Virus record (IMG/VR): IMGVR_UViG_3300027985_000918 | Coordinates: 62,001 to 126,000 of that record | Reading direction: 5' to 3' (one strand) | DNA length: 64,000 nucleotides | Notes under the pieces: generated by a model | Databases searched by the model: none | The model's input: only the letters and a program-made list of their open reading frames with translations | Told to the model about the DNA's origin: nothing | Position numbers and translations under genes: made by a program | Part shown: positions 1-64,000 of the stretch, piece after piece | How positions within the stretch are numbered: the first letter of the stretch is position 1 | How the letters are laid out: the number at the start of each line of letters is the position of its first letter

Positions 1-318
1 CTTGAAAAACTGGGCTGCCAGCCGGTGATTCCCGTCTTGCACGATCCAATCTACGTAGAATCCCATACTGGGAATCCCTACGTCCAAGCTGAGGGGGTCC
101 CATTCCTCCAGGGTGGACAGGTAGGCCACACGTTCAATGTGTTCCTCCCTCGTGGGGGGTGGGTCTCGGTAGCTCCACAGGGGAACTGGCTGCTCTCGTA
201 GTCTACCCTCCTTCAGAGCTTGGGATACTTCTTCTCGGGTGATGGGGTCGTCCAGACCAACCCATACCGTGTTGTTGAAGGGGTTCCAGGGCTCCAGGTT
301 GAGGGCAGGTATCTTCAT
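1..318 (-). CDS. ParB/Srx-like domain protein, 3' end off the window edge
   Basis: Hand translation from ATG at 318: MKIPALNLEPW...WIVQDGNHRLAAQFFK, open to position 1; DGNHRL motif; phage motif upstream at 326-351. Confidence 0.65.
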   Translation of the reverse strand, partial: MKIPALNLEPWNPFNNTVWVGLDDPITREEVSQALKEGRLREQPVPLWSYRDPPPTREEHIERVAYLSTLEEWDPLSLDVGIPSMGFYVDWIVQDGNHRLAAQFFK

Positions 319-325
319 GCCTAAG

Positions 326-378
326 CTACCCGAAAACCGGGGCTGGTTACCAGGTAACCACTTTGGGGGTTCCGGTAG
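326..378. promoter_or_regulatory. Back-to-back pair of phage promoter-like motifs
   Basis: CTACC-N15-GTTACC (326-351, minus) and GGTAAC-N15-GGTAG (353-378, plus) between divergent ORFs. Confidence 0.65.
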
Positions 379-421
379 AGGGGGGTAGAAAACTTCGGCA
401 GAGGGGACAGCGGAGGTTTGG

Positions 422-742
422 ATGATCAGCAAAACGAAGACTCTTGGAGAACATGTTGCCGAGGGGGAGATTGCCCAGGCGACCCCTCCCAAGAAGAAGC
501 CGGCCGGAATTGAGGCGTTTCTCCGAGAGCGTGCCCGCTATCTTTTGGCCCACGTTTGGTGCGTGGAGGCCACCAACAACAATGGAGTGGTTCGCCATAT
601 CCCCCAGCAGGGGGGGGACGATTACCCCTCCTGGGAGGTCGCCATCAAGGCGGAATGGGTTACGGGGCCGTCAGGTCGGAAACCCCACGGGACTGTAAAG
701 CAAGGCGGCTGGTTCGCCGCCGCCGCCTTTTTGAAGAGGTAA
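422..742 (+). CDS. hypothetical protein
   Basis: 106-aa ORF downstream of plus motif, co-oriented with rIIA. Confidence 0.6.
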   Translation: MISKTKTLGEHVAEGEIAQATPPKKKPAGIEAFLRERARYLLAHVWCVEATNNNGVVRHIPQQGGDDYPSWEVAIKAEWVTGPSGRKPHGTVKQGGWFAAAAFLKR

Positions 743-797
743 CCGCACTGCTCGGCCGAATAGGTAGGCAGCCCCCCCCCACGAAGGAGAAAGCAGC

Positions 798-3254
798 GTG
801 AGAGCTTTGGTGCAAGACCGGACGATGCAGACGAGTCGGAACCACCGGGCTGCCTCGTTCGGCATCGACATGGAGAGCCAGGCCCATCTAGCGATGGTCC
901 TCCGGGATTCCATCTATTCCGACAAGATCTTGGCGGTCTTGCGGGAGTATGGATCGAACGCCTGGGATGCCCACAGGGAGGTTGGGAAGGACGATCTCCC
1001 GATTGAGATTCACATCCCCACGGCCATGAAGCCAGAGCTGATCATCCGGGATCACGGCCCGGGGATGAGCCACTACATGGTGTTCTACCGCTACACCCAG
1101 TACGGAGCCTCTGGCAAACGGGACACCGACCGCCAGGTGGGGTTCCTGGGGCTGGGGTGCAAGTCGGGATTCGCCTACAATGACAGCTTCACGGTGACCT
1201 CCTGGCACAAGGGGGAGAAGCGGATCTACCTGGCCGTCCTTGACGATTCGGACATGGGCCAGATGCAGCTCCTGTATGCTGCCATGTACGGCGAGTTTGC
1301 ACGAGCCTATCTCACCCAGTTCAGCAACGGATCCGGCCCTCCGAGCCTCGTGGATGAGCTAGAGGATGGCGTCCTCATCAAGTCGGAACAGGTGTTCTCC
1401 GCCTGCCCAGAGGATTCCGGGTACTGGGCCAATGGCTATCAGGACTACATCGCTAACTGGTCTCCGGACCCCCGGTTCGAGGACGACGAGCCTCTTCCTT
1501 TCCTCCAGTGGGTGGAAGAAGACTTTTGGGGATGGGCCAGCACCTGTGAGCTGGAGCCCCCCGAAACAGGAATCGAGATCAAGCTGGCAGTCAAGGCCTC
1601 GGACGTGTGGTCCTTCCAGGACAAGGCGCAGAGCCTGTACCGCTACTATGTCCCCCAGCCCCGAATCAACATCAACCTGGCGGATCCCCCGAACCTTGTA
1701 CCTGGTGGGTTCCTCAACGAGAACGACCAGGGGCGCTGGATTGGGGTAATGGGGTGCAACTCGTATAAAATCGACATGCACCAGATCCAGAAAGATTTGG
1801 ACCGGGAAGGTCTTTGGCCTCTCCTCCAGAAGATCGGCGGAGGTATCTTCTTCGGGATCGGAGATGTGCAGTTCAATGCCTCTCGGGAAGAGTTGAAGTA
1901 CAGTGACTCGACGAAGGCCCGCATCGTCGAGGGGCTCAAACTTGTGGTGGACCAGTACATCGAGTCCATGCTGGCCTGCCTCCAGGGGGACACTATGTCC
2001 TCCTGGGAAAAGCGGAAGAAGGCCGTCTTCATGGCTGAGGACTTGGGCTTCCAGATCCCCGACGAGTACGCTCCCTGGCTCGCCAAAACCGTCAAGCTCT
2101 GGGGTCGCACGAAGGAAGGCCTGCCCGTGGGTCCCGATCAGCCCAAGTTGTTCACCCTGATCTCAGGCTCGGACTCCCGGACACCTCGACAGGGTGTCGA
2201 GGTGAACTCCGAGGCTAAGATCTACATTCGGGATAACGACCGGAATCTGAAAGGGTACCCCTATCTCAAGGCTCATCACGTCATCGCCGTGCCAACTGAA
2301 GCAGCTCGCAGGGATGGGGCTTTCGACTTGGAAGGGGTTCAGTCCGAGATCGAAAAGTACCTGGAGGCCGCTGATCTGGCGGGTTTCCCCATCGGAAAGC
2401 TGTCCGACATGTACTGGGACGAAGTCTACGTCCCGGAAAAATCGGGTAGGGCGAAATGGGCCCAGGCCAAGAACCCCAAGCACAGCAAGCGGACCTTCGT
2501 GTTCAACCCAGAGGATCACACCTGGTTCGGGTCTCCTTTCTCGGAATACTGGAAGGCCGAAAACCGAGTCCCCGAGGACACGGACGTCTTCGTGGTCCTG
2601 GATCGGTTCGAGAGTTACGGCTACGGCAAGGACAACTTTTACAACCTCTTCAAGGAGGACAGAGGGCTAGCCGCCACTCTCGGGCTGAAGATGCCCCCGG
2701 TATATGGGTACAAGACCACCACGAAGAAGCCGGTGGAGCCCGAAGACTGCACGGGGACCTACTACTACGACTGGCGTCTGAAGTTCTTCGGGGACTTCCT
2801 GACCCAGCACCACTACAAGGTGCTCGCCTGTGAGAACTGGCTGCGTGAAGCTCCCTACAACGTTCGGGCAGGGCACACCCAACTCCGTCGCCTGGTGGGT
2901 GAGTTGTGTCGGGGCCTGGGACAGAGTCACCCGGCCACCAGGTTCTACGCTCAGGTGATGCGGTCCCAGGAGTTTCTGGAGTCGAAGGGGGATAGGTTCC
3001 GGGACAGCACCTACGAGCTATTCAGGGTGGCGAAGGCGTTCTGCCTGGTTTCCGGGCAGCCCACCCCCAAAGTACCCGATAACGTTCGGGCGACGAAGAG
3101 TAGATCTGCTGTGGCGGATCTAGACCCCAAGTACCCTTTGCTTAAGGTAGCCCGGACGAACATGCTGGAAGCCCTTTCGGGACCCGAAAGGAAATACTGG
3201 ATTGAGTACATCCGCTTGGTAGATGCCAACAGAAAGAGTGGGGACAACCAATGA
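798..3254 (+). CDS. rIIA: rIIA-like protein (GHKL/HSP90-like ATPase N-domain)
   Basis: LREYGSNAWDAH, IRDHGPGM, GFLGLGCKS, FTVTSW GHKL motifs; overlaps rIIB-like gene by ATGA; start may be ATG 825. Confidence 0.85.
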   Translation: MRALVQDRTMQTSRNHRAASFGIDMESQAHLAMVLRDSIYSDKILAVLREYGSNAWDAHREVGKDDLPIEIHIPTAMKPELIIRDHGPGMSHYMVFYRYTQYGASGKRDTDRQVGFLGLGCKSGFAYNDSFTVTSWHKGEKRIYLAVLDDSDMGQMQLLYAAMYGEFARAYLTQFSNGSGPPSLVDELEDGVLIKSEQVFSACPEDSGYWANGYQDYIANWSPDPRFEDDEPLPFLQWVEEDFWGWASTCELEPPETGIEIKLAVKASDVWSFQDKAQSLYRYYVPQPRININLADPPNLVPGGFLNENDQGRWIGVMGCNSYKIDMHQIQKDLDREGLWPLLQKIGGGIFFGIGDVQFNASREELKYSDSTKARIVEGLKLVVDQYIESMLACLQGDTMSSWEKRKKAVFMAEDLGFQIPDEYAPWLAKTVKLWGRTKEGLPVGPDQPKLFTLISGSDSRTPRQGVEVNSEAKIYIRDNDRNLKGYPYLKAHHVIAVPTEAARRDGAFDLEGVQSEIEKYLEAADLAGFPIGKLSDMYWDEVYVPEKSGRAKWAQAKNPKHSKRTFVFNPEDHTWFGSPFSEYWKAENRVPEDTDVFVVLDRFESYGYGKDNFYNLFKEDRGLAATLGLKMPPVYGYKTTTKKPVEPEDCTGTYYYDWRLKFFGDFLTQHHYKVLACENWLREAPYNVRAGHTQLRRLVGELCRGLGQSHPATRFYAQVMRSQEFLESKGDRFRDSTYELFRVAKAFCLVSGQPTPKVPDNVRATKSRSAVADLDPKYPLLKVARTNMLEALSGPERKYWIEYIRLVDANRKSGDNQ

Positions 3255-4450
3255 GCACACCTTCCATCGACGACTACACCATCACCGGCCAGTCCGTCAC
3301 AGTCATCGTGAACGGTGAGCCGATCACGACCACCCGGACGGCAGCCAACTTCGAGGCCCTGCGGGCGGCATGCCTGTCCTATGGTGATGCCGAGGAGGAG
3401 ACGGCCCAGGACGAAGCGGCTCAGGCCATCTGCAAGGCCCTCTCCATCCCGACGCTGGTCCAGTCCTGGGCCAACGGGGAGTGGGCCGAGGGAACTTGGT
3501 TTGAGGTTCAGGGGGAGCGTATCACTTGGCAGGGGGAGCCGGTGGATGAGGCCATCTCCCGCCGCATCCTGGAGCTGGTGGCAGAGAACCGGAACCCCAG
3601 GGGGTTCGCCCAGTTTTGGCTGCGGCTGTGTGCCAACCCGAGCCCTCGCTCGACGGCTCAGCTCTACCCGTTCCTGAACCACCTGGGTATCCCTATCGTG
3701 TTCGTGGGAGACCCGAGGTACGACGGCTGCTTCCTCGCCTACAAGGGGGTTACGGCCGAATACAAAGACGTCCACACGGGGACCATCGACAACCGCCCCG
3801 GTGCCTCCCCCCGAATGCTCCGGGAGAACATCTCGGACGATCCCAACACGGCGTGTCACCAGGGGTTTCACGTAGGTGCCCTGGGGTACGCCAAGAGCTT
3901 CGGCCAGCGGGTGATTATCTGCCTGGTGGACCCCAAAGATGTGGTCAGCATCCCCTACGACCACACGCACCAGAAGATGCGGGTCGAGGGATACACGGTC
4001 ATCGGGTACTGGAACGGCGAAAGTTTGCCGTCCACCTATGTCACCCGGGAAGACATTCCGTTCCTCGACTTCAGCAACCCGGGCAAGGAAATCTCCTCCG
4101 CTGTCCCCTCGGACTACAAGGGGGAGCCGGGTGACGACTGGGACGACGACGAGGAAGAGGACGACTGGGACGACGACGAGGAAGAGGACGACTGGGACGA
4201 GGGGGTCTTGAAGGTCGAGGAGGACCCCAACTCCTTCGCCAACTCGGGCGAGAGTACCCTGGAGCCGGGGGAGCCGGAGGTGGGTTTCTACAATCTCCTC
4301 GACACCCTGGGGTACGAGGATCTGGTGACCTACACGACGGAACACCTCCGCAAGTACGCCACGTACCGGGTGAACATCGTCGGGGCCAGCAAGATCCACG
4401 GCGGTAAGAACGCCCTGGTCAACCTGATCTTGGAGACCCGTCCCGTCTGA
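3251..4450 (+). CDS. rIIB: rIIB-like protein with acidic linker and extra C-terminal domain
   Basis: FLAYKGV...DDPNTACHQGFHVG...VDPKDVVSIPYD..QKMRV rIIB core, directly after rIIA. Confidence 0.85.
   Translation: MSTPSIDDYTITGQSVTVIVNGEPITTTRTAANFEALRAACLSYGDAEEETAQDEAAQAICKALSIPTLVQSWANGEWAEGTWFEVQGERITWQGEPVDEAISRRILELVAENRNPRGFAQFWLRLCANPSPRSTAQLYPFLNHLGIPIVFVGDPRYDGCFLAYKGVTAEYKDVHTGTIDNRPGASPRMLRENISDDPNTACHQGFHVGALGYAKSFGQRVIICLVDPKDVVSIPYDHTHQKMRVEGYTVIGYWNGESLPSTYVTREDIPFLDFSNPGKEISSAVPSDYKGEPGDDWDDDEEEDDWDDDEEEDDWDEGVLKVEEDPNSFANSGESTLEPGEPEVGFYNLLDTLGYEDLVTYTTEHLRKYATYRVNIVGASKIHGGKNALVNLILETRPV
4133..4200 (+). repeat. 27-bp tandem repeat x2.5 encoding DDWDDDEEE
   Basis: GACGACTGGGACGACGACGAGGAAGAG at 4133 and 4160, partial at 4187. 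Confidence 0.9.
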
Positions 4451-4533
4451 AGACTGGGGCCTCCCCAAAGTTAAACGAGAGGGGGCCCCAGGGCCCCCTT
4501 CACGCACAGATCCCCCAAAAGAGGTACATACGA

Positions 4534-5817
4534 ATGGGAATCGCAGGAAAGCTCAAGAAGGAACGCCGGGCACTCCGTGGCGATCTCAAGGAGATCGCCG
4601 AGGCCCCCGTGTTCTACTTTGCCACGGAGCAGGGCGGGATCGTGTTTCGGGGACAGAGCGTCTCCGGGAGGATGGTGAACGTAACCTATGCCTTCACATC
4701 CCACGGTGAGGCCAAGACCAGGGCCGATGAGTACACGGCTGAGTGGGGAGAGCAAGTTCACGTCCGCACCATGCCGGTCGGTACCTTCCTGTCGTTCCTA
4801 TTCCATCATCTCGGGCAGGCCGACATCGACATCATCCTCACCGACGGTGAGAAGCCACTCCCCCTCACTACCATGGGGGTCAACGTCATCCAGGACCCCT
4901 TGTGGGCGGAGTACCTGGAGAAGTCCCGGAAGGACCCGAGCAAGAACGTCCTGCTCGCCAAGGTGGCCCGGGATCTCATGGCCTCCTGCGGAGGGCCACT
5001 GGCTCTTCAGGTGGTTGCCTCCGCCGAGTACGGGGACCTCATCCGGTCTATCACAGGCCAGAAGAGGGCCATTCTCCCCACGGTGGATCTGGGGCTGGTG
5101 TGGTTCCTGACCCGGCAAGTCTTCACCAAGGACGAGGATGGCAACGACATCGGCACCGTCGAACCCATCATGCTCAAGATCACGGGCAAGGACGATCACG
5201 AGCTGCACCAAGAGATCGAATCCCTGGGAGACTCCGCCCTCGACCCCGAGGAATCGATCATCGTGGGCCCCCTGGCTTTCACCTCCCGGCAGGCGGCCTT
5301 CGATTGGGCCAAGGTCCTCCCTCCCCACATCGCCATTCACCTCATGGGAACCAATCTCATGCTGTCGGCGGAGCAAACGGTCGAGTTCCTGGGGCAGATT
5401 CCTTCCCAGTTCCCCGCCTATCGAGTGGACGACATGGCCCCGGACGGCTTCGTGTTCGACGGAGGGGTGCTCCCCCTGACGGAGAGGGGTGCGGCCTATG
5501 TCGAATCCAAAATCAACTACAAGGATTTCGGGTTCGATGAGACCCCCGAGAGGAACTGGCTGACCATCGCCCAGGGCAAGTTCCTTGAGATCTCGGAAGA
5601 GGGGCCCTCCGAGGAAGAGGGGGCTCCGATCAACCACGGTGAGATGATGTGCCGGGAGATGGCCCTCCGCCAGGTGGCCCAGATCATGGGCGTCACCATC
5701 GTGACCCCCGAATCCGAGACCCCGGACGAGTCCTGTATCCTCGATCCCCACTCCGATGACGAGTTGGTGGAGGCGGCCATCGGCCAGTTCATGAGGGAGG
5801 GTCAGCGTGACGGCTGA
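4534..5817 (+). CDS. hypothetical protein
   Basis: 427-aa ORF, phage-like codon usage. Confidence 0.8.
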   Translation: MGIAGKLKKERRALRGDLKEIAEAPVFYFATEQGGIVFRGQSVSGRMVNVTYAFTSHGEAKTRADEYTAEWGEQVHVRTMPVGTFLSFLFHHLGQADIDIILTDGEKPLPLTTMGVNVIQDPLWAEYLEKSRKDPSKNVLLAKVARDLMASCGGPLALQVVASAEYGDLIRSITGQKRAILPTVDLGLVWFLTRQVFTKDEDGNDIGTVEPIMLKITGKDDHELHQEIESLGDSALDPEESIIVGPLAFTSRQAAFDWAKVLPPHIAIHLMGTNLMLSAEQTVEFLGQIPSQFPAYRVDDMAPDGFVFDGGVLPLTERGAAYVESKINYKDFGFDETPERNWLTIAQGKFLEISEEGPSEEEGAPINHGEMMCREMALRQVAQIMGVTIVTPESETPDESCILDPHSDDELVEAAIGQFMREGQRDG

Positions 5818-6034
5818 ACTCATCCTGATCCTCTGGACTGTCGGAGTGATTTTGGTGGCCCTGGAGGTGTCCTCCGGAATCCCCTCGGGTTTCGCCTTCA
5901 GGGTGTTCCGCACCGACCGGCTCCAAGAACTGGAACAAGGAAACATCCAGCTCCTCGAAGCAACTCAAGCCCTCCAGAAGCGGATCGAGGTTCTGGAGGG
6001 CCTTGTCAACCGGGATCCCCCTTTCTTTCCCTAG
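5807..6034 (+). CDS. small membrane protein with coiled coil
   Basis: N-terminal hydrophobic helix, LQELEQ...LQKRIEVLE heptads. Confidence 0.7.
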   Translation: MTAELILILWTVGVILVALEVSSGIPSGFAFRVFRTDRLQELEQGNIQLLEATQALQKRIEVLEGLVNRDPPFFP

Positions 6035-6071
6035 CCGGGGAACTTCCCGCCACTTCGGAGGTAAGCCCACC

Positions 6072-6671
6072 ATGAAACGGGAGATTTACATAAGCATCGA
6101 CGTGGAAGCCGATGGGCGAGTTCCGGGCCTTGGATCAATGCTCAGCTTTGGGGCTGCCGCCTTTGATCTGGAGGCGGAAGACCCCCGAAAGCCAGTCTCT
6201 ACGTTCACCGCCAACCTCCACACCATTATGGGACAAGATTGGCCCCTGTGCCACCAGAACAGGGAAGTGATGGATTGGTGGGCCCAGAACCCTGAAGCCT
6301 GGGAGGCGTGCCGCAAGGACCTCCAAGAACCCTCTGAGGCTATGCCCAAGTTCGTGGAGTGGATCAGGGGGCTTCCTGGGCACCCCGTCATTATCGGGTA
6401 TCCCGTCACCTACGATTTCATGTGGGTGTATTGGTACACCGTCGTGTTCGGGGGACTCGGGGATGCGGGGGTACCGTTCAGTTTCTCCGGGATGGACCTG
6501 AAGACCATGATGTCCGAGCGGCTGGGAACTCCATACCGGCAGACATCGAAGAGGCTGGCCTACAAGAATCGCAAGCAGTGGTTCCAGGGACTCCCGGAGC
6601 ACACCCACATAGCATTGGAGGATGCCATCGGCCAAGGCATCCTGTTCGTCAACATCAAGATGGAGAAGTGA
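6072..6671 (+). CDS. DEDDh 3'-5' exoribonuclease (Rv2179c/RNase AS-like)
   Basis: ISIDVEADG, YPVTYDFMW, MDLKTM, HTHIALEDAIGQ; ATG at 6072. Confidence 0.85.
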   Translation: MKREIYISIDVEADGRVPGLGSMLSFGAAAFDLEAEDPRKPVSTFTANLHTIMGQDWPLCHQNREVMDWWAQNPEAWEACRKDLQEPSEAMPKFVEWIRGLPGHPVIIGYPVTYDFMWVYWYTVVFGGLGDAGVPFSFSGMDLKTMMSERLGTPYRQTSKRLAYKNRKQWFQGLPEHTHIALEDAIGQGILFVNIKMEK

Positions 6672-6676
6672 AGTTC

Positions 6677-7222
6677 ATGATCACTACCACACTCATCATT
6701 TTGTTCATGGCCGGGGGGCTGCTCGTCCGGGGATGCCTAGCAACGGAGAAGACGCTCCTAGCGTTTCTGTCGTTCGCCATCGTACTCGGGGTGTCCTACT
6801 TTGTGCTCGACTTCGATTTCGTTACCGTCATCTTGGGCAATCCGCCTCTCGCCCTAGGGGTGTTCCATGGGTACCTCGTCGCCGGGGGTCTGTACTCCTC
6901 GGTCAGGTGGTTCTTCCGCATGAGACGAACGGCCGCCAAACTGGCAGAAGTCTGCCTGCTCTGGCAGGCACCCCTTGGGGGTTACGATCGAGTACGGAAG
7001 GAGAAGGAAGCCCTGATCCGGAAAATGATTCCGGCCCGACACAAAGGGTTGATTGTGGGGTGGATCACGTTTTGGCCCCTTGATGCGTGCGCCCTGCTGT
7101 TCGAGGAGCCGGTCCTGCAACTCTGGGTGATGCTGACCTCAACCTACCGGAGGATCGCCAAGCAAGCACTGGCCAAGCACGGCTTGGACGAAGAGTTCGG
7201 AAAAGAGATCGAAAAGGGCTAG
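6677..7222 (+). CDS. membrane protein
   Basis: ATG 6677; several hydrophobic segments. Confidence 0.75.
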   Translation: MITTTLIILFMAGGLLVRGCLATEKTLLAFLSFAIVLGVSYFVLDFDFVTVILGNPPLALGVFHGYLVAGGLYSSVRWFFRMRRTAAKLAEVCLLWQAPLGGYDRVRKEKEALIRKMIPARHKGLIVGWITFWPLDACALLFEEPVLQLWVMLTSTYRRIAKQALAKHGLDEEFGKEIEKG

Positions 7223-7288
7223 TAACAGCCACGCTGAGTCCGGTAGATGATGCGAAATTGATTATGGCTAAGCGCCGGAAGGAGAAGC

Positions 7289-7882
7289 ATGAGGAACGGA
7301 ACCGTCGTCAAGATCACGTCCCAGCCCGACAACATCACGGACATCCCGATGATCGGGGAGGTCGGAGTTATCGTCGCCGTCGACGGCGAGACCGCCCACA
7401 TTCACACCATCGGTCTGGACGGGTACCTCAAGTCCTGCTGCCACATCGGCCTCAGCACCTTTGAGGAGGTTGAGAACCCCTCGGACATTTTGGTCCGGTA
7501 CGCCGCCGAACAGACGGCTCTGGGGACCTGGATGCACGGCGTCGGGGTCCAGGCCAAGAGCGTGGCGGCTGAGATGGTCAAAGGTTTGGACGACACCGAG
7601 ATGCTTTCGAGGAGGCACTCCCATATCTCCATCGTCGAGGCCGTTCAGGACAAGATTATGGAGATCCAGGACCAGTTCCCGACGCCGGCCGACGCCCTGG
7701 AGAGCGAAGACCCCCTCGTCCGGGCTCTCGCCCGCAAGTTCCAAGGCACCCCCTCTGACGTGACCCAGCAGTCCCGCATCGACCGGGCCGCCGAACGCCT
7801 GGCCCAGGTCGGCATCACCGACCTCGACAAGGCCAAGATGGTGGCTTTCCTCAAGGTCCTCAAGGAAGAGGGTCTGGACTGA
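7289..7882 (+). CDS. hypothetical protein
   Basis: 197-aa ORF, GGAG RBS, near-consensus motif at 7221-7246. Confidence 0.75.
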   Translation: MRNGTVVKITSQPDNITDIPMIGEVGVIVAVDGETAHIHTIGLDGYLKSCCHIGLSTFEEVENPSDILVRYAAEQTALGTWMHGVGVQAKSVAAEMVKGLDDTEMLSRRHSHISIVEAVQDKIMEIQDQFPTPADALESEDPLVRALARKFQGTPSDVTQQSRIDRAAERLAQVGITDLDKAKMVAFLKVLKEEGLD

Positions 7883-7935
7883 TCCCCCTCCCTCGCCGGG
7901 CCACGGTAGGGGATATGCCGGACCTCAGCGGATAC

Positions 7936-7966
7936 AAAAAGGGCCCCCCTGAGAAAGGGGGGCCCT
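7936..7966. terminator. hairpin terminator between convergent genes
   Basis: AAAAA-GGGCCCCCCT-GAGAA-AGGGGGGCCC. Confidence 0.75.
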
Positions 7967-7989
7967 GCTAGTACGTTCTGGTCAGAACG

Positions 7990-8535
7990 TCAGGGGCAAG
8001 GTTCCAGAGACACGGCCGGAACGTAGACTCTGCCGTCAGGGGCCGCCAGTTCCTCAATCAGCGGACCCTTCACTGCGCTGACGTAGGAGAACACCGCCTT
8101 GGCGATGGCCTTGTCTTCGCAGGACACATCTTTCCCCTCCATGACCAGCAGCGTGATGGACTCGACCGCCGGCAGGATGCTGCCGGATAGAGCGTCAACA
8201 AGCGCCTTCGCATCGGCCTCCAGAACTGGCTCCATCGGGCTCTCCTGAAGAACCAGGCAGGAGTTGATGTCCACCTCCACACTGGGGATGACTCCGGTGG
8301 CCTCGCCTTTGGCCCATCCGTCTACGGCACTCTGAGCCGCCCCGATAGCCGTCAGGAACGAAGAAGTGACGTAGCAGGCTACCACGTTTCTGTCCGCCAC
8401 GGACAGGGCCTTACCCGCTTCGGTCACGCCTTTGGCTCCGATCAGAGACGAGTCGATGATCGGCAGATACTTCTGGGTTGAGCCACAACCGAGCAAGAGC
8501 CCAGCCAGAAGCAGAGTTGCAAACAGCTTCTGCAT
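7990..8535 (-). CDS. lipoprotein
   Basis: MQKLFATLLLAGLLLG-C signal peptide with lipobox; GGAGG RBS before ATG 8535. Confidence 0.75.
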   Translation of the reverse strand: MQKLFATLLLAGLLLGCGSTQKYLPIIDSSLIGAKGVTEAGKALSVADRNVVACYVTSSFLTAIGAAQSAVDGWAKGEATGVIPSVEVDINSCLVLQESPMEPVLEADAKALVDALSGSILPAVESITLLVMEGKDVSCEDKAIAKAVFSYVSAVKGPLIEELAAPDGRVYVPAVSLEPCP

Positions 8536-8614
8536 TGGATTAACCTCCCTCCCACGACGAGAGATCCGCCTCTCGTCCAACTCATAGGGGCAATAGGCAC
8601 TCCACCGAGAGCAC

Positions 8615-8642
8615 TTGACAATTCTTCCTCAAACCCTAAGTT
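8615..8642 (+). promoter_or_regulatory. possible host sigma70-type promoter of hsp20
   Basis: TTGACA-N16-TAAGTT; -10 match is weak. Confidence 0.35.
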
Positions 8643-8680
8643 TCCCGCTGTAACCGGAATCCACTGCAAGGAGCCCTAAC

Positions 8681-9118
8681 ATGAGTGATCGTTGTCAGAA
8701 GCTGGCTGACTCGTTCTTTGGCCCCGGAGGGGTGTTCGATGGCACGTTTCCTCCTCCTGAGGTCACCAAGGGAGGGCCGCTCGATGCTCTGTTCGCCCCT
8801 CCGAAGGTCACCAGGTTCTTTGGTGGGGAGCCGGGGTTGAAGGTCTTCCCCACGAAAGCTGCCTACGAGGTCGAGATCGATCTCCCGGGTCGGGTCAGGG
8901 ATGACGTGACCGTTGATATCTCCGGCAACAAGCTGTACGTCAAGGTTGCGGCTACTGGCAGCCGGAACCCCCGCCCTGAGAAGACATGGGTGTTTGATCT
9001 CGGGACGGAATACGACCCCGAAGGGACCACCGCTCTCTTGGAGAAGGGTGTGCTTTCCCTCAGAGTCCCCCGCCTGAAGACTGCTGATCCTCCTCGTTTC
9101 CGCATCACGGTCGGGTAA
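8681..9118 (+). CDS. small heat shock protein (Hsp20/alpha-crystallin)
   Basis: YEVEIDLPG..DDVTVDISGNKLYV...ALLEKGVLSLRVPR. Confidence 0.85.
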   Translation: MSDRCQKLADSFFGPGGVFDGTFPPPEVTKGGPLDALFAPPKVTRFFGGEPGLKVFPTKAAYEVEIDLPGRVRDDVTVDISGNKLYVKVAATGSRNPRPEKTWVFDLGTEYDPEGTTALLEKGVLSLRVPRLKTADPPRFRITVG

Positions 9119-9139
9119 CGAGCCTCAGAGTTAAGGGGA

Positions 9140-9175
9140 GGATCCACACGGGGGCCTTCTCCCCCGTGTGGATCC
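9140..9175. terminator. hairpin terminator
   Basis: GGATCCACACGGGGG-loop-CCCCCGTGTGGATCC between convergent genes. Confidence 0.7.
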
Positions 9176-9307
9176 TGGATGGTGGGGAACCCCCTCCACC
9201 ATGAGTACAGAGCCCTCAGAGGGATTACCCCAACCCTGCTAAATGATAGACTCTTGGCCTCCTGCCCAGGTAGGCCTGCATTGGGGGTTAGTTTGAGCAG
9301 TTGGGGG

Positions 9308-9718
9308 CTACGGAAGGGTGCGGATGAGTTCTTCGTTCTTCGGACCGGGGACTACTCCAGCCTTCAGACACCTCTCCCAGTCGGATAGGACCGCCTCGAA
9401 GTCCTCCTCTGGCATGTCAGTGAGTCCAGGGCAATCGAACATCCTCCGAAGATTGAGGACATCCATCACGTCCTTGAACTTGATAGTGTCGTGTTCGGTG
9501 CTTCCGATGGGCCTGGAGTTCAGCACCATCCTATTCGTGACAGGCGGGGTTGCAGCCCAGTCGAGGCTCGAACGGGGCCGGCGGAGGAACACTTGCCGTC
9601 TACTGCCGAAGGTGTAGACGTATCCGAACCCCACTCGGAGGTTGTAGTACAGCCTCAGAAGCTCTCCGTCCTGTCGATAGCCGGTAATTCTGTTCACTCT
9701 GTTTCCTCCTTCAAGCAC
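9308..9718 (-). CDS. hypothetical protein
   Basis: 136-aa ORF; motif at 9724-9749; true start may be the GTG after GGAGG RBS. Confidence 0.7.
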   Translation of the reverse strand: MLEGGNRVNRITGYRQDGELLRLYYNLRVGFGYVYTFGSRRQVFLRRPRSSLDWAATPPVTNRMVLNSRPIGSTEHDTIKFKDVMDVLNLRRMFDCPGLTDMPEEDFEAVLSDWERCLKAGVVPGPKNEELIRTLP

Positions 9719-9744
9719 CCCACTTACTCGCTACCTACCTCCTG

Positions 9745-10386
9745 TTACCTAACTTCCAGGAGGGAATCCAAGTTCACACGCTCATCGTCCTGGATGTGGA
9801 CGGGTTCACCATCTTTCAGCACCCAACCGTACTCTAGGGGGGCCAGCCCCAACAGGGGCTGGCCCTTCCTCAAGACAGGACCTTCCAGTCCTTCTCTGCA
9901 CTTCACATAGTAGGCCAATGAGGCGGGGACCGGGATGTAAGTCTCCGAGAGACCACTGTTCTCACACCACTTGGAGATGGGGGTGTTCATGAAGCGGAGG
10001 ACCGCAGTGTGGGGTACCACAATCGCCCACTCCCACCGATGATCGAAAAGGACATACACACACCCCCGGGAGAGATCCCCCGCCTCAATGGCTTTCCTCT
10101 GCTCGATGTGGATGGTGTCGAAACTGAAGTTGCCGTCCGTCCAGGAGTCCCTCCACTTCGAGTCGTCCATCCCCTTGCGGGCCAGCTCTACCCCATATGT
10201 CCCGTCGAGAGATAGCAGGTCGATGCCGTAGCGGTCGGGATTGTCACGAAGCTGGATGCGGTCGAGCCCGAAGATCTCTTTGACCGCCTTCCGCAACTGC
10301 GGGGAATCCGCATAGGCCCTCCGAGCCTGAGGGTCGTTGGTCCGGAAGGCCGAGTCCTCGAACCTCTTGTTCTGGTGGATCTTCAC
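9745..10386 (-). CDS. putative PD-(D/E)xK-like nuclease
   Basis: DNPDRYGIDLLS...VELARK...W...FDTIHIEQRK resembles restriction-endonuclease-fold phage proteins. Confidence 0.5.
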   Translation of the reverse strand: MKIHQNKRFEDSAFRTNDPQARRAYADSPQLRKAVKEIFGLDRIQLRDNPDRYGIDLLSLDGTYGVELARKGMDDSKWRDSWTDGNFSFDTIHIEQRKAIEAGDLSRGCVYVLFDHRWEWAIVVPHTAVLRFMNTPISKWCENSGLSETYIPVPASLAYYVKCREGLEGPVLRKGQPLLGLAPLEYGWVLKDGEPVHIQDDERVNLDSLLEVR

Positions 10387-11057
10387 TCCACTGGCTCCAG
10401 CCGAACCCGTAGGACCACCCGGTGAGTCCAGGAATGCTCCGCCTCGTCTGTCTCGTGATAGAACCGCAGGTCGAACGGACGATTGGTCACCGGGTACGAC
10501 AGGTACTGGGAGGACAGATCCATGGTGAGCGTCTCCCCACAGTGAGGGCAGTCACTGGTGACAGTGATGGGGAGGTAGGTCCTCTTGGACAGTTCGATCT
10601 CCCCGTCGTTGTTCTCGATGGCCACCTTGGGACTCAACTCGTCTCGGATTCGCATCAAGATCTCCCCAAGCTGGTTACGCCCTACCCCAGTGGAGAGGTC
10701 CACCCCCCAGTACAGATCCCCCCAAGTATTGCCCTCCCGCAACTCCCGAGACCCTGTCGCCAGCAGAGCCTCACCTAGGTCCGGGTGCTGGGTGAACTTG
10801 GCCTTGCACACCTCGTACATGACCTGGGCCTTGATGTCCTCCCAGTCCGGCCGGAGGGTGCAGCGCCTCCCATTATGCTTGGACTCTTGGCAGGTTGCCG
10901 AGTTGCGGATCAGCTCATGCTCCGCCTCGATGACGGTCTTGGCAGCCTGGAAGGCATGCTCCGTTGAAGGGTAGGTTTTCCCGTTCCACTCGATAGGGGC
11001 TTCCCAGAAGTTGGAGAGCCAGCGGGTCGGGCCACGAAACTCGTTGATAGGCTTCAT
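10383..11057 (-). CDS. NADAR (YbiA-like) domain protein with C-terminal extension
   Basis: LSNF, YPSTEHAFQAAK, KFTQHPDL, LLATG, EGNTWGDLYWG, GRNQLGEILMRIR. Confidence 0.9.
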   Translation of the reverse strand: MKPINEFRGPTRWLSNFWEAPIEWNGKTYPSTEHAFQAAKTVIEAEHELIRNSATCQESKHNGRRCTLRPDWEDIKAQVMYEVCKAKFTQHPDLGEALLATGSRELREGNTWGDLYWGVDLSTGVGRNQLGEILMRIRDELSPKVAIENNDGEIELSKRTYLPITVTSDCPHCGETLTMDLSSQYLSYPVTNRPFDLRFYHETDEAEHSWTHRVVLRVRLEPVE

Positions 11058-11178
11058 TTTCAGGGGTGCCCCTCACTGTGAGTGTCTGGTTGTTGTACCC
11101 CTAACGGGGTAGACCATTACCGGGTTAGAAGGCCGAAGGCCAAAAATGTAGGGGGCGTTTTTGAGAGGTGGGCCGGAT

Positions 11179-11655
11179 TTACGGGAACAGAAGGTGCTTT
11201 CGCCCAATGAGGGCTTCCCAGGCCGAGGCGGACTGCTCTGCTGTCCGGGGTTCCATCCCCACGACGTGCCAAACCACCTCTGAGTCCCACTCCCCCCAGT
11301 AGTCCTGGGAGCAGGAGTAGGACATCTCGACCCAGAAGGCCTGGCCGGGGGAGATACCCTTCTGCAAGAGGAAGGTCTCCAGCTCGGAGATCAGCCCGAA
11401 AGGGCAGGTGTTCATCCCTAGAACCCCGTCAAGGTTTCCCAGAGCGTCTAGCTCGTAGCCCAGCCAGTGCTGAGGGGGGGCCCCCTCTCCATCGATCTCC
11501 AGAGTCAAAGACCCCCACTCCCAACTCTCCGCCGCCACCAGGCGGACCATGCACCAGGAGTTTCCCCAGATGCCACAGTCGTTCACTACGGGACACTTGA
11601 ATGGCTCAAGGGGTTCTGAGTCCATGCCCACCAGGGTGATGTTGAAGCGTTTCAT
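11179..11655 (-). CDS. hypothetical protein
   Basis: 158-aa ORF in minus-strand run. Confidence 0.7.
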   Translation of the reverse strand: MKRFNITLVGMDSEPLEPFKCPVVNDCGIWGNSWCMVRLVAAESWEWGSLTLEIDGEGAPPQHWLGYELDALGNLDGVLGMNTCPFGLISELETFLLQKGISPGQAFWVEMSYSCSQDYWGEWDSEVVWHVVGMEPRTAEQSASAWEALIGRKHLLFP

Positions 11656-12034
11656 GAATGAACCTCATCTTGGCGGCATCACCGTCGGTGACCCAAAACC
11701 GAACCCCCAACGGAATCCACTCGAACCTCAGACCCGGGAACCTTCTCCGAGGGACATCGTGGGTGAACTTCACACCCGAACCCCCCGTGTACCTGTCGAT
11801 GAACCGTAGCCTAGCCCCCTGGAACAAGGTGGTGTCCCGGTAGTCCCGCCACCGCACCAACGCCGGCCAATACACCGCCGGAGATGCCGTAGACCCCCTC
11901 AAGGCCTGAAGGACAGGCGGAGGCTCCATATCGAACATCTCAGCCATCCGCCGATTCCCCTTGCACAGGTAGAGCTTGAACTCCCACGGACGGGTTAGGC
12001 GGACTAAGACGCCCGGCTGAGGTTCAATCGCCAC
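11606..12034 (-). CDS. hypothetical protein
   Basis: 142-aa ORF, motif at 12117-12142. Confidence 0.6.
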   Translation of the reverse strand: MAIEPQPGVLVRLTRPWEFKLYLCKGNRRMAEMFDMEPPPVLQALRGSTASPAVYWPALVRWRDYRDTTLFQGARLRFIDRYTGGSGVKFTHDVPRRRFPGLRFEWIPLGVRFWVTDGDAAKMRFIHETLQHHPGGHGLRTP

Positions 12035-12149
12035 TGGGGGGCTCGTCCCACTGGGTCTTGTGCCATTCCGACCGGGACTGGTTCACAGAAAGAACTCCTC
12101 TGGAGGTACTGGAGAGATACTCGAATCTGCGTGGGTGTTACCCGGGGAC

Positions 12150-12655
12150 CCGGCGACGGAGCCCACTTGTTAGGGGTTCAGAGGATCAGAGGACTGGCTC
12201 AACCGAGAGGGGTCTATCACCCCTGATAGCGGGGAGGCCCCCGCTACCCTATCAGCCAGCCCCGTCGCCGGGATCCGGTGCCTGTCGCACATTGAGGCCC
12301 CTGCCGGCAGCCGCAGAGGTAGGAGGTCCCCCGCTTTATGAGCCCCCGGGTGAGAGGAGCAGCACCCGAGGACACAAAGCGGAGGGGGTCGGGGGGCACA
12401 TGTGCGAGGTGCTGAGTACCAGCCTGTTGGACACAGGAACAACAGGCCCTACCCTGGGAGGTCTTGCGTGGACCTCTACCAGATACCCCTGACCGATGCA
12501 AAACGGGATCACCCGTAGTTCTTCTTGCTCAAGACGGCGGAGATGCTACCCCCACCCTTATTTCTCAGAGGGGTTGCGGCCGGGACCCTTGGGTGATCCA
12601 TTCTACCCGGGGCCCGGCCGCAATGGGTACTTCGCCTTATCCGTGTTCTGGGGGC
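12150..12655. ncRNA. candidate structured non-coding RNA
   Basis: No credible ORF; multiple hairpins and crossing helices (see findings). Confidence 0.4.
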
Positions 12656-12662
12656 CGCAGCC

Positions 12663-13265
12663 TCAGTTGATGTTGTACTGGACCTTGGCGCCGGGAAGCC
12701 CAGCGAAGATGTCTTCGCCTTCCTGGGCTGCGGCGACGGGCTGGTTCCTGTCGTCCCCCTGAGCCGGGCTCACGCCCAGGGATGCGAGCCCCTCGTCCTT
12801 CATGATGTCCGAGGCGATGCTCCCGTCCGGGTCCTCGATGCCCAGAGCTTCCTTCATGATGAGGCTGAGCGTCTTCTGCAAGGTCCGGGCCAGGATCTGT
12901 TCCTGGAAACTGGACATGGCGGGGGTGCTGTCGTAGATCGTGTCCTGGTAGCGCTGGTACATCGGGGACTGGATCATCGGCAGCAGCTCGGCCAGATCGG
13001 CCTCGGTTAGATGGGCGCAGTACACGGGCGCCATGCTGTCCAGGAAGCCCGGGTACAGCTCCACCATGGCGTTCTCGATGATCCCGCCGATCTGATCCAT
13101 CATGAACGAGAAGTCCTCGGCGGCCGGCACCAAGACCTGCTCGGCCTGGAACCGCAACTGGACCATGGCCCTGACCAGGTGCCTGAGACGATCCTCGGAG
13201 TACGTGGCCTCCAGCACCGTCCTGGCGGCCTTGATGTGCTCCTGGGTGTATTCGCTGTTGTTCAT
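12663..13265 (-). CDS. DUF2059-like protein
   Basis: YCAHLTEADLAELLPMIQSPMYQRY resembles DUF2059 pattern; motif at 13316-13341. Confidence 0.5.
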   Translation of the reverse strand: MNNSEYTQEHIKAARTVLEATYSEDRLRHLVRAMVQLRFQAEQVLVPAAEDFSFMMDQIGGIIENAMVELYPGFLDSMAPVYCAHLTEADLAELLPMIQSPMYQRYQDTIYDSTPAMSSFQEQILARTLQKTLSLIMKEALGIEDPDGSIASDIMKDEGLASLGVSPAQGDDRNQPVAAAQEGEDIFAGLPGAKVQYNIN

Positions 13266-13336
13266 TTTCCCATCCTTCGGCCCCGAATCTCCGGGGTTTC
13301 CTGTTCCGGTACTAGCTACCGGAAAATGGGTTGAGG

Positions 13337-13792
<456 letters not shown>

Positions 13793-13806
13793 CTATCTGC
13801 TCCCTT

Positions 13807-13995
13807 TCAGGCTGTCCAGAGGGCGTAGGAACCCACTACCGCTCCGGACAGGATGACCCGGTACCAGAAGTCCGAGGTCAGCAACTTCCCGGGGTTCGTG
13901 AAGTAGTCGGGGTTCCGGTCCCCAGCCGGCTGGATGAACGTCACCAGCAGGAACGACAGGAAGTACACCAGGATGAAGATCGCCAGGTATTTCAT
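13807..13995 (-). CDS. small membrane protein
   Basis: 62 aa, two hydrophobic segments. Confidence 0.65.
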   Translation of the reverse strand: MKYLAIFILVYFLSFLLVTFIQPAGDRNPDYFTNPGKLLTSDFWYRVILSGAVVGSYALWTA

Positions 13996-13996
13996 G

Positions 13997-14191
13997 TCAC
14001 CAGCTCCTCAGGAGAATGTCCTTGTGGCAGCGGGGGCACTCGACCCACCTACGGCCGTCTGGCCCCCCACTGTAGTCCTTACCGTTGTACTCCTGCACGT
14101 CCTGTGGCAGGTACTCCACGATCCCTCCGCAGTTCTGACAGGTGATCCGCTTCTTTGCGGAAGGATCCTCACCCACGATCTTCGCCATCAC
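13997..14191 (-). CDS. small zinc-ribbon protein
   Basis: CQNC...CPRC. Confidence 0.75.
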   Translation of the reverse strand: MMAKIVGEDPSAKKRITCQNCGGIVEYLPQDVQEYNGKDYSGGPDGRRWVECPRCHKDILLRSW

Positions 14192-15015
14192 ACCAGCTCC
14201 AAGTCAGTCGGGGCGTAGGACCCGACCTCCCCGTTGAGAGACACGTTGAAGCGCAGGCCCTGGGAGTCATGCCAGCTCACCACCACACCCTCGACCCCCC
14301 TGTGATCCCCCCCCTGCGCCGGCTGGGATACGAACAGCTCGGACAGAGGAGCCTGAGCGTCTACCGTGACCTTGGACCCCGGCTGGAACACGAACAGCTC
14401 GAACAGGGGTACCAGGGCGTCTACCATGTCCAGGGTCAGGTGCATCCGCATCGACACCTGATCCCCAGCACAGTTCGTGTCTACCCCGAACCAGCAGGCC
14501 GCCTCCGACGCCAGAGAGCTGTCCTGGAGACTGCATTGCTGGCCCAAGGAGTCCTCGAACTTCATCACCCCGAACCCCCGGGACGTCCAGGTGTTCGCCG
14601 GTACGGTGCCGTTCTGCTGGAAGTAGCGCAACCCCAACAGGGCCGGGTATGCTGCTTTCGGGTCGGAGAAACTTAGCGTGTCCCGGTTGTCGTACATCTC
14701 GTCCGTCCACGGAGGACGGGCATCCGGGGCGTACAGAGCCCACCGAACTCCGAGATTCAGCTCGTTCGGGGCTAGACATACCTGGCAGATCTGGCCGGAG
14801 CGGTCGTAGAAGGTTCCGAAGTTGCGCTCACCGTCCGTCCACTGGATGTCCATCGGGAGACGGGGGTTTCCCCGCCACACCCAGTCTTGGTTCATCTGGA
14901 ACACCGGACACTCACTGCTATCTCGGTCCAGACAGTTGCCATCGCAGGTGGCAGCATGGAGGTCCCGCCAGTTCACAGGGGCCCTCCGACTGGTCTTGGT
15001 GAAATCTTGCTTCAT
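14188..15015 (-). CDS. hypothetical multi-domain protein
   Basis: 275-aa ORF, motif at 15043-15069. Confidence 0.75.
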   Translation of the reverse strand: MKQDFTKTSRRAPVNWRDLHAATCDGNCLDRDSSECPVFQMNQDWVWRGNPRLPMDIQWTDGERNFGTFYDRSGQICQVCLAPNELNLGVRWALYAPDARPPWTDEMYDNRDTLSFSDPKAAYPALLGLRYFQQNGTVPANTWTSRGFGVMKFEDSLGQQCSLQDSSLASEAACWFGVDTNCAGDQVSMRMHLTLDMVDALVPLFELFVFQPGSKVTVDAQAPLSELFVSQPAQGGDHRGVEGVVVSWHDSQGLRFNVSLNGEVGSYAPTDLELV

Positions 15016-15071
15016 GATCCCGCCTTTTTTGTTCTATCGGACCTACTTGGGATTGGGATTAGGGTTACCTC

Positions 15072-15392
15072 TCATTGACCAGGAGCCGTTAGGGCCATCC
15101 CGACGATGCTGTCCCACCCCGAACCGCCACCACAAGGGTTCCCATACCATCGGTTGTGATCGTTGGAGTCGAACCCCCGGAATTCCCGCTCTTTTTCCCG
15201 CACCAACAGGGAGAATCCCCAGTCGAACAGGGCCTTCTTGATTGAGTGGACCGGAACCCGGAGGCTCCTGTTCAACGCCTGAAGGTCGATGTGATCGAAG
15301 AACTCCCGATCGTCATCGCACAGGTATTCCACGAACGCCTCGATGGAGGCGTATTCGGGATCCTGGAACAGGGCTTCGGGGTCTCGAATCAT
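15072..15392 (-). CDS. hypothetical protein
   Basis: ATG 15392 after AAGGAGG; motif at 15419-15444. Confidence 0.75.
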   Translation of the reverse strand: MIRDPEALFQDPEYASIEAFVEYLCDDDREFFDHIDLQALNRSLRVPVHSIKKALFDWGFSLLVREKEREFRGFDSNDHNRWYGNPCGGGSGWDSIVGMALTAPGQ

Positions 15393-15439
15393 GGGGTCCT
15401 CCTTCCGTTCTGGAGGACCTACTTGCATAGAGGGAGTTG

Positions 15440-15673
15440 TTACCCGAGGAGCCGGGCCTTGATGAGGTCAGCGGCGTCGTAGCACCCCGCACGGGTCGCT
15501 AGCTCCACCACCGTCCGAAGCTGGTCCGTCACACTGTCCTGACGCTGAGGCTGGACCTTCTTGATGAGTCGAGCCCCCTCCTTCTCCGGGTCACATGCCA
15601 CTTGCAGCGCCTTCCACGCCCGCCAGGCCCGTTCCAAGGGGAGCAGTTCCTCATCCACCTTCACCTTCGCCAT
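15440..15673 (-). CDS. hypothetical protein
   Basis: Short ORF in operon; start uncertain. Confidence 0.55.
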   Translation of the reverse strand: MAKVKVDEELLPLERAWRAWKALQVACDPEKEGARLIKKVQPQRQDSVTDQLRTVVELATRAGCYDAADLIKARLLG

Positions 15674-15899
15674 GCCGAGGTTCGCCCGAACCTTGCCAGA
15701 CGACTGCCCCAATGGCGTCTACCAAATCGTAGGTATCCCCCGGTTCCAGAATCAGCCCGTTCTTGTTGGTGCTGAGATCCCCATCCTCGTGATACCAGTC
15801 GTCGCCCATCGGCCAGTCCTTGTAGAACTGCTGCAGCTCATACCCCTTGACTCTCATAACCAACTCCTGAATGACCCTCTCTTGGGCCTCGGTGGTCAT
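15651..15899 (-). CDS. hypothetical protein
   Basis: 82-aa ORF. Confidence 0.65.
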   Translation of the reverse strand: MTTEAQERVIQELVMRVKGYELQQFYKDWPMGDDWYHEDGDLSTNKNGLILEPGDTYDLVDAIGAVVWQGSGEPRHGEGEGG

Positions 15900-15950
15900 G
15901 TCCCGAAAGTTCCGCTCCGGACGGGGCCAAGCTCCGGGGCCATGTACCCA

Positions 15951-16409
15951 TCATGCCGAAACGAAGCATAGATCGAAGCTGTAGTAGGGCTCAGTGTACC
16001 ACCCCGACCCCCTCGTGAAGCGGGGGCTCACTACGATCCCGGCACCCAGGCTGTCGGCAATCCCCCAATCCGAGGGACCCGACTCCCAGCACACCCGCCA
16101 TTCCCCACTGCTCACCTGATCCTCCTCCGGCGGCACGCAGAACGTCTCCCAGCCCGGCGACATGCCCTCAGTCTCGTGGCAGTACATCACCACCTGGGCG
16201 TAGGCGTAGATCACCGCCTCTTCCAGGCTCTGAGCCACGGCCACGCTCAAGTCGAACCGCTCCGCCCACTCCACCATCCGGTCCCCAAGGGCACGGTAGC
16301 GGCGATCCTGAGCATCATAGGAGGAGCCCTCCGAGCGGCGGATGGCCCTACCCTCCCTGTAGAAGTTCCGAAGAGTCGCAAGATGTTGCTGAATCGTCTC
16401 GGGTTGCAT
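15951..16409 (-). CDS. hypothetical protein
   Basis: ATG 16409 after GGAG. Confidence 0.7.
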   Translation of the reverse strand: MQPETIQQHLATLRNFYREGRAIRRSEGSSYDAQDRRYRALGDRMVEWAERFDLSVAVAQSLEEAVIYAYAQVVMYCHETEGMSPGWETFCVPPEEDQVSSGEWRVCWESGPSDWGIADSLGAGIVVSPRFTRGSGWYTEPYYSFDLCFVSA

Positions 16410-16425
16410 CGGTTGACTCCTGGGA

Positions 16426-16632
16426 TCAGTCTCCCGTCCTCTCCACCACTCGAAGATCCCCAGGGGAACAGCCGTAGTGGGAGTTGTAGTGGGACACCAC
16501 CACCTGGATCCGTTCCTCTGCCTGCTCCCGGGTGAGGTACCCCCTCTTAGAAGAGGAGGTGCGGTACGGCAACCGTCCCGGCCAGGCGGCGTGGGTGCGG
16601 TCTTCGATGACGTAGTCGGTTCTCTGGGCCAT
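16426..16632 (-). CDS. hypothetical protein
   Basis: ATG 16632 after AAGGAGG; motif at 16662-16688. Confidence 0.7.
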   Translation of the reverse strand: MAQRTDYVIEDRTHAAWPGRLPYRTSSSKRGYLTREQAEERIQVVVSHYNSHYGCSPGDLRVVERTGD

Positions 16633-16757
16633 CCTCGGTCCTCCTTCGCTGTACACACCCCCTACTTGGCTGACCTAAGGGGGTTACCTTCAGGAGCGAA
16701 AAATTAATCCGGCGAAAAATGCGGGTCCGACGGGATGCCAAAAGAAAACGAAGAGTT

Positions 16758-17024
16758 TTAGCGGCCGGTTGTACTCAGGTGAGACGACTCAGGGGGCAGT
16801 CTGGAAGACCTCTCTTGACGGTACTCCATCACCGTCATGTTCCCGCTCGCCCCCACATACACCATGAACGTGCCCCAGTAGGATAGCACCGCCCCCAACA
16901 GGGCGTTTTCTAGGCTCGGGTGAAAGACGAGCAGGATCAGAAGCACCAGTAGGGGGACACCGTGGAAGAACGCTAGCCAACACCTAGCTCGGAACCGAAG
17001 GTTTTGGAAGTCGGCATCGGTCAT
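16758..17024 (-). CDS. small membrane protein
   Basis: 88 aa, two hydrophobic helices. Confidence 0.6.
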   Translation of the reverse strand: MTDADFQNLRFRARCWLAFFHGVPLLVLLILLVFHPSLENALLGAVLSYWGTFMVYVGASGNMTVMEYRQERSSRLPPESSHLSTTGR

Positions 17025-17250
17025 CGGATCGTCCTCTGGGGAGAAAACCCCGCTGGAATAGGGCTCGGGGAGTCGTTTTTGGGGGGGATGGGCACATCGC
17101 TACCCCCAAAGCAGACGCCCCCTGTGAGAGAAACTACCCTTCTCAGCGTTGATCCGAACCCTGTTGCCTTCGACAATGTCATTTTGGGTGCAGATTCAAT
17201 CCCCCGTCTGGAGGGCTGGCGGGGACCCGATCACCTTTTTTAAGCGGTTC

Positions 17251-17430
17251 TGGCACGGAGCTTGCACACACCCACCACCCCAGGTGGACACCCCGAGTCA
17301 CGGGGGGTGTGCAAGCTCCGTGCCACCCTTCAACAGGTAACCCAGGGCTTGCACCCCCACCCCCCTCAGGGTACACCCCAAGTATTGGTGGAGTGTGCAA
17401 GCCCTGGGCCACCCTTCAACAGGTAACCCA
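17251..17430. repeat. two long hairpins separated by a 23-bp direct repeat
   Basis: 19-bp perfect IR 17251-17269/17307-17325; 14-bp perfect IR 17341-17354/17395-17408; GCCACCCTTCAACAGGTAACCCA at 17322 and 17408. Confidence 0.85.
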
Positions 17431-17551
17431 CCAAAAGTTGTGCCAAGCTACTCTGTCCCGCAACTTGTTCCGTAGTACCTACTTGCGGAGCCCCTGAAGT
17501 TACCTCCCCCGGCGCTCCCAAGAACCCGTGGGGGGGCGCCGGGGGAGAGGC

Positions 17552-18232
17552 TCAGCTCCCGCTGGTCGGCAGGGGTACCGTCCTCGTGGGGTCCCACACC
17601 GTCACGCCGAGCCATTCCGCCGCCTCGTACCAGGCTGCCAGCTCGGCGGGGTGAAGGTCGCCGTACAGGTACACGGTCACGTCGAGGTCGGAGACGTCTT
17701 GCAAGACGCTCATGCAGGCCTCCGCACACAAGGTGTGCGGCACGCCGTAGGCCCCCGTGCTGAGGGCAGGCACGGCCAGGCTCTTGCAGCCCAAGAGCTG
17801 GGCCATGGTGACTGCCCCGCTGTAGCACGAGTACAGGGCGTCGACCACGTCGTCCTCGTCCTCGGTGACGCTCTCTCCCACACGCAGCACTTCCTCCCGC
17901 AGAGGGCTCATGATGGGCCCCACGGTGTTGAGGACCCAGCCCACGCTGAGCCCCGTGCCGGTGGCCGGTACCGGGCGCACCTGGCCTTGGGGGCAGCGGA
18001 GGGTCACGTACCTTTCTGATAGGGGTCCCTCGGGCAGGTTGTGGCTGCTTTCCCGATAGGGGTGCCGCACGCCAATCACCTCTTCACACCGCTTCCGAAG
18101 GATTGCTCCAGCCTTGCGGTGGATGGCTCCGTCGACCCCTCCTCCCCCCAGCATCTGAGGGTTGGCGGCGTTCAGCAGAGCGTCCCCCTTGAACTCGGAA
18201 ATGTCCCCAAGGACGATGGTCATGGCACTCAT
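17552..18232 (-). CDS. macrodomain protein (ADP-ribose hydrolase, YmdB/MacroD-like)
   Basis: GDISEFKGDALLNAANPQMLGGGGVDGAIHRKAG, VLNTVGP, SLAVPALSTGAYG; motif at 18346-18372. Confidence 0.9.
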   Translation of the reverse strand: MSAMTIVLGDISEFKGDALLNAANPQMLGGGGVDGAIHRKAGAILRKRCEEVIGVRHPYRESSHNLPEGPLSERYVTLRCPQGQVRPVPATGTGLSVGWVLNTVGPIMSPLREEVLRVGESVTEDEDDVVDALYSCYSGAVTMAQLLGCKSLAVPALSTGAYGVPHTLCAEACMSVLQDVSDLDVTVYLYGDLHPAELAAWYEAAEWLGVTVWDPTRTVPLPTSGS

Positions 18233-18386
18233 ACAGGACCTCCAGGTCAATGCGGTACCGGATATACTGGGGAGTAGGGGACTGTTACCCCCTTTCCGGC
18301 AGCCTTGGGAAGAGGCACCGCTGGTCTCTGAGCCTTGCGACAAGCCTACTGGCGAAGAGTGAGGGGGTTACCTCCCCCAAGAACGA

Positions 18387-18423
18387 CAACCCCCGCTCTG
18401 AGGCGATCCCAGAGCGGGGGTTG
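18387..18423 (-). terminator. hairpin terminator closing candidate ncRNA
   Basis: CAACCCCCGCTCTG-loop-CAGAGCGGGGGTTG. Confidence 0.7.
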
Positions 18424-19157
18424 AAGGGTGTCCGGCGTAGCAGGTTGAACGACGAAGGAGGACACAACGCCGGGGCACCAGCGGACTTAGGTAGCTTCTT
18501 GACACCTTGAGGGAGAGCACGCCAGGCCACTCAGGGAACCTTTTCCGACTTCTTCGGATCCTGAGTCAACCCGTCCGCCTTGGCTTCGGGGGACTGCGCT
18601 GCGGTGGTCCTCGGTTTCCCGAGATCCCCCTTGTGGGGGTCCCCACCGTCTCGACCCAGCTCCGGGAGCTACCCGTATGCCTCTTGTCGTCCGTCGGCTC
18701 CATGTACCCCTGCCTCCTGCCCTCTCAGGCAGAGGCTCCAGGGTGTAGGTTAAGATGGCTCAGAGGGGGCTTCAAAAGCCCACTCTGCCCCGCTTCAGAC
18801 TTCCCTTCTGCTTGCGGGGACCGTCCGGTCGTGGTCTATGCTAGGTTGTGGCTTGGCTGACGTCGCCCACCTCTACCCGTGGGGCTCTGTAGGGCTCTCC
18901 AGTTCACCGCTCGTCACGGATCCCTAGGACTGGTCCCGGGAGGGGTCAGCTCCCGTCCCCGGTTACTGGCCGGTGGACCTGGCTCTTTGGTTCAAGCCAC
19001 CCTACATTGTGTTCAGTCTTCCGGCTGCTCCTGGGGGTCTCAGCTTTCGCTCTCCCAGGCCCTGCTCTGCCTTCTTATGAAGGCAGTCCAGACAAGCCTG
19101 CCGTGCTCTCTCTCAAGCTGTCAAAGAGTGTGTCGGGGGTCTGTTCCCCTTCCACGC
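18387..19157 (-). ncRNA. candidate large structured ncRNA (~750 nt)
   Basis: Own motif at 19163-19189, terminator at 18387-18423, no credible ORF, 26/29-bp terminal pairing, internal hairpins. Confidence 0.6.
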
Positions 19158-19205
19158 TATAGCTACTCGAACCCGGGGGTGTTGTTACCACCCCACTAGC
19201 ACTTT

Positions 19206-19865
19206 TCAGCCGGCTTGGGAGGTCAATCGAAGCCGGTTGGGGGTCACCGCCTTGGCCCTCCAGTGCTTGTCCCCCACGGGAACGTGGTTGGCTCGGACGA
19301 ACTTGGCCACCTTGCGAGGGAACTCGGCGTACCGGAAGGACTCTGCCACCCGGACCACATAGCCCTCCTGCTCACCTCCGAGCCGGCTCACTCCCGAGAA
19401 ACACGCCTTCACGGCGTCTTCGTCCCAGGGGCCCTCGTACAGGGCTGGGGCGGTCTCCAGCCCCAGAAGGGCAGCCCACTCCATGGTCTCTTCCCAGGAC
19501 AGGCAGCGGTCCTCTTCGTCGTACATGGCGAACACGTAGAAGTAGCTGCCCAGAGCATCGTAGTGGATGCTGTGCTGGGCGAAGAGGTTCTCGCCGCAGA
19601 CCCGCCACCCCTTAGGGAGGTCGGGCGCTACGCTAGCTGCCAGCGCTCTTACCCAGTTCTGGCTCTCATGGGCCCGACCATCCACGGAACGGGCATGCAG
19701 GTACCCGTCTGGGTAGATGGTGGTGTTCTCTCCGTCCAGTTTCTCGGTCACCAGGACACGCTCGCCCTGGAAGTGTTCCACGTCCGAGAGGGTCTTGTCG
19801 TCGTCAGTAGCCCCAGGGGACCACGGAAGGTGGAACGTGCGGGGGTACTTGGTTCGAGGTTCCAT
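19206..19865 (-). CDS. ATP-dependent RNA ligase family protein
   Basis: KYPRTFHLPWSPG, VTEKLDGENTT (KxDG motif I), GENLFA, EGYVVR, KFVR; motif at 19899-19924. Confidence 0.9.
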   Translation of the reverse strand: MEPRTKYPRTFHLPWSPGATDDDKTLSDVEHFQGERVLVTEKLDGENTTIYPDGYLHARSVDGRAHESQNWVRALAASVAPDLPKGWRVCGENLFAQHSIHYDALGSYFYVFAMYDEEDRCLSWEETMEWAALLGLETAPALYEGPWDEDAVKACFSGVSRLGGEQEGYVVRVAESFRYAEFPRKVAKFVRANHVPVGDKHWRAKAVTPNRLRLTSQAG

Positions 19866-19939
19866 GACACACCTACCAGTTAGGATCGTTCCCCGCACCT
19901 ACTAATGACTCCCCTGCTGTTACCACCCGCCAAGTAGGA

Positions 19940-19965
19940 GGTAACCCCAGCCCCTTGGCGAGTAG
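19940..19965 (+). promoter_or_regulatory. phage promoter-like motif
   Basis: GGTAAC-N15-AGTAG, back to back with 19899-19924. Confidence 0.7.
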
Positions 19966-20057
19966 GGGGAGTCGATAGCAACGAGGACCCCCCCACACGG
20001 CGGGATCCGAACACCACATCTGCCAAGGAGAAGAAGCATGCTGAAGTGAACCCGCAA

Positions 20058-20094
20058 GCCGTCCCGGCCCCCTCCGTCTACAGGCCGGGACGGC
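20058..20094 (+). terminator. hairpin terminator
   Basis: GCCGTCCCGGCC-loop-GGCCGGGACGGC followed by CCTTTG. Confidence 0.6.
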
Positions 20095-20194
20095 CCTTTG
20101 GGCCGGGTAACCTCCGACGTCTGTAGGTGAGGAGTCGGGTCCAGCCGCCAGGCTACCCCCGTTGGGATGGCCTTCCCTGCTCCTTACGCTCCAC

Positions 20195-20773
20195 CTACTG
20201 GTCAGGGGACAGGCGGTTACCTCGAAAATTGGGGGTAACACCCCCACACATGGCCAGTAGCCACCCCGTAAGGACCACCCCACCCCCCACCCCCGGCGGA
20301 TGCCGCCCCTTGCACCCTACCTACTTGTCAAGAGGGGCCTTGTTACCTTGAAAACTGGGGGTAACACCCCCACACATGGCCAGTAGCTACCCCGTAAGGA
20401 CCACTCCGAAGGCGGGGAGGGGCGGCATCCGCCCCTTGCACCCTATCTACTTGTCAAGAGGGGCCTTGTTACCTCGAAAATTGGGGGTAACAACCCCGCC
20501 CCTGCCGAGTAGTCTAGGAGTAAGGGGCGCCCCATAGGGAAACCGATGCGCCGCCCCCCATCCTGCCCCTTGCATTCCCTCTACTTGTCAAGGGGCAGGT
20601 GGTTACCTCGAAAATTGGGGGTAACACCCCCACACATGGCCAGTAGATACCCCGTAAGGACCACCCACGAAGGACCATCTACCCCGCACCCACTCCCTAC
20701 GCCCTATCTACTGGTCAATGAACAGGCTGTTACCTCGAAGATAGAGGGTAACACGGGTACCTCCGGCGAGTAG
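20195..20773. repeat. five tandem ~126-bp units, each with a 66-bp symmetric double promoter-like core
   Basis: CTACT-N16-GTTACC-N12-GGTAAC-N16-AGTAG starting at 20195, 20321, 20447, 20581, 20708. Confidence 0.9.
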
Positions 20774-20913
20774 ACCAGACGTAAGGAGCGTTCACCCCTT
20801 CGACTGCTGAGAGCGGGGTAACTTCGACCGGCAGATGAGTAGGTGTTTCGTAAGGAGTGACCTTGTGCTTTTCCTATTGGGGAGGGAGGAACCCCCCTCC
20901 CTGAGGGCCCCAG

Positions 20914-21195
20914 CTACACCCAGAGCACGTCCCCCCACCCTACCTGGTCCGCAGGCACACCGAAGGTCTCCGTGGCCTCCTGGCGGGCGTCACGACCCGC
21001 CACGAAGTGCCCCAGCACATGCTCGTCCACCAGCACATCCCCAGGTACCGTGGTCAGGGCGAAACCCGTCAGCACGTCCCTCCCCATGAAGGGAGCGCCG
21101 TACTCAGGGACTACCAGACTCTCACCTCGCTTGTGGACAGGGCGGATGTACGCCCGGCGAGGGGCTGCGGCTCCGTCATCGAAGATGTCCATCAT
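20914..21195 (-). CDS. hypothetical protein
   Basis: 93 aa, AAGGAGG RBS, motif at 21218-21243. Confidence 0.75.
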   Translation of the reverse strand: MMDIFDDGAAAPRRAYIRPVHKRGESLVVPEYGAPFMGRDVLTGFALTTVPGDVLVDEHVLGHFVAGRDARQEATETFGVPADQVGWGDVLWV

Positions 21196-21244
21196 GTTCC
21201 TCCTTCAATCACCCCACCTACTCGCTACCTACCTCCTGTTACCT

Positions 21245-21610
21245 AACTTCGACCCCCACAACTCGAAACTTTGCCCTTCCGAAACTTTCAAGCCGAAACT
21301 TTCATCAAAGTTTCGGCAACTTGGCGGAAGTTTCGAGCTGGGGAGGTAACTAAGGCCTCTTGCCAAGTAGACACGGGGAACTTTGGAGAACCGCCACTAT
21401 GAAGGTCCCCAAGCCCGTTCCGGGATACCCGCTCACCTTGGAGTGCGGAGGCCCCCACCGATTCGAGTGGGGGCCTGGGGAAGCATGAACTTCGGCACCT
21501 AGAAGCCCTTTGAAAGTTTCAAAGGGCGCCCTAACGCCAAACTTTGAGTGTAGAAGTGCTCTTGAAAGTTTCGAGGACACTTCGGCACGCAAACTTTCGC
21601 AACTTTTCTG
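21245..21610. repeat. clusters of AAAGTTTC/GAAACTTT motifs
   Basis: Repeated in both orientations at 21245-21335 and 21490-21610. Confidence 0.75.
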
Positions 21611-21673
21611 CTTGACAGCGGGGAAGCCACCCCCCATGGTACGGGGGCTGCTACCAACCGACGGGGGGCGAAC

Positions 21674-22546
21674 ATGCAGCAGATGGACCAGTTGGCAAGG
21701 CTCCTCATTCTCGAAGGTACGGCGGCTGTGGAGCCGTACAGTTGGGTCAAGGGCTCCGCTCATGACCTGGAGTGTGCTCGCATCCGGCTGGAAGGGCAGC
21801 CCGACGATTCGTGGTTCTCCGAGAAGGACTCAGGGATGTATGCCCTGCTAATGGCCCGGGTGCAGCGGGAACTCAACCGCTCCCGCATCCTGCACGTCAC
21901 TGCCGAGGACATTCTCCAGCAGGCCATGAGTGGGCTCCTGTCGGACGGGAGCCTCGGGAAGCACCGCTTCCACGCCGTGGGAGTCATCGCCAGGGAGAAC
22001 ATTCTCCACGGTGTGGAGACCCCCGCCAGGTTGGCCTCGGGGACCCTCGGGTCCTGGCTCCACCGGATGGCCATCAACACCATCAAGAAGAAGGACGCTG
22101 CCTTCTCCCTCGATGCTATGGTGGATTCCCACCCCGACTGGGGCTTCGACTCCCTCACTCCCGTACAGGGAGAGAAGGACAACGTCGTGATCCTCGTCGA
22201 GTGCATGGCCGGGGACACCCCCCTGTCTGTCCAGCTCCGGGGGCTCATGTGGCTCGCCATCACCAAGCGCTTCCGGACCCAAGCCCAAGCGCTTGGACTC
22301 CGCATCATGACGGCCTGGTTCCAGGAGATCTGCAACGGAAGGCTGCTCACCCCAGGGCTCGACTGGGCCAAAAGAGCCGAGCTGCCCCTCACCACCGAGG
22401 AAGACAAGGTGAGGGCGAAGGTCCAGACCTGGCGGACGTGGGAGAAGGCGGCTCCCGTGATTCGAGAAGCCGTGCAGGGGGACCCCGATGTGGCGTCCTT
22501 CGTGGACCTCCGCCTCACCTACGAGGCTGAGGTCCACCGTCACTAG
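21674..22546 (+). CDS. sigma-70/ECF region-2-like protein (no clear region-4 HTH)
   Basis: AEDILQQAMSGLL...LGSWLHRMAINTIKKK matches ECF region 2 pattern. Confidence 0.5.
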   Translation: MQQMDQLARLLILEGTAAVEPYSWVKGSAHDLECARIRLEGQPDDSWFSEKDSGMYALLMARVQRELNRSRILHVTAEDILQQAMSGLLSDGSLGKHRFHAVGVIARENILHGVETPARLASGTLGSWLHRMAINTIKKKDAAFSLDAMVDSHPDWGFDSLTPVQGEKDNVVILVECMAGDTPLSVQLRGLMWLAITKRFRTQAQALGLRIMTAWFQEICNGRLLTPGLDWAKRAELPLTTEEDKVRAKVQTWRTWEKAAPVIREAVQGDPDVASFVDLRLTYEAEVHRH

Positions 22547-22570
22547 GGCCAACTGGTCGCCCACTGCAAG

Positions 22571-22688
22571 AAACTTCCAAAGTTTCGACTTGAAAGTTTC
22601 GGGGGAGCGAAGTTTCGACTTGTGAGGGTCGAAGTTTCGACTTGAAAGTTTCGGGGGAGCAAAGTTTCGACTTGTGAGGGTCGAAGTT
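22571..22688. repeat. tandem AAGTTTCG array
   Basis: About 8 copies, incl. duplicated ~44-bp block, abutting motif at 22690-22715. Confidence 0.85.
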
Positions 22689-22744
22689 AGGTAACAGAGG
22701 GGGAGTGGCGAGTAGGTCCTTCAGAACGGAAGGAGGACACCACA

Positions 22745-23020
22745 ATGAGCAGCACCATCATGGCCATCACGTGCGGACGCATGGGCTCTCGCATGGCAAA
22801 CGTCAAGAGGGGGAGAAGGACCCTGAGCTTCCCCATCTACAGCGTGAAGCTCTACGCCCTCCGGGAGAGGGCTGACGGAGTAAAGACCTGGCGTTTTGTC
22901 CGGCACCTGTCGGACGGGCACACCGTGTTCAGCACGGTGGAACGTCAAGCGGAACAAGAAGCCCTGCTGAAGGGGCTCAGCTTCGTTCCCAACCTCATCC
23001 ACGGGGCCAGGGCCTCATAG
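22745..23020 (+). CDS. hypothetical protein
   Basis: 91 aa, AAGGAGG RBS, motif at 22690-22715. Confidence 0.75.
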   Translation: MSSTIMAITCGRMGSRMANVKRGRRTLSFPIYSVKLYALRERADGVKTWRFVRHLSDGHTVFSTVERQAEQEALLKGLSFVPNLIHGARAS

Positions 23021-24136
23021 CTCCCCCTGCCACTGCCGGGCCTGTTCCCTCAGGTAGGTCAGGCCCCGGCTCACCGACGCTCTCGAAACCCCCAACTGCT
23101 CTGCGATCTCCGACCGAGTCATCCCAGCCGACACCATCGGGAGAATGGCTACCGCCATCTTCCCATCCTGCGTGTGGGACTTCTCCGACTCCCCCAGCCA
23201 CACCGTCAACGCCTCTTGGGCCTCCGCCATACCCTGGGCTTCCTCTGCCCCTGAGGGCTCCGCAGGGATGGTCTGACTGGAGGCCACGTCCATCAACCCA
23301 TAATCCCCGTCACCCCCATACCCCATCACCCCAGGGGACTCGAACTCCTTCCGGCGCTTCTGCTTCCGGTGGTAGTTGCTCAGGACCCCCTGACACACCA
23401 TGTGGACGTAGTGCCCGAAGGAGGACTTGCGGGCATCCCAAGGGCAGTGACCCTCATTCCGGGCCAGCAGACCTTTGTAGACCTCTTGGAGCACATCATC
23501 CGGGTCGTAACGGGCGGAGAAGATCCACTGCCCGAACCCAGCGAACAGCAACTTGGCGACCTCCTCCGCCCTGTTCACCAGATCGATCCCTAGCTCCGGG
23601 TTGTCGTCCAGTACCCCCTCGGCTACCACCAAGGCGGCCTGAGCGGCGTTCACCGATTCGGGGATCACGGTAACCAGAGCCTGCTCGCCAGTAGGCTCCA
23701 CGTAAGCCCCGCCCCTCTTACGGGGGGACTCCGTACCACGAGGGGTAACGCTGGCCGACTTCCGAGTAGCTGGGGTGTTGGGAGTCTGAGCCACACCGAA
23801 CTCGATCATGAGGTCGAGTCCAGGCTCACCCTTCGAGGCTGCCGGAGCGTGGCGGCCAATGCGGAAGTACCGCTCGAAGGTCCAATGACGATCGTGCCCG
23901 GTCAGGGCTAGGAGGAGCTGCCTCTTGGACGTGTAGACGACATGATCCCCCTCGGGAAGCACCAACACCAGGTGCTGGGGTGACCTAACCACCACCTCGT
24001 GGCTTCCGTCCATGTGACGGGCCCGAAGGCGAAGGGTCTCGCTGCTGTCAAGCGAGATCGACGCCGGGGTTCGCTTTTCTTCGGCGGAGGGTTCGATGTC
24101 AGTCTGGGGGCGGGTTTGATTTTTCGAGGGTTGCAA
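23015..24136 (-). CDS. ECF-like RNA polymerase sigma factor with N-terminal extension
   Basis: YDPDDVLQEVYKGLL...FGHYVHMVCQGVLSNYHRKQKRR (region 2), MTRSEIAEQLGVSRASVSRGLTYLRE (region 4 HTH); TTG 24136 follows GGAGGGAGG. Confidence 0.8.
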   Translation of the reverse strand: MQPSKNQTRPQTDIEPSAEEKRTPASISLDSSETLRLRARHMDGSHEVVVRSPQHLVLVLPEGDHVVYTSKRQLLLALTGHDRHWTFERYFRIGRHAPAASKGEPGLDLMIEFGVAQTPNTPATRKSASVTPRGTESPRKRGGAYVEPTGEQALVTVIPESVNAAQAALVVAEGVLDDNPELGIDLVNRAEEVAKLLFAGFGQWIFSARYDPDDVLQEVYKGLLARNEGHCPWDARKSSFGHYVHMVCQGVLSNYHRKQKRRKEFESPGVMGYGGDGDYGLMDVASSQTIPAEPSGAEEAQGMAEAQEALTVWLGESEKSHTQDGKMAVAILPMVSAGMTRSEIAEQLGVSRASVSRGLTYLREQARQWQGEL

Positions 24137-24189
24137 GTTACGTCCTCCCTCCGTACATCGGGATGTGCCGGAAGTTTCATCGTCCCGCA

Positions 24190-24218
24190 CTTCTACCACT
24201 TTCAGCCCCCAAGTGCAA
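24190..24218 (-). promoter_or_regulatory. possible host sigma70-type promoter of the sigma gene
   Basis: TTGCAC-N17-TAGAAG on minus strand. Confidence 0.4.
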
Positions 24219-24493
24219 GGAAACAGTAGGGCATCCCGCCCCCAAACGGGCGGGTCAACCCCCCTTCATAGCCCTAAAGTTCTGCAGGGGGAGTTTGGCT
24301 AAGGCCAGAACCGAAACTTTGGGGTGAACTTCGATGGTCTCAAAGTTTGCTGTGGGCTTCCCTGCCCCCTCGGAGAGGGGTGCCCTTCCCTCTCCAACCC
24401 CCCTTATCGAAGCAGCCCTCCAACTGGCTGTTGGCCCCCTTCAAGAGTGAGGAGTCAGCCGGCCGACCGAGTCCCGCCGTGTTGAAGAATCCA

Positions 24494-24519
24494 GGTAACC
24501 CGGACTCTCTTATGAGTAG
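24494..24519 (+). promoter_or_regulatory. phage promoter-like motif heading the paralog array
   Basis: GGTAAC-N15-AGTAG. Confidence 0.75.
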
Positions 24520-24564
24520 GCCTTTCAGGACGAAACCTCTTGTAAGTCCCAGAGGAGGCAACCC

Positions 24565-24950
24565 ATGAACACGAGTTAAGAACGGCATCGTGAGGCATTG
24601 AGAGGATGGGCCTGCTGTCGAGTGGTACCTCAACGGGAATCGGCATGAGTGAGGCGCCCCAGCCATTGAGGGGCCTAAACGGACTCAATGGCTGGGGCTG
24701 TGGGACGGACTCAATGGCTGGGGCTGTGGGATCGATCCCACACCGAGGTGATTCGGGAGGCAGCCATGAACATCTGGTAGGTCCAACACCAAAGGTTATA
24801 AAATCCCTGCTGGGCCGTTCGGGCCGTTGAAGGTGGTGGTTCTGAGGCCAGCTCCACCGTGAAGGCCCCCGGTTACGAGGGTGCCGACAGCTTCAAAGCG
24901 TGGTGGTCCCCTGGGGTCTGCACCCGAATCGAGGAGAAATCTGGCCGATG
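24565..24950 (+). pseudogene. decayed HREDGPA-repeat gene remnant(s)
   Basis: Fragments equivalent to EDGPAVEW, IDPTPEVIREAA, QLHREG, CTRIEE with stops/frameshifts; 26-bp tandem duplication 24679-24730. Confidence 0.75.
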
Positions 24951-25577
24951 ATCACCGTACCGACCTTGAAAACCCTCAATGCCTGCTCGGACCAGGTGAC
25001 TCTTTTCGAGTCCTTTTTGGGGGATCGAGAAGGTGTTGATCCCACGCCGGATGTGATCCGGGAAGCAGCCCTGTCCGGCCTAGATGTGAAGTGGGCTCAG
25101 GCTCGGGGGTTGCTCACGATCCCCGACGGGAAGATCACGTACAAAGACAGCCGCAAAGAGTGGTACCTCGATGGGAACCTCCATCGGGAGGATGGCCCCG
25201 CTGTTGAGGGGGCCGACGGAACCCAGGAGTGGTGGCTCAACGGGCAGCTCCATCGGAAGGATGGGCCTGCTGTCGTGCGGTCCGACGGCCGCAGGTTGTG
25301 GTGGCTCTACTGGAAACTCCACCGAGAGGATGGGCCTGCTGTCGAGGGGGCCGATGGTCACCAAGAGTGGTGGGTCAACGGGAAACGCCACCGGGAGGAT
25401 GGGCCGGCGATCGAGTGGGCCAAAGGCTACAAAGAGTGGTACCGCAACGGGAAGCGGCACCGAGAGGACGGACCTGCGATCGAGTGGCCCGACGGCTCCA
25501 AGGAGTGGTACCACAACGGGAAATTCCACCGAGAGGATGGCCCTGCTTTCGAGGGGCCCGACGTCACCCGGTCGTAG
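24948..25577 (+). CDS. HREDGPA-repeat protein 1 (6 repeats, premature stop)
   Basis: N-domain + repeats; TAG TGA where paralogs have TGG TGG. Confidence 0.85.
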   Translation: MITVPTLKTLNACSDQVTLFESFLGDREGVDPTPDVIREAALSGLDVKWAQARGLLTIPDGKITYKDSRKEWYLDGNLHREDGPAVEGADGTQEWWLNGQLHRKDGPAVVRSDGRRLWWLYWKLHREDGPAVEGADGHQEWWVNGKRHREDGPAIEWAKGYKEWYRNGKRHREDGPAIEWPDGSKEWYHNGKFHREDGPAFEGPDVTRS

Positions 25578-25621
25578 TGAACCCACGGAGTCCACATCCA
25601 AACTGAGGAGGAATCTGGCCG

Positions 25622-26226
25622 ATGATCACTATCGAAAAGCTGGAGAAGCTGGGGGTTAGCCCTTACCAGATGGATCTGTTCCTGAAGTTCCTGGGGGTCG
25701 AGAGGGGGTCGAACCTACGCCCGAGGTAGTGCGAGAAGTTGCCCTACTCGGGTTGGATGTTGAGTGGGCCCAGTCTCAGGGTCTGCTACGGATCCCGGAC
25801 GGTATGCTCATCTACAAGGACGGCAGGCGGGAGTGGTGGGTCAATGGGCAGCTCCACCGAGAGGATGGGCCTGCGATCGAGCAGCCCGATGGCACCAAGG
25901 AGTGGTTCTTCCACGGTCAACGCCACCGAGAAGGTGGGCCTGCGGTCGAGGGGGCTGACGGCACCAAGGAGTGGTATCTCCACGGGGAAAGGCACCGTGA
26001 GGATGGCCCCGCTTACGAGGGAACCGATGGTCACCAAGAGTGGTGGGTCAACGGGGAACGCCACCGAGAGGATGGGCCTGCGATCGAGTGGACCGATGGC
26101 CGTCAAGGATGGTATTGCAACGGCCGTAGACACCGTGAGGATGGTCCGGCGGTTGAGTGGGCCGACGGCACCCTAGAGTGGTGGATCCACGGGGCCCGCA
26201 TCCGAATCAAGAGGGGTTACGAATGA
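25622..26226 (+). pseudogene. HREDGPA-repeat protein 2 (5 repeats), frameshift in G-run
   Basis: G5 at 25693-25697, G6 would restore frame. Confidence 0.8.
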
Positions 26227-27035
26227 TCACTGTCGAAAAGCTGGAGAACCTGGGGGTTAGCCCTTACCAGAGGGCTCTGTTCCTGGAGTTTCTCGGGGGT
26301 CGGGAGGGGGTCGAGCCCACGCCGGAGATGATCCGAGAAGCTGCTCTGCTTGGACTGGATGTGGCTTGGGCTCAGGGACTGGGGCTGCTGCAGATCCCCG
26401 ACGGGATGCTCCTCTACAAGGACGGCCTACGGGTGTGGTACCTCGACGGTCAGATCCACCGAGAGGATGGGCCTGCGATCGAGAGATCCAACGGCACCCG
26501 GGAGTGGTGGGTCCGAGGGAAGCTCCACCGAGAGAGCGGACCTGCGATCGAGATGGCCGATGGTCACAAAGAGTGGTTCTTCCACGGTCAACGCCACCGA
26601 GAAGGTGGGCCTGCTTTCGAGATGGCCTCTGGCACCAAGGAGTGGTGGTTCCACGGCCAACGCCACCGTGAGGATGGTCCTGCTTTCGAGTGGGCCGACG
26701 GCTACAAGGCGTGGTGGGTCCACGGGGAACGCCACCGTGAGGATGGTCCGGCAGTCGAGTACGCCAACGGCACCAAGGAGTGGTGGATCCAGGGGCAGCG
26801 TCACCGAGAGGATGGCCCCGCCATGGAGTACGCCAACGGCCACAAGGAGTGGTGGATCCACGGTCGGAGGCACCGTGAGGATGGGCCTGCTATCGTGCGG
26901 GCCAACGGCCGCAAGGAGTGGTACATCCACGGCCGTAGACACCGAGAGGATGGCCCCGCCATGGAGTGGGCCGACGGCTACAAGGAGTGGTGGATCCACG
27001 GGGTCCTCACTCGAACTGAGGAGGGTCCCGAATGA
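26223..27035 (+). CDS. HREDGPA-repeat protein 3 (8 repeats)
   Basis: N-domain + repeats, ATGA overlap. Confidence 0.9.
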   Translation: MITVEKLENLGVSPYQRALFLEFLGGREGVEPTPEMIREAALLGLDVAWAQGLGLLQIPDGMLLYKDGLRVWYLDGQIHREDGPAIERSNGTREWWVRGKLHRESGPAIEMADGHKEWFFHGQRHREGGPAFEMASGTKEWWFHGQRHREDGPAFEWADGYKAWWVHGERHREDGPAVEYANGTKEWWIQGQRHREDGPAMEYANGHKEWWIHGRRHREDGPAIVRANGRKEWYIHGRRHREDGPAMEWADGYKEWWIHGVLTRTEEGPE

Positions 27036-27691
27036 TCACGATCGAAACTCTCCGGAAGTTGAGGGCTTGCCGGTCTCAGGTGGACCTTTTCCGGGAGTTC
27101 TTGGGTGACCGGGAGGGTGTCGAGCCCACGGATGAGATGATCCGGGAAGCTGCCCAGTATGGGCTGGATGTGGCTTGGGCTCAGGGTCAGAATCTTCTGC
27201 GGATCCCGGATGGGATGCTCCTCTACGAGGACGGCAGTCGGGAGTGGTGGTTCAATGGCCAGCTCCACCGTGAGGATGGTCCTGCGATCGAGTGGTCCAC
27301 CGGCACTCTGGAGTGGTTCTTCCACGGCCAGCGACATCGTGAAGAGGGGCCTGCGATCGAGTGGTCCACCGGCACTCTGGAGTGGTTCTTCCACGGTCAA
27401 CTTCACCGAGAGGGTGGCCCCGCCATGGAGTGGCCAGACGGCCACAAGGAGTGGTGGGTCAACGGCCAACTTCACCGAGAGGATGGGCCTGCTTATGAGT
27501 GGTCCGACGGCCACAAGGCGTGGTGGGTCCATGGGTTGCGGCACCGAGAGGATGGGCCTGCTTACGAGGGGGCCGATGGCACCAAGGAGTGGTGGGTCCA
27601 TGGGTTGCGGCACCGAGAGGATGGGCCTGCGGTCGAGTGGGCCAACGGAACCAGGGAGTGGTGGATCCACGGGGTTCGCACCCCGAACTGA
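27032..27691 (+). CDS. HREDGPA-repeat protein 4 (6 repeats)
   Basis: N-domain + repeats; tail shifted at C-run 27681-27684. Confidence 0.9.
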   Translation: MITIETLRKLRACRSQVDLFREFLGDREGVEPTDEMIREAAQYGLDVAWAQGQNLLRIPDGMLLYEDGSREWWFNGQLHREDGPAIEWSTGTLEWFFHGQRHREEGPAIEWSTGTLEWFFHGQLHREGGPAMEWPDGHKEWWVNGQLHREDGPAYEWSDGHKAWWVHGLRHREDGPAYEGADGTKEWWVHGLRHREDGPAVEWANGTREWWIHGVRTPN

Positions 27692-27704
27692 GGGGATGAT
27701 CCCA

Positions 27705-28382
27705 ATGATCACGATCGAAACTCTCCGGAAGCGAGAGGCTTGCCAGAATCAGGTGACCCTTTTTGAGTCCTTTCTTGGAGGCCGGGAGGGGGTCGAACCC
27801 ACACCTGAGGTGATCCGAGAGGCAGCCTTGTTTGGGCTGAACGTCCGGTGGGCCCAGGAGCAGGGTTTGCTCACAATCCCCGACGGACAAATCAAATTCA
27901 AATACGGCACCAAGGAGTGGTGGCTCAACGGCCGGTGGCACCGTGAAGACGGGCCTGCTTTCGAGGGATCCTGCGGTCACAAGGAATGGTGGACCCACGG
28001 CCAGAGGCACCGTGAGGATGGGCCTGCGGTGGAGCTGGCCGATGCCCGTCGGGAATGGTGGGTCCACGGAACGAAGCACCGGGATGGCGGGCCCGCTGTC
28101 GAGTGGGCCGACGGGTCCAAAGAATGGTGGGTCGACAGCCAACTCCACCGAGAGGATGGTCCGGCTGTTGAGCGGACCAACGGGTCCAAAGAATGGTGGG
28201 TCAACGGTCAGCTCCATCGAGAGGACGGGCCTGCCATTGAGTACGCCGACGGCACCCGGGAGTGGTACCTCAACGGGGAAAGGCATCGAGAGGGGGGGGC
28301 GGCGATCGAAGCAGCCGACGGCACTCGGGAGTGGTGGGTTCAGGGGGTCCGCATCCGAACTGAGGGGAGGATGGGGAGATGA
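27705..28382 (+). CDS. HREDGPA-repeat protein 5 (6 repeats)
   Basis: ATG 27705 MITIETLRKREAC. Confidence 0.9.
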   Translation: MITIETLRKREACQNQVTLFESFLGGREGVEPTPEVIREAALFGLNVRWAQEQGLLTIPDGQIKFKYGTKEWWLNGRWHREDGPAFEGSCGHKEWWTHGQRHREDGPAVELADARREWWVHGTKHRDGGPAVEWADGSKEWWVDSQLHREDGPAVERTNGSKEWWVNGQLHREDGPAIEYADGTREWYLNGERHREGGAAIEAADGTREWWVQGVRIRTEGRMGR

Positions 28383-29020
28383 TCACGATCGAGATGCTAG
28401 AGAACCTGGGGGCTTGCCAGGACCAGGTGGACCTTTTCCAAGAGTTCCTTGGTGTCCGAGATGGAATCGAGCCTACGCCCGAGGTGGTTCGGGAGGCAGC
28501 CCTGTATGGGTTGGATGTCGAGTGGATCCAGTCTCTGGGTTTGCTGCAGATCCCCGACGGGATGCTCCTCTACAAGGACGGCTCTAAGGAGTGGTATCTC
28601 GATGGAAAGCTCCACCGAGAGGGCGGGCCTGCGATCGAGTGGCCCGATGGCACTCTTGAGTGGTGGGTCCACGGGGTGAACCACCGTGTGGAAGGGCCTG
28701 CGGTCGAGAGGGCCAACGGAACCCTGGAGTGGTGGCTCAATGGTCTCAGGCACCGTGAAGGGGGCCCTGCGATTGAGTATTCCCACGGCACCAGGGAATG
28801 GTGGTTTAACGGCCAGCTCCATCGGGAGGATGGGCCTGCGATTGAGAGGGCCTCCGGCACCAGAGTTTGGTACCTCGACGGGTTGCGGCACCGAGGGGAT
28901 GGGCCGGCTTACGAGTGGCCCGACGGCACCAGGGAGTGGTGGACCCACGGGCAGTACATCCGAACTGAGGGGGACTCCCCAGTCCTCAGTCTGCTGCAGA
29001 TCCTGTACGGGGGGAGTTAA
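28379..29020 (+). CDS. HREDGPA-repeat protein 6 (5 repeats)
   Basis: N-domain + repeats; tail DSPVLSLLQILYGGS. Confidence 0.9.
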   Translation: MITIEMLENLGACQDQVDLFQEFLGVRDGIEPTPEVVREAALYGLDVEWIQSLGLLQIPDGMLLYKDGSKEWYLDGKLHREGGPAIEWPDGTLEWWVHGVNHRVEGPAVERANGTLEWWLNGLRHREGGPAIEYSHGTREWWFNGQLHREDGPAIERASGTRVWYLDGLRHRGDGPAYEWPDGTREWWTHGQYIRTEGDSPVLSLLQILYGGS

Positions 29021-29118
29021 TGGTAATGCTAATCGCAACAGCCTTCCTCACTGAAGGGGGGGAGGAGCCCCCCCTATCATCTGACTTATCAGTTTCTCCC
29101 CCCAGATGAAGAATTCCG

Positions 29119-29144
29119 GGTAACCCTAACCCCCTGCTGAGTAG
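29119..29144 (+). promoter_or_regulatory. internal phage promoter-like motif (duplicate at 39306-39331)
   Basis: GGTAACCCTAACCCCCTGCTGAGTAG, identical at both sites. Confidence 0.75.
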
Positions 29145-29209
29145 GCGTCTCAGAACGATGGCTCAGAGGAGCCAATAGGAAACGTCACTGAGCAAAAGGG
29201 GAATGTCAG

Positions 29210-29746
29210 ATGATCACCCGTAAAACGTTGGAAGGCCTGTGGGTTCACTCCGTACAGTGGGATCTCTTCGAGCAGTTCCTGGGTGATCGAGAAGGGGTCG
29301 AACCTACTCCGGATGTGATCCGGGAAGCCGCACTGTTCGGACTGGATGTTCAAGGGGGCCGGGATGCCGGCCTGTTCCAACTCCCCGATGGGCCGATCGT
29401 GTTCAAGGACGGTCACCGGGTGAACTACCTCAACGGTCAGATCCACTGCGAGGATGGCCCGGCCATCGTGTGGCCCGATGGCCACCAAGAGTGGTGGGTT
29501 CACGATGAACGTCATTGTGAGGATGGGCCGGCTATCCTGCGGCCTAACGGCGACCGGGAGTGGTGGGTCAACGGGCAGAAGGACCGAGCGGATGGTCCGG
29601 CCATCGAGCGTGCCAATGGCCGCAAGGAGTGGTGGGTCAACGGGGAGCGCATCAAGATCGAAGGGGCCGACTACAGCAAGGAATGGTGGTTTCACGGGAA
29701 GCCCCACCGTGAAAACCCCCCGGCCGTTATGATGGAAGAACAGTAG
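29210..29746 (+). CDS. HREDGPA-repeat protein 7 (divergent, HCEDG type)
   Basis: MITRKTLEGLWVHS N-domain, about 4 repeats. Confidence 0.9.
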   Translation: MITRKTLEGLWVHSVQWDLFEQFLGDREGVEPTPDVIREAALFGLDVQGGRDAGLFQLPDGPIVFKDGHRVNYLNGQIHCEDGPAIVWPDGHQEWWVHDERHCEDGPAILRPNGDREWWVNGQKDRADGPAIERANGRKEWWVNGERIKIEGADYSKEWWFHGKPHRENPPAVMMEEQ

Positions 29747-29749
29747 TTC

Positions 29750-29808
29750 AACAGAAAACTCCCCCTCGGACTCTCGACAGCGGGTAGGCCGAGGGGGAGT
29801 TTTCTGTT
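29750..29808 (+). terminator. hairpin terminator within array
   Basis: AACAGAAAACTCCCCCTCGG-loop-CCGAGGGGGAGTTTTCTGTT. Confidence 0.75.
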
Positions 29809-29871
29809 GTCTAGGCTCGAAGGCAGCAAAGAACGGTGTCTTCCTGAACAGCAAGGGGGAGGATTCAAGAG

Positions 29872-30333
29872 ATGATCACTATCCAGACCCTACGGGAGCT
29901 GGGAGCTTGCTCTAATCAGGTGGAGTTGTTCCGGGAGTTCCTCGGGGACCGAGAGGGGGTCGAGCCCACTCCCGAGATGATCCGAGAGGCCGCTTTGTAC
30001 GGGCTGAATATCCTGTGGGCCCAAGGCAAGGGTCTTTTGGATTTCCCCGATGGTCTATTGGTCTACAAAGACGGTTGGAGAGTGTGGCACCTCAACGGGA
30101 AGCTCCACCGTGAGGATGGGCCTACCATCGAGTGGCCGGACGGGACTCGGGAGTGGTATGCCTATGGCCAACTCCATCGGAAGGATGGGCCGGCAGTCGA
30201 ATGGGCCAACGGCCGTAAGGAGTGGTTCTTCCACGGTTATAGGCACCGAGAGGATGGACCGGCTTTCGAGGGACTCTGCGGTATCAAAGCGTGGTATATC
30301 AACGGTCAACACATTAAGGGATCCCTCTCATGA
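29872..30333 (+). CDS. HREDGPA-repeat protein 8 (3 repeats)
   Basis: N-domain + repeats. Confidence 0.9.
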   Translation: MITIQTLRELGACSNQVELFREFLGDREGVEPTPEMIREAALYGLNILWAQGKGLLDFPDGLLVYKDGWRVWHLNGKLHREDGPTIEWPDGTREWYAYGQLHRKDGPAVEWANGRKEWFFHGYRHREDGPAFEGLCGIKAWYINGQHIKGSLS

Positions 30334-30959
30334 TCACTATCCAGACCCTGCTGGAACTGGGGGCTTGCCCCAATCAGGTGACCCTCTTCGAGGATTTCCT
30401 TGGTGTCCGAGAGGGAGTTGAACCCACTCCCGATGTGATCCGGCTGGCCGCTCTGTATGGTTTGGCTATCGAGTGGGCCCAGTCACACGGTTTGCTCACC
30501 ATCCCCGATGGGATAATCCTCTACAAGAACGGCCACAAATCGTGGTATACCCACGGCCAACTCCACCGTGAGGACGGGCCGGCAATTGAGTGGCCCGACG
30601 GCACTCGGGAGTGGTGGATCCACGGCCGGAGACACCGAGAGGAGGGGCCTGCCATTGATGGGGTCAAAGGCCACCAAGAATGGTGGTGCAATGGCCAACT
30701 TCACCGAGAAGCTGGACCGGCTATCAAATTGGGCCGAGGCCATCAAGAGTGGTTTTTCCAAGGCCGGCCCCATCGTGAGGACGGGCCAGCTATCGAGAGG
30801 CCCAATGGCTTCCGGGCATGGTACTTCAACGGGGTGAGGCATCGAGAGGGAGGGCCTGCGATCGAGTGGGCCGATGGTACCAAGGAGTGGTGGGTCAACG
30901 GGATCCGGCAGTGCTGTGGGGAAAGCCTAATAGTGGCAAAGAAAGCAGCAACATCCTAG
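30330..30959 (+). CDS. HREDGPA-repeat protein 9 (5 repeats)
   Basis: N-domain + repeats. Confidence 0.9.
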   Translation: MITIQTLLELGACPNQVTLFEDFLGVREGVEPTPDVIRLAALYGLAIEWAQSHGLLTIPDGIILYKNGHKSWYTHGQLHREDGPAIEWPDGTREWWIHGRRHREEGPAIDGVKGHQEWWCNGQLHREAGPAIKLGRGHQEWFFQGRPHREDGPAIERPNGFRAWYFNGVRHREGGPAIEWADGTKEWWVNGIRQCCGESLIVAKKAATS

Positions 30960-31104
30960 CCAATTTCCCTACAGGGGTAACCATCTCGGATTGTTCGGTA
31001 ACCCCCATTGGGTAACCCTTCGGAGTGTTCCTCCCCTCAGAAGAAGGGGATACTGTCGGCTTTGTCTAACAGTAGCATTTCCGAACTGAGGAGAAGGCAA
31101 TCCA

Positions 31105-32124
31105 ATGATCTCGATCGAAACTCTTAAGAACCTGAAGGCTTGCTCGAATCAGGTGGCCCTTTTTGAGTCTTTTCTTGAGGGCCGGGGAGAGATCGAACCC
31201 ACACATGAGGTGATCCGGAAGGCAGCCTTGTACGGGTTGGACGTCCGGTGGGCCAAAGAGCGGGGTCTGATCAAATTCCCCGATGGGCAGATCGAATTCA
31301 AACACGGCACCCGGGAGTGGTGGCTCAACGGGAAGCGGCACCGTGAGGACGGGCCTGCGATCGAGGGGGCCGACGGCAGCCGGGAGTGGTTCCTCCACGG
31401 GAAGCGGCACCGAGTTGATGGGCCTGCAGTCAAGTATTCTGACGGAAGCCAGTCGTGGTGTCTCGAAGGGAAGCTCCACAGAGAGGATGGGCCGGCTTTC
31501 GAGGGGGCCAACGGCCGCAAAGAGTGGTTCCTCCACGGGAAGCTCCACAGAGAGGATGGGCCTGCGATCGAGGGGGCCAACGGTACCAAAGCGTGGTGGA
31601 TCCACGGGAAGCAGCACCGAGAGGATGGTCCTGCGATCGAGCGGGCCGACGGCCGCAAAGAGTGGTGGCTCCACGGTCGGAGGCACCGTGAGGATGGACC
31701 TGCTGTCGAGTGGGTCAACGGCCACAAAGAGTGGTTTCTCCACGGCCAGCGTCACCGAGAGGATGGGCCGGCGATCGAGGGGGCCCACGACCACCGGGAG
31801 TGGTACCTCAGCGGGAACCTCCACCGGGAGGATGGGCCGGCTGTCGAGGAGGTCAACGGCCACAAAGAGTGGTTTCTCCACGGCCAGCGACACAGGGAGG
31901 ACGGGCCTGCTGTCGAGGGGGCCTACGGCTCCCGAGAGTGGTTTCTCAACGACCGACGGCACCGAGAGGATGGACCTGCTGTCGAGTGGGCCGACGGCTG
32001 GAAGGAGTGGTGGATCCACGGGAAGCTCCACAGGGAGGATGGTCCGGCGGTCGAGAGGTCCGGCGGCTCCCGGGAGTGGTGGATCGAAGGACAGTACATC
32101 CGAACTGAGGAGGGATCCAAGTGA
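31105..32124 (+). CDS. HREDGPA-repeat protein 10 (11 repeats)
   Basis: N-domain + repeats. Confidence 0.9.
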   Translation: MISIETLKNLKACSNQVALFESFLEGRGEIEPTHEVIRKAALYGLDVRWAKERGLIKFPDGQIEFKHGTREWWLNGKRHREDGPAIEGADGSREWFLHGKRHRVDGPAVKYSDGSQSWCLEGKLHREDGPAFEGANGRKEWFLHGKLHREDGPAIEGANGTKAWWIHGKQHREDGPAIERADGRKEWWLHGRRHREDGPAVEWVNGHKEWFLHGQRHREDGPAIEGAHDHREWYLSGNLHREDGPAVEEVNGHKEWFLHGQRHREDGPAVEGAYGSREWFLNDRRHREDGPAVEWADGWKEWWIHGKLHREDGPAVERSGGSREWWIEGQYIRTEEGSK

Positions 32125-33422
32125 TTACTGTACAGACCTTGAGGGATCTCGACGCATGCTCCAATCAGGTCATCCTCTTTCAGGAGTTCCTCGGAGATCG
32201 AGAGGGTGTTGAGCCCACGGCTGAGGTAGTTCGAGAGGCAGCCTTGTACGGGCTGAATGTCAAGTGGGCTCAAGCCCAAGGGTTGTTGCAGATCCCCGAT
32301 GGGCTGTTGGTCTACAAGAACGGCATTCGGGAGTGGTGCCTCAACGGAGAGCTCCACCGAGAGGATGGGCCTGCTTTCGAGTGGTCCGACGATATCAAGG
32401 AGTGGTGGTTCCACGGCCAGCTCCACCGTGAGGATGGCCCGGCCGTCGAGCAAGATGATGGGGGCAAGGAATGGTACATCCACGGGGTGCGGCACCGTGT
32501 GGGTGGTCCGGCGGTTGAGACGGCCTCTGGGCGTAAGGAGTGGCGAATCCACGGCCAGCTCCATCGAGAGGATGGGCCCGCTTACGAGTCTCTCCGACCA
32601 GGGCTTAAGATGTGGTACTCCCACGACATTCTCCACCGAGAAGATGGCCCGGCAGTTGAGCTGGCTAGCGGTTCCAAGGAGTGGTACCTCAACGGGAAGC
32701 TCCACCGAGAGGATGGGCCAGCGATCGAGCGGGCCAACGGTCGTCGAGAATGGTGGCTCCACGGCCTGAGGCACCGAAAGGATGGTCCTGCTTTCGAGGG
32801 GGCCGACGGAACCCGGGAGTGGCGGATCAATGGGAAGGCCCATCGGGAGGATGGTCCTGCGATCGAGGGGGACGACGGCATCCGGTCTTGGTGGGTCCAC
32901 GGACAGCGACACAGGGAGGACGGGCCTGCTGTCGAGAGGCCCGACGGCTGGAAGGAGTGGTGGATCCACGGGAAGCTCCACAGGGAGGATGGTCCAGCGG
33001 TCGAGAGGTCCGGCGGCTGGAAGGAGTGGTTCCTCAACGGGAAACGGCACAGGGAGGATGGTCCGGCTGTCGAGAGGTCCGACGGCTCCCGGGAGTGGTA
33101 CCTCAACGGTCAGCTCCACAGGGAGGATGGCCCCGCTGTCGAGTACGCCGAAGGTTCCCGAATTTGGTGTCTTAACGGGCAGCTCCACCGGGAGGATGGT
33201 CCCGCTGTCGAGTGGGCCTGCGGCCGCAAGGCGTGGTGGATCAACGGTCAGCGGCACCGAAAGGATGGGCCTGCTGTCGAGTGGGCCAACGGCTCCAAGG
33301 CGTGGTGGCTCAACGGTCAGCGGCACCGAAAGGATGGGCCTGCTGTTGAGCGGGCCGACGGCCGCAAAGAGTGGTGGACCCACGGCCAGTACCTCCGAAC
33401 TGAGGAAGGGAATCTTCAATGA
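32121..33422 (+). CDS. HREDGPA-repeat protein 11 (15 repeats)
   Basis: Longest member, GTG start. Confidence 0.9.
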   Translation: MITVQTLRDLDACSNQVILFQEFLGDREGVEPTAEVVREAALYGLNVKWAQAQGLLQIPDGLLVYKNGIREWCLNGELHREDGPAFEWSDDIKEWWFHGQLHREDGPAVEQDDGGKEWYIHGVRHRVGGPAVETASGRKEWRIHGQLHREDGPAYESLRPGLKMWYSHDILHREDGPAVELASGSKEWYLNGKLHREDGPAIERANGRREWWLHGLRHRKDGPAFEGADGTREWRINGKAHREDGPAIEGDDGIRSWWVHGQRHREDGPAVERPDGWKEWWIHGKLHREDGPAVERSGGWKEWFLNGKRHREDGPAVERSDGSREWYLNGQLHREDGPAVEYAEGSRIWCLNGQLHREDGPAVEWACGRKAWWINGQRHRKDGPAVEWANGSKAWWLNGQRHRKDGPAVERADGRKEWWTHGQYLRTEEGNLQ

Positions 33423-34441
33423 TCACTCTAGATACTCTAGAGAATCTGAGGGCTTGCTTGAACCAGGTCACCCTTTTCCGAAAGTTCCTGGGAGATCGAG
33501 AGGGTGTTGAGCCCACGCTGGAGGTGATCCGGGAAGCAGCCCTGTACGGGTTGGATGTTGAGTGGGCCAAAAGCAAGGGGTTGCTCACGATCCCGGACGG
33601 GATGGTCTTCTACAGGGGCGGCACAAAGAGGTGGTACCTCAACGGCCTGAGGCACCGGGAGGATGGTCCGGCTGTCGAGGGGGCCAACGGCTCCAAGGAA
33701 TGGTGGGTCAACGGCCAGCGGCACAGGGAGGACGGGCCGGCTTTCGAGGGGGCTGACGGTTCCCGGGAATGGTGGGTCCACGACCTCAGGCACAGGGAAG
33801 GGGGGCCTGCGATCGAGTGGGCTGACGGGTCCAAAGAGTGGTACCTCAACGGCCAGCTCCACCGAGAGGATGGGCCTGCTTTCGAGTGGGCCGACGGCTG
33901 GAGGGAGTGGTGGGTCCACGGCCAGCGACACAGGGAGGATGGGCCTGCTTATGAGTGGCCCAACGGCTCCAAGGAATGGTGGCTCCACGGTCTGAGGCAC
34001 CGTGAGGATGGATCTGCTTTCGAGGGGGCCGACGGTGCCAAGGAGTGGTACCGCCACGGTCTGTGCCACCGAGAGGATGGTCCTGCTATTGAGCGGGCCA
34101 ACGGCTCTCGGGAGTGGAACATCCACGGCCTGAGACACCGAGAGGATGGGCCCGCTGTCGAGGGGGCCGATGGCACCCGGTCTTGGTGGGTCAACGGAAA
34201 GCTCCACAGGGAGGATGGGCCGGCGATCGAGAGGGCCGACGGTACTCGGTCGTGGTGGGTCCACGGCCTGAGGCACCGAGAGGATGGGCCTGCTGTCGAG
34301 GGGGCCAACGGCTGGAAGGAGTGGTACATCCACGGCCAGCGGCACCGAAAGGATGGCCCGGCGATCGAGTACGCTGGGGGCACTCGGGAATGGTGGGTCA
34401 ACGGTCAGTACATCCGAACTGAGGAGGGGACCGGCCGATGA
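33419..34441 (+). CDS. HREDGPA-repeat protein 12 (11 repeats)
   Basis: N-domain + repeats. Confidence 0.9.
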   Translation: MITLDTLENLRACLNQVTLFRKFLGDREGVEPTLEVIREAALYGLDVEWAKSKGLLTIPDGMVFYRGGTKRWYLNGLRHREDGPAVEGANGSKEWWVNGQRHREDGPAFEGADGSREWWVHDLRHREGGPAIEWADGSKEWYLNGQLHREDGPAFEWADGWREWWVHGQRHREDGPAYEWPNGSKEWWLHGLRHREDGSAFEGADGAKEWYRHGLCHREDGPAIERANGSREWNIHGLRHREDGPAVEGADGTRSWWVNGKLHREDGPAIERADGTRSWWVHGLRHREDGPAVEGANGWKEWYIHGQRHRKDGPAIEYAGGTREWWVNGQYIRTEEGTGR

Positions 34442-35250
34442 TTACTGTGGATACCCTTCGGCACATGAAGGCTTGTTCGGACCAGATTACCCTTTTCGAG
34501 GAGTTCCCCGGAGGTCGAGAGGGTGTCGAGCCCACGGCTGAGGTAGTTCGAGAGGCAGCCTTGTACGGGCTGGATGTGAGGTGGGCCCAGTATCAGGGTC
34601 TGATCACGATCCCGGACGGGATGATTATCTTCAAGGACGGTTCCAAGGAGTGGTACCTCAACGGTCTGAGACACCGAGAGGATGGGCCGGCTGTCGAGGG
34701 GGTCAACGGCCACAAAGAGTGGTTTCTCCACGGCCAGCGACACAGGGAGGACGGGCCTGCTTTCGAGGGGACTGACGGCAGTTCGGAGTGGTACTTCCAT
34801 GGCCTTCTCCACCGAGAGGACGGGCCCGCTATCGAGATGGCTGGCGGTACTTTGGAGTGGTACATCCACGGTCTGAGGCATCGAGAGGATGGACCTGCTA
34901 TCGAGCGGGATTCGGGATCCAAAGAGTGGTGGTTCAAAGGCTTTCGCCACCGAGACGGGGCCCCTGCTGTCGAAAATGTCGACGGAACCAAAGCGTGGTA
35001 CCTCAACGGCCAGCTCCACCACGTTGACGGCCCGGCTCTCTCGATCGCCGGCGGCCGCAAGGAGTGGTACATCCACGGCCTACCTCATCGAAAGGATGGG
35101 CCCGCAATTGAATGGCCCGATGGAACTCGGGAGTGGCGGATCCGAGGCCTTCTTCACCGAGATGATGGACCTGCGGTCGAGTACACCGACGGCACCAAAG
35201 AGTGGTGGGACCACGGGCAGCGCACCCGAATCGAGAGGAAACCCCAATGA
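34438..35250 (+). CDS. HREDGPA-repeat protein 13 (8 repeats)
   Basis: N-domain + repeats. Confidence 0.9.
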   Translation: MITVDTLRHMKACSDQITLFEEFPGGREGVEPTAEVVREAALYGLDVRWAQYQGLITIPDGMIIFKDGSKEWYLNGLRHREDGPAVEGVNGHKEWFLHGQRHREDGPAFEGTDGSSEWYFHGLLHREDGPAIEMAGGTLEWYIHGLRHREDGPAIERDSGSKEWWFKGFRHRDGAPAVENVDGTKAWYLNGQLHHVDGPALSIAGGRKEWYIHGLPHRKDGPAIEWPDGTREWRIRGLLHRDDGPAVEYTDGTKEWWDHGQRTRIERKPQ

Positions 35251-35927
35251 TCACAGTAAACACCCTTAAGGACCTGAGGGCTTGCTCGGACCAGGTGGAA
35301 CTCTTCGAGTCTTTCCTCGGGGAGAGGGAAGAAGTCGAACCCACGCCCGACGTGGTGAGGGCAGCAGCCCTGTACGGGTTGGACATTTGGTGGGCCCAAT
35401 ACCAGGGTTTGCTTAAGATCCCCGACGGGGTGATCGTCTACAAGGACGTCTTCAAGAAGTGGTGGTACCTCAACGGGAAGCGGCACCGTGAGGATGGGCC
35501 GGCGGGCGAGTGGGCCGACGGCCGCAAAGAGTGGTGGATCCACGGGAAGCTCCACCGTGAGGGTGGGCCTGCTATCGAGGGGGCAGGCGGCCACAAGGAG
35601 TGGTGGATCAACGGGAAGTGTCATCGGGAGGATGGCCCCGCAGTCGAGTGGGCCAACGGTACCAAAGCGTGGTGGATCCATGACCAGCTCCATCGGGAGG
35701 ATGGGCCTGCGATCGAGGGGGGCGGCGGCTGGAGGGAGTGGTGGATCCACGGCCTGAGGCACCGAGAGGATGGGCCTGCTTTCGAGGGGTCCGACGGCCA
35801 CAAGGAGTGGTGGCTCAGGGGGAAACGCCACCGAGAGGATGGCCCCGCAGTCAAGTACGCTGGGGGCACTCGGGAATGGTGGGTCAACGGTCAGTACATC
35901 CGAACTGAGGAGGGGAACCCTCGATGA
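35247..35927 (+). CDS. HREDGPA-repeat protein 14 (6 repeats)
   Basis: ATG 35247. Confidence 0.9.
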   Translation: MITVNTLKDLRACSDQVELFESFLGEREEVEPTPDVVRAAALYGLDIWWAQYQGLLKIPDGVIVYKDVFKKWWYLNGKRHREDGPAGEWADGRKEWWIHGKLHREGGPAIEGAGGHKEWWINGKCHREDGPAVEWANGTKAWWIHDQLHREDGPAIEGGGGWREWWIHGLRHREDGPAFEGSDGHKEWWLRGKRHREDGPAVKYAGGTREWWVNGQYIRTEEGNPR

Positions 35928-36532
35928 TCACTGTACAGACCTTGATGAACCTCGATGCCTGCCCGGATCAGGTAGCTCTTTTCCAGGAGTTTTTGGGGGA
36001 TCGAGAGGGTGTCGAGCCCACGGATGAGGTGATTCGGGAGGCAGCCTTGTACGGGCTGGCTGTGGTGTGGGCCCAGTCCCACGGCCTGCTGCGGATTCCA
36101 GACGGCATCCTCGTGTACAGGAACGGCCAAAAGGAGTGGTGGATCAACGGAAAGCTCCACCGAGAGGATGGCCCCGCAATCGAATGGGCCAGCGGTGTAC
36201 TAGAGTGGTGGATCCAGGGTCAGCGACACCGTGAGGATAGGCCTGCGATCGAGTGGCCTGACGGCTCCAAGGAGTGGTGGACCAACGATCAGGTTCACCG
36301 TGAGGATGGCCCCGCTGTCGAGTGGGCCTGCGGCCGCAAGGAGTGGTGGATCAACGGAAAGCCCCACCGAGAGGATGGCCCGGCGATCGAGAGGACCAAC
36401 GGCTCCCGAGAGTGGTGGCTCCACGGCCAACGGCACCGAGAGGATGGGCCGGCGGTTGAGCGGGCCAACGGCCGCAAAGAGTGGTGGATCCACGGGGTTT
36501 GTACCCGAATCGAGGAAGGGACAGTCCAATGA
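35924..36532 (+). CDS. HREDGPA-repeat protein 15 (5 repeats)
   Basis: N-domain + repeats. Confidence 0.9.
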   Translation: MITVQTLMNLDACPDQVALFQEFLGDREGVEPTDEVIREAALYGLAVVWAQSHGLLRIPDGILVYRNGQKEWWINGKLHREDGPAIEWASGVLEWWIQGQRHREDRPAIEWPDGSKEWWTNDQVHREDGPAVEWACGRKEWWINGKPHREDGPAIERTNGSREWWLHGQRHREDGPAVERANGRKEWWIHGVCTRIEEGTVQ

Positions 36533-37341
36533 TCACCGTACAGACCTTGAAAACCCTCAATGCCTGCCCATGTCAGGTAACCCTTTTCGAGTCTTTTCTT
36601 GGTGACCGAGAAGGGATCGAGCCCACGGCTGAGGTGATTCGGGAAGCAGCCCTGTCCGGCCTAGATGTGAGGTGGGCCCAGTATCAGGGTCTGATCACGA
36701 TCCCGGACGGGATGATTATCTTCAAGGACGGCTCCCGAGAGTGGTGGCTCAACGGGAAGTTCCATCGGAAGGATGGCCCCGCTGTTGAGAGGTTCAACGG
36801 CTCCCGAGAGTGGTGGATCCAGGGGAAGCGGCACCGAGAGGATGGTCCTGCTTTTGAGGGGGCCGACGGCACCCGAGAGTGGTGGCTCAACGGTCAGAGA
36901 CACCGAAAAGAGGGGCCGGCTGTTGAAGGAACCGACGGCCACAAGGAATGGTGGACTCACGGCCATCTTCACCGTGAGGATGGGCCTGCTGTCGAGTGGG
37001 CCGACGGCCGTCGGGAATGGTGGATCCACGGGAAGTTCCATCGGGAGGATGGCCCCGCTCTTGAGAGGGCCGACGGTACCAAAGCGTGGTTCCTCCACGG
37101 AAAGCGTCACCGAGAGGATGGGCCTGCTGTCGAGGGGGCCAATGGCTGGAAGGAGTGGTACTTCCATGGACAGCGGCACCGTGGAGATGGTCCGGCGATC
37201 GAGTACGCTGGGGGCACTCGGGAGTGGTACCTCAACGGAAAGCTCCACAGAGAGGACGGGCCGGCGATCGAGCGGGCCAACGGCACCAAGGAATGGTGGA
37301 TCCACGGACAGTTCATACGATCTGAGGAGGAATCCAAGTGA
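36529..37341 (+). CDS. HREDGPA-repeat protein 16 (8 repeats)
   Basis: ATG 36529. Confidence 0.9.
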   Translation: MITVQTLKTLNACPCQVTLFESFLGDREGIEPTAEVIREAALSGLDVRWAQYQGLITIPDGMIIFKDGSREWWLNGKFHRKDGPAVERFNGSREWWIQGKRHREDGPAFEGADGTREWWLNGQRHRKEGPAVEGTDGHKEWWTHGHLHREDGPAVEWADGRREWWIHGKFHREDGPALERADGTKAWFLHGKRHREDGPAVEGANGWKEWYFHGQRHRGDGPAIEYAGGTREWYLNGKLHREDGPAIERANGTKEWWIHGQFIRSEEESK

Positions 37342-38429
37342 TCACTGTCAACACCCTTCGGAACCTGAAAGCATGTCGGAACCAGGTAGTTCTTTTCCAG
37401 GAGTTTTTGGGGAATCGAGAGGGTGTCGAGCCCACGGCTGAGGTAGTTCGAGAGGCAGCCTTGTACGGGTTGGACGTGAGGTGGGCCCAATACAGGGGTC
37501 TGCTCACGATCCCCGACGGGCTGCTCACATACAAAAACGGATCCAAGGAGTGGCGGCTCAACGGGCAGCTCCACCGAGAGGATGGGCCTGCGATCGAGTG
37601 GGCCGACGGCCGCAAGGAGTGGTACAGCAACGGGAAGCTCCACAGAGTTGATGGGCCTGCTGTCGAGGGGTCCAACGGCCCCACGGAGTGGTGGGTCCAC
37701 GGCCGGAGGCACCGAGAGGATGGGCCTGCTGTCGAGTACGCCGACGGCTCCACGGAGTGGTACTTCCAAGGACAGAGGCACCGTGAATGTGGGCCTGCTG
37801 TCGAGGGGTCCAACGGCCACAAGGAGTGGTGGATCAACGGGCAGAGGCACCGAGAGGATGGGCCGGCTATCGAGTGGACCGATGGATCCCGGGAGTGGTA
37901 CCTCAACGGGCAGAGGCATAGGGAGGAGGGGCCCGCTGTCGAAAGGGCCGACGGCTCCCGGGAATGGTGGGTTCACTACCAGCTTCATCGAGAAGCTGGG
38001 CCGGCTGTCGAACGGGACAACGGCCACAAGGAGTGGTGGCTCTACGGGCAGCTCCATCGGGAGGATGGGCCTGCTGTCGAGTGGGCCGACGGCTCCCGAG
38101 AGTGGTACCTCAATGGCCAGCTCCACCGGGACGATGGGCCCGCAGTTACGAAGCCCAATGGCACCAAGGAATGGTACCTCGATGGTCGTAGGCACCGAGA
38201 TGATGGCCCGGCGATCGAGTGGAGCACTGGCCGCCAATGGTGGTGGGTCAACGGGAAGCGGCACCGAGTGGATGGACCTGCGATCGAGTACGCTGGGGGC
38301 ACTCGGGAGTGGTACCTCCACGGTCAGCGGCACCGAAAGGATGGCCCCGCTGTTGAAGGGGCCGACGGCCGCAAAGAGTGGTGGACCCAGGGTCAGTACA
38401 TCCGAACTGAGGAGGGGACAGTCCAATGA
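37338..38429 (+). CDS. HREDGPA-repeat protein 17 (12 repeats)
   Basis: GTG start. Confidence 0.9.
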   Translation: MITVNTLRNLKACRNQVVLFQEFLGNREGVEPTAEVVREAALYGLDVRWAQYRGLLTIPDGLLTYKNGSKEWRLNGQLHREDGPAIEWADGRKEWYSNGKLHRVDGPAVEGSNGPTEWWVHGRRHREDGPAVEYADGSTEWYFQGQRHRECGPAVEGSNGHKEWWINGQRHREDGPAIEWTDGSREWYLNGQRHREEGPAVERADGSREWWVHYQLHREAGPAVERDNGHKEWWLYGQLHREDGPAVEWADGSREWYLNGQLHRDDGPAVTKPNGTKEWYLDGRRHRDDGPAIEWSTGRQWWWVNGKRHRVDGPAIEYAGGTREWYLHGQRHRKDGPAVEGADGRKEWWTQGQYIRTEEGTVQ

Positions 38430-39206
38430 TCACTATCGAAAAGCTGGAGAAGTTGGCGGGTTGCCGGGACCAGGTGGACCTTTTCCGGAAGTTCTTGGGT
38501 GACCGAGAGGGGGTCGAACCCACACCTGAGGTGATCCGTGAGGCAGCCCTGTTTGGGCTGGATGTTGTTTGGGCTCAATATCAGGGCCTTTTTACGATCC
38601 CCGACGGGATGCTCATCTACGAGGACGGCGGGCGGGAGTGGTACCTCGACGGCCGACTCCATCGGGAGGATGAGCCGGCGATCGAGTGGCCCGACGGCTC
38701 CAAGGGGTGGTGGGTCAACGGGGAACGCCACCGAGAAGATGGGCCTGCTTACGAGGGAGCCGACGGCCGGCGGGAGTGGTGGGTCAACGGGGAACGCCAC
38801 CGTGAAGACGGGCCTGCGGTCGAGGGGGCCAATGGAACCCGGGCGTGGTTCTTCCACGGGAAATCCCACCGTGAAGGGGGGCCTGCGGTCGAGTATGCCG
38901 ACGGCCACAAGGAGTGGTGGGTCCACGGTCAACGCCACCGTGAGGCTGGGCCTGCGATCGAGAGGGCCGACGGCACCAAGGCGTGGTTCTTCCACGGGAA
39001 AGCCCACCGTGAAGGGGGCTCCTTCTGTTGAGTGGCCCGATGGCACCAAGGAGTGGTGGGTCGACGGGCTGCGGCACCATGAAGATGGTCCGGCGATCGA
39101 GCGACCCGATGGCACCAAGGAGTGGTGGACCCACGGGCAGTACATCCGAACTGAGGGGGACTCCCCAGTCCTCAGTCTGCTGCAGATCTTGGACGGGGGG
39201 AGTTAA
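38426..39206 (+). pseudogene. HREDGPA-repeat protein 18 (7 repeats), +1 frameshift near 39020
   Basis: Stops at 39031; consensus repeat and DSPVLSLLQILDGGS tail continue in another frame. Confidence 0.8.
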
Positions 39207-39395
39207 TGGTAATGCCAATCGCAACAGCCTCCCTCACTGAGGGGGAGGGGGAGCCCCCCCTTATCATGTGACTTATCAGTTTCTCCCCCAAGATGAAGAA
39301 TTCCGGGTAACCCTAACCCCCTGCTGAGTAGGCACCCCAGAACGATGGCTCAGAGGAGCCAATAAAAAACGGCACTGAGCAAAAAGGAATGTCAG

Positions 39396-39932
39396 ATGAT
39401 CACCCGTAAAACGTTGGAAGGCCTGTGGGTTCATTCCAGACAGTGGGATCTCTTCGAGCAGTTCCTGGGCGATCGAGAAGGGGTCGAACCTACTCCGGAT
39501 GTGATCCGGGAAGCCGCACTGTTCGGACTGGATGTTCAAGGGGCTCAGGACGCCGGGCTGCTGCAACTTCCCGATGGGCCGATCGTGTTCAAGGACGGTC
39601 ACCGGGTGAACTACCTCAACGGCCAGATCCACTGCGAGGATGGCCCGGCCATCGAATGGCCCGATGGCCACCAAGAGTGGTGGGTTCACGATGAACGTCA
39701 TTGTGAGGATGGGCCGGCTATCCTGCGGCCCAACGGCGACCGGGAGTGGTGGGTCAACGGGCAGAAGGACCGAGCGGATGGTCCGGCCATCGAGCGTGCC
39801 GATGGCCGCAAGGAGTGGTGGGTCAACGGGGAGCGCATCAAGATCGAGGGGGCCGACTACAGCAAGGAATGGTACCTCGAAGGGCCCCCCCACCGTGAAA
39901 ACTCCCCGGCTTTCATGCGGGGAGAACAGTAG
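39396..39932 (+). CDS. HREDGPA-repeat protein 19 (near-copy of protein 7)
   Basis: MITRKTLEGLWVHSRQ. Confidence 0.9.
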   Translation: MITRKTLEGLWVHSRQWDLFEQFLGDREGVEPTPDVIREAALFGLDVQGAQDAGLLQLPDGPIVFKDGHRVNYLNGQIHCEDGPAIEWPDGHQEWWVHDERHCEDGPAILRPNGDREWWVNGQKDRADGPAIERADGRKEWWVNGERIKIEGADYSKEWYLEGPPHRENSPAFMRGEQ

Positions 39933-39940
39933 CTCAACAG

Positions 39941-39983
39941 AAAAACCTTCGGCCTCTCGACAACGGGTGGGCCGAAGGTTTTT
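39941..39983 (+). terminator. hairpin terminator within array
   Basis: AAAAACCTTCGGCC-loop-GGCCGAAGGTTTTT. Confidence 0.75.
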
Positions 39984-40050
39984 GTTGTTGGGGGGGCCGA
40001 GGGTAGCTAAGAAGGGTAGGTTCAGGGACAGCAGCGGAGGAAATCAGGAG

Positions 40051-40508
40051 ATGATCACTATCCAGACTCTTCAGAGGTTGGGAGCTTGCTCCAATCAGGT
40101 GGACATGTTCCGGGAGTTTCTGGGAGGTCGAGAAGGCGTTGAGCCCACTCCGGAGGTGATCCGAGAAGCTGCCCTTTTTTCGGGCTGAGCATCCTGTGGG
40201 CCAAAGTCAAGGGGATTTTGGAATTCCCCGATGGGATGCTCGTCTACAAGGATGGCCGCCGTGTGTGGTATCTCAACGGCCAACTCCACCATGAGGATGG
40301 GCCTGCGATCAAGTGGCCAGACGGGACCCGGAAGTGGTATTTCAAGGGCCAACTTCATCGGAAGGGTGGTCCGGCAGTCGAATGGGCCAACGGCCGTAAG
40401 GAGTGGTTCTTCCACGGTCGTAGGCATCGAGAAGATGGGCCGGCTTACGAGGGACTCTACGGCCTCAATGTGTGGTACATCCACGGCCAGCGCATCCCTA
40501 CCTTCTGA
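40051..40508 (+). pseudogene. HREDGPA-repeat protein 20 (3 repeats), frameshift in T-run
   Basis: T6 at 40175-40180; T4 or T7 would restore frame; paralog of protein 8. Confidence 0.8.
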
Positions 40509-40520
40509 GAGGGCTTTTCC

Positions 40521-41126
40521 ATGATCACTATCCAGACCTTGCAGAAATTGGGAGCTTGTCTCAGCCAGGTGGACCTGTTCCAAGAGTTCCTTGGTGGTCG
40601 ACAGGGAGTCGAGCCTACTCCGGATGCGATCCGAACTGCCGCCCTGTACGGTTTGGCTATCGAGTGGGCTCAGTCTCACGGTCTGCTGCAGATCCCCGAC
40701 GGGATGCTCCTCTACAAGGACGGATCTAAGGCGTGGTATCTCGGGGGGAAGCTCCACCGGGGGGATGGCCCGGCTGTTGAGGGGGCCGATGGCCGTCGGG
40801 AATGGTGGATCCACGGGGTGAGGCACCGTGCAGATGGCCCTGCCATTGATGTGGTCAACGGCACCAAGGAGTGGTGGCTCAACGGCCAACTCCACCGAGA
40901 AGATGGTCCGGCAGTCGAATGGGGTAAAACCCACCGAGAGTGGTTCTTCCATGGACAGCGGCACCGGGAGGACGGTCCGGCTGTCGAGAGGTCCAACGGC
41001 TCCTGGGCATGGTACTTCGGTGGATTGCTCCACCGGGAGGACGGACCGGCAGTTGAGTGGCCCAGTGGCACTCGGGAGTGGTGGACCCATGGGGTCCGCA
41101 CCCGAATCGAGGAGGGCCCCAAGTGA
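40521..41126 (+). CDS. HREDGPA-repeat protein 21 (5 repeats)
   Basis: Paralog of protein 9. Confidence 0.9.
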   Translation: MITIQTLQKLGACLSQVDLFQEFLGGRQGVEPTPDAIRTAALYGLAIEWAQSHGLLQIPDGMLLYKDGSKAWYLGGKLHRGDGPAVEGADGRREWWIHGVRHRADGPAIDVVNGTKEWWLNGQLHREDGPAVEWGKTHREWFFHGQRHREDGPAVERSNGSWAWYFGGLLHREDGPAVEWPSGTREWWTHGVRTRIEEGPK

Positions 41127-41905
41127 TCACCGTACAGACATTGACCGGACTCGAAGCCTGCCACAACCAGGTGGCCCTTTTCCGGGAGTTTCTCGGGGGT
41201 CGTGAAGGGATCGAACCCACACCAGATGTTATTCGGGAGGCAGCCCTATACGGGCTGAATGTCAAGTGGGCGCAAGCCCAGGGGCTGTTGGAATTCCCCG
41301 ATGGGGTGCTCGTCTACAAGGGCGGCCGTAAGGAGTGGTACCTCGACGGTCAGCTCCATCGAGAGGGCGGGCCAGCGTTCGAGTGGTCCGACGATATCAA
41401 GGAGTGGTGGTTCCACGGCCGTCTCCACCGTGAGGATGGTCCTGCTGTCGAGCAGGAAGATGGGGGCAAGGAATGGTACATCCACGGGGTGCGGCACCGT
41501 GTGGGTGGTCCCGCCATCGAGACTGCCTATGGGCGTAAGGAGTGGAGGGTCAAGGGGCAGCTCCACCGTGAAGATGGGCCCGCTTATGAGTCTCCCTTAG
41601 TTAAGATGTGGTGCTTCCACGACCTGCTCCACCGAAAGGATGGCCCGGCAGTTGAGCTTCCTAACGGAACCGAGGAGTGGTACCTCAACGGGGAACGCCA
41701 CCGAGTTGGGGGTCCGGCGATCGAGTGGGCCGACGGCCGCAAGGAGTGGTGGTTCAACGGGGAACGCCACCGTGAAGACGGCCCCGCTGTTGAACGGTCT
41801 GACGGCACCAAGGAGTGGTGGACTCACGGGGTGAAGCATCCGGATCGGAAAGGAATTCCGATGATCACTACCCAGTCCCTTCGGATTGAGGAAGATTCCC
41901 AATGA
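41123..41905 (+). CDS. HREDGPA-repeat protein 22 (7 repeats), fused to collapsed minigene
   Basis: GTG 41123; tail contains second MITTQ start at 41861. Confidence 0.85.
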   Translation: MITVQTLTGLEACHNQVALFREFLGGREGIEPTPDVIREAALYGLNVKWAQAQGLLEFPDGVLVYKGGRKEWYLDGQLHREGGPAFEWSDDIKEWWFHGRLHREDGPAVEQEDGGKEWYIHGVRHRVGGPAIETAYGRKEWRVKGQLHREDGPAYESPLVKMWCFHDLLHRKDGPAVELPNGTEEWYLNGERHRVGGPAIEWADGRKEWWFNGERHREDGPAVERSDGTKEWWTHGVKHPDRKGIPMITTQSLRIEEDSQ

Positions 41906-42369
41906 TCACTACCCAGACTCTTCAAAACCTGGGGGCTTGCCGAGACCAGGTTATTCTCTTCCAAGAGTTCTTGAGAGATCGGGAGGGTGTCGAGCCCACG
42001 CCCGAGGTGGTCCGAGAGGCAGCCCTGTATGGGCTGGATGTTGAGTGGGCCTTGTACCATGACATTCTGCGGATCCCCGATGGGATGCTCGTCTACAAGG
42101 ACGGCCGCAAGGAGTGGTACCTCGACGGTCATCTCCACAGAGAGGATGGGCCAGCGGTCGTGACTGCCGTGGGCACCCGGGAGTGGTGGCTCCACGGCCG
42201 GTGGCATCGTGAGGGGGGGCCTGCTTACGAGGGGGCCTGCGGTCACAAAGAGTGGTGGTTCCACGGCCAGAGGCACCGTGAGGATGGTCCTGCGGTCGAG
42301 TGGGCCAACGGACACAAAGAGTGGTGGCTCGACGGGCAGCACACCCCAACCGAAGGAGCAGATCAATGA
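41902..42369 (+). CDS. HREDGPA-repeat protein 23 (3 repeats)
   Basis: N-domain + repeats. Confidence 0.9.
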   Translation: MITTQTLQNLGACRDQVILFQEFLRDREGVEPTPEVVREAALYGLDVEWALYHDILRIPDGMLVYKDGRKEWYLDGHLHREDGPAVVTAVGTREWWLHGRWHREGGPAYEGACGHKEWWFHGQRHREDGPAVEWANGHKEWWLDGQHTPTEGADQ

Positions 42370-43247
42370 TCACAATCCAAAATTTGAAGGACCTCAGGGC
42401 TTGCTCGGACCAGGTGGATCTCTTTGGGGAGTTTCTCGGGAGTCGAGAGGGGATCGAACCCACGCCCGATGCGGTGCGGGAAGCCGCCCTGTTTGGGCTG
42501 GACTTCGAGTGGGCCCAGTGCAAAGGTTTGCTCACGATCCCGGACGGGATGATCACGTACAAGGACGGCTCTCAGTTGTATTACCTCGACGGCTGTCTCC
42601 ACCGTGAAGACGGGGCTGCGGTCGAGTGGGCCGACGGCTCCCGAGAGTGGTGGGTCCAGGGCCAGGCCCACCGAGTGGGCGGGGCGGCTTTCGAGGGGGC
42701 CGACGGTCGTCGAGAATGGTGGGTCAACGGCCAGCGGCACCGTGAAGACGGGCCGGCTTTCGAGGAATCTGACGGCAGCTCGGAGTGGTACTTCCACGAC
42801 CATCTCCACCGAGAAGACGGGCCCGCTATCGAGATGTCCTCCGGCACCAAGGAGTGGTGGATCCACGGGGTGAGGCATCGTGAGGAGGGACCAGCGGTCG
42901 AGCGGAACTTGGGATCCAAAGAGTGGTGGGTCAAGGGCCTGCGCCACCGTGAAGGGGCCCCTGCTGTCGAAGGGGTCGACGGAACCAAAGCGTGGTATTC
43001 CTACGGTCAACTCCACCGAGTTGACGGCCCGGCGATCGAGAGAGCCGGAGGCCTCAAAGAATGGTTCATCCACGGTCTACATCACCGAGAAGACGGGCCC
43101 GCTATCGAAAGGCCCGATGGAACTTGGGAGTGGCGGATCCGAGGCCTTATCCACCGTGGTGATGGCCCTGCCATCAAACGGAAAGATGGAACCCAAGAGT
43201 GGTGGGTCCACGGGCAGCGCACCCAAATCGAGAGACCATGCCGATGA
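42366..43247 (+). CDS. HREDGPA-repeat protein 24 (9 repeats)
   Basis: ATG 42366. Confidence 0.9.
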   Translation: MITIQNLKDLRACSDQVDLFGEFLGSREGIEPTPDAVREAALFGLDFEWAQCKGLLTIPDGMITYKDGSQLYYLDGCLHREDGAAVEWADGSREWWVQGQAHRVGGAAFEGADGRREWWVNGQRHREDGPAFEESDGSSEWYFHDHLHREDGPAIEMSSGTKEWWIHGVRHREEGPAVERNLGSKEWWVKGLRHREGAPAVEGVDGTKAWYSYGQLHRVDGPAIERAGGLKEWFIHGLHHREDGPAIERPDGTWEWRIRGLIHRGDGPAIKRKDGTQEWWVHGQRTQIERPCR

Positions 43248-43918
43248 TCACTATCAGCACCTTGAAAGGCCTCAAGGCCTGCTCGGACCAGGTCACCCTT
43301 TTCCGGGAGTTCCTCGGAGATCGAGAGGGTGTCGAGCCCACGCCGGAGGTAGTTCGAGAGGCAGCCCTGTTTGGGCTGGATGTGAAGTGGGCCCAGTATC
43401 AGGGTCTGCTGCGGATTCCAGACGGGAAGATCACATACAAGGACGACTCCCGAGAGTGGTGGATCCACGGGAAGCTCCATCGGGAGGATGGGCCTGCGAT
43501 CGAAGGGTCCAACGGTTCCAAGGAGTGGTACCTCCAGGGGAAGTTCCATCGTGAGGACGGGCCGGCTTACGAGTGGGCCAACGGCTCCCGAGAGTGGTAT
43601 ATCCACGGCCTGAGGCACCGGGAGGATGGGCCGGCTGCCGAGTACGCCAACGGCACCAAAATGTGGTACCTCAACGGGAAGCTCCACCGAGAGGATGGCC
43701 CCGCTGTTGAAGGGGCCGACGGCTCCCGGTCGTGGTGGATCCACGGCCTGAGGCACAGGGAGGATGGGCCGGCGATCGAGTGGGATGACGGCTGGAAGGA
43801 GTGGTACTTCCAAGGACAGAGGCACCGTGAGGGGGGGCCTGCGATCGAGGGTCCCGACGGCTTCCGGGAGTGGTGGAGCCACGGGCAGCTCATCCCCATT
43901 AAGGAGGAACCCAAATGA
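43244..43918 (+). CDS. HREDGPA-repeat protein 25 (6 repeats)
   Basis: ATG 43244. Confidence 0.9.
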   Translation: MITISTLKGLKACSDQVTLFREFLGDREGVEPTPEVVREAALFGLDVKWAQYQGLLRIPDGKITYKDDSREWWIHGKLHREDGPAIEGSNGSKEWYLQGKFHREDGPAYEWANGSREWYIHGLRHREDGPAAEYANGTKMWYLNGKLHREDGPAVEGADGSRSWWIHGLRHREDGPAIEWDDGWKEWYFQGQRHREGGPAIEGPDGFREWWSHGQLIPIKEEPK

Positions 43919-44382
43919 TCACTGTCCAGACCTTGGTTGATTTGGAAGCCTGCTCGGACCAGGTCACTCTTTTCCGGGAGTTCCTGGGAGATCGAGAGGG
44001 TGTTGAGCCCACGCCGGAGGTGATCCGTGAGGCAGCTTTGTACGGGTTGGACATTTGGTGGGCCCAACACATGGGCCTGCTCACGATCCCGGACGGGAAG
44101 ACCACGTACAAGGATGGCTCTCAGTCGTGGCACCTCGAAGGGAAGCTCCATCGGGAGGATGGCCCTGCGATCGAGTGGACCAATGGCACCCGGTCTTGGC
44201 GGATCAACGGCCTGAGGCACAGGGAAGGGGGGCCGGCAATCGAGTACGCCGACGGCAGCCGGGAATGGTGGCTCAACGGAAAGCACCACCGAGAGGATGG
44301 GCCGGCTTTCGAGGGGGCCGACGGCCACCGGGAGTGGTGGACCCACGGGGTTTGTACCCGAATTGAGAGGGGGGACGAATGA
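43915..44382 (+). CDS. HREDGPA-repeat protein 26 (3 repeats)
   Basis: N-domain + repeats. Confidence 0.9.
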   Translation: MITVQTLVDLEACSDQVTLFREFLGDREGVEPTPEVIREAALYGLDIWWAQHMGLLTIPDGKTTYKDGSQSWHLEGKLHREDGPAIEWTNGTRSWRINGLRHREGGPAIEYADGSREWWLNGKHHREDGPAFEGADGHREWWTHGVCTRIERGDE

Positions 44383-45329
44383 TCACTGTCAACACTTTGA
44401 TGAACCTCGATGCCTGTCCTGAACAAACCACCCTTTTCCTAGAGTTCCTCAGGGATCGAGAGGGTGTTGAGCCCACGCCGGAGGTGATCCGTGAGGCAGC
44501 CTTGTACGGGCTGAACGTTGGGTGGGCTCAACTCAAGGGGTTGCTCACGATCCCGGACGGTCTGCTGGTGTGCAAAGACGGCATTCGGGAGTGGTACCTC
44601 GAAGGGAAGCTCCATCGGGAGGACGGGCCTGCTGTCGAGCGGGACGACGGCCGCAAAGAGTGGTACCTCCACGGGAAGCCCCACCGAGAGGATGGGCCTG
44701 CTTTCGAGGGGGCCGACGGCTCCCGAATTTGGTGTCTTAACGGGGAGGTCTCCAGGGAAGATGGGCCTGCGATCGAGCGGGCCGACGGCTCCACGGAGTG
44801 GTACCTCAACGGGAAGCGGCACCGTGAGGACGGGCCGGCGTTCGAGTGGGCCAACGGCTCCAAAGCGTGGTGGCTCAACGGTCAGCGGCACCGAAAGGAT
44901 GGGCCTGCTGTTGAGCGGGCCGGTGGTACCCGGGAGTGGTGGATCCACGGGGTGAGACATCGTGAGGAGGGACCAGCGGTCGAGCGGAATTCGGGATCCA
45001 AGGAGTGGTGGGTCAAGGGCCTTCTCCACCGTGAGGGGGCCCCTGCTGTCGAAGGGGCCAACGGAACCAAAATGTGGTATTCCTACGGCGTTCTCCACCG
45101 AGAGGATGGGCCGGCAGTCGAGATTGCCGGGGGCCGCAAAGAATGGTTCATCCACGGTCTACCTCACCGAGAGTCTGGGCCAGCAATCGAATGGCCCAAT
45201 GGAACTTGGGAGTGGCGGATCCGAGGCCTCCTCCACCGTGATGATGGACCTGCTGTCAAACGGGAGGATGGAACCCAAGAGTGGTGGGCCCACGGTCAGC
45301 GTACCCGAATTGAGAGGCCCTGCCGATGA
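44379..45329 (+). CDS. HREDGPA-repeat protein 27 (10 repeats)
   Basis: N-domain + repeats. Confidence 0.9.
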   Translation: MITVNTLMNLDACPEQTTLFLEFLRDREGVEPTPEVIREAALYGLNVGWAQLKGLLTIPDGLLVCKDGIREWYLEGKLHREDGPAVERDDGRKEWYLHGKPHREDGPAFEGADGSRIWCLNGEVSREDGPAIERADGSTEWYLNGKRHREDGPAFEWANGSKAWWLNGQRHRKDGPAVERAGGTREWWIHGVRHREEGPAVERNSGSKEWWVKGLLHREGAPAVEGANGTKMWYSYGVLHREDGPAVEIAGGRKEWFIHGLPHRESGPAIEWPNGTWEWRIRGLLHRDDGPAVKREDGTQEWWAHGQRTRIERPCR

Positions 45330-46069
45330 TCACGATCGAAACTCTCCGGAACCGGGGGGCTTGCCAGAGTCAGGTGACCCTTTTTGAGTCCTTTCTTGGA
45401 GGTCGGGAGGGGGTCGAACCCACACCTGAGGTGATCCGAGAGGCAGCCTTGTTTGGGCTGAACGTCCGGTGGGCCAAGGAGCAGGGTCTGCTCACGATCC
45501 CCGATGGGCAGATCGAATTCAAGGATGGTCACAAGGAGTGGTATCTCCACGGCCTGAAGCACCGAGAGAACGGGCCAGCAGTCGAGTGGGGCTGCGGCAC
45601 CAAGGGGTGGTATTCCCACGGCCAGCGGCACCGTGAAGACGGTCCTGCTATCGAGATGGCCGACGGGTCCAAGGCGTGGTGGATTCACGGGAAAGCCCAC
45701 CGAGAGGATGGGCCTGCGATCGAGTGGAATGACGGGTCCAAAGAGTGGTGGATCAATGGTCAGCCCCACCGAGAGTCGGAGCCGGCGATCGAGTATGCCG
45801 ACGGCACTCGGGAGTGGTGGACCAACGGCCAGCTCCACCGAGAGGATGGGCCGGCGATCGAGAGGAGCGACGGCACCAAGGAGTGGTACTTCCAAAGTCA
45901 GCTCCACCGAGATGGCGGGCCAGCGGTCGAAACGGCTTACGGACGTAAGGAGTGGTACCGCAATGGGGAACTCCACCGTGAAGACGGACCTGCTTACGAG
46001 TCCCCCACTGGTTACAGGGTGTGGTGGGTAAACGGGCGCTGGATCCGGGCCGAGAGGAGAAGCAAATGA
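45326..46069 (+). CDS. HREDGPA-repeat protein 28 (7 repeats)
   Basis: N-domain close to protein 5. Confidence 0.9.
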   Translation: MITIETLRNRGACQSQVTLFESFLGGREGVEPTPEVIREAALFGLNVRWAKEQGLLTIPDGQIEFKDGHKEWYLHGLKHRENGPAVEWGCGTKGWYSHGQRHREDGPAIEMADGSKAWWIHGKAHREDGPAIEWNDGSKEWWINGQPHRESEPAIEYADGTREWWTNGQLHREDGPAIERSDGTKEWYFQSQLHRDGGPAVETAYGRKEWYRNGELHREDGPAYESPTGYRVWWVNGRWIRAERRSK

Positions 46070-46812
46070 TCACGGTAGGGATTCTGAAAAACCTGGAGGA
46101 TTGCCCCGATCAGCTCTCTCTCTTTCGGAAGTTCCTTGGAGGCCGGAAGGGGGTCGAACCCACACCTGAGGTGATCCGAGAGGCAGCCCTGTTTGGGCTG
46201 GATGTGAAGTGGGCCCAGTATCAGGGTCTGCTCACGATCCCGGACGGGAAGATCACGTACAAAGACAGCCACAAGGAGTGGTATCTCAACGGGAAGTTCC
46301 ATCGGGAGGATGGGCCTGCTTACGAGGGGGCCGATGGATCCCGGGAGTGGTGGCTCAACGGGCAGCTCCACCGAGAGGATGGGCCTGCTGTCGAGGGGGC
46401 CGATGGCACCCGGTCTTGGTGGATCAACGGCCAGAGGCACCGAGAGGACGGGCCGGCTATTGAGGTGGCAGACGGCCATCGAGAGTGGTGGGCCAATAAT
46501 CAGCTCCACCGGGAAGACGGGCCGGCAATCGAGGGTCTTTTTGGTTTTCAGCATTGGTATCACCACGGTTATCTTCACCGAGAAGAAGGGCCGGCGGTTG
46601 TGGGCACCGAGGGATCCAAGGCGTGGTGGTCTTACGGCTTACTCCACCGAGCGGGGGGGCCTGCGATCGAGGGAGCCGACGGCACCAAGGAGTGGTACAG
46701 CCACGGTTTGTGCCACCGTGAGGACGGGCCGGCTATCGAGCGGGCCAACGGCATCAAGGAATGGTGGACCCACGGAGTCCGCACCCGAACTGAGGAGGGG
46801 AACCCTCAATGA
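46066..46812 (+). CDS. HREDGPA-repeat protein 29 (7 repeats)
   Basis: ATG 46066. Confidence 0.9.
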   Translation: MITVGILKNLEDCPDQLSLFRKFLGGRKGVEPTPEVIREAALFGLDVKWAQYQGLLTIPDGKITYKDSHKEWYLNGKFHREDGPAYEGADGSREWWLNGQLHREDGPAVEGADGTRSWWINGQRHREDGPAIEVADGHREWWANNQLHREDGPAIEGLFGFQHWYHHGYLHREEGPAVVGTEGSKAWWSYGLLHRAGGPAIEGADGTKEWYSHGLCHREDGPAIERANGIKEWWTHGVRTRTEEGNPQ

Positions 46813-47555
46813 TCACTGTCAACACTTTGGTGGCTCGCAAGGCATGCTCGGATCAGGTCACACTCTTTCAGAAGTTCCTGGGAGATCGAGAGGGGGTTGA
46901 TCCCACACCCGACGTGGTGAGGGAAGCAGCCCTGCTTGGGTTGGATGTCGAGTGGGCCCAATACAGGGGTCTGCTCACGATCCCCGACGGGATGATTATC
47001 TATAGGGACGGCACAAAGAGGTGGTGGCTCAACGGGAAGCGGCACCGAGAGGATGGGCCTGCTGTCGAGTGGGCTGACGGCTCTCGGGAATGGTGGGTTC
47101 ACTACCAGCTTCATCGAGAAGCTGGGCCGGCTGTCGAGCGGGCCGACGGCCGCAAGGAGTGGTACCTCCACGGGAAGCTCCACCGTGGAGATGGTCCGGC
47201 TATCGAGGGGGCCGACGGTCGGAGGGAATGGTGGATCAACGGCCAGTACCACAGGGAGGATGAGCCTGCTGTCGAGTGGGCCGGCGGAACCCGAGAGTGG
47301 TGGCTCCACGGCCTTCTCCACCGAGAGGATGGGCCGGCGATCGAGTACGCCAACGGCACCAAAATGTGGTACCTCAACGGGAAGCTCCACCGAGAGGATG
47401 GGCCTGCTGTCGAGTACGCCGACGGAACCCAGGAGTGGTACCTCAACGGGAAGCTCCACCGTGGAGATGGTCCGGCTATCGAGGGGGCCGACGGCTCTCG
47501 GGAGTGGTGGACCCACGGACAGTTCATACGATCTGAGGAGGGGAACCCTCAATGA
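46809..47555 (+). CDS. HREDGPA-repeat protein 30 (7 repeats)
   Basis: N-domain + repeats. Confidence 0.9.
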   Translation: MITVNTLVARKACSDQVTLFQKFLGDREGVDPTPDVVREAALLGLDVEWAQYRGLLTIPDGMIIYRDGTKRWWLNGKRHREDGPAVEWADGSREWWVHYQLHREAGPAVERADGRKEWYLHGKLHRGDGPAIEGADGRREWWINGQYHREDEPAVEWAGGTREWWLHGLLHREDGPAIEYANGTKMWYLNGKLHREDGPAVEYADGTQEWYLNGKLHRGDGPAIEGADGSREWWTHGQFIRSEEGNPQ

Positions 47556-47929
47556 TCACTGTCAACACTTTGGTGGCTCGCAAGGCATGCTCGGATCAGG
47601 TCACACTCTTTCAGGAGTTCCTCAGGGATCGAGAGGGTGTCGAGCCCACACCCGACGTGGTGAAGGAAGCAGCCCAGTACGGGTTGGACGTGAGGTGGGC
47701 CCAATACAGGGGTCTGATCACGATCCCCGACGGGCTGCTCGTCTTCAAAGACGGCACTCGGGAGTGGTACCTCAACGGTCTGAGACACCGAGAGGATGGG
47801 CCTGCGATCGAGGGGGTCGACGGCCGCAAGGAGTGGTTCCTCTACGGGAAGCGGCACCGAGAGGATGGGCCGGCTTTCGAGGGGTCCGACGGAACTCGGG
47901 AGTGGTGGATCCACGGCCTGTTCTATTGA
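47552..47929 (+). pseudogene. HREDGPA-repeat protein 31, truncated after 2 repeats
   Basis: TGA where consensus has CGA, followed by GAGGATGG remnant; 5' end near-identical to protein 30. Confidence 0.75.
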
Positions 47930-48033
47930 GAGGATGGCCTGCCTCTAAACAAAGGCTATCCAATCCCAATCTTTCCTTTGCAGGTAACCCCTCCGGGTTG
48001 GTGAGTAGGCACCCTGAGCAAAGGAAGAAGGCA

Positions 48034-48417
48034 ATGCGAAAAGAATGGCGTGATGAGAATGGGCTCCTTCATCGAGAGGGGGGAGCCGCAATCGAAGCGA
48101 GCAGCGGGAAGACGTATTACCGTCATGGTCTTGTCCATTGTGAAGATGGGCCAGCGATTGTGGGGACCGACGGCTATCGAGAGTGGCGCCTCAACGGGCA
48201 GAGGCACAGGGTAGATGGACCGGCTATCGAATGGCCGGATGGAACCAAGGAATGGTGGCTCAACGGCCAGAGGCATCGGGTAGAAGGGCCGGCCATTGAG
48301 CAACCCAATGGCTTTCAAGCGTGGTATCTCAACGGTCTGCTGCACAAGGAAGATGGCCCTGCTATCCGGTGGCCTTATGGTTTTCAGGAGTGGTACATCC
48401 ATGGGGTGCGGCAGTAA
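48034..48417 (+). CDS. HREDGPA-repeat protein 32, lacking N-domain (5 repeats)
   Basis: MRKEWRDENGLLHREGG; own motif at 47983-48008. Confidence 0.85.
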   Translation: MRKEWRDENGLLHREGGAAIEASSGKTYYRHGLVHCEDGPAIVGTDGYREWRLNGQRHRVDGPAIEWPDGTKEWWLNGQRHRVEGPAIEQPNGFQAWYLNGLLHKEDGPAIRWPYGFQEWYIHGVRQ

Positions 48418-48512
48418 CTGGGACCATTCCGGACGAAATTCGTCACTGAGGTAACCCAGCCTCCTTGCCGAGTAGGGTGCCGAACATCGAGCGGCCGGAG
48501 AAGGGGATTCCA

Positions 48513-49211
48513 ATGTCGACGGACGAGATGAGGGCCCAGGCCAAGTTTCTGGCTCAGGAAACCCAAGAAGCCCGCCAAATGGTGGACCTGCAAGTCCTCC
48601 AGAACGAGCTGGATGCCGCTGTCGAACAGGCGTGGCGGGAAGCCTATCCCCGTCGGAAGAAGGTCCCCAGCAAGGACAAGCTCAGGGAGTGGGAGGGGTA
48701 CCCGGCCCTCTTGGACTTGGCCAAGGCCAACCTGAACCGCCTGCGAGACGAACAGACCGCCAGGTTGGCAGACCTGGACAAGAGGCTGGAAGCCCTGATC
48801 GCAGAGGGTGTCCGACCCCAGGCAGGGGATCAAGAAGCTGAGTTGTATCGGGCGTATTCGTTCACCTACAACTCTCAGGGGTATGCGAGCGCCAAGTACA
48901 CTCGGGGAATGGTGGAGATGCAGGCTGACGTGGCCCGCATGTACCAAATCCCAGTCGATGTGGTGGAGTATGAGCCGGAGTGGGCTCAGGTGAAGAGCTA
49001 CCAGATCCCGCCACGAGAAGTCGTGGCGTTCGTGAAGGTACAGGACCCCGAAGTGGATCTGTTCCTGCTGCGAGCCTGCCCTCCCCCCAGCTTGGCGGAA
49101 CAGGTCCGCATGTGCTGGAAGAGGGGTGTCAACCCCCGGGTGTACAATCCTTTCCTGCCCCACGAGTTCGAGAGCCAGCACGGACTCGACTATCAGGGTG
49201 GCCGGGTCTGA
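48513..49211 (+). CDS. hypothetical protein
   Basis: ATG 48513; motif at 48450-48475. Confidence 0.8.
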   Translation: MSTDEMRAQAKFLAQETQEARQMVDLQVLQNELDAAVEQAWREAYPRRKKVPSKDKLREWEGYPALLDLAKANLNRLRDEQTARLADLDKRLEALIAEGVRPQAGDQEAELYRAYSFTYNSQGYASAKYTRGMVEMQADVARMYQIPVDVVEYEPEWAQVKSYQIPPREVVAFVKVQDPEVDLFLLRACPPPSLAEQVRMCWKRGVNPRVYNPFLPHEFESQHGLDYQGGRV

Positions 49212-49221
49212 GGAGGAAACG

Positions 49222-49749
49222 ATGCTGCTTACTGAACTCCCTCCTGAAGGGGTGCTGAGCATTCCGGAAGGGGCTGAAACTTGGACCTGCGAGACATGCG
49301 GTAGCTCTTTCGACCTGTCCTCCGAGATCGGAAAGCAGGGTTGGGAGCACCACCAGAAGCTGGCCGAGCTGGTTCTGAGCCGTTTGGTGGCGGATCTCCC
49401 CACCGCCCTGGCCTTGGTGGGCCGGGAATTCAAGGTGGTCTACTTGCCCCGCTACCCCAACTTCCCCGAGGATGCCCTCGGGGAGATCTCCGTGAAGGTG
49501 GTGGGGGTTCAGGTGAACCCCCACCCTTGCTCTACGGAGCTGCCCCAACTGCTCCTGGACAAGGAGATCCCTGAGGTGGTGGGCACTGGCTACGGCAGTG
49601 TCGTGCGGGCATCGAGGACCCCTCTGTTCTACAGTAAGGTGGCGAGGGACCTGGAATCCTTCGGGGTGGTGTATTTCCAGCCTTGTGGGAAGGAATCCCA
49701 CTTCCTGGAAAACTCGATCCGAGAAAGGTTGGCAGGAGGCACCCCATGA
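49222..49749 (+). CDS. hypothetical protein
   Basis: GGAGG RBS, CETC motif. Confidence 0.75.
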   Translation: MLLTELPPEGVLSIPEGAETWTCETCGSSFDLSSEIGKQGWEHHQKLAELVLSRLVADLPTALALVGREFKVVYLPRYPNFPEDALGEISVKVVGVQVNPHPCSTELPQLLLDKEIPEVVGTGYGSVVRASRTPLFYSKVARDLESFGVVYFQPCGKESHFLENSIRERLAGGTP

Positions 49750-50192
49750 CCCCCCGCATGGATGGCCACTACGGTGGAGGGGCCGAGGCCTTTGGCTTCA
49801 ACGAAGATACGGTGAGACGGTACACGGAAGGGTGGTGTTGGGAGCTGGCCTTGTCCCTGTCGGAGATGACGGGGTGGCCGGCGGCATGGGTGGAGGGGAG
49901 CAAGGGCATGCACGCCTTCATCGTATCCCCCAGCGGAACGATGGCCGTGGACGTGCTAGGGATCCGCCCCCTAGAGGAAATGCTAGAGGATTGGGATGTC
50001 ATCCCCACCAACTTCGTAGTGGCTTCCTCCTATGGGGAGGCACAGCGTGAACTGAAGGAGTGGGATCTTGGCCTCAACCCTACCGACGACAGGGCACTAA
50101 CGCTCATGGACGTGACCCAGAGGATCGTCCGCCGAATCGAAGGGCGTTGGAGATTTTTGGAAAGGAGATCTTCATGTTCCGTGACGATCTGA
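49746..50192 (+). CDS. hypothetical protein
   Basis: ATGA overlap, GGAGG RBS. Confidence 0.75.
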   Translation: MTPRMDGHYGGGAEAFGFNEDTVRRYTEGWCWELALSLSEMTGWPAAWVEGSKGMHAFIVSPSGTMAVDVLGIRPLEEMLEDWDVIPTNFVVASSYGEAQRELKEWDLGLNPTDDRALTLMDVTQRIVRRIEGRWRFLERRSSCSVTI

Positions 50193-50611
50193 TTGCTGAA
50201 TTGGCAGCCATGACTCACCAAGAGAGGATGCAGCTCTGGGAGCTGGCCTGGCAGAGTTCGGCGGGCCAACCCAAGCGGGTCGTGACGGGGTGCCGTGCCG
50301 CCCTCTGCTGCAATGCTGGGGAGAAACTGAACGTGCCGAGGGTGGCTCGTGCCTTCCGAAAGGCGGAGCCCGACATGGGGGTCGAGGAAGCGATCCTCAC
50401 AGCCCGTGAACTTGTGGCCGAGGGTGAGCTGAGCGAGGTGGTCTATTTCCATAACCAGTACGCATCCCTGGAGGATGCCTACGTTTACTCCCCCCGAATG
50501 GCTATGTTCGACCGTGTTGCTTGCCTGATCCCGGGATTGACATTCACCCGAGAGCCTATCTACGACGAGGTGTTCGAGAAGAATCCCTGCTGGCCAGGAC
50601 CGACGGCGTGA
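50174..50611 (+). CDS. hypothetical protein
   Basis: AAGGAG RBS before ATG 50174. Confidence 0.75.
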   Translation: MFRDDLIAELAAMTHQERMQLWELAWQSSAGQPKRVVTGCRAALCCNAGEKLNVPRVARAFRKAEPDMGVEEAILTARELVAEGELSEVVYFHNQYASLEDAYVYSPRMAMFDRVACLIPGLTFTREPIYDEVFEKNPCWPGPTA

Positions 50612-50934
50612 GAGCCTGGCTACTGTCCAAGATGGCGTCCCTCTCCGAGTCCTTCCTTGCCGGAGAGGGGCACCCCTCCGTGTTCGAGTCTCAGTACCTG
50701 GTGTACCTAGAGTGCTTCGTGGCAGCCTCCGACGGGCCCGTAGAGGACTTCTGGCGGGAGTTCTCCAACTACTCAGGGGGGCAGGCCTTGTCGAATCGGG
50801 AGGTCGACCGGGAGACCCTTGTGGCGTCCCTGCGGGTCTTCCGTCAGCGGTACGAAGGTCCCTCACCGCACCACTTCATGACTCCTAAAGAAGGCAACGT
50901 GTTTGCCGAGATGCTGGAGAACGTGGGGGATTGA
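50608..50934 (+). CDS. hypothetical protein
   Basis: GTGA overlap with upstream gene; start uncertain. Confidence 0.6.
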   Translation: MRAWLLSKMASLSESFLAGEGHPSVFESQYLVYLECFVAASDGPVEDFWREFSNYSGGQALSNREVDRETLVASLRVFRQRYEGPSPHHFMTPKEGNVFAEMLENVGD

Positions 50935-50991
50935 CGGGTAACAGAGAGCCCGTCCCGAGTAGTACAGGCGAACCACCAAAGAGGTAGTCCG

Positions 50992-53178
50992 ATGTTTCTT
51001 CCCGGTGACCGAATCCAGAGCCTGGCAACCCGTGGAACCCTGGAGTTCCTCCGCTACTCGGATGATGGCCAATCCGCCGTCTGCCGCAACCGCTATGGAA
51101 CCGTCCAGACCGAACCCCTCGGGGTTCTGGATCGGGCACCCCTGATTCAGGGGTGCCAGGGCGTGGGGTACGAGTGGGAGGAGGGGATCCCGGTGATGTT
51201 CCGCAAGCCGGGGCAGTTGATCGACGACCCCACGTTGACCGAGGGGGTCTTCCAGCGATACCTGACGGCCAAGGAGCTGCAGGCCCAGTTTCCGTCCGGC
51301 TACCCCCAGACCAACGACTTGGTCAAGGTCCAGGACGGCGAGGGCAACTCCTACCAGATCAGGACGCAGAACATGATCCGGGACCCGGAACGGGCGGCCT
51401 CGATGGTCTGGGATGTGAGGACCTACCGAAAAAACCGCAAGATCCAGAAGTTCCCCGAGCTGGCTGAGCTGTTGAAGCAGCTTGACTGGGAGAACATCGA
51501 CTGGAATGGCCACAACCGAGATGGCAGAAAGAGCCAGGGTGGCGTGCTTAGCCAGGAAGAGACGGACCTCTCCTGGTGGGTGGAGGGGACGGGTTCTCCC
51601 ACGCTGGAGCAGATGCAGCAGATCAAGGAGGTCGTCGAGGCAGGTGAATGGCTGCCCAACGGTGAATGGCTGCCCATTGGCAAACCTCGGCACTCTCACT
51701 GGCTCCACTGCACCTATTGCGGCCAGGTGCCGTACTTGGAAACGGACGGCAAGCGGGTTCGCCTGGCGGGACCCCGGTGTCCGTTCCCAGAGGGCAACCT
51801 GGACGTAACGTTCCGGCTGTCCTTCCCGAGCGGCAAGGTGCTGGTGAACGACGATCTGCGGGATTTTGCCCCCATCAAGGAGGACCATTCGAGCATCAAC
51901 ACGCTGAAGGGCCAAGCCGAGTGGACAGCAGAGTGTGCCAAGGCGGGCCTGGCCCTGGGCTCAGTGGGGAACTCCTGCCCGTCGGTGTGGCGGATGGCAG
52001 ACGGATCGTTTACCGTTGCCAACTGGGCCTACGAATCGGAGATGGGTGAGCAGAGGATTCCCGAGGGGGTTACGGGACTGACGGGCATCCTCACGGACCT
52101 GTGGGCTTACTCCATCATGTCCTTGGATCTGGCCGAGAGCCGGGCCAAGTGGGCAAAGATCGATCTGAAGGACCTCATCGAGAAGGGGTCGGTCTCGGTG
52201 ATCGAGATCGAGCCGGGAGAGTACGAGTTCAAGCACCACACGGGAGCGGGGCGTCAGGACGGTGGAGACAAGGTCTACTGCACGTTCCGGCGGGTGGGGG
52301 ATGCCAAGCCGGTGTTCCCGGATACCTACCTGGAGCAGTGGCTCTCCGAGGACCTGACGGCCCACCAAGTGTTGGCCCAGACTATCAAGGATGGGTCGGA
52401 CTTGTACAACGGGGGGGTGCTGGAGCAGCAGGTGGTCCGAGCAGCCGACCACCTGCTGTGTACCATCGGCAGTGGGGTGGAGTGGCACGAGAATGGGTTC
52501 CCGGTGACGAACATGGACAAGGACACGGTGCCCTTGGCCGAGATCCCGGTGTTCCGTGGGCGCTACCCCTGGTATCCCTACTCGCCGGGTTACAGCGGTC
52601 TCATGCAGGCGGCCGGGCTGGCAGGCTATGGGGAGACGGAGGATCGTCCCTTCGAGCGCTGCCTGTACCTGAACCCGAGCTTCCAGGAGCTGGCATACCG
52701 GGTGCTTCAGAACATCATCCGCTACGGCCTGACCCCCTACCAGGACCACTGGGATCCGAGGATGGCCGAGGAACGCAAGGGGTTTTTCCAGTTCAAAAAT
52801 CAGGCCGAGCTAGACGCCCATTCGGACGAACAGACCCGGAATCGGATCCGCAATGCGGTCCGGGCCTTCAACCGGCTGGCGGAGCGGTGGCCGGACACGT
52901 TCGGCGGAGTGGACCCTGAGTTCACGGCTTGGATGGCGCAAAGCTCGCTGGTCGAGGACTGGGTCGAGAGGATGCAGCTCACCCCCTACAACCAGGCTGA
53001 GCCGCCCAGGGAAGACCAGGAGAGGCACCCCGGCCGGCGGGGCTACCAGACCTACATGCCCATCCTGGGCGAGGGCTGGGAGAAGGTGACTGCTGAGCGA
53101 GCGGCCCGCACCAAGGCCCGGCTGAGTCGGATGTGGGGGGTTAGCCCGACTGAGTCGGAGAAGAGCAAAGTAGAATAG
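50992..53178 (+). CDS. large hypothetical protein
   Basis: 728 aa, CTYC..CP motif, motif at 50937-50962. Confidence 0.85.
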   Translation: MFLPGDRIQSLATRGTLEFLRYSDDGQSAVCRNRYGTVQTEPLGVLDRAPLIQGCQGVGYEWEEGIPVMFRKPGQLIDDPTLTEGVFQRYLTAKELQAQFPSGYPQTNDLVKVQDGEGNSYQIRTQNMIRDPERAASMVWDVRTYRKNRKIQKFPELAELLKQLDWENIDWNGHNRDGRKSQGGVLSQEETDLSWWVEGTGSPTLEQMQQIKEVVEAGEWLPNGEWLPIGKPRHSHWLHCTYCGQVPYLETDGKRVRLAGPRCPFPEGNLDVTFRLSFPSGKVLVNDDLRDFAPIKEDHSSINTLKGQAEWTAECAKAGLALGSVGNSCPSVWRMADGSFTVANWAYESEMGEQRIPEGVTGLTGILTDLWAYSIMSLDLAESRAKWAKIDLKDLIEKGSVSVIEIEPGEYEFKHHTGAGRQDGGDKVYCTFRRVGDAKPVFPDTYLEQWLSEDLTAHQVLAQTIKDGSDLYNGGVLEQQVVRAADHLLCTIGSGVEWHENGFPVTNMDKDTVPLAEIPVFRGRYPWYPYSPGYSGLMQAAGLAGYGETEDRPFERCLYLNPSFQELAYRVLQNIIRYGLTPYQDHWDPRMAEERKGFFQFKNQAELDAHSDEQTRNRIRNAVRAFNRLAERWPDTFGGVDPEFTAWMAQSSLVEDWVERMQLTPYNQAEPPREDQERHPGRRGYQTYMPILGEGWEKVTAERAARTKARLSRMWGVSPTESEKSKVE

Positions 53179-53229
53179 TGGAATAGTGAAGCCTTTGGGG
53201 TCCCTAACCAAAACGAAACGAGTAATCCA

Positions 53230-54861
53230 ATGAGAGCACCACAAAACACTCCGAAGAGCACTGCCATGCCGTTTCTCTCCGACTTGAGCGGCACCTCGTT
53301 CATGTTCATCGAGGATGCTGGCGACGACCCCGCCAAGGATCCCGCCAAGGATCCCGCCAAGGATCCCGCCAAGGATCCCGCCAAGGATCCCGCCAAGGAT
53401 CCCACCTGGGGGCAATCCTTGCTCCGACCCCGCTCTATCAAACTCCCGTTCATGTCCTTCGAGGATGCTCACTTCATGATCTCCAACTCCACGGCAAAGA
53501 CCGTCGAAGAACGCACTCAGGAGATCCTGGCGGTGTACCCCTCCATCGAGGACTACCTGCGATCCAACGGTCTCGGCAAGGAATACGGGAAAGTGACTTC
53601 CTGTAGGGAGATCGCCGGCTTGGTTCCGAAAATCCGCCGCTTGGAGGTTCGTGCGGACCGCATCCTGTCTTACGAGTCGGTGGAGGCCATGACTCCGGCG
53701 CAGCGGAATAGCTTGGCTCAATCCCTTTCCGAAGAGGAATACCTGTTCGTGGTCGGTGGTCGGGCCAACCGACACCCAAATGAGTCCCAGGTCAAGACGG
53801 TGGAGGCGAGCTTTCTGCTGAATGGCACCCACCCCACGGCGATGGCGCTTTACACCCGTCCGGAGTTCGGCCAAAAGTTCTTGTTCTCTGCTGACTCCCA
53901 CCAGCGGCTGACGGCCATCCGCCGGGAGAACCTGCGGGCACAATTCGTGGTGTTCCTATACAAAAACCTGACCCTGACGCAGGCTCGCCAGGTCTTGGCG
54001 ATCTGGAACCTGTCGAAATCCCTCTCCGTGGACGAACACCTGGTTTCCAAGTACGAGGACTCCCCGGTGGTTCAGGCGATGTTGGACGACAACACCAACA
54101 TCAATCTGTTCTACATCGACAAGGTTGACAAGGAGGGTCGGCTCAGCAAAGCCCGCCGGGATCTGCGTGGCCGTAACTTGCCGAAGTTGGACCCCCTCCC
54201 CGTGGTCAAGCTCACCGATGTCACATGGGGGTTCGTCAACGTGTTTCGTGACGGGAACAAGGTAGGAAACACCATCCAACACGGGCGGGGCACCCGAGAC
54301 CTGACGATCCCTCAAGTCCAGCTCACGATGGAGCCCAATGCTGCCCAGGCTGTGATGATGGCAAGATCCCTCTCCGTGGGTCTTTCGGTGTGCTTCCGGG
54401 AGGGCATCCTGTTCGGGAAGACCCGGGGCAAGACGCCCGGCATCGAAGAGGGAATGACCCCTTACCAGTTCGGCAAGGTTCTCAAGGATGGGCTTCTGAA
54501 TCCGGAGATGGTAGGGGTCTGGGAGGCCGCTCTGCTCATGGACGACGTGGATCACGAGGTCCCGGACCCGTGGCTGCTGAAGCGTCCGATGCTGCTGGTG
54601 TTTTTCTATCTCATCCGCTCCAACGGCCTGGAACCGATCCTAGAACGGCTTCCCAGCTTTGTTCACTGGTACAGGGAAACCTCCCGCACCAAGGGGACAA
54701 CCATGCTTTCCCTTTACACGGAAGTGGAGAAGAAAGGCACCAAGGAGATGAACCTGCTCAACGCCCTCAAGTGCGTAGAGGCAGGGTTGAGCTACGGGCG
54801 GCACTCTCCTCTAATCCACCCGTACAGCTTCACCCATAACGACCTGTTCGGGAGTAAGTGA
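53230..54861 (+). CDS. ParB-N/DGQHR-like domain protein with (DPAK)6 linker
   Basis: FLFSADSHQRLTAI...LTLTQARQVLAIWN resembles DGQHRL-type domains. Confidence 0.5.
   Translation: MRAPQNTPKSTAMPFLSDLSGTSFMFIEDAGDDPAKDPAKDPAKDPAKDPAKDPAKDPTWGQSLLRPRSIKLPFMSFEDAHFMISNSTAKTVEERTQEILAVYPSIEDYLRSNGLGKEYGKVTSCREIAGLVPKIRRLEVRADRILSYESVEAMTPAQRNSLAQSLSEEEYLFVVGGRANRHPNESQVKTVEASFLLNGTHPTAMALYTRPEFGQKFLFSADSHQRLTAIRRENLRAQFVVFLYKNLTLTQARQVLAIWNLSKSLSVDEHLVSKYEDSPVVQAMLDDNTNINLFYIDKVDKEGRLSKARRDLRGRNLPKLDPLPVVKLTDVTWGFVNVFRDGNKVGNTIQHGRGTRDLTIPQVQLTMEPNAAQAVMMARSLSVGLSVCFREGILFGKTRGKTPGIEEGMTPYQFGKVLKDGLLNPEMVGVWEAALLMDDVDHEVPDPWLLKRPMLLVFFYLIRSNGLEPILERLPSFVHWYRETSRTKGTTMLSLYTEVEKKGTKEMNLLNALKCVEAGLSYGRHSPLIHPYSFTHNDLFGSK
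53326..53403 (+). repeat. 12-bp tandem repeat (GATCCCGCCAAG) x6.5
   Basis: Encodes (DPAK)6DP. Confidence 0.95.
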
Positions 54862-55472
54862 TGATGATCCAACTGGAACGTCGAGAACTGGAGCTTCTGC
54901 GGTCCTATCTGGACCGGGAGCAATACGAGCGGGCCAAGGGGATGCTCCAAGTTCTCATGGATACCTCCTTGGACAGTGCCAGTAAGATCTTTCTGGATAA
55001 GGACCAGACAGAGCTCTTTGGTTTGGAAATCTCCTCTGTTAGGGATCTCTCCCTCCCAACGGAGCATCCCCTGCTTTCGGGATTGCCCGATGTGACGGAG
55101 AAGTTCCCGGCAACGATTCCAGAGCTGCGGTGGGACAAGGCCACCTACGGTATCCTCCGACTTCTGTCGGAAGGGACGGAGTTCCAGACCCAGATCAATG
55201 AGATGCTCTCCCCCTGGAATCACGGGGGAGTGGGGCAAGTGTCGTCTTCGGTTCGTCGTGCAGCGTGTCATCTTCTGAATTCGGGAAATGTCCCCATTCG
55301 AGTGACTGAGAACATGCTAGAGCATCTCTCTGGTTTCGAGTTCTGGGGGGCGTTGTCCTTTGCCACTGGGATCCCTGCTACCCAACTGGCTTCCAAGAAG
55401 GAGAGGGGTGTTCGCTTGACAAGGACACGGAAGCTGGAGTACGCCCACACCCTTATCGACTTTAGCCGGTGA
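54858..55472 (+). CDS. hypothetical protein
   Basis: 204 aa, GTGA overlap. Confidence 0.75.
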   Translation: MMMIQLERRELELLRSYLDREQYERAKGMLQVLMDTSLDSASKIFLDKDQTELFGLEISSVRDLSLPTEHPLLSGLPDVTEKFPATIPELRWDKATYGILRLLSEGTEFQTQINEMLSPWNHGGVGQVSSSVRRAACHLLNSGNVPIRVTENMLEHLSGFEFWGALSFATGIPATQLASKKERGVRLTRTRKLEYAHTLIDFSR

Positions 55473-55482
55473 GGTCTTTGCT

Positions 55483-55854
55483 ATGAGCTACGAAGGGTAC
55501 GTCCAGCGCATCTGCGAGAACGGGCATCGGTACGACACCGACGCCATGTCCGACACCCACATGGGTGACGGCCTCTGCCCCTTCTGTGGGGCAGCCTCGG
55601 CGTTCGAGAACCACGTCGACGAGACGAACTGTGACTCCATCGGATTCGTGACCATCGAGGATTGGGAGCGGTTCATTATCGAGCCTGAGGAGACCCAGAC
55701 CTGCGACCTGGGTCACATCCACATCACGAAGGATGCCGTCTACCGGGTCCCCACGACCGAGGAGTTGGCCCCCCTTCGCCGCTACTACGACCCCCAGACG
55801 AAGGGCTACCTGCCCCTCCAAGAGCCTCAAGAACGGGAAGAGTGGTGGACTTGA
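55483..55854 (+). CDS. putative metal-binding protein
   Basis: CENGH, CPFC, CDLGH. Confidence 0.75.
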   Translation: MSYEGYVQRICENGHRYDTDAMSDTHMGDGLCPFCGAASAFENHVDETNCDSIGFVTIEDWERFIIEPEETQTCDLGHIHITKDAVYRVPTTEELAPLRRYYDPQTKGYLPLQEPQEREEWWT

Positions 55855-55932
55855 TACCCACCCCCAAGTGACATGGGTAGGATCTCTCCGTGACCAATAC
55901 CACCCCTGTCAAAATGAAGAGGAGACGTTCCT

Positions 55933-56364
55933 ATGCCTACCGAGTCGTTCCACGAATCCCTGTACGCCTCTCTGAAGACGATGGTGGAAGCAACCATCGA
56001 GTTCTCCAACCAGCCGGAGGTTCTGGCTCAAAAAAGCCACATGGACGCCCTATCCTGGACCAAGGAGTTCCGCACGGTGCGATTCGGCGTTGGCCGGCGG
56101 ATGGGTCATACCACGATGGGCCTTCGGTTGGCCGAAGAGATGTTCCCGAGAGAGTCGGTTTTCCTGGCCCTCAACAACAAATCCCCCCGTTCCATGTGCC
56201 CCCCCAACGTCCGCATGAAGTCATCCCACAACCCAGAGGGGCTGAGGGGACTGAACGTGAAGATGGTGGTCGTGGACTGCTCGACCTTTCTGTCCCAGAC
56301 CAACCTCGATCAGGTGATTCGGATCTCGTCCCCCTGCGACCCGGTGATTGTGCTACTCCAGTAG
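55933..56364 (+). CDS. hypothetical protein, possible degenerate P-loop
   Basis: GRRMGHTT and MVVVD echo Walker A/B. Confidence 0.6.
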   Translation: MPTESFHESLYASLKTMVEATIEFSNQPEVLAQKSHMDALSWTKEFRTVRFGVGRRMGHTTMGLRLAEEMFPRESVFLALNNKSPRSMCPPNVRMKSSHNPEGLRGLNVKMVVVDCSTFLSQTNLDQVIRISSPCDPVIVLLQ

Positions 56365-56413
56365 GTAACAACCCCAACCCTTTCGAGTAGGGCGGCGAAA
56401 CCAAGGAGACGAT

Positions 56414-57334
56414 ATGGGAAAGACACGTTCCCGCATCCAACTGGGTGACGCCAACCGTAAGCCCGAGAGAGTGAAACCGCCCGTTTCGCTGGCGGAGAAC
56501 CTCCGACCCCTCGTTGAGTTCAAGAAGTGGGGTCAGGTCCAGGTCAAGGCTATCGCCCCCTGCGGACCCGCCAAGAGCGGCTACAAGTGCGTTGCGTCCT
56601 GGAAGGTGCTGAACTCCAATGAGGACGAGCAGGCCTTCCTGGACGCCTGGGAGGCCATCGGGTTGGACCCCACCCGGTTGTTCCACGGAACCAAAGCCAC
56701 CAACGTGGCTTCGATCACCCAGCAAGGACTGGTGGCAGGCCGCCGGGGCTGCATGTTCGGCTCCGGGATCTACTTCGGAAAGATCAACAAGGCGTTGATG
56801 TACAGCAATGGAAGCGGCGATGCCCACTACGTGTTCGAGGCCGATGTCTTGCTGGGGAAAAGCAAGGTTGCCGATGCGCCCCACCCGTGGAACCTGAAGG
56901 CCTTGCGGAAGGAGGGGTACGACTCCATCCATGGCAAGTTGGGGAGGACGGTTAGCAGGGGAGGAACCCTCCGCAACGACGAGTGGGTGGTGTACTCCAG
57001 GGATCAGATCCTGCTGGATAAGCTCCACGAGTACCAGTACCTCTCGGGCGAGTTCTGGGTTCCTCCTCCCATCAAGGGGTCGTGCGGCCTGATTACCACC
57101 AAGGATGTCTACCTGGGCAAATCCGCCCGGGCATTCAGGGACGTGATCGAGAGGCAGATGTGTGGGAACGAAGGGTACACCCAGCTCATCTTGGAGGGCA
57201 ACAAGCGGGTATGGGCCTGCAACTCCTGCATCCAGAAGGGGAAGCTGCGGGTGGGCTCCAAGGTCACGGTGCGGATGTCGGGGAACGGGTGGAGGGAGCC
57301 AGAAAAGCAGTTCCGAGTAATCGGCCAGGAGTAG
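56414..57334 (+). CDS. PARP-like (H-Y-E) ADP-ribosyltransferase with Cys-rich C-terminus
   Basis: LFHGT, GCMFGSGIYFG, KALMYS, DVLLGK, GYDSI, NDEWVVY; motif at 56364-56390. Confidence 0.85.
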   Translation: MGKTRSRIQLGDANRKPERVKPPVSLAENLRPLVEFKKWGQVQVKAIAPCGPAKSGYKCVASWKVLNSNEDEQAFLDAWEAIGLDPTRLFHGTKATNVASITQQGLVAGRRGCMFGSGIYFGKINKALMYSNGSGDAHYVFEADVLLGKSKVADAPHPWNLKALRKEGYDSIHGKLGRTVSRGGTLRNDEWVVYSRDQILLDKLHEYQYLSGEFWVPPPIKGSCGLITTKDVYLGKSARAFRDVIERQMCGNEGYTQLILEGNKRVWACNSCIQKGKLRVGSKVTVRMSGNGWREPEKQFRVIGQE

Positions 57335-57388
57335 GTGTCCGGTTCCTTGTGGGGGAGTAGTACCCCCACAAGAGGAGGTTTCCCCAGG

Positions 57389-58309
57389 ATGAGTATTGGC
57401 TACATCCCCAACGAGGTTCACTTCTATCTCAGGGCCCCCAGTAAGCCCCCCTACGACGTCCCCACTGTCCGAGAGATTAGGGAAGCCTGGCCGGTCAATG
57501 GCCGGTTGGGCAAGTCCGCCGCCATCCATGCCAAGGCCAAGAGTTGGGCGGAGAACGTGAGGTACGACCCCACCACAAAGAAGCCCCTGCCGATCCCCCC
57601 AGAAGCCGGAGAAGAGGTCCGCACAAGGAACACCCCCAGGCGGGGGTACCGCCTGGTGGGATCCGAAGTTCGCACCGAGGGAGGGCGGGTGTGGAAGGTG
57701 CTGACCCCGGACGACTACCTGGTGGACTTGCGGGAAGACGTGTTCCTGCCGATCCTTCTGTCCCGAGGTGTTCCCAAGGGTCCCCTAGCGGAGATTGATA
57801 CCGAGTTCCAGTGGTGCGTGTCGGGATCCCAAATTCGGTTGGAAGAGGTTGGGTCGGATCAGCACCAGGAGTACCTGACCGAAAAAGAGCAGTTTTGCCC
57901 CCAAACCAGCCGGGGCAAAACGATGTCGGAGGATCTGGTAGTCGGCGGGGTCTATGCCCCTTTGAGCAAGGGGGGACGCCCCCTCATCTATCTGGGGAAG
58001 GCACGTTACGACGGGAAGCAGAAGTTCGCCTTCGTGGAGCTGGCGCCGATGTGGCGGGTGTACCAGAAACCGGATCCCAGTGTGAAGGACACCGACCCTT
58101 CCACTTTCCAAGAGAGAGCCGACTTCACCCTTCGCCGCACCCTCAAGAAGGAGAAGCATTGCTACGAGGCCATCCGGGTCAAGTCGAGGGGGGCAGTGGG
58201 AGGGAAGATTGGAGAAGTCCAGGTGACTCTCGACCCCAAGGCTTCGGAGTATTTCTGGCAGAGGACTTACGGGGTTGGCAGTAAGGAGCCCGCTGTGGAG
58301 TGGCTGTAG
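57389..58309 (+). CDS. hypothetical protein
   Basis: GGAGG RBS before ATG 57389. Confidence 0.8.
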   Translation: MSIGYIPNEVHFYLRAPSKPPYDVPTVREIREAWPVNGRLGKSAAIHAKAKSWAENVRYDPTTKKPLPIPPEAGEEVRTRNTPRRGYRLVGSEVRTEGGRVWKVLTPDDYLVDLREDVFLPILLSRGVPKGPLAEIDTEFQWCVSGSQIRLEEVGSDQHQEYLTEKEQFCPQTSRGKTMSEDLVVGGVYAPLSKGGRPLIYLGKARYDGKQKFAFVELAPMWRVYQKPDPSVKDTDPSTFQERADFTLRRTLKKEKHCYEAIRVKSRGAVGGKIGEVQVTLDPKASEYFWQRTYGVGSKEPAVEWL

Positions 58310-58383
58310 GGGCTCAGGGGCGCTTCTCCCTCCTCCCCTACCCAACCCCCTGCCAGCCAGCCCCGATCCAGCCGTAGGGCCTG

Positions 58384-58686
58384 TTACGGAACCACAGGCA
58401 CAACCAGGATCTCCTGGGTCTCCGTGTCGATCTCGACCGTGAGATACTCATCGTCTCGGACGTACCTGGCGATGGCCCTCTGGGCCTTCTCCAAGGCCTC
58501 TTCCCTCTCCTCCTCGTCTTTGTAGTCGGTCTCGATCATGAGGTACTCGTCATCCCGGGTGTACTTGGAGATGGACTTCTGGACCCTCTCCAAACCCTCG
58601 TCTTTGAAGCGGAGGTAGAGGTCTTGCAGAGCGTAGGCGGAAACGTCTGGGGTCTTGAAGGTGAGGCGGATCTTCATGGGGTGCAT
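58384..58686 (-). CDS. hypothetical protein with internal duplication
   Basis: KYTRDDEYLMIETD / RYVRDDEYLTVEID. Confidence 0.7.
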   Translation of the reverse strand: MHPMKIRLTFKTPDVSAYALQDLYLRFKDEGLERVQKSISKYTRDDEYLMIETDYKDEEEREEALEKAQRAIARYVRDDEYLTVEIDTETQEILVVPVVP

Positions 58687-58693
58687 CCTTCTG

Positions 58694-59545
58694 TTACTTG
58701 GGGTCCCCCATCCTCTTACGGGTCTCTCTGACCCAGAACTCGAACAGGCTGGGATCCCGGACCAAGGAGTTCATGATATGGTACGTGACATCGAACCGGG
58801 CAGTATCAACGTAGTTGGCGGATGTCTCGATGTAGTGGGCACCCGGTAGGTTGAGGGCGATCGTCGAGTGGGAGGCCATGATGATCTGAACCCCCTTCAG
58901 GTCGGCCAGCCTTTCCAGGAACTTGATCTCGGTGCGGAGGTCAAGCGACCGGCTGGGCTCGTCCAGAAGCATGGTCGGGATCCCCGTGGCTTCCATCCCC
59001 CTGGAAAGGTTTCCTCTCAGGAAGCCAGCTAGCTCGGGCTTGGACTTCTTCAGGTTCTTGGCGGAACACACCCCCTTGTACTCGACTCCCTTGGGCCACT
59101 GCCCCTTGAACAAGGCGTCCAGGTGTCGGGCCATGCGGACGATGCCCGTCTGCCCCGTACTGCCCTTGTAGCAAGCGTTCACGACTCCCTGGTCCATGAA
59201 GTCGTAGTCGAACGATCCCCCGAAGAGGCCGACTGTCTTGCTGGGGTCGTAGTGCATGATGGGGGCACCATCATGGATGGGCAGGACCCCGTCGAGGAAT
59301 TTCTTGGACCTATCATAGAGATCCCGAGTGCTCCAGTCCCCGATGGACTGCACGTCCCCCTGCTCGCAGCAGAGCATCCGGGCGATCAGGGTGAGGACCG
59401 TGGATTTGCCGGACCCGTTGGGTCCGTAGATGATGTTCAGTCCAGGTTTGAACTCGATCTTGTCCTTGCCCTGGAGCCAGGGCACCTTGGACCACCACGG
59501 GACGGAAGAGCGGCTGGGGTTGGTGATGCGGATTTCGTGGATCAC
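58694..59545 (-). CDS. ABC/SMC-type ATPase
   Basis: GLNIIYGPNGSGKST, MLLDEPSRSLD, IIMASHS. Confidence 0.85.
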   Translation of the reverse strand: MIHEIRITNPSRSSVPWWSKVPWLQGKDKIEFKPGLNIIYGPNGSGKSTVLTLIARMLCCEQGDVQSIGDWSTRDLYDRSKKFLDGVLPIHDGAPIMHYDPSKTVGLFGGSFDYDFMDQGVVNACYKGSTGQTGIVRMARHLDALFKGQWPKGVEYKGVCSAKNLKKSKPELAGFLRGNLSRGMEATGIPTMLLDEPSRSLDLRTEIKFLERLADLKGVQIIMASHSTIALNLPGAHYIETSANYVDTARFDVTYHIMNSLVRDPSLFEFWVRETRKRMGDPK

Positions 59546-59552
59546 ATTGTCC

Positions 59553-59915
59553 TCAGAAGCCGTGGGCCCAGTACCCCCGGCTGTGGATGGCGACGTGGCC
59601 GGGCTTGCCGGGGACCTCGATCCTGGGAGTGAGCACGATGTTCAGGAACTGACCCTCGAAGGGCTCGCAGCGAACGATGGCGTCCGGGATGGCTCCGATG
59701 AACACCATCGCATCGGCTACCAGATCCGCTTGGTCTTCGGGGACCACTGCCACGCAGCGACCCTTCCAGTGACCGTCATTCACGACGTGAGCATTGAAAG
59801 CATCCCGCAGCTCATCGGCCTTGGCCGGGTTGTTGATCAGCTCGTCCGTCGACGAGATGGCGACGGGACGGAAGTTGCCAGGATACTGGGTCATGGTCGG
59901 GCTATCGAAAAACAT
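59553..59915 (-). CDS. hypothetical protein
   Basis: 120 aa; motif at 59952-59977. Confidence 0.75.
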   Translation of the reverse strand: MFFDSPTMTQYPGNFRPVAISSTDELINNPAKADELRDAFNAHVVNDGHWKGRCVAVVPEDQADLVADAMVFIGAIPDAIVRCEPFEGQFLNIVLTPRIEVPGKPGHVAIHSRGYWAHGF

Positions 59916-59972
59916 CGGGGACCTCCTTGACGTTTCCGTCGTTCGCAGGGCCTACTTGTGGCGGCCCCGGAG

Positions 59973-61328
59973 TTACCCCTTTTCTCCTAGGCTTCCGGAA
60001 CCTGGGGACCATTGATTGAGAGCCCGATGGACGATTCGACGGGCTTTTTGAAGGACAACTCTACGGTTGTAGGAGTCCTGTTCCGGACTCCTCTGCCTCT
60101 CATCCTCGTTGCGGAATGGTTTGACAACCTTCTTCTTCTGGTAGACCTCAGCAGTGGAGTACACCTCGGCAAGGGTTCCCCCCTGCTTGAGGGATTCGGG
60201 GATAGGGGCTTCGGGGTTCTCTTTCAGGCGGCGGTACACGGCGGCGGTTCGTTCCGGGCTCAGCCTCCCGACATGGATCTCTTCGGACAGGCGGCCGGGC
60301 CTTTTGATGGCCGGGTCGATTTCGTCCATCTCGACATTGGTCGTGCCGACGACGTAGATCTTCAACAATTCCCCAAACATGCCGTCGGTGAGATTAAGCG
60401 CAGAGGAGATGGCGTTCGTATTCTCCTCGCTCCTCCGCCGGAAGATCACGTCAGCGTCTTCAGCCAGGAGGATGATCCGTTGGGATACATCCTTACGGCT
60501 ATTGGTGAACACTTCAATGAGTTCGGGGTTGCCTAGATCTGCTACCAAGGTGTTGGGGACGTAGATCACCAGAGCCTTGGGGCACGCCTGGGTGATGGCC
60601 TTGAGCAGATAGGTCTTGCCAGTCCCGGGGGTTCCGTGAATGATCGCCATTCGGCCTCGGGGGGTGTGGCTGTTCAGGTCGGCGATGAGGCGACTGAACT
60701 TCTCAATCACCTCAGGCTCGTAGTTCTCGGGTTCATAGGTGTCCTCGAACCTTCCCAGGGTGATGAGGTGGAAAGAGCTGTTTGGTTTGGGCCGAGACAG
60801 GCAGCGGACCACCCCTTTGTGCTCGATGGGGGTCAATTTCTGCTCGCACCATCGCCGGACCTTCCAGTACAGATCCTTGTCGGAGGTGTATACCTCGACG
60901 GAGGTTACGGGGGGATCTGATATGGGAGAGTGCCTGACCTCGATGGATCCGTCAGGGAATGAGGCTACGAGCTTATTCACGGGACGGGGGTCTTCGGGCC
61001 ATTCCTGGCCTTCTTCAGCGTCGGCCACATGGAGGAAATCCTCATGTACGACGCTGAAGCGGTCCTCCCACAAGTCAGCCATGATGTTGTCCCAGGTGCC
61101 TTCGTAGCAGCCTTCTGTCAACCAGGAGTACAGCACCTCCCCTTCAAGCTGGGCAGCTCGATTCAACAAACCTTTGTATGCAATAGCCCCAGTGAGCCCG
61201 AAACTGTCGTAGGGTTCTTTGTACTCCCACCAGGGGGCCGGCCGCTGATTCTTTCGGGGGAGCCCAAAGTCATTTCGATTCTGGTTTACCACAGTGAGCT
61301 GTCTCCCTTTCCCTGGTGTCAACGCCAC
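59973..61328 (-). CDS. AAA+ ATPase
   Basis: IIHGTPGTGKT, LLAEDAD, LNLTDG, VGTTN, DPAIKRPGRL. Confidence 0.85.
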   Translation of the reverse strand: MALTPGKGRQLTVVNQNRNDFGLPRKNQRPAPWWEYKEPYDSFGLTGAIAYKGLLNRAAQLEGEVLYSWLTEGCYEGTWDNIMADLWEDRFSVVHEDFLHVADAEEGQEWPEDPRPVNKLVASFPDGSIEVRHSPISDPPVTSVEVYTSDKDLYWKVRRWCEQKLTPIEHKGVVRCLSRPKPNSSFHLITLGRFEDTYEPENYEPEVIEKFSRLIADLNSHTPRGRMAIIHGTPGTGKTYLLKAITQACPKALVIYVPNTLVADLGNPELIEVFTNSRKDVSQRIILLAEDADVIFRRRSEENTNAISSALNLTDGMFGELLKIYVVGTTNVEMDEIDPAIKRPGRLSEEIHVGRLSPERTAAVYRRLKENPEAPIPESLKQGGTLAEVYSTAEVYQKKKVVKPFRNEDERQRSPEQDSYNRRVVLQKARRIVHRALNQWSPGSGSLGEKG

Positions 61329-61360
61329 CGCCCTACCGTGTTGGTGTGGTAGGGCGGTGG
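61325..61360 (-). terminator. hairpin terminator
   Basis: CCACCGCCCTACC-loop-GGTAGGGCGGTGG. Confidence 0.6.
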
Positions 61361-61394
61361 CAGCTCTCAGATGACGTTGCTGGTGGGACTGCTA

Positions 61395-62375
61395 CTACCC
61401 GAAGAACTTGTCGGCGTCTTCGTACTGGAAACCACAGCGTTCTGCGAACGTCTGGTCGGTCTGCATGTCACCGACCACGATGACCTTGGAGGGGTCGAGA
61501 CGGTACCGTTCGAGGAACACGACTCCCATGCCGGGACAGGGCTTCCTCCAAAAAGACTGAGGCACTCCTGCCCTCTCGGGGGCGTAGGCCACGTCCATGT
61601 CAGGCTGGCCGAGCTGTTCCAGGGTCTCTTCGATGCACTCGATGACCGTGGACTCGGAAACGTACCTATAGTCGTTGGCCGGGCGGCTAGTCCCGGATTG
61701 GTTGGTAGCCCCCAGGAGGAGGTACCCCTGGGCCTTGAGGTCGGCCAGGCGGGACTTCCGGCCCGGCAGGATCTTCACGTCAGCCGGATGGCGGGGGTAG
61801 ATCTCCCCACTCCGAGTACCCCTTAGGGTGCCGTCGAGATCGAAGATCACGGCCTTGGCCGTGTACTCTGGGCCGAGCTTGATCTCGACATCGACTCTCT
61901 CGACGGAGTCGAACCCCTCATCCGTGGTGGGGGGCTCGAACCGCTTGAAGTAGGCGAACTGGGCGGCTGGGGGGAACATGCTGGGGTTCCCTTTGACTGC
62001 CGGGTCCTTGTAGTCGTCCGGCGTCAGCAGTCGGCCGTAGTGGCGGACCTGACGGAGGCTCGCCAGGAACTGGACCTGGCCGAGATCGGCATTCAGCCAG
62101 ATGACCCGGATGGGCAGGCCCAGTTCCTTGGCGATGGCGACCGCAGCCATCCTCGACTCCTTCGTGCCGAATGTGTTGTCGAGGACAAACTTGCGGTGTC
62201 CTTCCCCGTACTTCTCCCGTAGGGATTGGTAGATGGGGGCTCCGGCCATGCCCAGAGAACCACCGAGGCTGTCTCGGTTGAGACGGCAGTAGCCCTGCTC
62301 CACCAGGGACTTGCTGTAGGTGGTCTTCCCGCAGGCGGGAGGGCCCATAACGAGAACGATCTCACCATTGAACAT
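61395..62375 (-). CDS. polynucleotide kinase / HAD 3'-phosphatase (PNKP-like)
   Basis: GPPACGKTT, NRDSLG, VLDNT kinase; DLDGTL, TNQSG, RKPCPGM, VGD HAD-IIIA phosphatase. Confidence 0.85.
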   Translation of the reverse strand: MFNGEIVLVMGPPACGKTTYSKSLVEQGYCRLNRDSLGGSLGMAGAPIYQSLREKYGEGHRKFVLDNTFGTKESRMAAVAIAKELGLPIRVIWLNADLGQVQFLASLRQVRHYGRLLTPDDYKDPAVKGNPSMFPPAAQFAYFKRFEPPTTDEGFDSVERVDVEIKLGPEYTAKAVIFDLDGTLRGTRSGEIYPRHPADVKILPGRKSRLADLKAQGYLLLGATNQSGTSRPANDYRYVSESTVIECIEETLEQLGQPDMDVAYAPERAGVPQSFWRKPCPGMGVVFLERYRLDPSKVIVVGDMQTDQTFAERCGFQYEDADKFFG

Positions 62376-62386
62376 GATGCACTCCC

Positions 62387-63031
62387 TCAGTTCAGGATTT
62401 TGGGGAAAGTGATCTCCCCGGGCAAGTGGTCCCCCGTGAGCAGGTTCTTCGGGGGTAGGGGGTCGATGACAAACATGTCCGGGAACTGGCTGGCCAGGGA
62501 TGTTACCAGCTCTTGAACATCGGGAAGATCGAGGACCCCCACAAGGTCCTCATGGCCCTCTGTGAGGGCCACAACGGCATGGAGCGTCTCTGTCTGGGGA
62601 TCCCATTCCAGGGGGACACTCAAGTGTTCCCCCATATGGATGCAGACGGACAACCCTTCCTCCATGAAATTAGATGTGGTGAGGTAGCTGACCTTGGTCA
62701 CGGAAGGCCACTCTTCGAGGGCCCTCAGGAACGGGGTTTGCTTGCATTCCCGTTCGAGGACACCGGCCATCTCGTTCAGCTCCCCCAACATCTTCCGTAG
62801 ACTCAGCAGAACGGGCAACGTTCCGTCGGTGGCCGGGCGAATCAGCTCCGCCTCCAGCAGGTAACGTGCCATCTTCCCGATGGCGTACAGCGTCTCCGCC
62901 CGGCTCACTGGTCGTAGGGAGGCGACGTCCAAGTTACCGATGGCCGTCCCGGTTTCTTTGACCTGGGAGAGAAGCCCGAGAGCCATCAAGCCCTCAGGGT
63001 TTTTGGGGGTGTAGCTAGGCTTATCGCTCAC
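62387..63031 (-). CDS. hypothetical protein
   Basis: Likely GTG 63031 after AAGGAGG. Confidence 0.7.
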   Translation of the reverse strand: MSDKPSYTPKNPEGLMALGLLSQVKETGTAIGNLDVASLRPVSRAETLYAIGKMARYLLEAELIRPATDGTLPVLLSLRKMLGELNEMAGVLERECKQTPFLRALEEWPSVTKVSYLTTSNFMEEGLSVCIHMGEHLSVPLEWDPQTETLHAVVALTEGHEDLVGVLDLPDVQELVTSLASQFPDMFVIDPLPPKNLLTGDHLPGEITFPKILN

Positions 63032-63151
63032 GGGGCCTCCTTGTTTGCTCCGTCCCTGTACCCGAAACTGGTGCTTCGTTACCAGCCACTCTACTCGCTC
63101 AAGCTCCAGTCCTAGCCTTCCACCAGTTCTCAAGATTTGGGTTGTAGGGCT

Positions 63152-63847
63152 TCATGGCTTGGGCTCCCCCAGCGGGATGACATGTTTCCAGCTCCGCTGA
63201 GTCTTCATGGCTTCCCGAGCCATCCGGTCCGCCTGAGTGTTCAGGAACGCCGGGGTATCCTCAGCCCCTCGATGTCCCTTGACCCACTGCACAATCAGCT
63301 TCAACTCAGCGTCTTCCACCAACTGGTAGCTCCGGTGCAGAAGGTCAAGGACCTGGATCTTCTTGGGGAGCTTGGATGCTCCCCCATTCCACCCATACAG
63401 CCTTGCCACATGTTGACTGTCTGTCTTCAGGACCAGGATGTTCGCTTTGCCCGTGTCGAAATTCGACACTGCTGTCCAAATGGCGGCAAACACGGCGGTC
63501 AGCTCAGCGTCGTTCGAGGATTTGACCCAAGGGGGGCACGGACCACACCGTAAGATTCGGGTGTTGCTGTCCCGTAGCCAGATTCCCCACCCCGCCCGGT
63601 GGGTGTCCGAATGCAGGCTGGCATCCGAATAGCCCGAGATAAAGACAGCACGATCCGGGTTGCGCTGTCGGTTGACCAGTTGGAGACGACGAACGTCTTC
63701 TGACGTGGGTTTCACAACACCCCTCCAGGTTGGGGGGTCGTTCGGCTCAGGCAAAGTGCGGAAAGTCTGGACTGTAGGAAGACCCCCCACTTCTTGTGGG
63801 TCCAAATCCTCCAGGATGTCTCCCCACATGTCTGTCACGATTTCCAA
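63152..63847 (-). CDS. rnhA: ribonuclease HI
   Basis: YSDAS, AGWG, SNDAELTAV, TDSQ, QWVKGH, NTQADRMA; start uncertain. Confidence 0.85.
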   Translation of the reverse strand: MEIVTDMWGDILEDLDPQEVGGLPTVQTFRTLPEPNDPPTWRGVVKPTSEDVRRLQLVNRQRNPDRAVFISGYSDASLHSDTHRAGWGIWLRDSNTRILRCGPCPPWVKSSNDAELTAVFAAIWTAVSNFDTGKANILVLKTDSQHVARLYGWNGGASKLPKKIQVLDLLHRSYQLVEDAELKLIVQWVKGHRGAEDTPAFLNTQADRMAREAMKTQRSWKHVIPLGEPKP

Positions 63848-63940
63848 GTCCTCCAGCCGGGCGTTGCTGGTGAGGCAACTCTCAGGCCCTTCTGGTTCGC
63901 TGAGGGGTCCGGTACAAGGGGTTTTTTGGCAGGCTGGCTA

Positions 63941-64000
63941 TCAGTACCCGAGATCGGCGATGATGCTGTTCATGTCGAGTCCGTACTTCTGACAGACAGC
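63941..64000 (-). CDS. 3' end of a gene entering from the right edge
   Basis: AVCQKYGLDMNSIIADLGY followed by TGA TAG. Confidence 0.5.
   Translation of the reverse strand, partial: AVCQKYGLDMNSIIADLGY

What the first reader, a model, noticed from the sequence alone, without database searches (positions are those of the whole stretch)
12150..12655. Second ORF-free ~500-bp region with crossing helices (pseudoknot)
Seen: TTGCGGCCGGG (12574-12584) pairs with CCCGGCCGCAA (12613-12623); GGATCACCC (12505-12513) pairs with GGGTGATCC (12591-12599), which lies in the loop of the first helix, so the helices cross. Further hairpins near 12222-12257 and 12424-12447. Overlapping ORFs look non-coding. Inference: structured ncRNA, ribozyme or regulatory leader, possibly processed from the upstream minus-strand transcript.
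Basis: partly seen in the sequence, partly recalled or inferred. Interest (0 to 1): 0.6.

Follow-up and report, generated by a model that had tools for sequence, protein, structure and literature searches.

The report
Conserved structured RNA in jumbo phage

Summary
The window comes from a 402-kb jumbo phage assembled from a hydrothermal-vent metagenome. Positions 12035-12662 are truly non-coding: there is no codon periodicity and no codon-usage signal in any frame. They fold better than shuffled sequence (z -5.9 on the minus strand; coding controls -1.2 and +0.4).

They lie in a 207-nt spacer (12456-12662) that has no counterpart in related phages. A crossing pair that long arises in about 1% of shuffles.

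The real signal lies beside them. An element of about 300 nt (12143-12447, minus-strand sense) has homologues in the only two related phage lineages I could find. The flanking genes there are unrelated to the window's. Two sequence blocks are 86-100% identical, while shared genes are about 65% identical at nucleotide level.

All three copies fold alike:
- a 5' hairpin;
- a core with an invariant 8-bp closing helix, a long hairpin whose sequence differs but whose structure is kept, and a small hairpin with a C-G to G-C swap;
- a second domain closed by a long helix.

No Rfam family matches. A newly recognised phage promoter motif sits directly upstream of the element in one relative and directly downstream of it in the window.

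Best reading: a new, single-copy structured RNA made from the gene-sense transcript. Its function is unknown and expression is untested.

The parts
12663..13265 (-). Upstream 200-aa orphan gene (stop TGA at 12663-12665). Its transcript probably runs into the non-coding region.
   Evidence: Strong codon signal. It finds only itself among 5.8 billion proteins. A weak promoter-motif site lies at 13341. No canonical hairpin-plus-U-tract terminator follows it on the minus strand.
12456..12662 (-). Spacer specific to this phage.
   Evidence: Helices. No similarity to relatives. In L008 only about 25 nt separate the upstream stop from the 5' hairpin. Promoter-like site scores 5.1 against 14 or more for good sites. 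Energy comparison.
12422..12447 (-). 5' hairpin (HP0) directly upstream of the conserved core. A hairpin occupies this position in all three lineages.
   Evidence: 8-bp exact stem. Folds of the roughly 300-nt elements show it in each lineage. In L011 the predicted transcription start falls at the start of this hairpin.
12274..12416 (-). Conserved core (domain 1). P1 is 12400-12407 paired with 12285-12292. P3 is a long variable hairpin, 12328-12385. P4 is a hairpin, 12298-12319. Block 1 is 12398-12412 and block 2 is 12280-12316.
   Evidence: blastn hits to L006/L011 and L008/L009. Alignments A1-A3. RNAalifold. Covariance model R1 scores 134.7 bits here and 140.5 and 153.5 in the relatives. Single copy in the genome. 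Pair counts.
12143..12272 (-). Domain 2: a branched domain closed by a long helix (12149-12162 with 12259-12272). It contains the hairpins 12223-12255 and 12209-12223.
   Evidence: Inverted repeat I3. Fold z -4.85. L011 and L008 each have a domain of 100-125 nt closed by a 15-20-bp helix at the same place, with different sequence.
12116..12142 (-). Phage-type promoter for the next gene: GGTAACA at 12142-12136, a 14-nt spacer, then AGTATC at 12121-12116.
   Evidence: PWM score 25.0. The motif family has 92 sites scoring 14 or more in the genome, against 6 on one strand of the reversed sequence. 78% of the sites scoring 12 or more are intergenic, and the seed sites listed point at a gene start mostly 30-100 nt away. 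The same motif is used in both relatives.
11606..12034 (-). Downstream orphan ORF. The start is uncertain (GTG 12034 or ATG 11946) and the codon signal is weak.
   Evidence: This exact sequence is not in the protein collection. Only itself in IMG/VR.

Best explanation
Positions 12143-12447 (minus-strand sense) encode a single-copy structured RNA of about 300 nt that belongs to a small, previously undescribed family. The family is shared by a clade of rIIA/rIIB-carrying jumbo phages.

The RNA is made as part of the gene-sense transcript of a variable block of small, mostly orphan genes. In the window it would come from read-through out of the 200-aa gene. In one relative it would start at a phage-type promoter placed directly in front of it.

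It folds into three parts:
- a 5' hairpin;
- a core in which an invariant 8-bp helix closes a junction carrying a long variable hairpin and a short conserved hairpin;
- a second domain closed by a long helix.

Shown: the region is non-coding, the sequence blocks and the fold are conserved, the orientation is constant, and there is one copy per genome. Inferred: that the RNA is made.

My most likely mechanism (inference) is a stable RNA, perhaps trimmed out of the longer transcript, that acts through sequence-specific recognition by a protein or another nucleic acid. The reasons are that its junction, loop and P1 nucleotides are invariant far beyond what folding alone needs, and that its neighbours differ in every lineage.

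For: 1. Non-coding.
2. Excess structure: z -5.95 against coding controls of -1.21 and +0.40. Domain 2 alone gives z -4.85.
3. Homologues exist in the only two related lineages found. L006/L011 has RIIA 52% identical; in L008/L009 the 196-aa anchor protein encoded at window 7990-8580 is 65% identical.
4. Block 1 is 15/15 identical in all three. Block 2 is about 86% identical between the window and the relatives, and 100% over about 45 nt between L011 and L008. Shared genes are 64-70% identical at nucleotide level, and the flanking genes are not homologous.
5. Each copy folds on its own into the same architecture.
6. RNAalifold gives 36 pairs, 6 of them with changes on both sides. These include the C-G to G-C swap next to the P4 loop.
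7. On the model alignment 88% of cells pair, against 40-50% when partners are slid by 1-3 columns. Six pairs show double changes against 1-3 in the slid controls.
8. Covariance model R1 scores 135-154 bits on the three lineages. It scores at most 15 bits on about 450 kb of unrelated phage DNA fetched by chance 15-mer matches.
9. The gene-sense strand is more stable than the antisense strand in all three: -167.4 vs -154.7, -135.2 vs -128.7, -149.8 vs -144.5 kcal/mol.
10. In L011 a consensus promoter scoring 25 lies about 35 nt upstream of the 5' hairpin and points into the element. No promoter-motif site points into it from the other strand in any lineage.
11. No canonical terminator lies between the upstream gene and the element, although such terminators exist elsewhere in this genome.
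Against: - Only three independent sequences exist, so covariation cannot reach statistical significance. P1 never varies, so it says nothing for or against pairing.
- For the 140-nt core alone the antisense strand folds slightly better. The core's fold z-scores are modest, -2.9 and -1.6.
- There is no expression evidence. No RNA run holds the sequence.
- The window and L008 have no good promoter of the known motif in front of the element.
- Sequence-invariant inverted repeats (TCGCACAT ... ATGTGCGA) would also fit a double-stranded DNA site.
- Domain 2 and the 5' hairpin share position and shape but cannot be aligned with confidence.
Confidence: 0.6

Rival explanations
1. The element acts in cis on its own transcript. 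It might be a processive antitermination RNA (like HK022 put or the B. subtilis EAR element), an RNase III-type processing site, or a stabilising structure inside the polycistronic early transcript. It would not be a free-standing RNA.
For: - It always lies inside a same-strand gene row, in the gene-sense orientation.
- In L011 it sits just downstream of a promoter.
- It contains 17-25-bp helices, P3 and the domain-2 stem, of the kind RNase III cuts. That RNase III cuts such helices is established knowledge.
Against: - There is one copy per genome, whereas processing sites usually recur.
- No canonical terminator lies downstream on the minus strand between 12143 and the end of the gene row near 9308 for an antiterminator to override.
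- In the window the next gene has its own promoter right after the element.
- About 300 nt in three domains is more than known put or EAR elements need (own knowledge).
Confidence: 0.2
2. One reading: the functional unit is an H-type pseudoknot at 12506-12623 (an 11-15-bp hairpin whose loop pairs with 12506-12514). It would be a ribozyme or a regulatory pseudoknot.
For: - Both helices are exact and they cross.
- A crossing pair with both helices 9 bp or longer appears in 1.4% of shuffles.
- The loop lengths (59, 2 and 9 nt) are sterically possible (inference from the coordinates).
Against: - The segment is absent from both related lineages. L008 has about 25 nt there, and L011 has a promoter.
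- The best fold on either strand uses nested alternatives instead.
- No Rfam ribozyme or pseudoknot family matches at E<10.
- The shuffle test was chosen after the pair was seen.
- The region is helix-rich overall, which raises the chance of crossings.
Confidence: 0.07
3. The conserved blocks are double-stranded DNA sites. They could be an inverted repeat bound by a phage regulator or nuclease, or the ends of a tiny mobile element. RNA folding would then be incidental.
For: - Block 1 contains the palindrome GCACATGTGC.
- The 8-nt box TCGCACAT recurs inverted 99-116 bp away, and both copies are invariant in sequence.
- The neighbouring genes are swapped between lineages, as happens around mobile or recombinogenic sites.
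Against: - The boxes are not enriched elsewhere in the genome: 6 and 4 copies on the two strands against 5.3 expected per strand, and the palindrome is unique.
- The element is single-copy.
- A DNA site would not need the hairpin between the boxes to be kept through wholesale sequence change, nor a C-G to G-C swap in P4.
- Conservation extends well beyond the repeat, across P4 and its flanks.
Confidence: 0.08
4. The whole gap is decaying DNA: a dead gene, or spacer with chance GC-rich hairpins and no function.
For: - Gene decay does occur in this clade. A non-coding gap in L006 holds a 43-aa fragment 67% identical to the window's NADAR protein.
- Other long non-coding gaps in this phage are also hairpin-rich, with z -6.0 and -4.6.
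- This reading may well be true of the 207-nt spacer 12456-12662.
Against: - It cannot explain blocks 86-100% identical across lineages whose proteins are 52-65% identical and whose flanking genes differ.
- No relative of any translated frame was found in viral, metagenome or genome collections.
- Indels between the blocks are not multiples of three.
Confidence: 0.05

Closest known systems
Orphan structured-RNA motifs predicted in phage and virus intergenic regions by comparative genomics (e.g. PMC10690425, 'over ten thousand candidate structured RNAs in viruses and phages')
   Same: It is a non-coding, conserved, structured intergenic element in phage genomes. It was recognised by conservation plus a kept fold, and it has no known function.
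   Different: I could not check whether this motif is among those candidates, because no supplement is held. It is absent from Rfam 15. Only three lineages are known, none of them cultured.
GOLLD and ROOL large non-coding RNAs of phages and prophages (Rfam RF01998, RF03087)
   Same: They are large, multi-domain RNAs carried by phages, independent of particular neighbouring genes, with unknown function.
   Different: No match to either model even at E<10. The element is about 300 nt rather than about 600-800 nt. It is not next to tRNA genes: the nearest tRNA is about 17 kb away in the genome.
Processive antitermination RNAs: HK022 putL/putR and the Bacillus EAR element (own knowledge)
   Same: They are structured RNAs in the sense strand of an operon, downstream of a promoter or between genes. 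The fold matters, and the flanking genes are not what they regulate specifically.
   Different: The put elements are about 70 nt with two stem-loops, while this is about 300 nt in three domains. No downstream terminators were found. There is no sequence or model similarity (Rfam).
   Same: Two exact helices cross at 12506-12623.
   Different: They are not conserved, the predicted best fold does not use them, and they lie outside the conserved element. A different candidate tertiary pairing sits inside the core: the P4 loop UGCC with GGCA/GGCG just 3' of P1. It is possible in all three lineages, but it is only 4 bp and untested.

Membership tests
Any Rfam 15 family (4227 models) | Score at or above the family's gathering threshold | tested here: not met
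   Whole window: 0 matches. Region 11900-12800 at E up to 10: only 14-16-bit noise against thresholds of 38-50. L008 copy: none. L011 copy: only miRNA-hairpin noise at 15-23 bits against 68-100.
New phage RNA family proposed here (model R1) | Homologous copies in independent lineages with strongly conserved sequence blocks | tested here: met
   Three lineages score 135-154 bits, against at most 15 bits on about 450 kb of control phage DNA. Blocks are 86-100% identical while genes are 64-70% identical.
New phage RNA family proposed here (model R1) | Base pairs supported by compensatory change | tested here: inconclusive
   Six of 36 pairs show changes on both sides, and 88% of cells pair against 40-50% in slid controls. 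With n = 3, P1 invariant and the P3 alignment poor, this is not statistically decisive.
New phage RNA family proposed here (model R1) | Transcribed as RNA in the predicted sense | not testable with these tools
   No RNA run holds the sequence. There are only indirect cues: promoter placement in L011, strand asymmetry of folding energy, and constant orientation.
GOLLD / ROOL | Match to the family model; size 500-800 nt; frequent adjacency to tRNA genes | tested here: not met
   No model match. The element is about 300 nt. No tRNA lies in the window, and the nearest in the genome is at 57.2 kb against the element at 74.2 kb.
Intrinsic (factor-independent) terminator | GC-rich hairpin followed directly by a U tract on the transcribed strand | tested here: not met
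   The consensus scan listed no terminator-like site on the minus strand inside 12035-12662. By eye the best there is a 5-bp stem followed by UUUUG at 12516-12503. The 15-nt hairpin is followed by CCCCUCUG. Clear terminators with U tracts do exist elsewhere in the genome, e.g. 7966-7940.
H-type pseudoknot as a functional unit | Two crossing helices that are both kept in related sequences | tested here: not met
   The crossing helices are present, but the segment has no homologue in either relative, and nested folds compete.
Group I / group II intron | Match to the intron core models; flanking ORFs that read as the exons of one gene | tested here: not met
   No intron model matches at E<10. The flanking ORFs are separate orphans with their own stop and promoter.
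Protein-coding gene (including recoded stop codons) | Codon periodicity and codon-usage signal in one frame; an open frame under a code the genome supports | tested here: not met
   Flat GC phase. LLR is about 0 in all six frames even when stops are ignored, and every minus frame has TAA and TGA as well as TAG. The genome's CUA-anticodon tRNA could not open any of them.
put/EAR-type processive antiterminator | Lies between a promoter and terminators that it overrides; binds RNA polymerase | tested here: inconclusive
   It is downstream of a promoter in L011, but no canonical terminators lie downstream in the window. Polymerase binding cannot be tested here.

The most novel reading that the evidence does not exclude
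The element founds a new class of phage RNA with an activity of its own. One possibility is a self-cleaving or self-processing ribozyme, whose invariant junction, loop and P1 nucleotides form the active core, with a loop-to-tail tertiary pairing. Another is an RNA that disarms a host defence or reprogrammes RNA polymerase. It sits among genes of the counter-defence type: rIIA/rIIB and NADAR in the window; SIR2 in L006 and L008, GmrSD-N in L011.
Probability: 0.15. Interest if true: 0.75.

Novelty: new member of a known kind. Interest (0 to 1): 0.45.

Why it matters
Jumbo phages normally pack genes tightly, so long non-coding stretches that survive are candidates for RNA-level functions, which are poorly charted in these viruses. 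This one is kept across lineages that have exchanged all the surrounding genes, which argues for a function independent of its neighbours. It comes with a covariance model and a defined promoter motif (GGTAAC[A/C], 14-15 nt, AGTAG). That motif can be used to annotate transcription units in this uncultured clade. If the RNA proves to be catalytic or a counter-defence molecule, it would add a new class. If not, it is one more orphan phage RNA motif, of which thousands are already predicted.

Tried and rejected
Searches that found nothing:
- Direct similarity searches with the region or its flanks found only the phage itself: GenBank phages, IMG/VR via the flanking proteins and RIIA, the word search with the 200-aa protein, and 90% clusters.
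- Translated-frame searches of the region found no relative in metagenome contigs, IMG/VR or prokaryote genomes. This also argues against a hidden or decayed gene.
- Exact-pattern scans with the conserved blocks: IMG/VR returned only self for the combined patterns. The 53 chance 15-mer hits all failed the covariance model. Prokaryote genomes gave 0.
- More distant relatives were fetched through RIIA (L014) and through a profile of the 427-aa anchor family (L015-L021). Most of those contigs (1.7-11 kb) are too short to reach the region, and L014's gene order has diverged; none holds the element.

Ideas considered and rejected:
- A repeated element within the genome: none.
- tRNA or tmRNA in the window: none.
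- Sigma-70-type promoters: none above chance.
- Genome-wide DNA-box enrichment for the conserved boxes: none.
- Stop-codon recoding as a way to open a frame: rejected.

Practical failures:
- Two attempts at a genome-wide z-score background timed out. They were replaced by a 200-nt sliding scan and by matched controls. That scan shows that a few coding windows also reach z -4 to -5, so z-scores alone would not have been decisive.
- Sequencing runs: only DNA contigs from the probable source sample were found, so expression could not be assessed.

Full report
**Where this is.** The window is bases 62001-126000 of IMGVR_UViG_3300028422_000919. This is a 402,383-bp phage contig with direct terminal repeats, about 61% G+C. 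The only runs that hold it are hydrothermal-vent metagenome runs or runs from the same data set. It carries rIIA and rIIB at 798-4450. The genome has 30 tRNA genes, none of them in the window. The flagged interval lies in a row of small minus-strand genes. The 200-aa gene at 12663-13265 is upstream and an ORF at 11606-12034 is downstream. Both are orphans.

**Checking the observation.**
- The two helices are real. The 15-nt hairpin is 12574-12588 / 12609-12623, with an exact 11-bp core.
- The exact 9-bp pair is 12506-12514 / 12591-12599. Its 3' arm lies in the loop of the first hairpin, so the two cross.
- The other hairpins are at 12223-12255 and 12422-12447.
- The interval is non-coding by two independent measures. 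G+C is flat over the three codon phases from 12000 to 12600, while the flanks reach 0.8-0.9 in one phase.
- A codon-usage score trained on the phage's long ORFs averages about 0 per codon in all six frames, against 0.21 +/- 0.06 for genes. The best local ORF scores +2.2.
- The genome has a tRNA with anticodon CUA. Every minus frame also carries TAA and TGA, so reading TAG through opens nothing.

**Is the structure more than chance?**
- The 628 nt fold at -299 kcal/mol on the minus strand, z -5.95. The plus strand gives z -3.64.
- Two coding stretches of the same length and strand give z -1.21 and +0.40.
- In 1000 dinucleotide shuffles an exact helix of 11 bp or more appears in 4%, and two are observed. 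A crossing pair of two helices of 9 bp or more appears in 1.4%.
- That test was chosen after the fact. A 200-nt sliding scan shows a few coding windows also reach z -4 to -5.
- The 9-bp helix is worth about -16 kcal/mol, but it competes with nested pairs, and the best folds do not use it.
- So the region is hairpin-rich beyond its composition, but the pseudoknot itself is not established.

**A promoter motif that organises the region.**
- Intergenic k-mer enrichment led to a two-part motif: GGTAAC[A/C], then 14-15 nt, then [A/G]GTAG.
- A position-weight scan finds 92 sites scoring 14 or more in the genome, against 6 on one strand of the reversed sequence. Of the 98 sites scoring 12 or more, 78% are intergenic. 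The seed sites listed mostly point at a gene start 30-100 nt away.
- One strong site (score 25.0) lies on the minus strand at 12142-12116.
- The gap therefore reads as: stop codon, about 520 nt of non-coding sequence, promoter, 5' leader, next gene.
- No site scoring 10 or more lies at the 5' end of the 520 nt or on the plus strand. The best is a degenerate GGTAGCA-N14-AGCAAG at 12550, scoring 5.1.
- Canonical terminators (GC hairpin plus U tract) exist in this phage, but none follows the 200-aa gene. Its transcript therefore probably runs on into the gap.

**Finding relatives.**
- Direct searches with the region and its flanks returned only the phage itself.
- RIIA gave one clearly closer relative at 52% identity, on a 32.9-kb Logan contig (L006/L011). 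It has the same gene order around rIIA, rIIB, a 421-aa gene and HSP20, and it uses the same promoter motif.
- A low-stringency blastn of the gap against that contig gave two colinear hits inside one of its own non-coding gaps: 37 nt at 86% identity and 15 nt at 100%.
- The conserved 196-aa neighbour encoded at 7990-8580 led to a third lineage, seen in four assemblies (L008, L009, L010 and one without DNA). Its copy lies in the 388-nt gap where synteny predicted one.
- The genes flanking the element are unrelated in the three lineages and have no homologue in the window's genome.

**The conserved element.** Read in the sense of the flanking genes, all three lineages share two blocks.
- Block 1 is CACCUCGCACAUGUG.
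- Block 2 runs from CUG[C/G]GGCUGCCG[G/C]CAGGGG through CAAUGUGCGACAGGC.
- L011 and L008 are identical over about 45 nt of block 2, although their shared genes are only 69-70% identical at nucleotide level.

Each copy folds on its own into the same shape.
- P1 pairs UCGCACAU with AUGUGCGA. In the window this is 12400-12407 with 12285-12292.
- P3 is a 60-75-nt irregular hairpin whose sequence is essentially unalignable between lineages.
- P4 is a short hairpin. The two variable letters of block 2 are its loop-closing pair: C-G in the window, G-C in the others.
- RNAalifold returns 36 pairs, six of them with changes on both sides.
- On the model-based alignment 88% of cells pair, against 40-50% with partners slid by 1-3 columns. 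Six pairs show double changes against 1-3 in the slid controls.
- With three sequences this supports the fold but does not prove it.

Other features:
- Covariance model R1 scores 134.7 bits in the window (12274-12416), 140.5 in L006/L011 and 153.5 in L008/L009. It finds one copy in the whole genome.
- On about 450 kb of unrelated phage DNA pulled in by chance 15-mer matches it never exceeds 15 bits.
- Directly 5' of the core each lineage has a hairpin (12422-12447 in the window).
- Directly 3' each has a 100-125-nt domain closed by a 15-20-bp helix of different sequence. In the window this is 12143-12272, with z -4.85.
- For the full element of about 300 nt the gene-sense strand is more stable than its complement in all three lineages. 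For the 140-nt core alone the reverse holds by a few kcal/mol.
- In L011 a consensus promoter lies just upstream, so the predicted start falls at the 5' hairpin.
- In L008 and in the window the element follows a small gene that has such a promoter in front of it.
- No Rfam family matches any of the three copies.

The crossing helices lie in 12456-12662, between the upstream stop codon and the 5' hairpin. L008 has about 25 nt at that place, and L011 has the end of a gene plus a promoter. The segment has no detectable homologue. It may carry a 3' hairpin for the upstream message and a decayed promoter, but nothing marks it as a functional pseudoknot. A different candidate tertiary contact exists inside the core: UGCC in the P4 loop with GGCA or GGCG just 3' of P1. 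It is possible in all three lineages, but it is only 4 bp, and I treat it as a lead.

**Mechanism.**
- Shown: the region is non-coding; sequence blocks and fold are conserved across lineages with swapped neighbours; the orientation is constant; there is one copy per genome; and the promoters are placed so that sense transcription is expected.
- Inferred: the element is an RNA. I favour a stable, possibly processed RNA recognised sequence-specifically by a partner. Its P1, junction and loop nucleotides are invariant while P3 and domain 2 keep only their shape, and no particular downstream gene goes with it.
- The cis-acting readings (antitermination, processing, stabilisation) remain possible. 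They are weakened by the single copy, by the absence of downstream terminators, and by the promoter that separates the element from the next gene in the window.
- A double-stranded DNA site is the main non-RNA rival. It is weakened by the kept hairpins and by the absence of further boxes in the genome.

**Limits.**
- There are three lineages, and none is cultured.
- There are no RNA data.
- The contig laid over the region probably comes from the source sample.

Noticed in passing
genome-wide; in the window e.g. 9749(-), 12142(-), 15444(-), 17504(-), 19189(-), 21243(-), 22690(+): A phage-specific two-part promoter-like motif: GGTAAC[A/C], 14-15 nt, [A/G]GTAG. There are 92 sites scoring 14 or more, against 6 on one strand of the reversed sequence. 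Of the sites scoring 12 or more, 78% are intergenic; the seed sites point at gene starts. The same motif is used in both related phage lineages (L006/L011, L008). A gene with weak sigma-factor similarity lies at 23015-24199.
   Followed up: partly
window 20216-20666 (array extends to about 20180-20790, inside the non-coding gap 19866-20913): About 3.5-5 tandem units of 126 bp. Each carries two back-to-back copies of the promoter motif, one on each strand. This array of divergent promoter-like sites has no genes between them. Purpose unknown.
   Followed up: partly
window 16633-17551, 18233-19205, 24200-24899: Further long gaps without codon signal in the same gene row. Two are highly structured (z -6.0 and -4.6). 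The gap 18233-19205 begins with a strong promoter site at 19189(-), so about 800 nt of non-coding RNA may be made. The gap 16633-17551 holds an 86-nt hairpin repeated twice (17260-17430). No Rfam match anywhere in the window.
   Followed up: partly
window 16758-17024 (-): An 88-aa ORF with a hydrophobic, membrane-protein-like sequence, inside what my crude gene caller treated as non-coding. It is probably a real small gene.
   Followed up: no
window 21272-21307, 21513-21565, 22580-22688, 24320: Clusters of the box AAAGTTTCG (and GAAACTTTC) around the divergent promoters where the minus-strand and plus-strand gene blocks meet. They look like operator sites for a regulator.
   Followed up: no
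G000:C1:158402-158477 (complement), outside the window: A tRNA with anticodon CUA (an amber suppressor; ARAGORN labels it Pyl) among the phage's 30 tRNA genes. The others cluster at 9-14.4 kb, 46-49.4 kb and 57.2 kb of the genome. I did not examine whether late genes use in-frame TAG.
   Followed up: no
window 10383-11057 (-); L006 19094-19222: A NADAR-domain protein lies two genes downstream of the element. In the relative L006 a 43-aa fragment 67% identical to it sits inside a 1.1-kb stretch with no called gene, apparently a decayed copy.
   Followed up: partly
L016 2901-5992: A 9.7-kb metagenome contig carries a distant homologue of the 427-aa anchor protein. It also encodes Cas6 and a Cas3-like helicase-nuclease just downstream, so it may be a phage-borne CRISPR-Cas fragment.
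   Followed up: no
window 9119-9307: A convergent intergenic region between the HSP20-like gene (8681-9118, +) and the end of the minus-strand row. It contains a perfect 16-bp GC-rich hairpin (about 9141-9176) and a second hairpin, with z about -4. It is probably a bidirectional terminator without a clear U tract.
   Followed up: no

What the first reader, a model, noticed from the sequence alone, without database searches (positions are those of the whole stretch)
18387..19189. Candidate novel ~750-nt large structured ncRNA with its own promoter and terminator
Seen: minus-strand phage motif at 19163-19189, strong hairpin at 18387-18423, no credible ORF between. The ends pair: 19096-19124 and 18499-18527 form a 26/29-bp inverted repeat enclosing ~570 nt. 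Minus-strand interior has many stems: AGC-GAAA-GCT, CTCGG-GAAA-CCGAG, CCCCC-ACAA-GGGGG, TCCGA-AGAAG-TCGGA nested in ACTCAGG...CCTGAGT. Known: giant ornate RNAs (GOLLD, ROOL, OLE) are of this size and some occur in phages; I could not match it to them, RNase P, tmRNA or group I/II introns by eye. Its position between RNA ligase and macrodomain genes is suggestive only.
Basis: partly seen in the sequence, partly recalled or inferred. Interest (0 to 1): 0.85.

Follow-up and report, generated by a model that had tools for sequence, protein, structure and literature searches.

The report
Jumbo-phage noncoding RNA with variable insert
This is a real, previously uncatalogued non-coding RNA gene of a 402-kb phage, but only its two ends are conserved in related phages, so the 566-nt middle that made it look like a giant ornate RNA is a lineage-specific insert with no proven fold.

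Summary
The described features are all present on the minus strand: a phage promoter motif (19189-19163), a 16-bp terminator hairpin (18423-18387), no coding signal in between, and a 26/29 inverted repeat enclosing about 570 nt. No Rfam family matches. GenBank phages, IMG/VR, JGI metagenome contigs and GTDB genomes yielded no relative.

Two homologues turned up next to relatives of the macro-domain gene, L011 (409 nt) and L015 (226 nt). They share four things with the window RNA: the promoter, the base of the clamp helix, a 3' motif UCCUCCUU(C/U)G(U/G)CGU(U)C(A/G)ACC, and a terminator. The clamp encloses only about 130 nt and about 67-80 nt in them, so the large domain is not a family property.

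On its own the 566-nt domain folds no better than ordinary windows of this genome (z -2.25; background -1.4 +/- 1.4).

My best reading is a new small family of phage regulatory RNAs. Its conserved C/U-rich, anti-Shine-Dalgarno-like 3' loop pairs with the leader and ribosome-binding sites of phage early mRNAs. The complementarity exceeds flank-shuffled controls (P about 0.01). A roughly 30-bp clamp helix holds a variable insert.

The mechanism is inferred, not shown. Interest is moderate.

The parts
19163..19189 (-). Phage promoter motif GGTAAC-N15-GAGTAG. The transcript probably starts within a few nt downstream, around 19155-19162.
   Evidence: Exact motif. The same motif class occurs 38 times in the window ahead of RBS and start codons. 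The L011 and L015 homologues start with the same motif.
19126..19162 (-). 5' leader with a local hairpin GGGG-AACAGA-CCCC (19149-19136). In the full-length fold it pairs instead with the flanks of the 3' motif (helix P0).
   Evidence: In the MFE and ensemble, the pairs 6-11/723-728, 17-24/710-716 and 29-34/697-702 have p = 0.94-0.99. L011 has an analogous hairpin (GGUGGG-GGCAGA-CCCACC) and an analogous P0 with p about 0.6.
19095..19125 (-). 5' strand of clamp helix P1 (UCUUUGACAGCUUGAGAGAGAGCACGGCAGGC).
   Evidence: Inverted repeat I1, with p = 0.8-1.0 in the ensemble. The 15-nt TCTTTGACAGCTTGA is identical in L011.
18529..19094 (-). Window-specific central domain of 566 nt: purine-rich, U-poor, with a string of mostly local hairpins in its 3' half. 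Function unknown, and absent from both homologues.
   Evidence: z = -2.25, within the genome background. It has the most extreme A>T skew of the window (A 0.25, T 0.12). It has no hits in Rfam, GenBank phages or any fetched locus.
18498..18528 (-). 3' strand of clamp helix P1 (GCCUGGCGUGCUCUCCCUCAAGGUGUCAAG).
   Evidence: In the pair table against L011: 21 pairs unchanged, 1 double compensatory G-C to A-U, 2 window mismatches that are Watson-Crick pairs in L011, and a 2-nt shortening on both strands.
18443..18462 (-). Conserved 3' motif UCCUCCUUCGUCGUUCAACC: an anti-Shine-Dalgarno-like CCUCC core plus a stretch antisense to the leader. This is the putative seed.
   Evidence: It is unique in the window. 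It differs at 1 of 20 positions in L015, and at 3 positions plus 1 indel in L011. The CCUCCUU core has unpaired probability of at least 0.9 in the window RNA and about 0.8-0.9 in L015. Its complementarity to phage leaders exceeds flank-shuffled controls.
18379..18423 (-). Intrinsic terminator: a 16-bp stem with a 5-nt loop (18423-18387) and the tail UCGUUCUU.
   Evidence: with p = 0.97. L011 and L015 end in 17-bp and 14-bp terminator hairpins of different sequence.

Best explanation
The locus is an independent non-coding RNA gene of about 780 nt in a 402-kb jumbo phage. It belongs to a small, uncatalogued family of phage RNAs.

**Conserved parts of the family**
1. A phage-specific promoter.
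2. A short 5' hairpin.
3. A long clamp helix (P1, about 27-30 bp in two members).
4. A 3' hairpin or internal loop that displays UCCUCCUU followed by CGUCGUUC.
5. An intrinsic terminator.

The clamp encloses an insert of very different size in each phage (about 67-80, 130 and 566 nt).

**Proposed mechanism (inferred, not shown)**
The conserved 3' motif is the working part. It base-pairs in trans with the leader box and Shine-Dalgarno region (GAACG..GAAGGAGGAC) of phage early mRNAs made from the same promoter class. It may also pair with host RBSs. Pairing would block ribosome binding and shut those genes down as the RNA accumulates.

In the primary transcript the flanks of the motif are held by pairing with the RNA's own 5' leader. 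The roughly 30-bp clamp is a plausible RNase III site, whose cleavage would free a 3' fragment of about 130 nt carrying the seed and the terminator.

The 566-nt insert is a lineage-specific expansion whose role, if any, is unknown.
For: **Shown**
- The promoter and terminator are real, and the interval is non-coding.
- Two homologues were found through macro-gene relatives. In the whole window, the only significant BLAST matches of the L011 and L015 RNAs lie at the matching 5' and 3' ends of this unit (E = 5.5e-4 and 1e-3).
- The clamp helix is kept in L011 with 21 unchanged pairs, 1 double compensatory change, 2 repaired mismatches and a matched 2-nt shortening on both strands. The base of the helix, including its A.C mismatch, recurs in L015.
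- The 3' motif is nearly invariant across phages whose macro proteins are only 51-59% identical.
- In the isolated 3' fragments the CCUCC core sits in a hairpin loop in L011 (9-bp stem, 10-nt loop) and in L015 (15-nt loop). It is mostly unpaired in the window RNA. RNAalifold proposes a common stem around it.

**Bearing on the mechanism**
- The motif forms 10 bp, a 2-nt bulge, then 5 bp with the leaders at promoters 15444(-) and 22690(+). It forms 11 contiguous bp with the leader at 16688(-).
- Ten of 26 promoter-proximal leaders give a duplex of -20 kcal/mol or better. Versions of the motif with the CCUCC core kept and the flanks shuffled give 3.4 on average (P = 0.013). For the mean of the five best leaders, P = 0.007.
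Against: - Only three family members exist, so every comparative statement rests on very few events.
- The target test was designed after the leaders had been seen, and it works only for the window phage. In L011 and L015 the few available leaders show no preference for their own motif.
- Genome-wide duplex scans give many coding-region sites of equal or better energy.
- In L011 the CCUCC core is predicted to be partly paired (unpaired probability 0.3-0.5).
- Nothing shows that the RNA is made, processed by RNase III, or acts in trans.
- The model gives no role to the 566-nt insert, although its extreme base composition suggests some constraint.
Confidence: 0.33

Rival explanations
1. One reading: the whole ~780-nt transcript, including the 566-nt interior, is a large, specifically folded 'ornate' RNA of a new class. 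Its three-dimensional structure is its function, as in GOLLD, ROOL or OLE. It may be released or circularised by the adjacent RNA ligase.
For: - The size and phage origin fit, with its own promoter and terminator.
- A clamp helix closes the domain.
- Several interior hairpins are predicted with p > 0.9.
- The interior has the most extreme purine-rich, U-poor composition of the window, and the 127-nt L011 interior has the same composition.
- No known family matches.
Against: - The interior is absent from both homologues.
- Its folding z (-2.25) lies inside the genome background.
- GNRA hairpins are not enriched.
- The first ~250 nt of the interior have poorly defined pairing (p = 0.2-0.5).
- No covariation data exist.
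- The ligase is not syntenic in the homologues.
Confidence: 0.12
2. A decoy or sponge RNA. The CCUCCUU loop, with an upstream hairpin, imitates the 3' end of 16S rRNA, or the RNA titrates a host RNA-binding protein or defence effector. It would be part of the anti-defence early region.
For: - The neighbourhood holds NADAR, macro-domain, RNA ligase and Pnkp-like genes, which are typical counter-defence and repair functions.
- In the window RNA a 6-bp hairpin, a 6-nt linker and CCUCCUU resemble helix 45, the linker and the anti-SD of 16S rRNA. This resemblance rests on my own knowledge of 16S, not on a tool result.
- The variable insert could carry extra binding sites.
Against: The helix-45-like hairpin is not kept in L011 or L015. 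No candidate effector or partner protein was identified. No Rfam rRNA match was found.
Confidence: 0.1
3. A cis-acting leader or attenuator. The transcript is the long 5' untranslated region of the downstream operon (macro gene and neighbours), and the terminator is a regulated attenuator.
For: In L015 no promoter motif lies between the RNA's terminator and the next genes, which start 15 nt after the T-tail. Alternative pairings around the motif are possible: CCGGCG/CGCCGG against GUGUCC/GGACAC.
Against: In the window and in L011 a full promoter motif follows the terminator directly, at 18372-18346 and at L011 1488. The downstream genes differ among the three phages.
Confidence: 0.1
4. Largely non-functional spacer. 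This would be a decayed gene cassette or junk insertion retained between a promoter and a terminator, with only incidental conservation at the ends.
For: The interior is unconserved and thermodynamically ordinary. This phage region contains several other promoter-driven non-coding stretches.
Against: A 15-nt and a 20-nt block are nearly identical between phages whose proteins are only about 50% identical. The clamp helix is maintained. The interior composition differs strongly from coding sense strands, and no frame shows residual codon bias or protein similarity.
Confidence: 0.1
5. A DNA-level element: a miniature inverted-repeat transposable element or a replication/packaging site whose arms are the 29-bp repeats.
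For: The 26/29 terminal-inverted-repeat-like arms are 568 bp apart. Each arm begins with TTGACA.
Against: - No target-site duplication flanks the arms.
- No second copy of either arm exists in the window.
- The arms are conserved at the same place in L011 around a different, shorter interior, with the promoter upstream and the motif downstream also conserved.
- The cumulative GC skew shows no turning point here.
Confidence: 0.04
6. A small basic peptide is encoded. The 45-codon ORF at 18703-18566 (minus strand) has AGGAGG 9 nt upstream of its ATG.
For: The RBS-like AGGAGG and the ATG are present.
Against: The region shows no codon periodicity. The ORF has no family hit at E<=1. It is absent from L011 and L015. 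The peptide is low-complexity and rich in Arg, Gly, Pro and Thr.
Confidence: 0.03

Closest known systems
Large 'ornate' bacterial and phage RNAs (GOLLD, ROOL, OLE, raiA)
   Same: They are several hundred nucleotides long, non-coding, sometimes phage- or prophage-encoded, and transcribed as independent units.
   Different: There is no covariance-model match. Those families have a conserved multi-helix core with covariation. Here the large interior is missing from the homologues and folds no better than the genome background.
Base-pairing sRNAs that use C/U-rich loops to bind Shine-Dalgarno sequences (S. aureus RNAIII and RsaE, B. subtilis RoxS, actinobacterial 6C RNA); named from my own knowledge
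   Same: A conserved, accessible CCUCC-type motif is presented in a hairpin or internal loop just upstream of an intrinsic terminator. It is complementary to the GGAGG ribosome-binding sites.
   Different: This RNA is phage-encoded. There is no sequence or CM similarity to those families. The motif extends into a phage-specific leader box. A clamp helix of about 30 bp carries an insert of up to 566 nt, which none of those sRNAs have.
Phage and prophage regulatory RNAs (for example DicF, lambda OOP); named from my own knowledge
   Same: A virus-encoded RNA with its own promoter and terminator that is proposed to act by pairing with mRNA translation-initiation regions.
   Different: It is about ten times longer. 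It is predicted to address a whole class of leaders rather than a single gene. There is no homology.
RNase III processing stems (rRNA-operon stalks, T7 early-RNA sites); named from my own knowledge
   Same: A helix of 27-30 bp with a few conserved mismatches brackets a long RNA segment.
   Different: Cleavage is untested. The bracketed segment is not a conserved functional RNA.

Membership tests
Rfam large RNAs (GOLLD, ROOL, OLE, raiA, HEARO) and any other Rfam 15 family | Match to the family covariance model. | tested here: not met
   No match at gathering score in the whole window. At E<=10 in 18100-19500 there are only terminator-driven chance hits of 14-19 bits. L011 and L015 also give none.
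Large ornate RNA as a kind | A large multi-helix core conserved, with covariation, among homologues. | tested here: not met
   The homologues enclose about 130 nt and about 67-80 nt instead of 566 nt. The interior matches nothing in any locus or collection searched.
Large ornate RNA as a kind | Folding stability clearly above the genomic background. | tested here: not met
   The interior has z = -2.25, against a background of -1.4 +/- 1.36 with minimum -4.3.
Group I/II introns, RNase P RNA, tmRNA, tRNA | Covariance-model or ARAGORN detection. | tested here: not met
Trans-acting anti-SD base-pairing sRNA | Independent promoter and intrinsic terminator, with no ORF. | tested here: met
Trans-acting anti-SD base-pairing sRNA | A conserved, single-stranded seed motif. 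| tested here: met
   The motif is kept in 3 of 3 members. Its core is unpaired with p of at least 0.9 (window), 0.8-0.9 (L015) and 0.3-0.5 (L011).
Trans-acting anti-SD base-pairing sRNA | Complementarity to target translation-initiation regions beyond chance. | tested here: inconclusive
   In the window phage P = 0.007-0.047 against flank-shuffled motifs. There is no cognate preference in L011 or L015, and many coding sites have equal energy.
Trans-acting anti-SD base-pairing sRNA | Demonstrated regulation of a target. | not testable with these tools
   This needs reporter or infection experiments.
RNase III substrate | A double helix of at least ~20 bp. | tested here: met
   26/29 in the window and about 25/27 in L011.
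RNase III substrate | Cleavage by RNase III. | not testable with these tools
   This needs in vitro cleavage or 5'/3'-end mapping.
MITE / transposon | Terminal inverted repeats with a target-site duplication and multiple copies. | tested here: not met
   The inverted repeat is present, but there is no flanking duplication and no other copy in the window.
Cis-acting leader / attenuator | No promoter between the terminator and the regulated gene, with a conserved downstream gene. | tested here: not met
   A promoter motif follows the terminator in the window (18372-18346) and in L011 (1488), but not in L015. The downstream genes differ.

The most novel reading that the evidence does not exclude
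The clamp helix is a docking and processing module, and the 566-nt purine-rich interior is an autonomous folded 'cargo' RNA. RNase III cleavage of the clamp would release it with juxtaposed ends, and the neighbouring RNA ligase might then seal it. That would make a phage-made large structured or circular RNA of a new class, grafted onto a regulatory-RNA scaffold.
Probability: 0.08. Interest if true: 0.8.

Novelty: new variant of a known kind. Interest (0 to 1): 0.4.

Why it matters
Jumbo phages run their own transcription programmes, yet very few of their non-coding RNAs are known. This locus, together with several neighbouring promoter-driven non-coding units, suggests that this phage lineage uses RNA regulators aimed at its own early-gene leaders. 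That would be a simple way to time the early-to-middle switch.

The clamp-plus-variable-insert architecture also gives a natural series (about 67-80, 130 and 566 nt) for asking whether large RNA domains can be gained on a small functional scaffold.

For RNA-discovery pipelines it is a caution. In a 62% GC genome, a long inverted repeat plus a terminator can give an impressive folding z-score to an interior that is thermodynamically ordinary.

Tried and rejected
**Known RNA families.** Rfam at gathering score and at E<=10, and ARAGORN, found nothing relevant.

**Sequence searches**
- GenBank phages by megablast and blastn, with the window RNA and with the L011 RNA: no match.
- Two IMG/VR pattern scans with the 3' and 5' motifs: only the source contig and chance hits.
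- JGI metagenome scan with the 3' motif: 58 hits, all unrelated, mostly antisense to RBS regions or inside a conserved coding gene, and none with the promoter motif.
- GTDB genome scan with the 5' motif: 20 chance hits.

**Searches through neighbouring genes**
- RNA-ligase relatives (64-70% identity) sit in different contexts and have no RNA.
- An alignment of macro proteins against IMG/VR returned only the source contig.
- Relatives of the 106-aa gene (L111-L114, L118) lack both the promoter motif and the RNA.
- Relatives of the 93-aa gene were too distant or on contigs too short to help.

**Other ideas rejected**
- Coding reading: a +-strand ORF interrupted by one stop (18507-18860 and 18879-19199), tested as separate pieces, and the 45-aa minus-strand ORF. 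None has codon bias or a family hit.
- GNRA-loop enrichment: not significant.
- Genome-wide target prediction by duplex energy: not discriminating.
- Cognate motif-leader covariation across phages: not seen.
- Y-RNA, retron and 6S analogies: no Rfam match to any of these families was found. No reverse-transcriptase or Ro (TROVE) domain turned up among the roughly 28 gene products scanned with Pfam. This was a partial scan of the window's genes, not a full one.

No covariance model of the family was built. With three divergent members it would have added little.

Full report
**Source and setting.** The window is part of a 402,383-bp IMG/VR contig (UViG_3300028422_000919, with an identical copy in 3300027985), so it comes from a jumbo phage. 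Its proteins have only remote relatives among GenBank phages. The candidate lies on the minus strand between an RNA ligase gene (19898-19206, PF09414) and a macro-domain gene (18343/18229-17552, PF01661). Further genes in the window are a NADAR domain protein, a sigma/HTH-like protein and a Pnkp-like kinase-phosphatase. This is an early-region mix of counter-defence and RNA-repair functions.

**Checking the observation.**
- The motif at 19189-19163 is one instance of GGAAC-type element GGTAAC-N14/15-RAGTAG. I found this element 38 times in the window, usually 20-45 nt ahead of an RBS and start codon, so it is this phage's own promoter.
- The hairpin at 18423-18387 is a 16-bp terminator-like stem followed by UCGUUCUU.
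- The arms 19124-19096 and 18527-18499 pair 26/29. None of 200 dinucleotide shuffles exceeded 24/29.
- No frame shows the GC3-high, GC2-low signature of the flanking genes. The longest ORF pieces on both strands have no Pfam or PHROG match at E<=1. These included the +-strand ORF broken by one stop, searched as two pieces as the operators advised.

**Is the interior exceptionally structured?** The whole unit has a shuffle z-score of -4.5 to -4.75, so I calibrated it against this genome.
- Thirty-eight control folds (19 positions x 2 strands) give z = -1.4 +/- 1.36, with coding windows down to -4.
- GC-adjusted raw MFE of the unit is only -1.5 sd from the genome trend.
- Without the clamp helix and terminator, the 566-nt interior has z = -2.25 on the minus strand and -2.59 on the plus strand. 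That is inside the background.
- Only one GNRA hairpin with a stem of at least 4 bp is present (P = 0.14).
- The first ~250 nt of the interior have ill-defined pairing (p = 0.2-0.5). The 3' half is a row of local hairpins.

The interior is nevertheless compositionally odd (A 0.25, U 0.12). It has the most extreme A>T skew of the 64 kb.

**Known families.** No Rfam 15 family matches at gathering score. At E<=10 there are only chance hits driven by the terminator. ARAGORN finds nothing.

**Homologues.**
- Direct DNA searches failed in GenBank phages.
- Close relatives of the ligase sit in unrelated contexts.
- The macro protein has only four close relatives among 5.8 billion clusters. Two of their contigs carry a related RNA.

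*L011:1042-1476* has the promoter motif, a 5' hairpin and the identical 15-mer UCUUUGACAGCUUGA. It has a clamp helix of about 27 bp, a second long hairpin, the sequence ACCUAUAAG, the motif UUCCUCCUUUGGCGUCAACC and a 17-bp terminator.

*L015:997-1246* has a promoter very like the window's. It has a 5' hairpin, a short version of the clamp base with the same A.C mismatch, the motif UUCCUCCUUCGUCGUUCGACC and a terminator.

Within the whole window, the only significant matches of these two RNAs fall at the corresponding 5' and 3' ends of the candidate (E = 5.5e-4 and 1e-3).

The clamp encloses 566 nt in the window RNA, about 130 nt in L011 and about 67-80 nt in L015.

In the clamp, the window RNA and L011 share 21 identical pairs. 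There is one double compensatory change, two window mismatches that are Watson-Crick pairs in L011, and a 2-nt shortening on both strands. This is modest but real support for a conserved helix.

All further hunts added no member: IMG/VR, JGI metagenome and GTDB pattern scans, and three more neighbouring proteins.

**What is conserved, and what it suggests.** The best-conserved block is UCCUCCUU(C/U)G(U/G)CGU(U)C(A/G)ACC, just upstream of the terminator.
- Folded as isolated 3' fragments, L011 shows the CCUCC core in a 10-nt loop on a 9-bp stem, and L015 shows it in a 15-nt loop.
- In the full-length window RNA the core is unpaired (p of at least 0.9) inside an internal loop. The flanks of that loop pair with the RNA's own 5' leader.
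- RNAalifold proposes a common stem around the core.

The motif is the antisense of this phage's early-gene leaders. These run G-UCCUCC-AGAACG-GAAGGAGGAC-N4-8-AUG.
- With the leaders at promoters 15444(-) and 22690(+) the motif forms 10 bp, a 2-nt bulge, then 5 bp.
- With the leader at 16688(-) it forms 11 contiguous bp.
- I kept the CCUCC core and shuffled only the flanks. The real motif then binds the 26 promoter-proximal leaders better than the controls: mean P = 0.047, top-five P = 0.007, and 10 leaders at or below -20 kcal/mol against 3.4 expected (P = 0.013).

This test was devised after I had seen the leaders. It could not be reproduced in L011 or L015, which offer only 2-4 leaders each. 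A genome-wide duplex scan is not discriminating.

**Interpretation.**
- *Firm:* this is a real, uncatalogued phage non-coding RNA gene. It belongs to a small family whose conserved core is the two ends plus the clamp base.
- *Inferred, about one chance in three:* it is a trans-acting riboregulator whose anti-SD, anti-leader loop represses translation of the phage's early transcripts. The clamp would be a probable RNase III site that liberates the seed-bearing 3' fragment.
- *Not supported at present:* a giant ornate structured RNA. The large interior is lineage-specific and thermodynamically ordinary. It cannot be excluded either, because its composition is unusual and no homologue exists to test covariation.
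- *Ligase circularisation:* there is no comparative support, because neither homologue has a ligase nearby.
- *Rivals:* decoy or sponge, cis leader, decayed spacer, DNA element and small peptide are weighed in the rival list.

**Limits.**
- Three sequences from uncultured phages.
- No expression data.
- The host is unknown.
- The remaining 338 kb of the contig was not available for a paralogue search.

Noticed in passing
window 20176-20850: Five to six tandem units of about 126 nt. Each carries the phage promoter motif on both strands and a hairpin plus T-tail on the minus strand, and none shows coding periodicity. This looks like an array of convergent small sense and antisense RNAs. The minus-strand units carry GGUCCUUACGGGG (anti-SD-like) and the plus-strand units carry CGUAAGGA(G/C) (SD-like).
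   Followed up: partly
window 17025-17504 (minus strand): A second promoter-driven stretch of about 450 nt between the macro gene and the next gene. It contains two copies of a 41-nt repeat and has no coding signal.
   Followed up: no
window 21250-21345 and 22580-22685; L015 150-250; L011 2560-2700: Clusters of the palindrome GAAAGTTTC (and CGAAACTTT variants) lie directly upstream of promoter motifs and are conserved in position in the related phages. They are probably operator sites for a phage repressor or activator.
   Followed up: no
window, about 26 promoter-proximal leaders (e.g. 15418-15393, 22716-22744): Many transcripts start with a 5' hairpin in which GUCCUCC pairs with the gene's own GGAGGAC Shine-Dalgarno. 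They share an AGAACG(A) box at about +8, so translation of this gene class may be gated by leader structure.
   Followed up: partly
L008 1500-2110: In a related RNA-ligase locus, the first ~15 codons of the ligase are duplicated and an HNH-endonuclease-like ORF sits between the copies. This looks like a homing-endonuclease insertion at the 5' end of the ligase gene.
   Followed up: no
L112 1180-1660: An unrelated phage contig holds a non-coding region of about 500 nt behind a sigma-70-like promoter. It has a tRNA T-arm-like GGGTTCGATCCCC near its 3' end, and neither Rfam nor ARAGORN matches it.
   Followed up: partly
window 10383-11057, 17552-18229, 19206-19898, 61395-62375: NADAR, macro-domain, RNA ligase and Pnkp-like genes occur in one window. 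Together they form a toolkit for reversing ADP-ribosylation and repairing RNA, typical of counter-defence.
   Followed up: partly
window 24900-47555 (plus strand): At least six paralogous genes carry a weak DUF6745 signature and are linked by the recurring junction CGAACTGAGGAGGG before each start codon. This is a tandem gene family with translational coupling.
   Followed up: no
window 11851-12660 and 23941-25050: Further stretches of 0.8-1.1 kb lack codon periodicity. The second contains promoter motifs at 23669, 23744 and 24494.
   Followed up: no

What the first reader, a model, noticed from the sequence alone, without database searches (positions are those of the whole stretch)
20195..20842. 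Five tandem symmetric double promoters with no genes: decoy, origin or entry region
Seen: five 66-bp cores CTACT-N16-GTTACC-N12-GGTAAC-N16-AGTAG at 126/126/134/127-bp periods, i.e. ten promoter motifs back to back. Right ends continue AGTAG-N6-CGTAAGGA in 4 of 5 units. The array lies where gene orientation flips from mainly minus (8-21 kb) to plus (21.3-58 kb), about 1-3 kb from two sigma-like genes. Inference: sigma/RNAP sponge or loading hub, transcription-primed replication origin, or source of short bidirectional RNAs.
Basis: partly seen in the sequence, partly recalled or inferred. Interest (0 to 1): 0.8.

Follow-up and report, generated by a model that had tools for sequence, protein, structure and literature searches.

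The report
Gene-less array of ten phage promoters
A 402-kb phage carries a 650-bp non-coding stretch of five tandem units, each holding two back-to-back copies of the phage's own promoter; the promoters look real, but the role of the gene-less array is unproven and it is absent from the closest known relative.

Summary
Window 20176-20793 holds five 126-134-bp units. Each has an exact core CTACT-N16-GTTACC-N12-GGTAAC-N16-AGTAG, and an eleventh promoter lies at 20817-20842.

- **Promoter class.** GGTAAC-N15/16-AGTAG occurs 32 times in the window against 0.04 expected. It matches gene orientation and usually sits 23-115 nt upstream of a ribosome-binding site and start codon.
- **Link to a sigma factor.** The motif recurs only in contigs whose sigma-like gene is at least 63% identical to the window's (23015-24136, minus strand).
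- **Conservation.** Across units the -35 and -10 columns are invariant (22/22), while the spacers between them have drifted (8/32 invariant).
- **No product found.** The array has no coding signal, no significant RNA fold, no Rfam match and no antisense target.
- **Geometry.** Start sites are about 81 bp apart within a pair and about 45 bp apart, face to face, between units. Inner polymerases would block each other. Hairpins bracket both ends.
- **Distribution.** There is one copy in the 402-kb genome and none in any other sequence examined.

Best reading: a tandemly amplified bidirectional promoter cassette that acts through polymerase binding and short, self-interfering transcription. A threshold-setting decoy role is an inference. 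Origin, small-RNA and neutral by-product readings remain open.

The parts
20195..20260 (.). Unit 1 core: leftward promoter (-10 at 20195-20199, -35 at 20216-20221) and rightward promoter (-35 at 20234-20239, -10 at 20256-20260), sharing a 12-bp A/T-containing centre
20321..20386 (.). Unit 2 core, same architecture
20447..20512 (.). Unit 3 core, same architecture
20581..20646 (.). Unit 4 core, same architecture
20708..20773 (.). Unit 5 core, same architecture
20261..20320 (.). Spacer 1-2. It holds the two facing start regions (CGTAAGGA on the plus strand, TGCAAGGGG on the minus strand), with inferred start sites about 45 bp apart. It is rich in G/C runs. Spacers 20387-20446, 20513-20580 and 20647-20707 are equivalent.
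20817..20842 (+). Eleventh promoter (N15 spacer), facing outward. Its start region, CGTAAGGAG, mirrors the outermost left arm.
   Evidence: (I4)
20058..20094 (.). Hairpin with a 12-bp G+C-rich stem, about 100 bp left of the array. It lies between the array and the RNA ligase promoter. It also ends the short plus-strand unit that starts at promoter 19940-19965.
   Evidence: (I10)
20877..20903 (.). G+C-rich hairpin between the array and the 3' end of the 93-aa gene (20914-21195, minus strand)
19899..19965 (.). A single back-to-back promoter pair (15 bp between the -35 elements) just left of the array. The leftward member drives the RNA ligase gene. It shows the unamplified form of the same design.
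23015..24136 (-). Sigma-like gene (373 aa), the presumed recognition factor for GGTAAC-N15/16-AGTAG
21674..22546 (+). Second possible sigma-like gene (290 aa, nearly an orphan), flanked by CGAAACTT boxes

Best explanation
The array is a tandem amplification (five copies) of a bidirectional promoter cassette. It provides ten binding and initiation sites for host RNA polymerase carrying the phage's ECF-like sigma factor.

Each 126-bp unit seats two polymerases back to back. They share an A/T-containing upstream tract, and their inferred start sites are about 81 bp apart. Neighbouring units place two promoters face to face, with start sites about 45 bp apart. Two bound polymerases, each covering roughly -50 to +20, therefore fit side by side but cannot clear each other.

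The inner eight promoters should thus give only very short or collision-truncated RNAs. The outward-facing end promoters run about 100 nt into G+C-rich hairpins. The element therefore probably acts through polymerase and sigma occupancy and local non-coding transcription, not through an encoded product.

The physiological role I think most likely is a cis-acting decoy or buffer. It would set a threshold for free sigma-polymerase in the dense early/middle region next to the sigma genes.

What is shown: the sites are real members of the promoter class, their promoter elements are selectively conserved, and the array is non-coding and lineage-specific. What is inferred: start-site positions, mutual interference, termination at the hairpins, and the buffering role.
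For: - **Promoter class.** There are 32 matches against 0.04 expected. Sites are on the strand of the genes they precede, and about 16 of the 22 non-array sites lie 23-115 nt upstream of a ribosome-binding site and start codon.
- **Link to the sigma clade.** The motif is present in L005, L006 and L007 (12, 3 and 4 sites), whose sigma is 63-71% identical. It occurs 0-1 times in each of 57 loci from huge-phage contigs whose sigma is 46% identical or less.
- **The protein is sigma-like.** Its profile matches sigma-H 3mzy at E = 2.7e-6. Foldseek hits 1-28 are sigma-factor entries, though the best E-value is only 3.9e-4 and TM-scores are low.
- **Selective conservation.** -35 and -10 columns are invariant in 22/22 cases against 8/32 for the N16 spacers (p = 1.3e-8). 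The start octamer is invariant in 10/16 columns against 1/12 for the six bases before it (p = 0.006).
- **Upstream A-tract.** The core centre matches the A-tract seen 3-5 nt upstream of the -35 in L005 promoters.
- **No alternative promoter or product.** No sigma-70-type promoter lies in 19-22 kb, and there is no coding signal.
- **No RNA product signal.** Spacer fold z-scores range from -2.2 to +1.2 with no shared structure. There is no Rfam match and no target longer than 12 nt.
- **Geometry.** Taken. The -50 to +20 footprint and 'sitting duck' interference between facing promoters are described in PMC3134472. Hairpins flank both ends.
- **Decoy precedent.** Repeated decoy sites sharpen dose-response in a synthetic yeast system (PMC3322331, abstract listed).
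- **Feedback on sigma.** Antisense promoters inside the sigma gene, conserved in three relatives, suggest that sigma level is tightly controlled here.
Against: - No transcription or binding data exist.
- The array promoters differ from the gene promoters. The spacer is N16 in 10/10 against 5/22 (p = 5e-5). A G follows AGTAG in 2/10 against 18/22 (p = 0.0015). They may therefore be weaker, or read by a different factor.
- Decoy capacity is only ten sites per genome copy. That is 31% of perfect sites in this window, but probably around 10% genome-wide (my extrapolation).
- The closest relative, with a sigma 69-71% identical, lacks the array at the matching junction. No other array was found in IMG/VR, JGI metagenome contigs, or the flanks of the sigma genes in 59 other loci from huge-phage contigs. 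Any function is therefore dispensable or recent.
- The hairpins lack clear U-tracts, so termination there is not assured.
Confidence: 0.4

Rival explanations
1. Neutral or nearly neutral by-product. Unequal recombination between repeated promoter cassettes in a hyperplastic, ORFan-rich region amplified an 'empty' bidirectional cassette. The sites may still bind polymerase, but the array has no selected function.
For: - The 15-25 kb region is packed with small genes that each have their own promoter copy: 25 of the 32 sites lie there.
- Gene content between the sigma and Macro genes differs from the closest relative, which lacks the array.
- The units are mosaics of arm variants.
- In T4-type phages, promoter plus stem-loop cassettes (PeSLs) drive this kind of shuffling (PMC2839356).
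Against: - The units have diverged to 69-89% identity, yet all 110 promoter-element bases remain perfect. That points to constraint rather than drift.
- Both arm families independently keep the N16 spacing and the YGYAAGG start, although their spacer sequences are unrelated.
Confidence: 0.2
2. Genes for short non-coding RNAs. Each promoter makes a small RNA starting GUAAGG or GCAAGG. Facing pairs give complementary RNAs of about 45 nt (double-stranded RNA), or RNAs with a 5'-terminal Shine-Dalgarno-like sequence, and these act in trans.
For: - The conserved start octamer YGYAAGGR is shared by all ten arms.
- This phage uses the same promoter class for gene-less units elsewhere. One is a transcript of about 776 nt at 18380-19155 (minus strand) with a terminator and a fold z-score of -4.1. 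Another is a unit of about 130 nt at 19965-20100.
- Hairpins bound the array.
Against: - Beyond the first 8-10 nt the transcripts are not conserved between units.
- Their folds are no better than shuffled sequence.
- There is no Rfam match and no complementary target in the 64-kb window.
- Facing promoters 45 bp apart are a poor design for making a defined product.
Confidence: 0.17
3. Transcription-activated bidirectional replication origin. Divergent transcripts from each core open the DNA or prime leading strands in both directions, for example through R-loops in the G/C-run-rich spacers.
For: - The array sits at a divergence of gene orientation, within about 4 kb of the best breakpoint for the strand-independent GC-skew component.
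- It is the window's maximum for G/C runs of 4 or more: 20% of bases against 6.6+-2.8%.
- From my own knowledge, gene-less or tandem phage promoters serve replication in T7 (phi1.1A/1.1B, phiOL, phiOR) and T4 (oriF, oriG).
- Baculovirus homologous regions (hrs), which are repeat units containing imperfect palindromes, act as both enhancer and origin (PMC4535591, abstract listed).
Against: - The skew breakpoint fits 24-25 kb better than 20.5 kb: residual reduction is 29-44% against 15-34%.
- There is no AT-rich unwinding element; only 6-7 A/T bases lie in each core.
- No replication genes were identified near the array among the proteins scanned.
- The array is absent from the matching site in the closest relative.
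- Whole-genome skew could not be examined.
Confidence: 0.13
4. A binding array for a dimeric DNA-binding protein other than RNA polymerase, such as a repressor, a partition or centromere protein, or a packaging protein. The protein would recognise the GTTACC-N12-GGTAAC inverted repeat.
For: - Each core has dyad symmetry.
- The period of 126 bp is about 12 helical turns.
- A separate cluster of palindromic boxes (CGAAACTT) lies nearby, and the core centre (CGAAAATT) resembles it weakly.
Against: - Every conserved column is explained by promoter parts: upstream tract, -35, -10 and start region.
- The symmetry extends to the -10 and start regions, 16-30 bp outside the -35 elements. That fits two polymerases, not one dimer.
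- Exact CGAAACTT boxes are confined to 21264-24312 and absent from the array.
Confidence: 0.05

Closest known systems
PeSL cassettes (promoter-early plus stem-loop) of T4-type phages (PMC2839356, PMC4122927)
   Same: Both are short repeated regulatory cassettes containing a promoter with an A/T-rich upstream tract and G/C-run stem-loops. Both are concentrated in hyperplastic regions of small ORFan genes. In T4-type phages they are recombination substrates that reshuffle gene content between close relatives.
   Different: PeSLs are unidirectional sigma-70-type promoters that flank ORFs and are scattered through the genome. Here the promoters depend on a phage sigma factor, are paired back to back, are tandemly arrayed, and have no ORFs between them.
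Facing promoters with transcriptional interference: coliphage 186 pR/pL and Streptomyces scbA/scbR (PMC3134472)
   Same: Two promoters face each other with start sites a few tens of bp apart (53 bp in scbA/scbR, about 45 bp here). Bound polymerases therefore collide or act as 'sitting ducks', which yields truncated RNAs.
   Different: The known cases are single pairs that form a genetic switch between two genes. Here there are four consecutive facing pairs of look-alike promoters, no genes, and no identified regulator.
Gene-less or tandem phage-polymerase promoters used for replication or packaging: T7 phi1.1A/1.1B, phiOL and phiOR; T4 oriF and oriG
   Same: Phage-specific promoters that exist for a DNA-level function rather than to express a downstream gene.
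   Different: Those are one or two unidirectional promoters beside an AT-rich unwinding region, read by a phage polymerase or under MotA control. Here there are ten symmetric promoters in G/C-run-rich DNA.
Baculovirus homologous regions, hrs (PMC4535591)
   Same: Tandem units (64 bp there, 126 bp here), each containing an imperfect palindrome. They are non-coding and act in cis by binding the transcription machinery.
   Different: Hrs belong to a eukaryotic virus and occur in several copies per genome. They bind a dimeric activator rather than polymerase, and their enhancer and origin activities have been shown experimentally.
Repeated decoy binding sites (PMC3322331) and iteron arrays of plasmid and phage origins
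   Same: Tandem repeats of a protein-binding site that can titrate a factor or nucleate a complex.
   Different: Iterons are about 20 bp long, directly repeated, and bound by an initiator encoded nearby. The decoy precedent is synthetic and in yeast. Here each site is a complete promoter.

Membership tests
Promoters of an alternative (ECF-type) sigma factor | Two conserved elements at fixed spacing, over-represented and oriented with the genes | tested here: met
   GGTAAC-N15/16-AGTAG occurs 32 times against 0.04 expected, and its strand follows gene orientation.
Promoters of an alternative (ECF-type) sigma factor | Located a short distance upstream of ribosome-binding sites and start codons | tested here: met
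   Met for about 16 of the 22 non-array sites, at 23-115 nt. Not met for the ten array sites, which is the anomaly under study.
Promoters of an alternative (ECF-type) sigma factor | A cognate sigma factor is encoded, and the motif co-varies with it | tested here: met
   The 373-aa protein's profile matches sigma-H 3mzy, and its model matches sigma structures weakly. The motif occurs only with sigma orthologues of 63% identity or more. Which of the two candidate proteins reads the motif is unknown.
Promoters of an alternative (ECF-type) sigma factor | Mapped transcription start sites and holoenzyme binding | not testable with these tools
   No RNA or ChIP data are available. Start sites were inferred from the conserved Y-R step 7-8 nt after the -10.
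Iteron-type or transcription-activated replication origin | An AT-rich unwinding element next to the repeats | tested here: not met
   The array is 60% G+C, the longest A/T stretch is 6-7 bp, and the array is the window's maximum for G/C runs.
Iteron-type or transcription-activated replication origin | Coincides with the switch in replication-related strand skew | tested here: inconclusive
   The best breakpoint is at 24-25 kb. A breakpoint at 20.5 kb fits worse but is not excluded. Only 64 of the 402 kb were visible.
Iteron-type or transcription-activated replication origin | Conserved position in related genomes | tested here: not met
   The matching junction in L005 has one ordinary divergent promoter pair and no array.
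PeSL-like mobile regulatory cassettes | Promoter plus stem-loop modules that flank ORFan genes and mark recombination breakpoints between relatives | tested here: inconclusive
   The promoter-dense ORFan region and the differing gene content in the relative fit. However, only spacers 1-2 and 2-3 have a clear stem-loop, no ORFs are flanked, and no breakpoints could be mapped.
Tandem small-RNA genes | A conserved transcribed sequence or structure with defined 3' ends | tested here: not met
   Only the first 8-10 nt are conserved. Fold z-scores range from -2.2 to +1.2. There is no Rfam match.
Protein-coding repeat gene | An open frame with the genome's codon-position G+C pattern | tested here: not met
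   GC2 is 0.58-0.69 and GC3 is 0.56-0.68, against 0.44 and 0.76 in genes. The frames are broken by the 134- and 127-bp periods.

The most novel reading that the evidence does not exclude
The array is a purpose-built polymerase trap or initiation platform. Ten sigma-holoenzymes lock face to face on 650 bp. This either sets a copy-number-dependent threshold for the phage's transcription programme, or uses the divergent short transcripts of each core to open and prime a bidirectional replication origin. Either would be a cis element made only of promoters, a kind not described for phages.
Probability: 0.2. Interest if true: 0.8.

Novelty: new variant of a known kind. Interest (0 to 1): 0.55.

Why it matters
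Huge phages encode many sigma-like proteins, but their promoters and regulatory logic are almost unknown. This window gives three things:
- a clean promoter consensus tied to one sigma clade;
- a dense regulatory region next to the sigma gene(s);
- an element made of nothing but promoters.

If the array titrates or stores sigma-polymerase, or primes replication, it would be a new type of cis-regulatory DNA. It would also be a simple, portable part for controlling an orthogonal sigma factor. If it is only a recombination by-product, it still shows how promoter cassettes amplify in hyperplastic regions of phage genomes.

Tried and rejected
- **Coding repeat gene: rejected.** The codon-position G+C pattern is wrong and the frames are broken.
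- **Known RNA family: none found.** There were no matches at the gathering threshold over the whole window. An E-value search of 16.9-21.7 kb gave only a chance miRNA hit elsewhere. There are no tRNAs.
- **Structured small RNAs: not supported.** Eleven candidate transcripts fold no better than shuffled sequence.
- **Antisense targets: none.** No match longer than 12 nt in the window.
- **Host sigma-70 promoters or classical terminators in the array: essentially none.** The scan found no promoter. It found one weak terminator-like site, to the right of the array at 20849-20867.
- **Operator array for the CGAAACTT-box regulator: rejected.** Exact boxes are confined to 21264-24312. The core centre is better explained as a shared upstream A/T tract.
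- **Search for the same architecture elsewhere.**
  - IMG/VR with three spacing variants returned only the source genome, present as two identical 402,383-bp contigs.
  - JGI metagenome contigs gave nothing, plus one unrelated AT-rich palindrome, L068.
  - The array-type promoter subclass occurs nowhere else in the 402-kb genome except at 18346-18372.
  - Tandem Repeats Finder found no comparable non-coding array within 10 kb of the sigma gene in 59 other loci from huge-phage contigs.
- **DNA similarity to GenBank phages.** Only the RNA ligase gene matches Caulobacter jumbo phages.
- **Homologues of the 290-aa protein.** None were found by the word-based search.
- **Assembly artefact: unlikely.** The units are only 69-89% identical to each other, and the sequence is identical in contigs from two samples.

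Full report
**1. Observation.** Window 20176-20793 contains five tandem units with start-to-start spacing of 126, 126, 134 and 127 bp. They are 69-89% identical to unit 1. Each unit holds an exact 66-bp core, CTACT-N16-GTTACC-N12-GGTAAC-N16-AGTAG, at 20195, 20321, 20447, 20581 and 20708.

The left arms carry the same feature in mirror image (AGTAG-N6-YGYAAGG, or CGTAGGG in unit 5), so all ten arms share it. An eleventh promoter at 20817-20842 faces outward. Its start region is an inverted copy of the outermost left arm (I4).

**2. The motif is a real promoter class.** GGTAAC-N14-18-AGTAG occurs 32 times in the 64-kb window against 0.04 expected by shuffling.
- The 22 sites outside the array are on the strand of the genes they precede. 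About 16 of them lie 23-115 nt upstream of a Shine-Dalgarno sequence and start codon.
- No sigma-70-type promoter is detectable in 19-22 kb.

**3. Source and the sigma link.** The window is part of a 402,383-bp IMG/VR contig, at positions 62001-126000. The contig is present identically in two samples. Its DNA resembles GenBank phages only at an RNA ligase gene shared with Caulobacter jumbo phages.

A 373-aa protein is encoded at 23015-24136 on the minus strand.
- It has borderline ECF-sigma and HTH Pfam matches.
- It belongs to a family of more than 590 proteins found on contigs of up to 438 kb, several of which their source labels 'sigma24'.
- As a profile it matches sigma-H 3mzy at E = 2.7e-6.
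- Its AlphaFold model (mean pLDDT 77.5) gives sigma-factor entries as Foldseek hits 1-28. The E-values are weak (best 3.9e-4) and the TM-scores low.

The promoter motif is found in the three contigs whose sigma is 63-71% identical: L005 has 12 sites, L006 has 3 and L007 has 4. It occurs 0-1 times in each of 57 loci whose sigma homologue is 46% identical or less. Motif and sigma clade therefore travel together.

The second 'sigma-like' gene (21674-22546) is nearly an orphan. One homologue was found, in L007. There were no hits against solved structures or in the word-based protein search. The structural leads toward ECF sigma factors are weak.

**4. Anatomy of a unit.** The pattern of conservation across units is that of promoters.
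- All 22 columns of -35 and -10 are invariant within the two arm families.
- Only 8 of the 32 columns of the N16 spacers are invariant (Fisher p = 1.3e-8).
- The start octamer is invariant in 10 of 16 columns, against 1 of 12 for the six bases before it (p = 0.006).

The 12-bp centre (consensus TCGAAAATTGGG) provides an A-tract upstream of one -35 and a T-tract upstream of the other. This resembles the GAAAA tract 3-5 nt upstream of the -35 in L005 promoters.

The array promoters form a subclass.
- The spacer is N16 in 10/10, against 5/22 elsewhere (p = 5e-5).
- The base after AGTAG is G in 2/10, against 18/22 (p = 0.0015).
- The start region reads YGYAAGGR rather than CAGAAC-like, in the same register.

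Both N16 spacing and a non-G base occur at gene-linked promoters, so the subclass lies within the working range. In the whole 402-kb genome the combination of N16 and YGYAAGG occurs only in the array and at 18346-18372, upstream of the Macro-domain gene.

**5. No product.**
- ORFs inside the array lack the genome's codon-position G+C pattern.
- Candidate transcripts from all arms fold no better than shuffled controls and share no structure.
- There is no Rfam match and no tRNA.
- The spacers have no complement longer than 12 nt elsewhere in the window.

**6. Geometry (inference).** I take the conserved purine 7-8 nt after the -10 as the start site.
- Divergent start sites within a core are then about 81 bp apart.
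- Facing start sites of neighbouring units are about 45 bp apart, and 81 + 45 = 126.
- With a polymerase footprint of about -50 to +20 (PMC3134472), ten holoenzymes can occupy the array side by side. The eight inner ones cannot clear their promoters without colliding. This is the 'sitting duck' interference described for coliphage 186 and scbA/scbR, repeated four times.
- The outward-facing end promoters run into G+C-rich hairpins at 20058-20094 and 20877-20903 before the next gene promoters. These hairpins lack clear U-tracts.
- The array is also the window's extreme for G/C runs of 4 or more: 20% of bases against 6.6+-2.8%. I cannot explain this.

**7. Comparative evidence.**
- The double-promoter architecture was not found in any other IMG/VR contig or in any JGI metagenome contig under several spacing variants. 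The one extra hit, L068, is an unrelated AT-rich palindrome.
- In the closest relative, L005 (sigma 69-71% identical, Macro gene syntenic), the matching divergent junction holds one ordinary promoter pair about 100 bp apart and no repeats.
- Tandem Repeats Finder found no comparable non-coding array within 10 kb of the sigma gene in 59 other loci from huge-phage contigs.
- The array is therefore lineage-specific. It is old enough for its spacers to have diverged, yet its promoter elements are intact.

**8. Origin test.** I regressed per-gene GC skew on gene strand plus a side term.
- There is a strand-independent component, but its best breakpoint is 24-25 kb. That is the other divergent junction, between the sigma gene and the repeat-protein operon.
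- Residual reduction there is 29-44%, against 15-34% with the breakpoint at the array.
- Only three predicted genes of 60 aa or more separate the two positions, and only 16% of the genome is visible. The test is therefore inconclusive and leans against the array.
- There is no AT-rich unwinding element, and no replication genes were identified near the array among the proteins scanned.

**9. Interpretation.** The most economical account is a bidirectional promoter cassette that was amplified five-fold by unequal recombination in a promoter-dense, ORFan-rich region. An unamplified version survives next door at 19899-19965. This parallels the PeSL cassettes of T4-type phages (PMC2839356).

The array has since been kept as a set of working sigma-polymerase sites. 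It acts through occupancy and short, self-interfering transcription. My preferred role is a decoy or buffer that sharpens the response to sigma level; decoy repeats do this in a synthetic yeast system (PMC3322331). This fits a locus that also carries conserved antisense promoters inside the sigma gene. It remains an inference, at about 0.4 confidence.

The rivals are a neutral by-product (0.2), short RNA genes (0.17), a transcription-activated origin (0.13) and a site array for another dimeric protein (0.05).

**10. Novelty.** Promoter clusters, facing promoters, gene-less phage promoters and palindrome-bearing viral repeat regions are all known. A tandem array made only of back-to-back promoters of a phage sigma factor did not turn up in eight full-text literature searches. 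I rate it a new variant of a known kind, of moderate interest. It would be of high interest if the trap or origin reading proves true.

Noticed in passing
window 18380-19189 (minus strand): A gene-less unit of about 776 nt. It has a GGTAAC-N16-AGTAG promoter (19163-19189) and a classical hairpin plus T-rich terminator (about 18384-18425). Its fold z-score is -4.1 against shuffles, and it has no Rfam match. It is a candidate large structured non-coding RNA of a huge phage.
   Followed up: partly
window 21264-21335, 21500-21610, 22580-22669, 24171-24319: Clusters of the near-palindromic box CGAAACTT (TTGAAAGTTTCAA type). All 13 exact octamers in the window lie within 21264-24312. They sit upstream of promoters 21218(-), 21345(+) and 22690(+) and upstream of the sigma gene. 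This looks like the operator set of an unidentified regulator of the sigma locus.
   Followed up: partly
window 23669-23694 and 23744-23769 (+); L005 9837-9862, L006 2671-2697, L007 724-749: Promoters of the same class lie antisense inside the sigma-like gene. The position is conserved in three relatives. This suggests negative feedback on sigma through antisense transcription.
   Followed up: partly
window 19940-20100 (+): A short unit of about 130 nt. It consists of a promoter, a strong ribosome-binding site, a three-codon mini-ORF (ATG CTG AAG TGA at 20038-20049), and a hairpin with a 12-bp stem followed by CCCTTTGGG.
   Followed up: no
window 17025-17551: A gene-less region downstream of promoter 17479-17504(-). 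It contains an 86-bp repeat in two copies, each with an internal inverted repeat (17260-17430).
   Followed up: no
window 24900-48000 (+): About 28 consecutive paralogous genes built from 69-bp (23-aa) MORN-like repeats, with weak Pfam DUF6745 hits. There is also a duplicated promoter plus 178-aa gene at 29119-29746 and 39306-39932. L005 has a different repeat-gene block with a 78-bp period (Pfam DUF7666).
   Followed up: no
window 17552-18232(-), 19206-19898(-), 56414-57334(+), 61395-62150(-): Four genes with Pfam matches: Macro domain, RNA ligase, PARP-like ADP-ribosyltransferase and polynucleotide kinase 3'-phosphatase. The set suggests RNA repair and ADP-ribosylation functions, possibly counter-defence. 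The first three have a sigma-class promoter site upstream; none was found upstream of the phosphatase gene.
   Followed up: no
window 24137-24947: An 810-bp gene-poor divergent junction between the sigma gene and the repeat-protein operon. It is the best-fitting position for the strand-independent GC-skew switch. It contains a perfect 26-bp direct repeat in two copies (24679-24731) and fragments of the MORN-like repeat.
   Followed up: partly
window 19850-20950: The ten 650-bp windows richest in G/C homopolymer runs of 4 or more in the whole 64 kb all overlap the array and its flanks. I have no explanation.
   Followed up: partly
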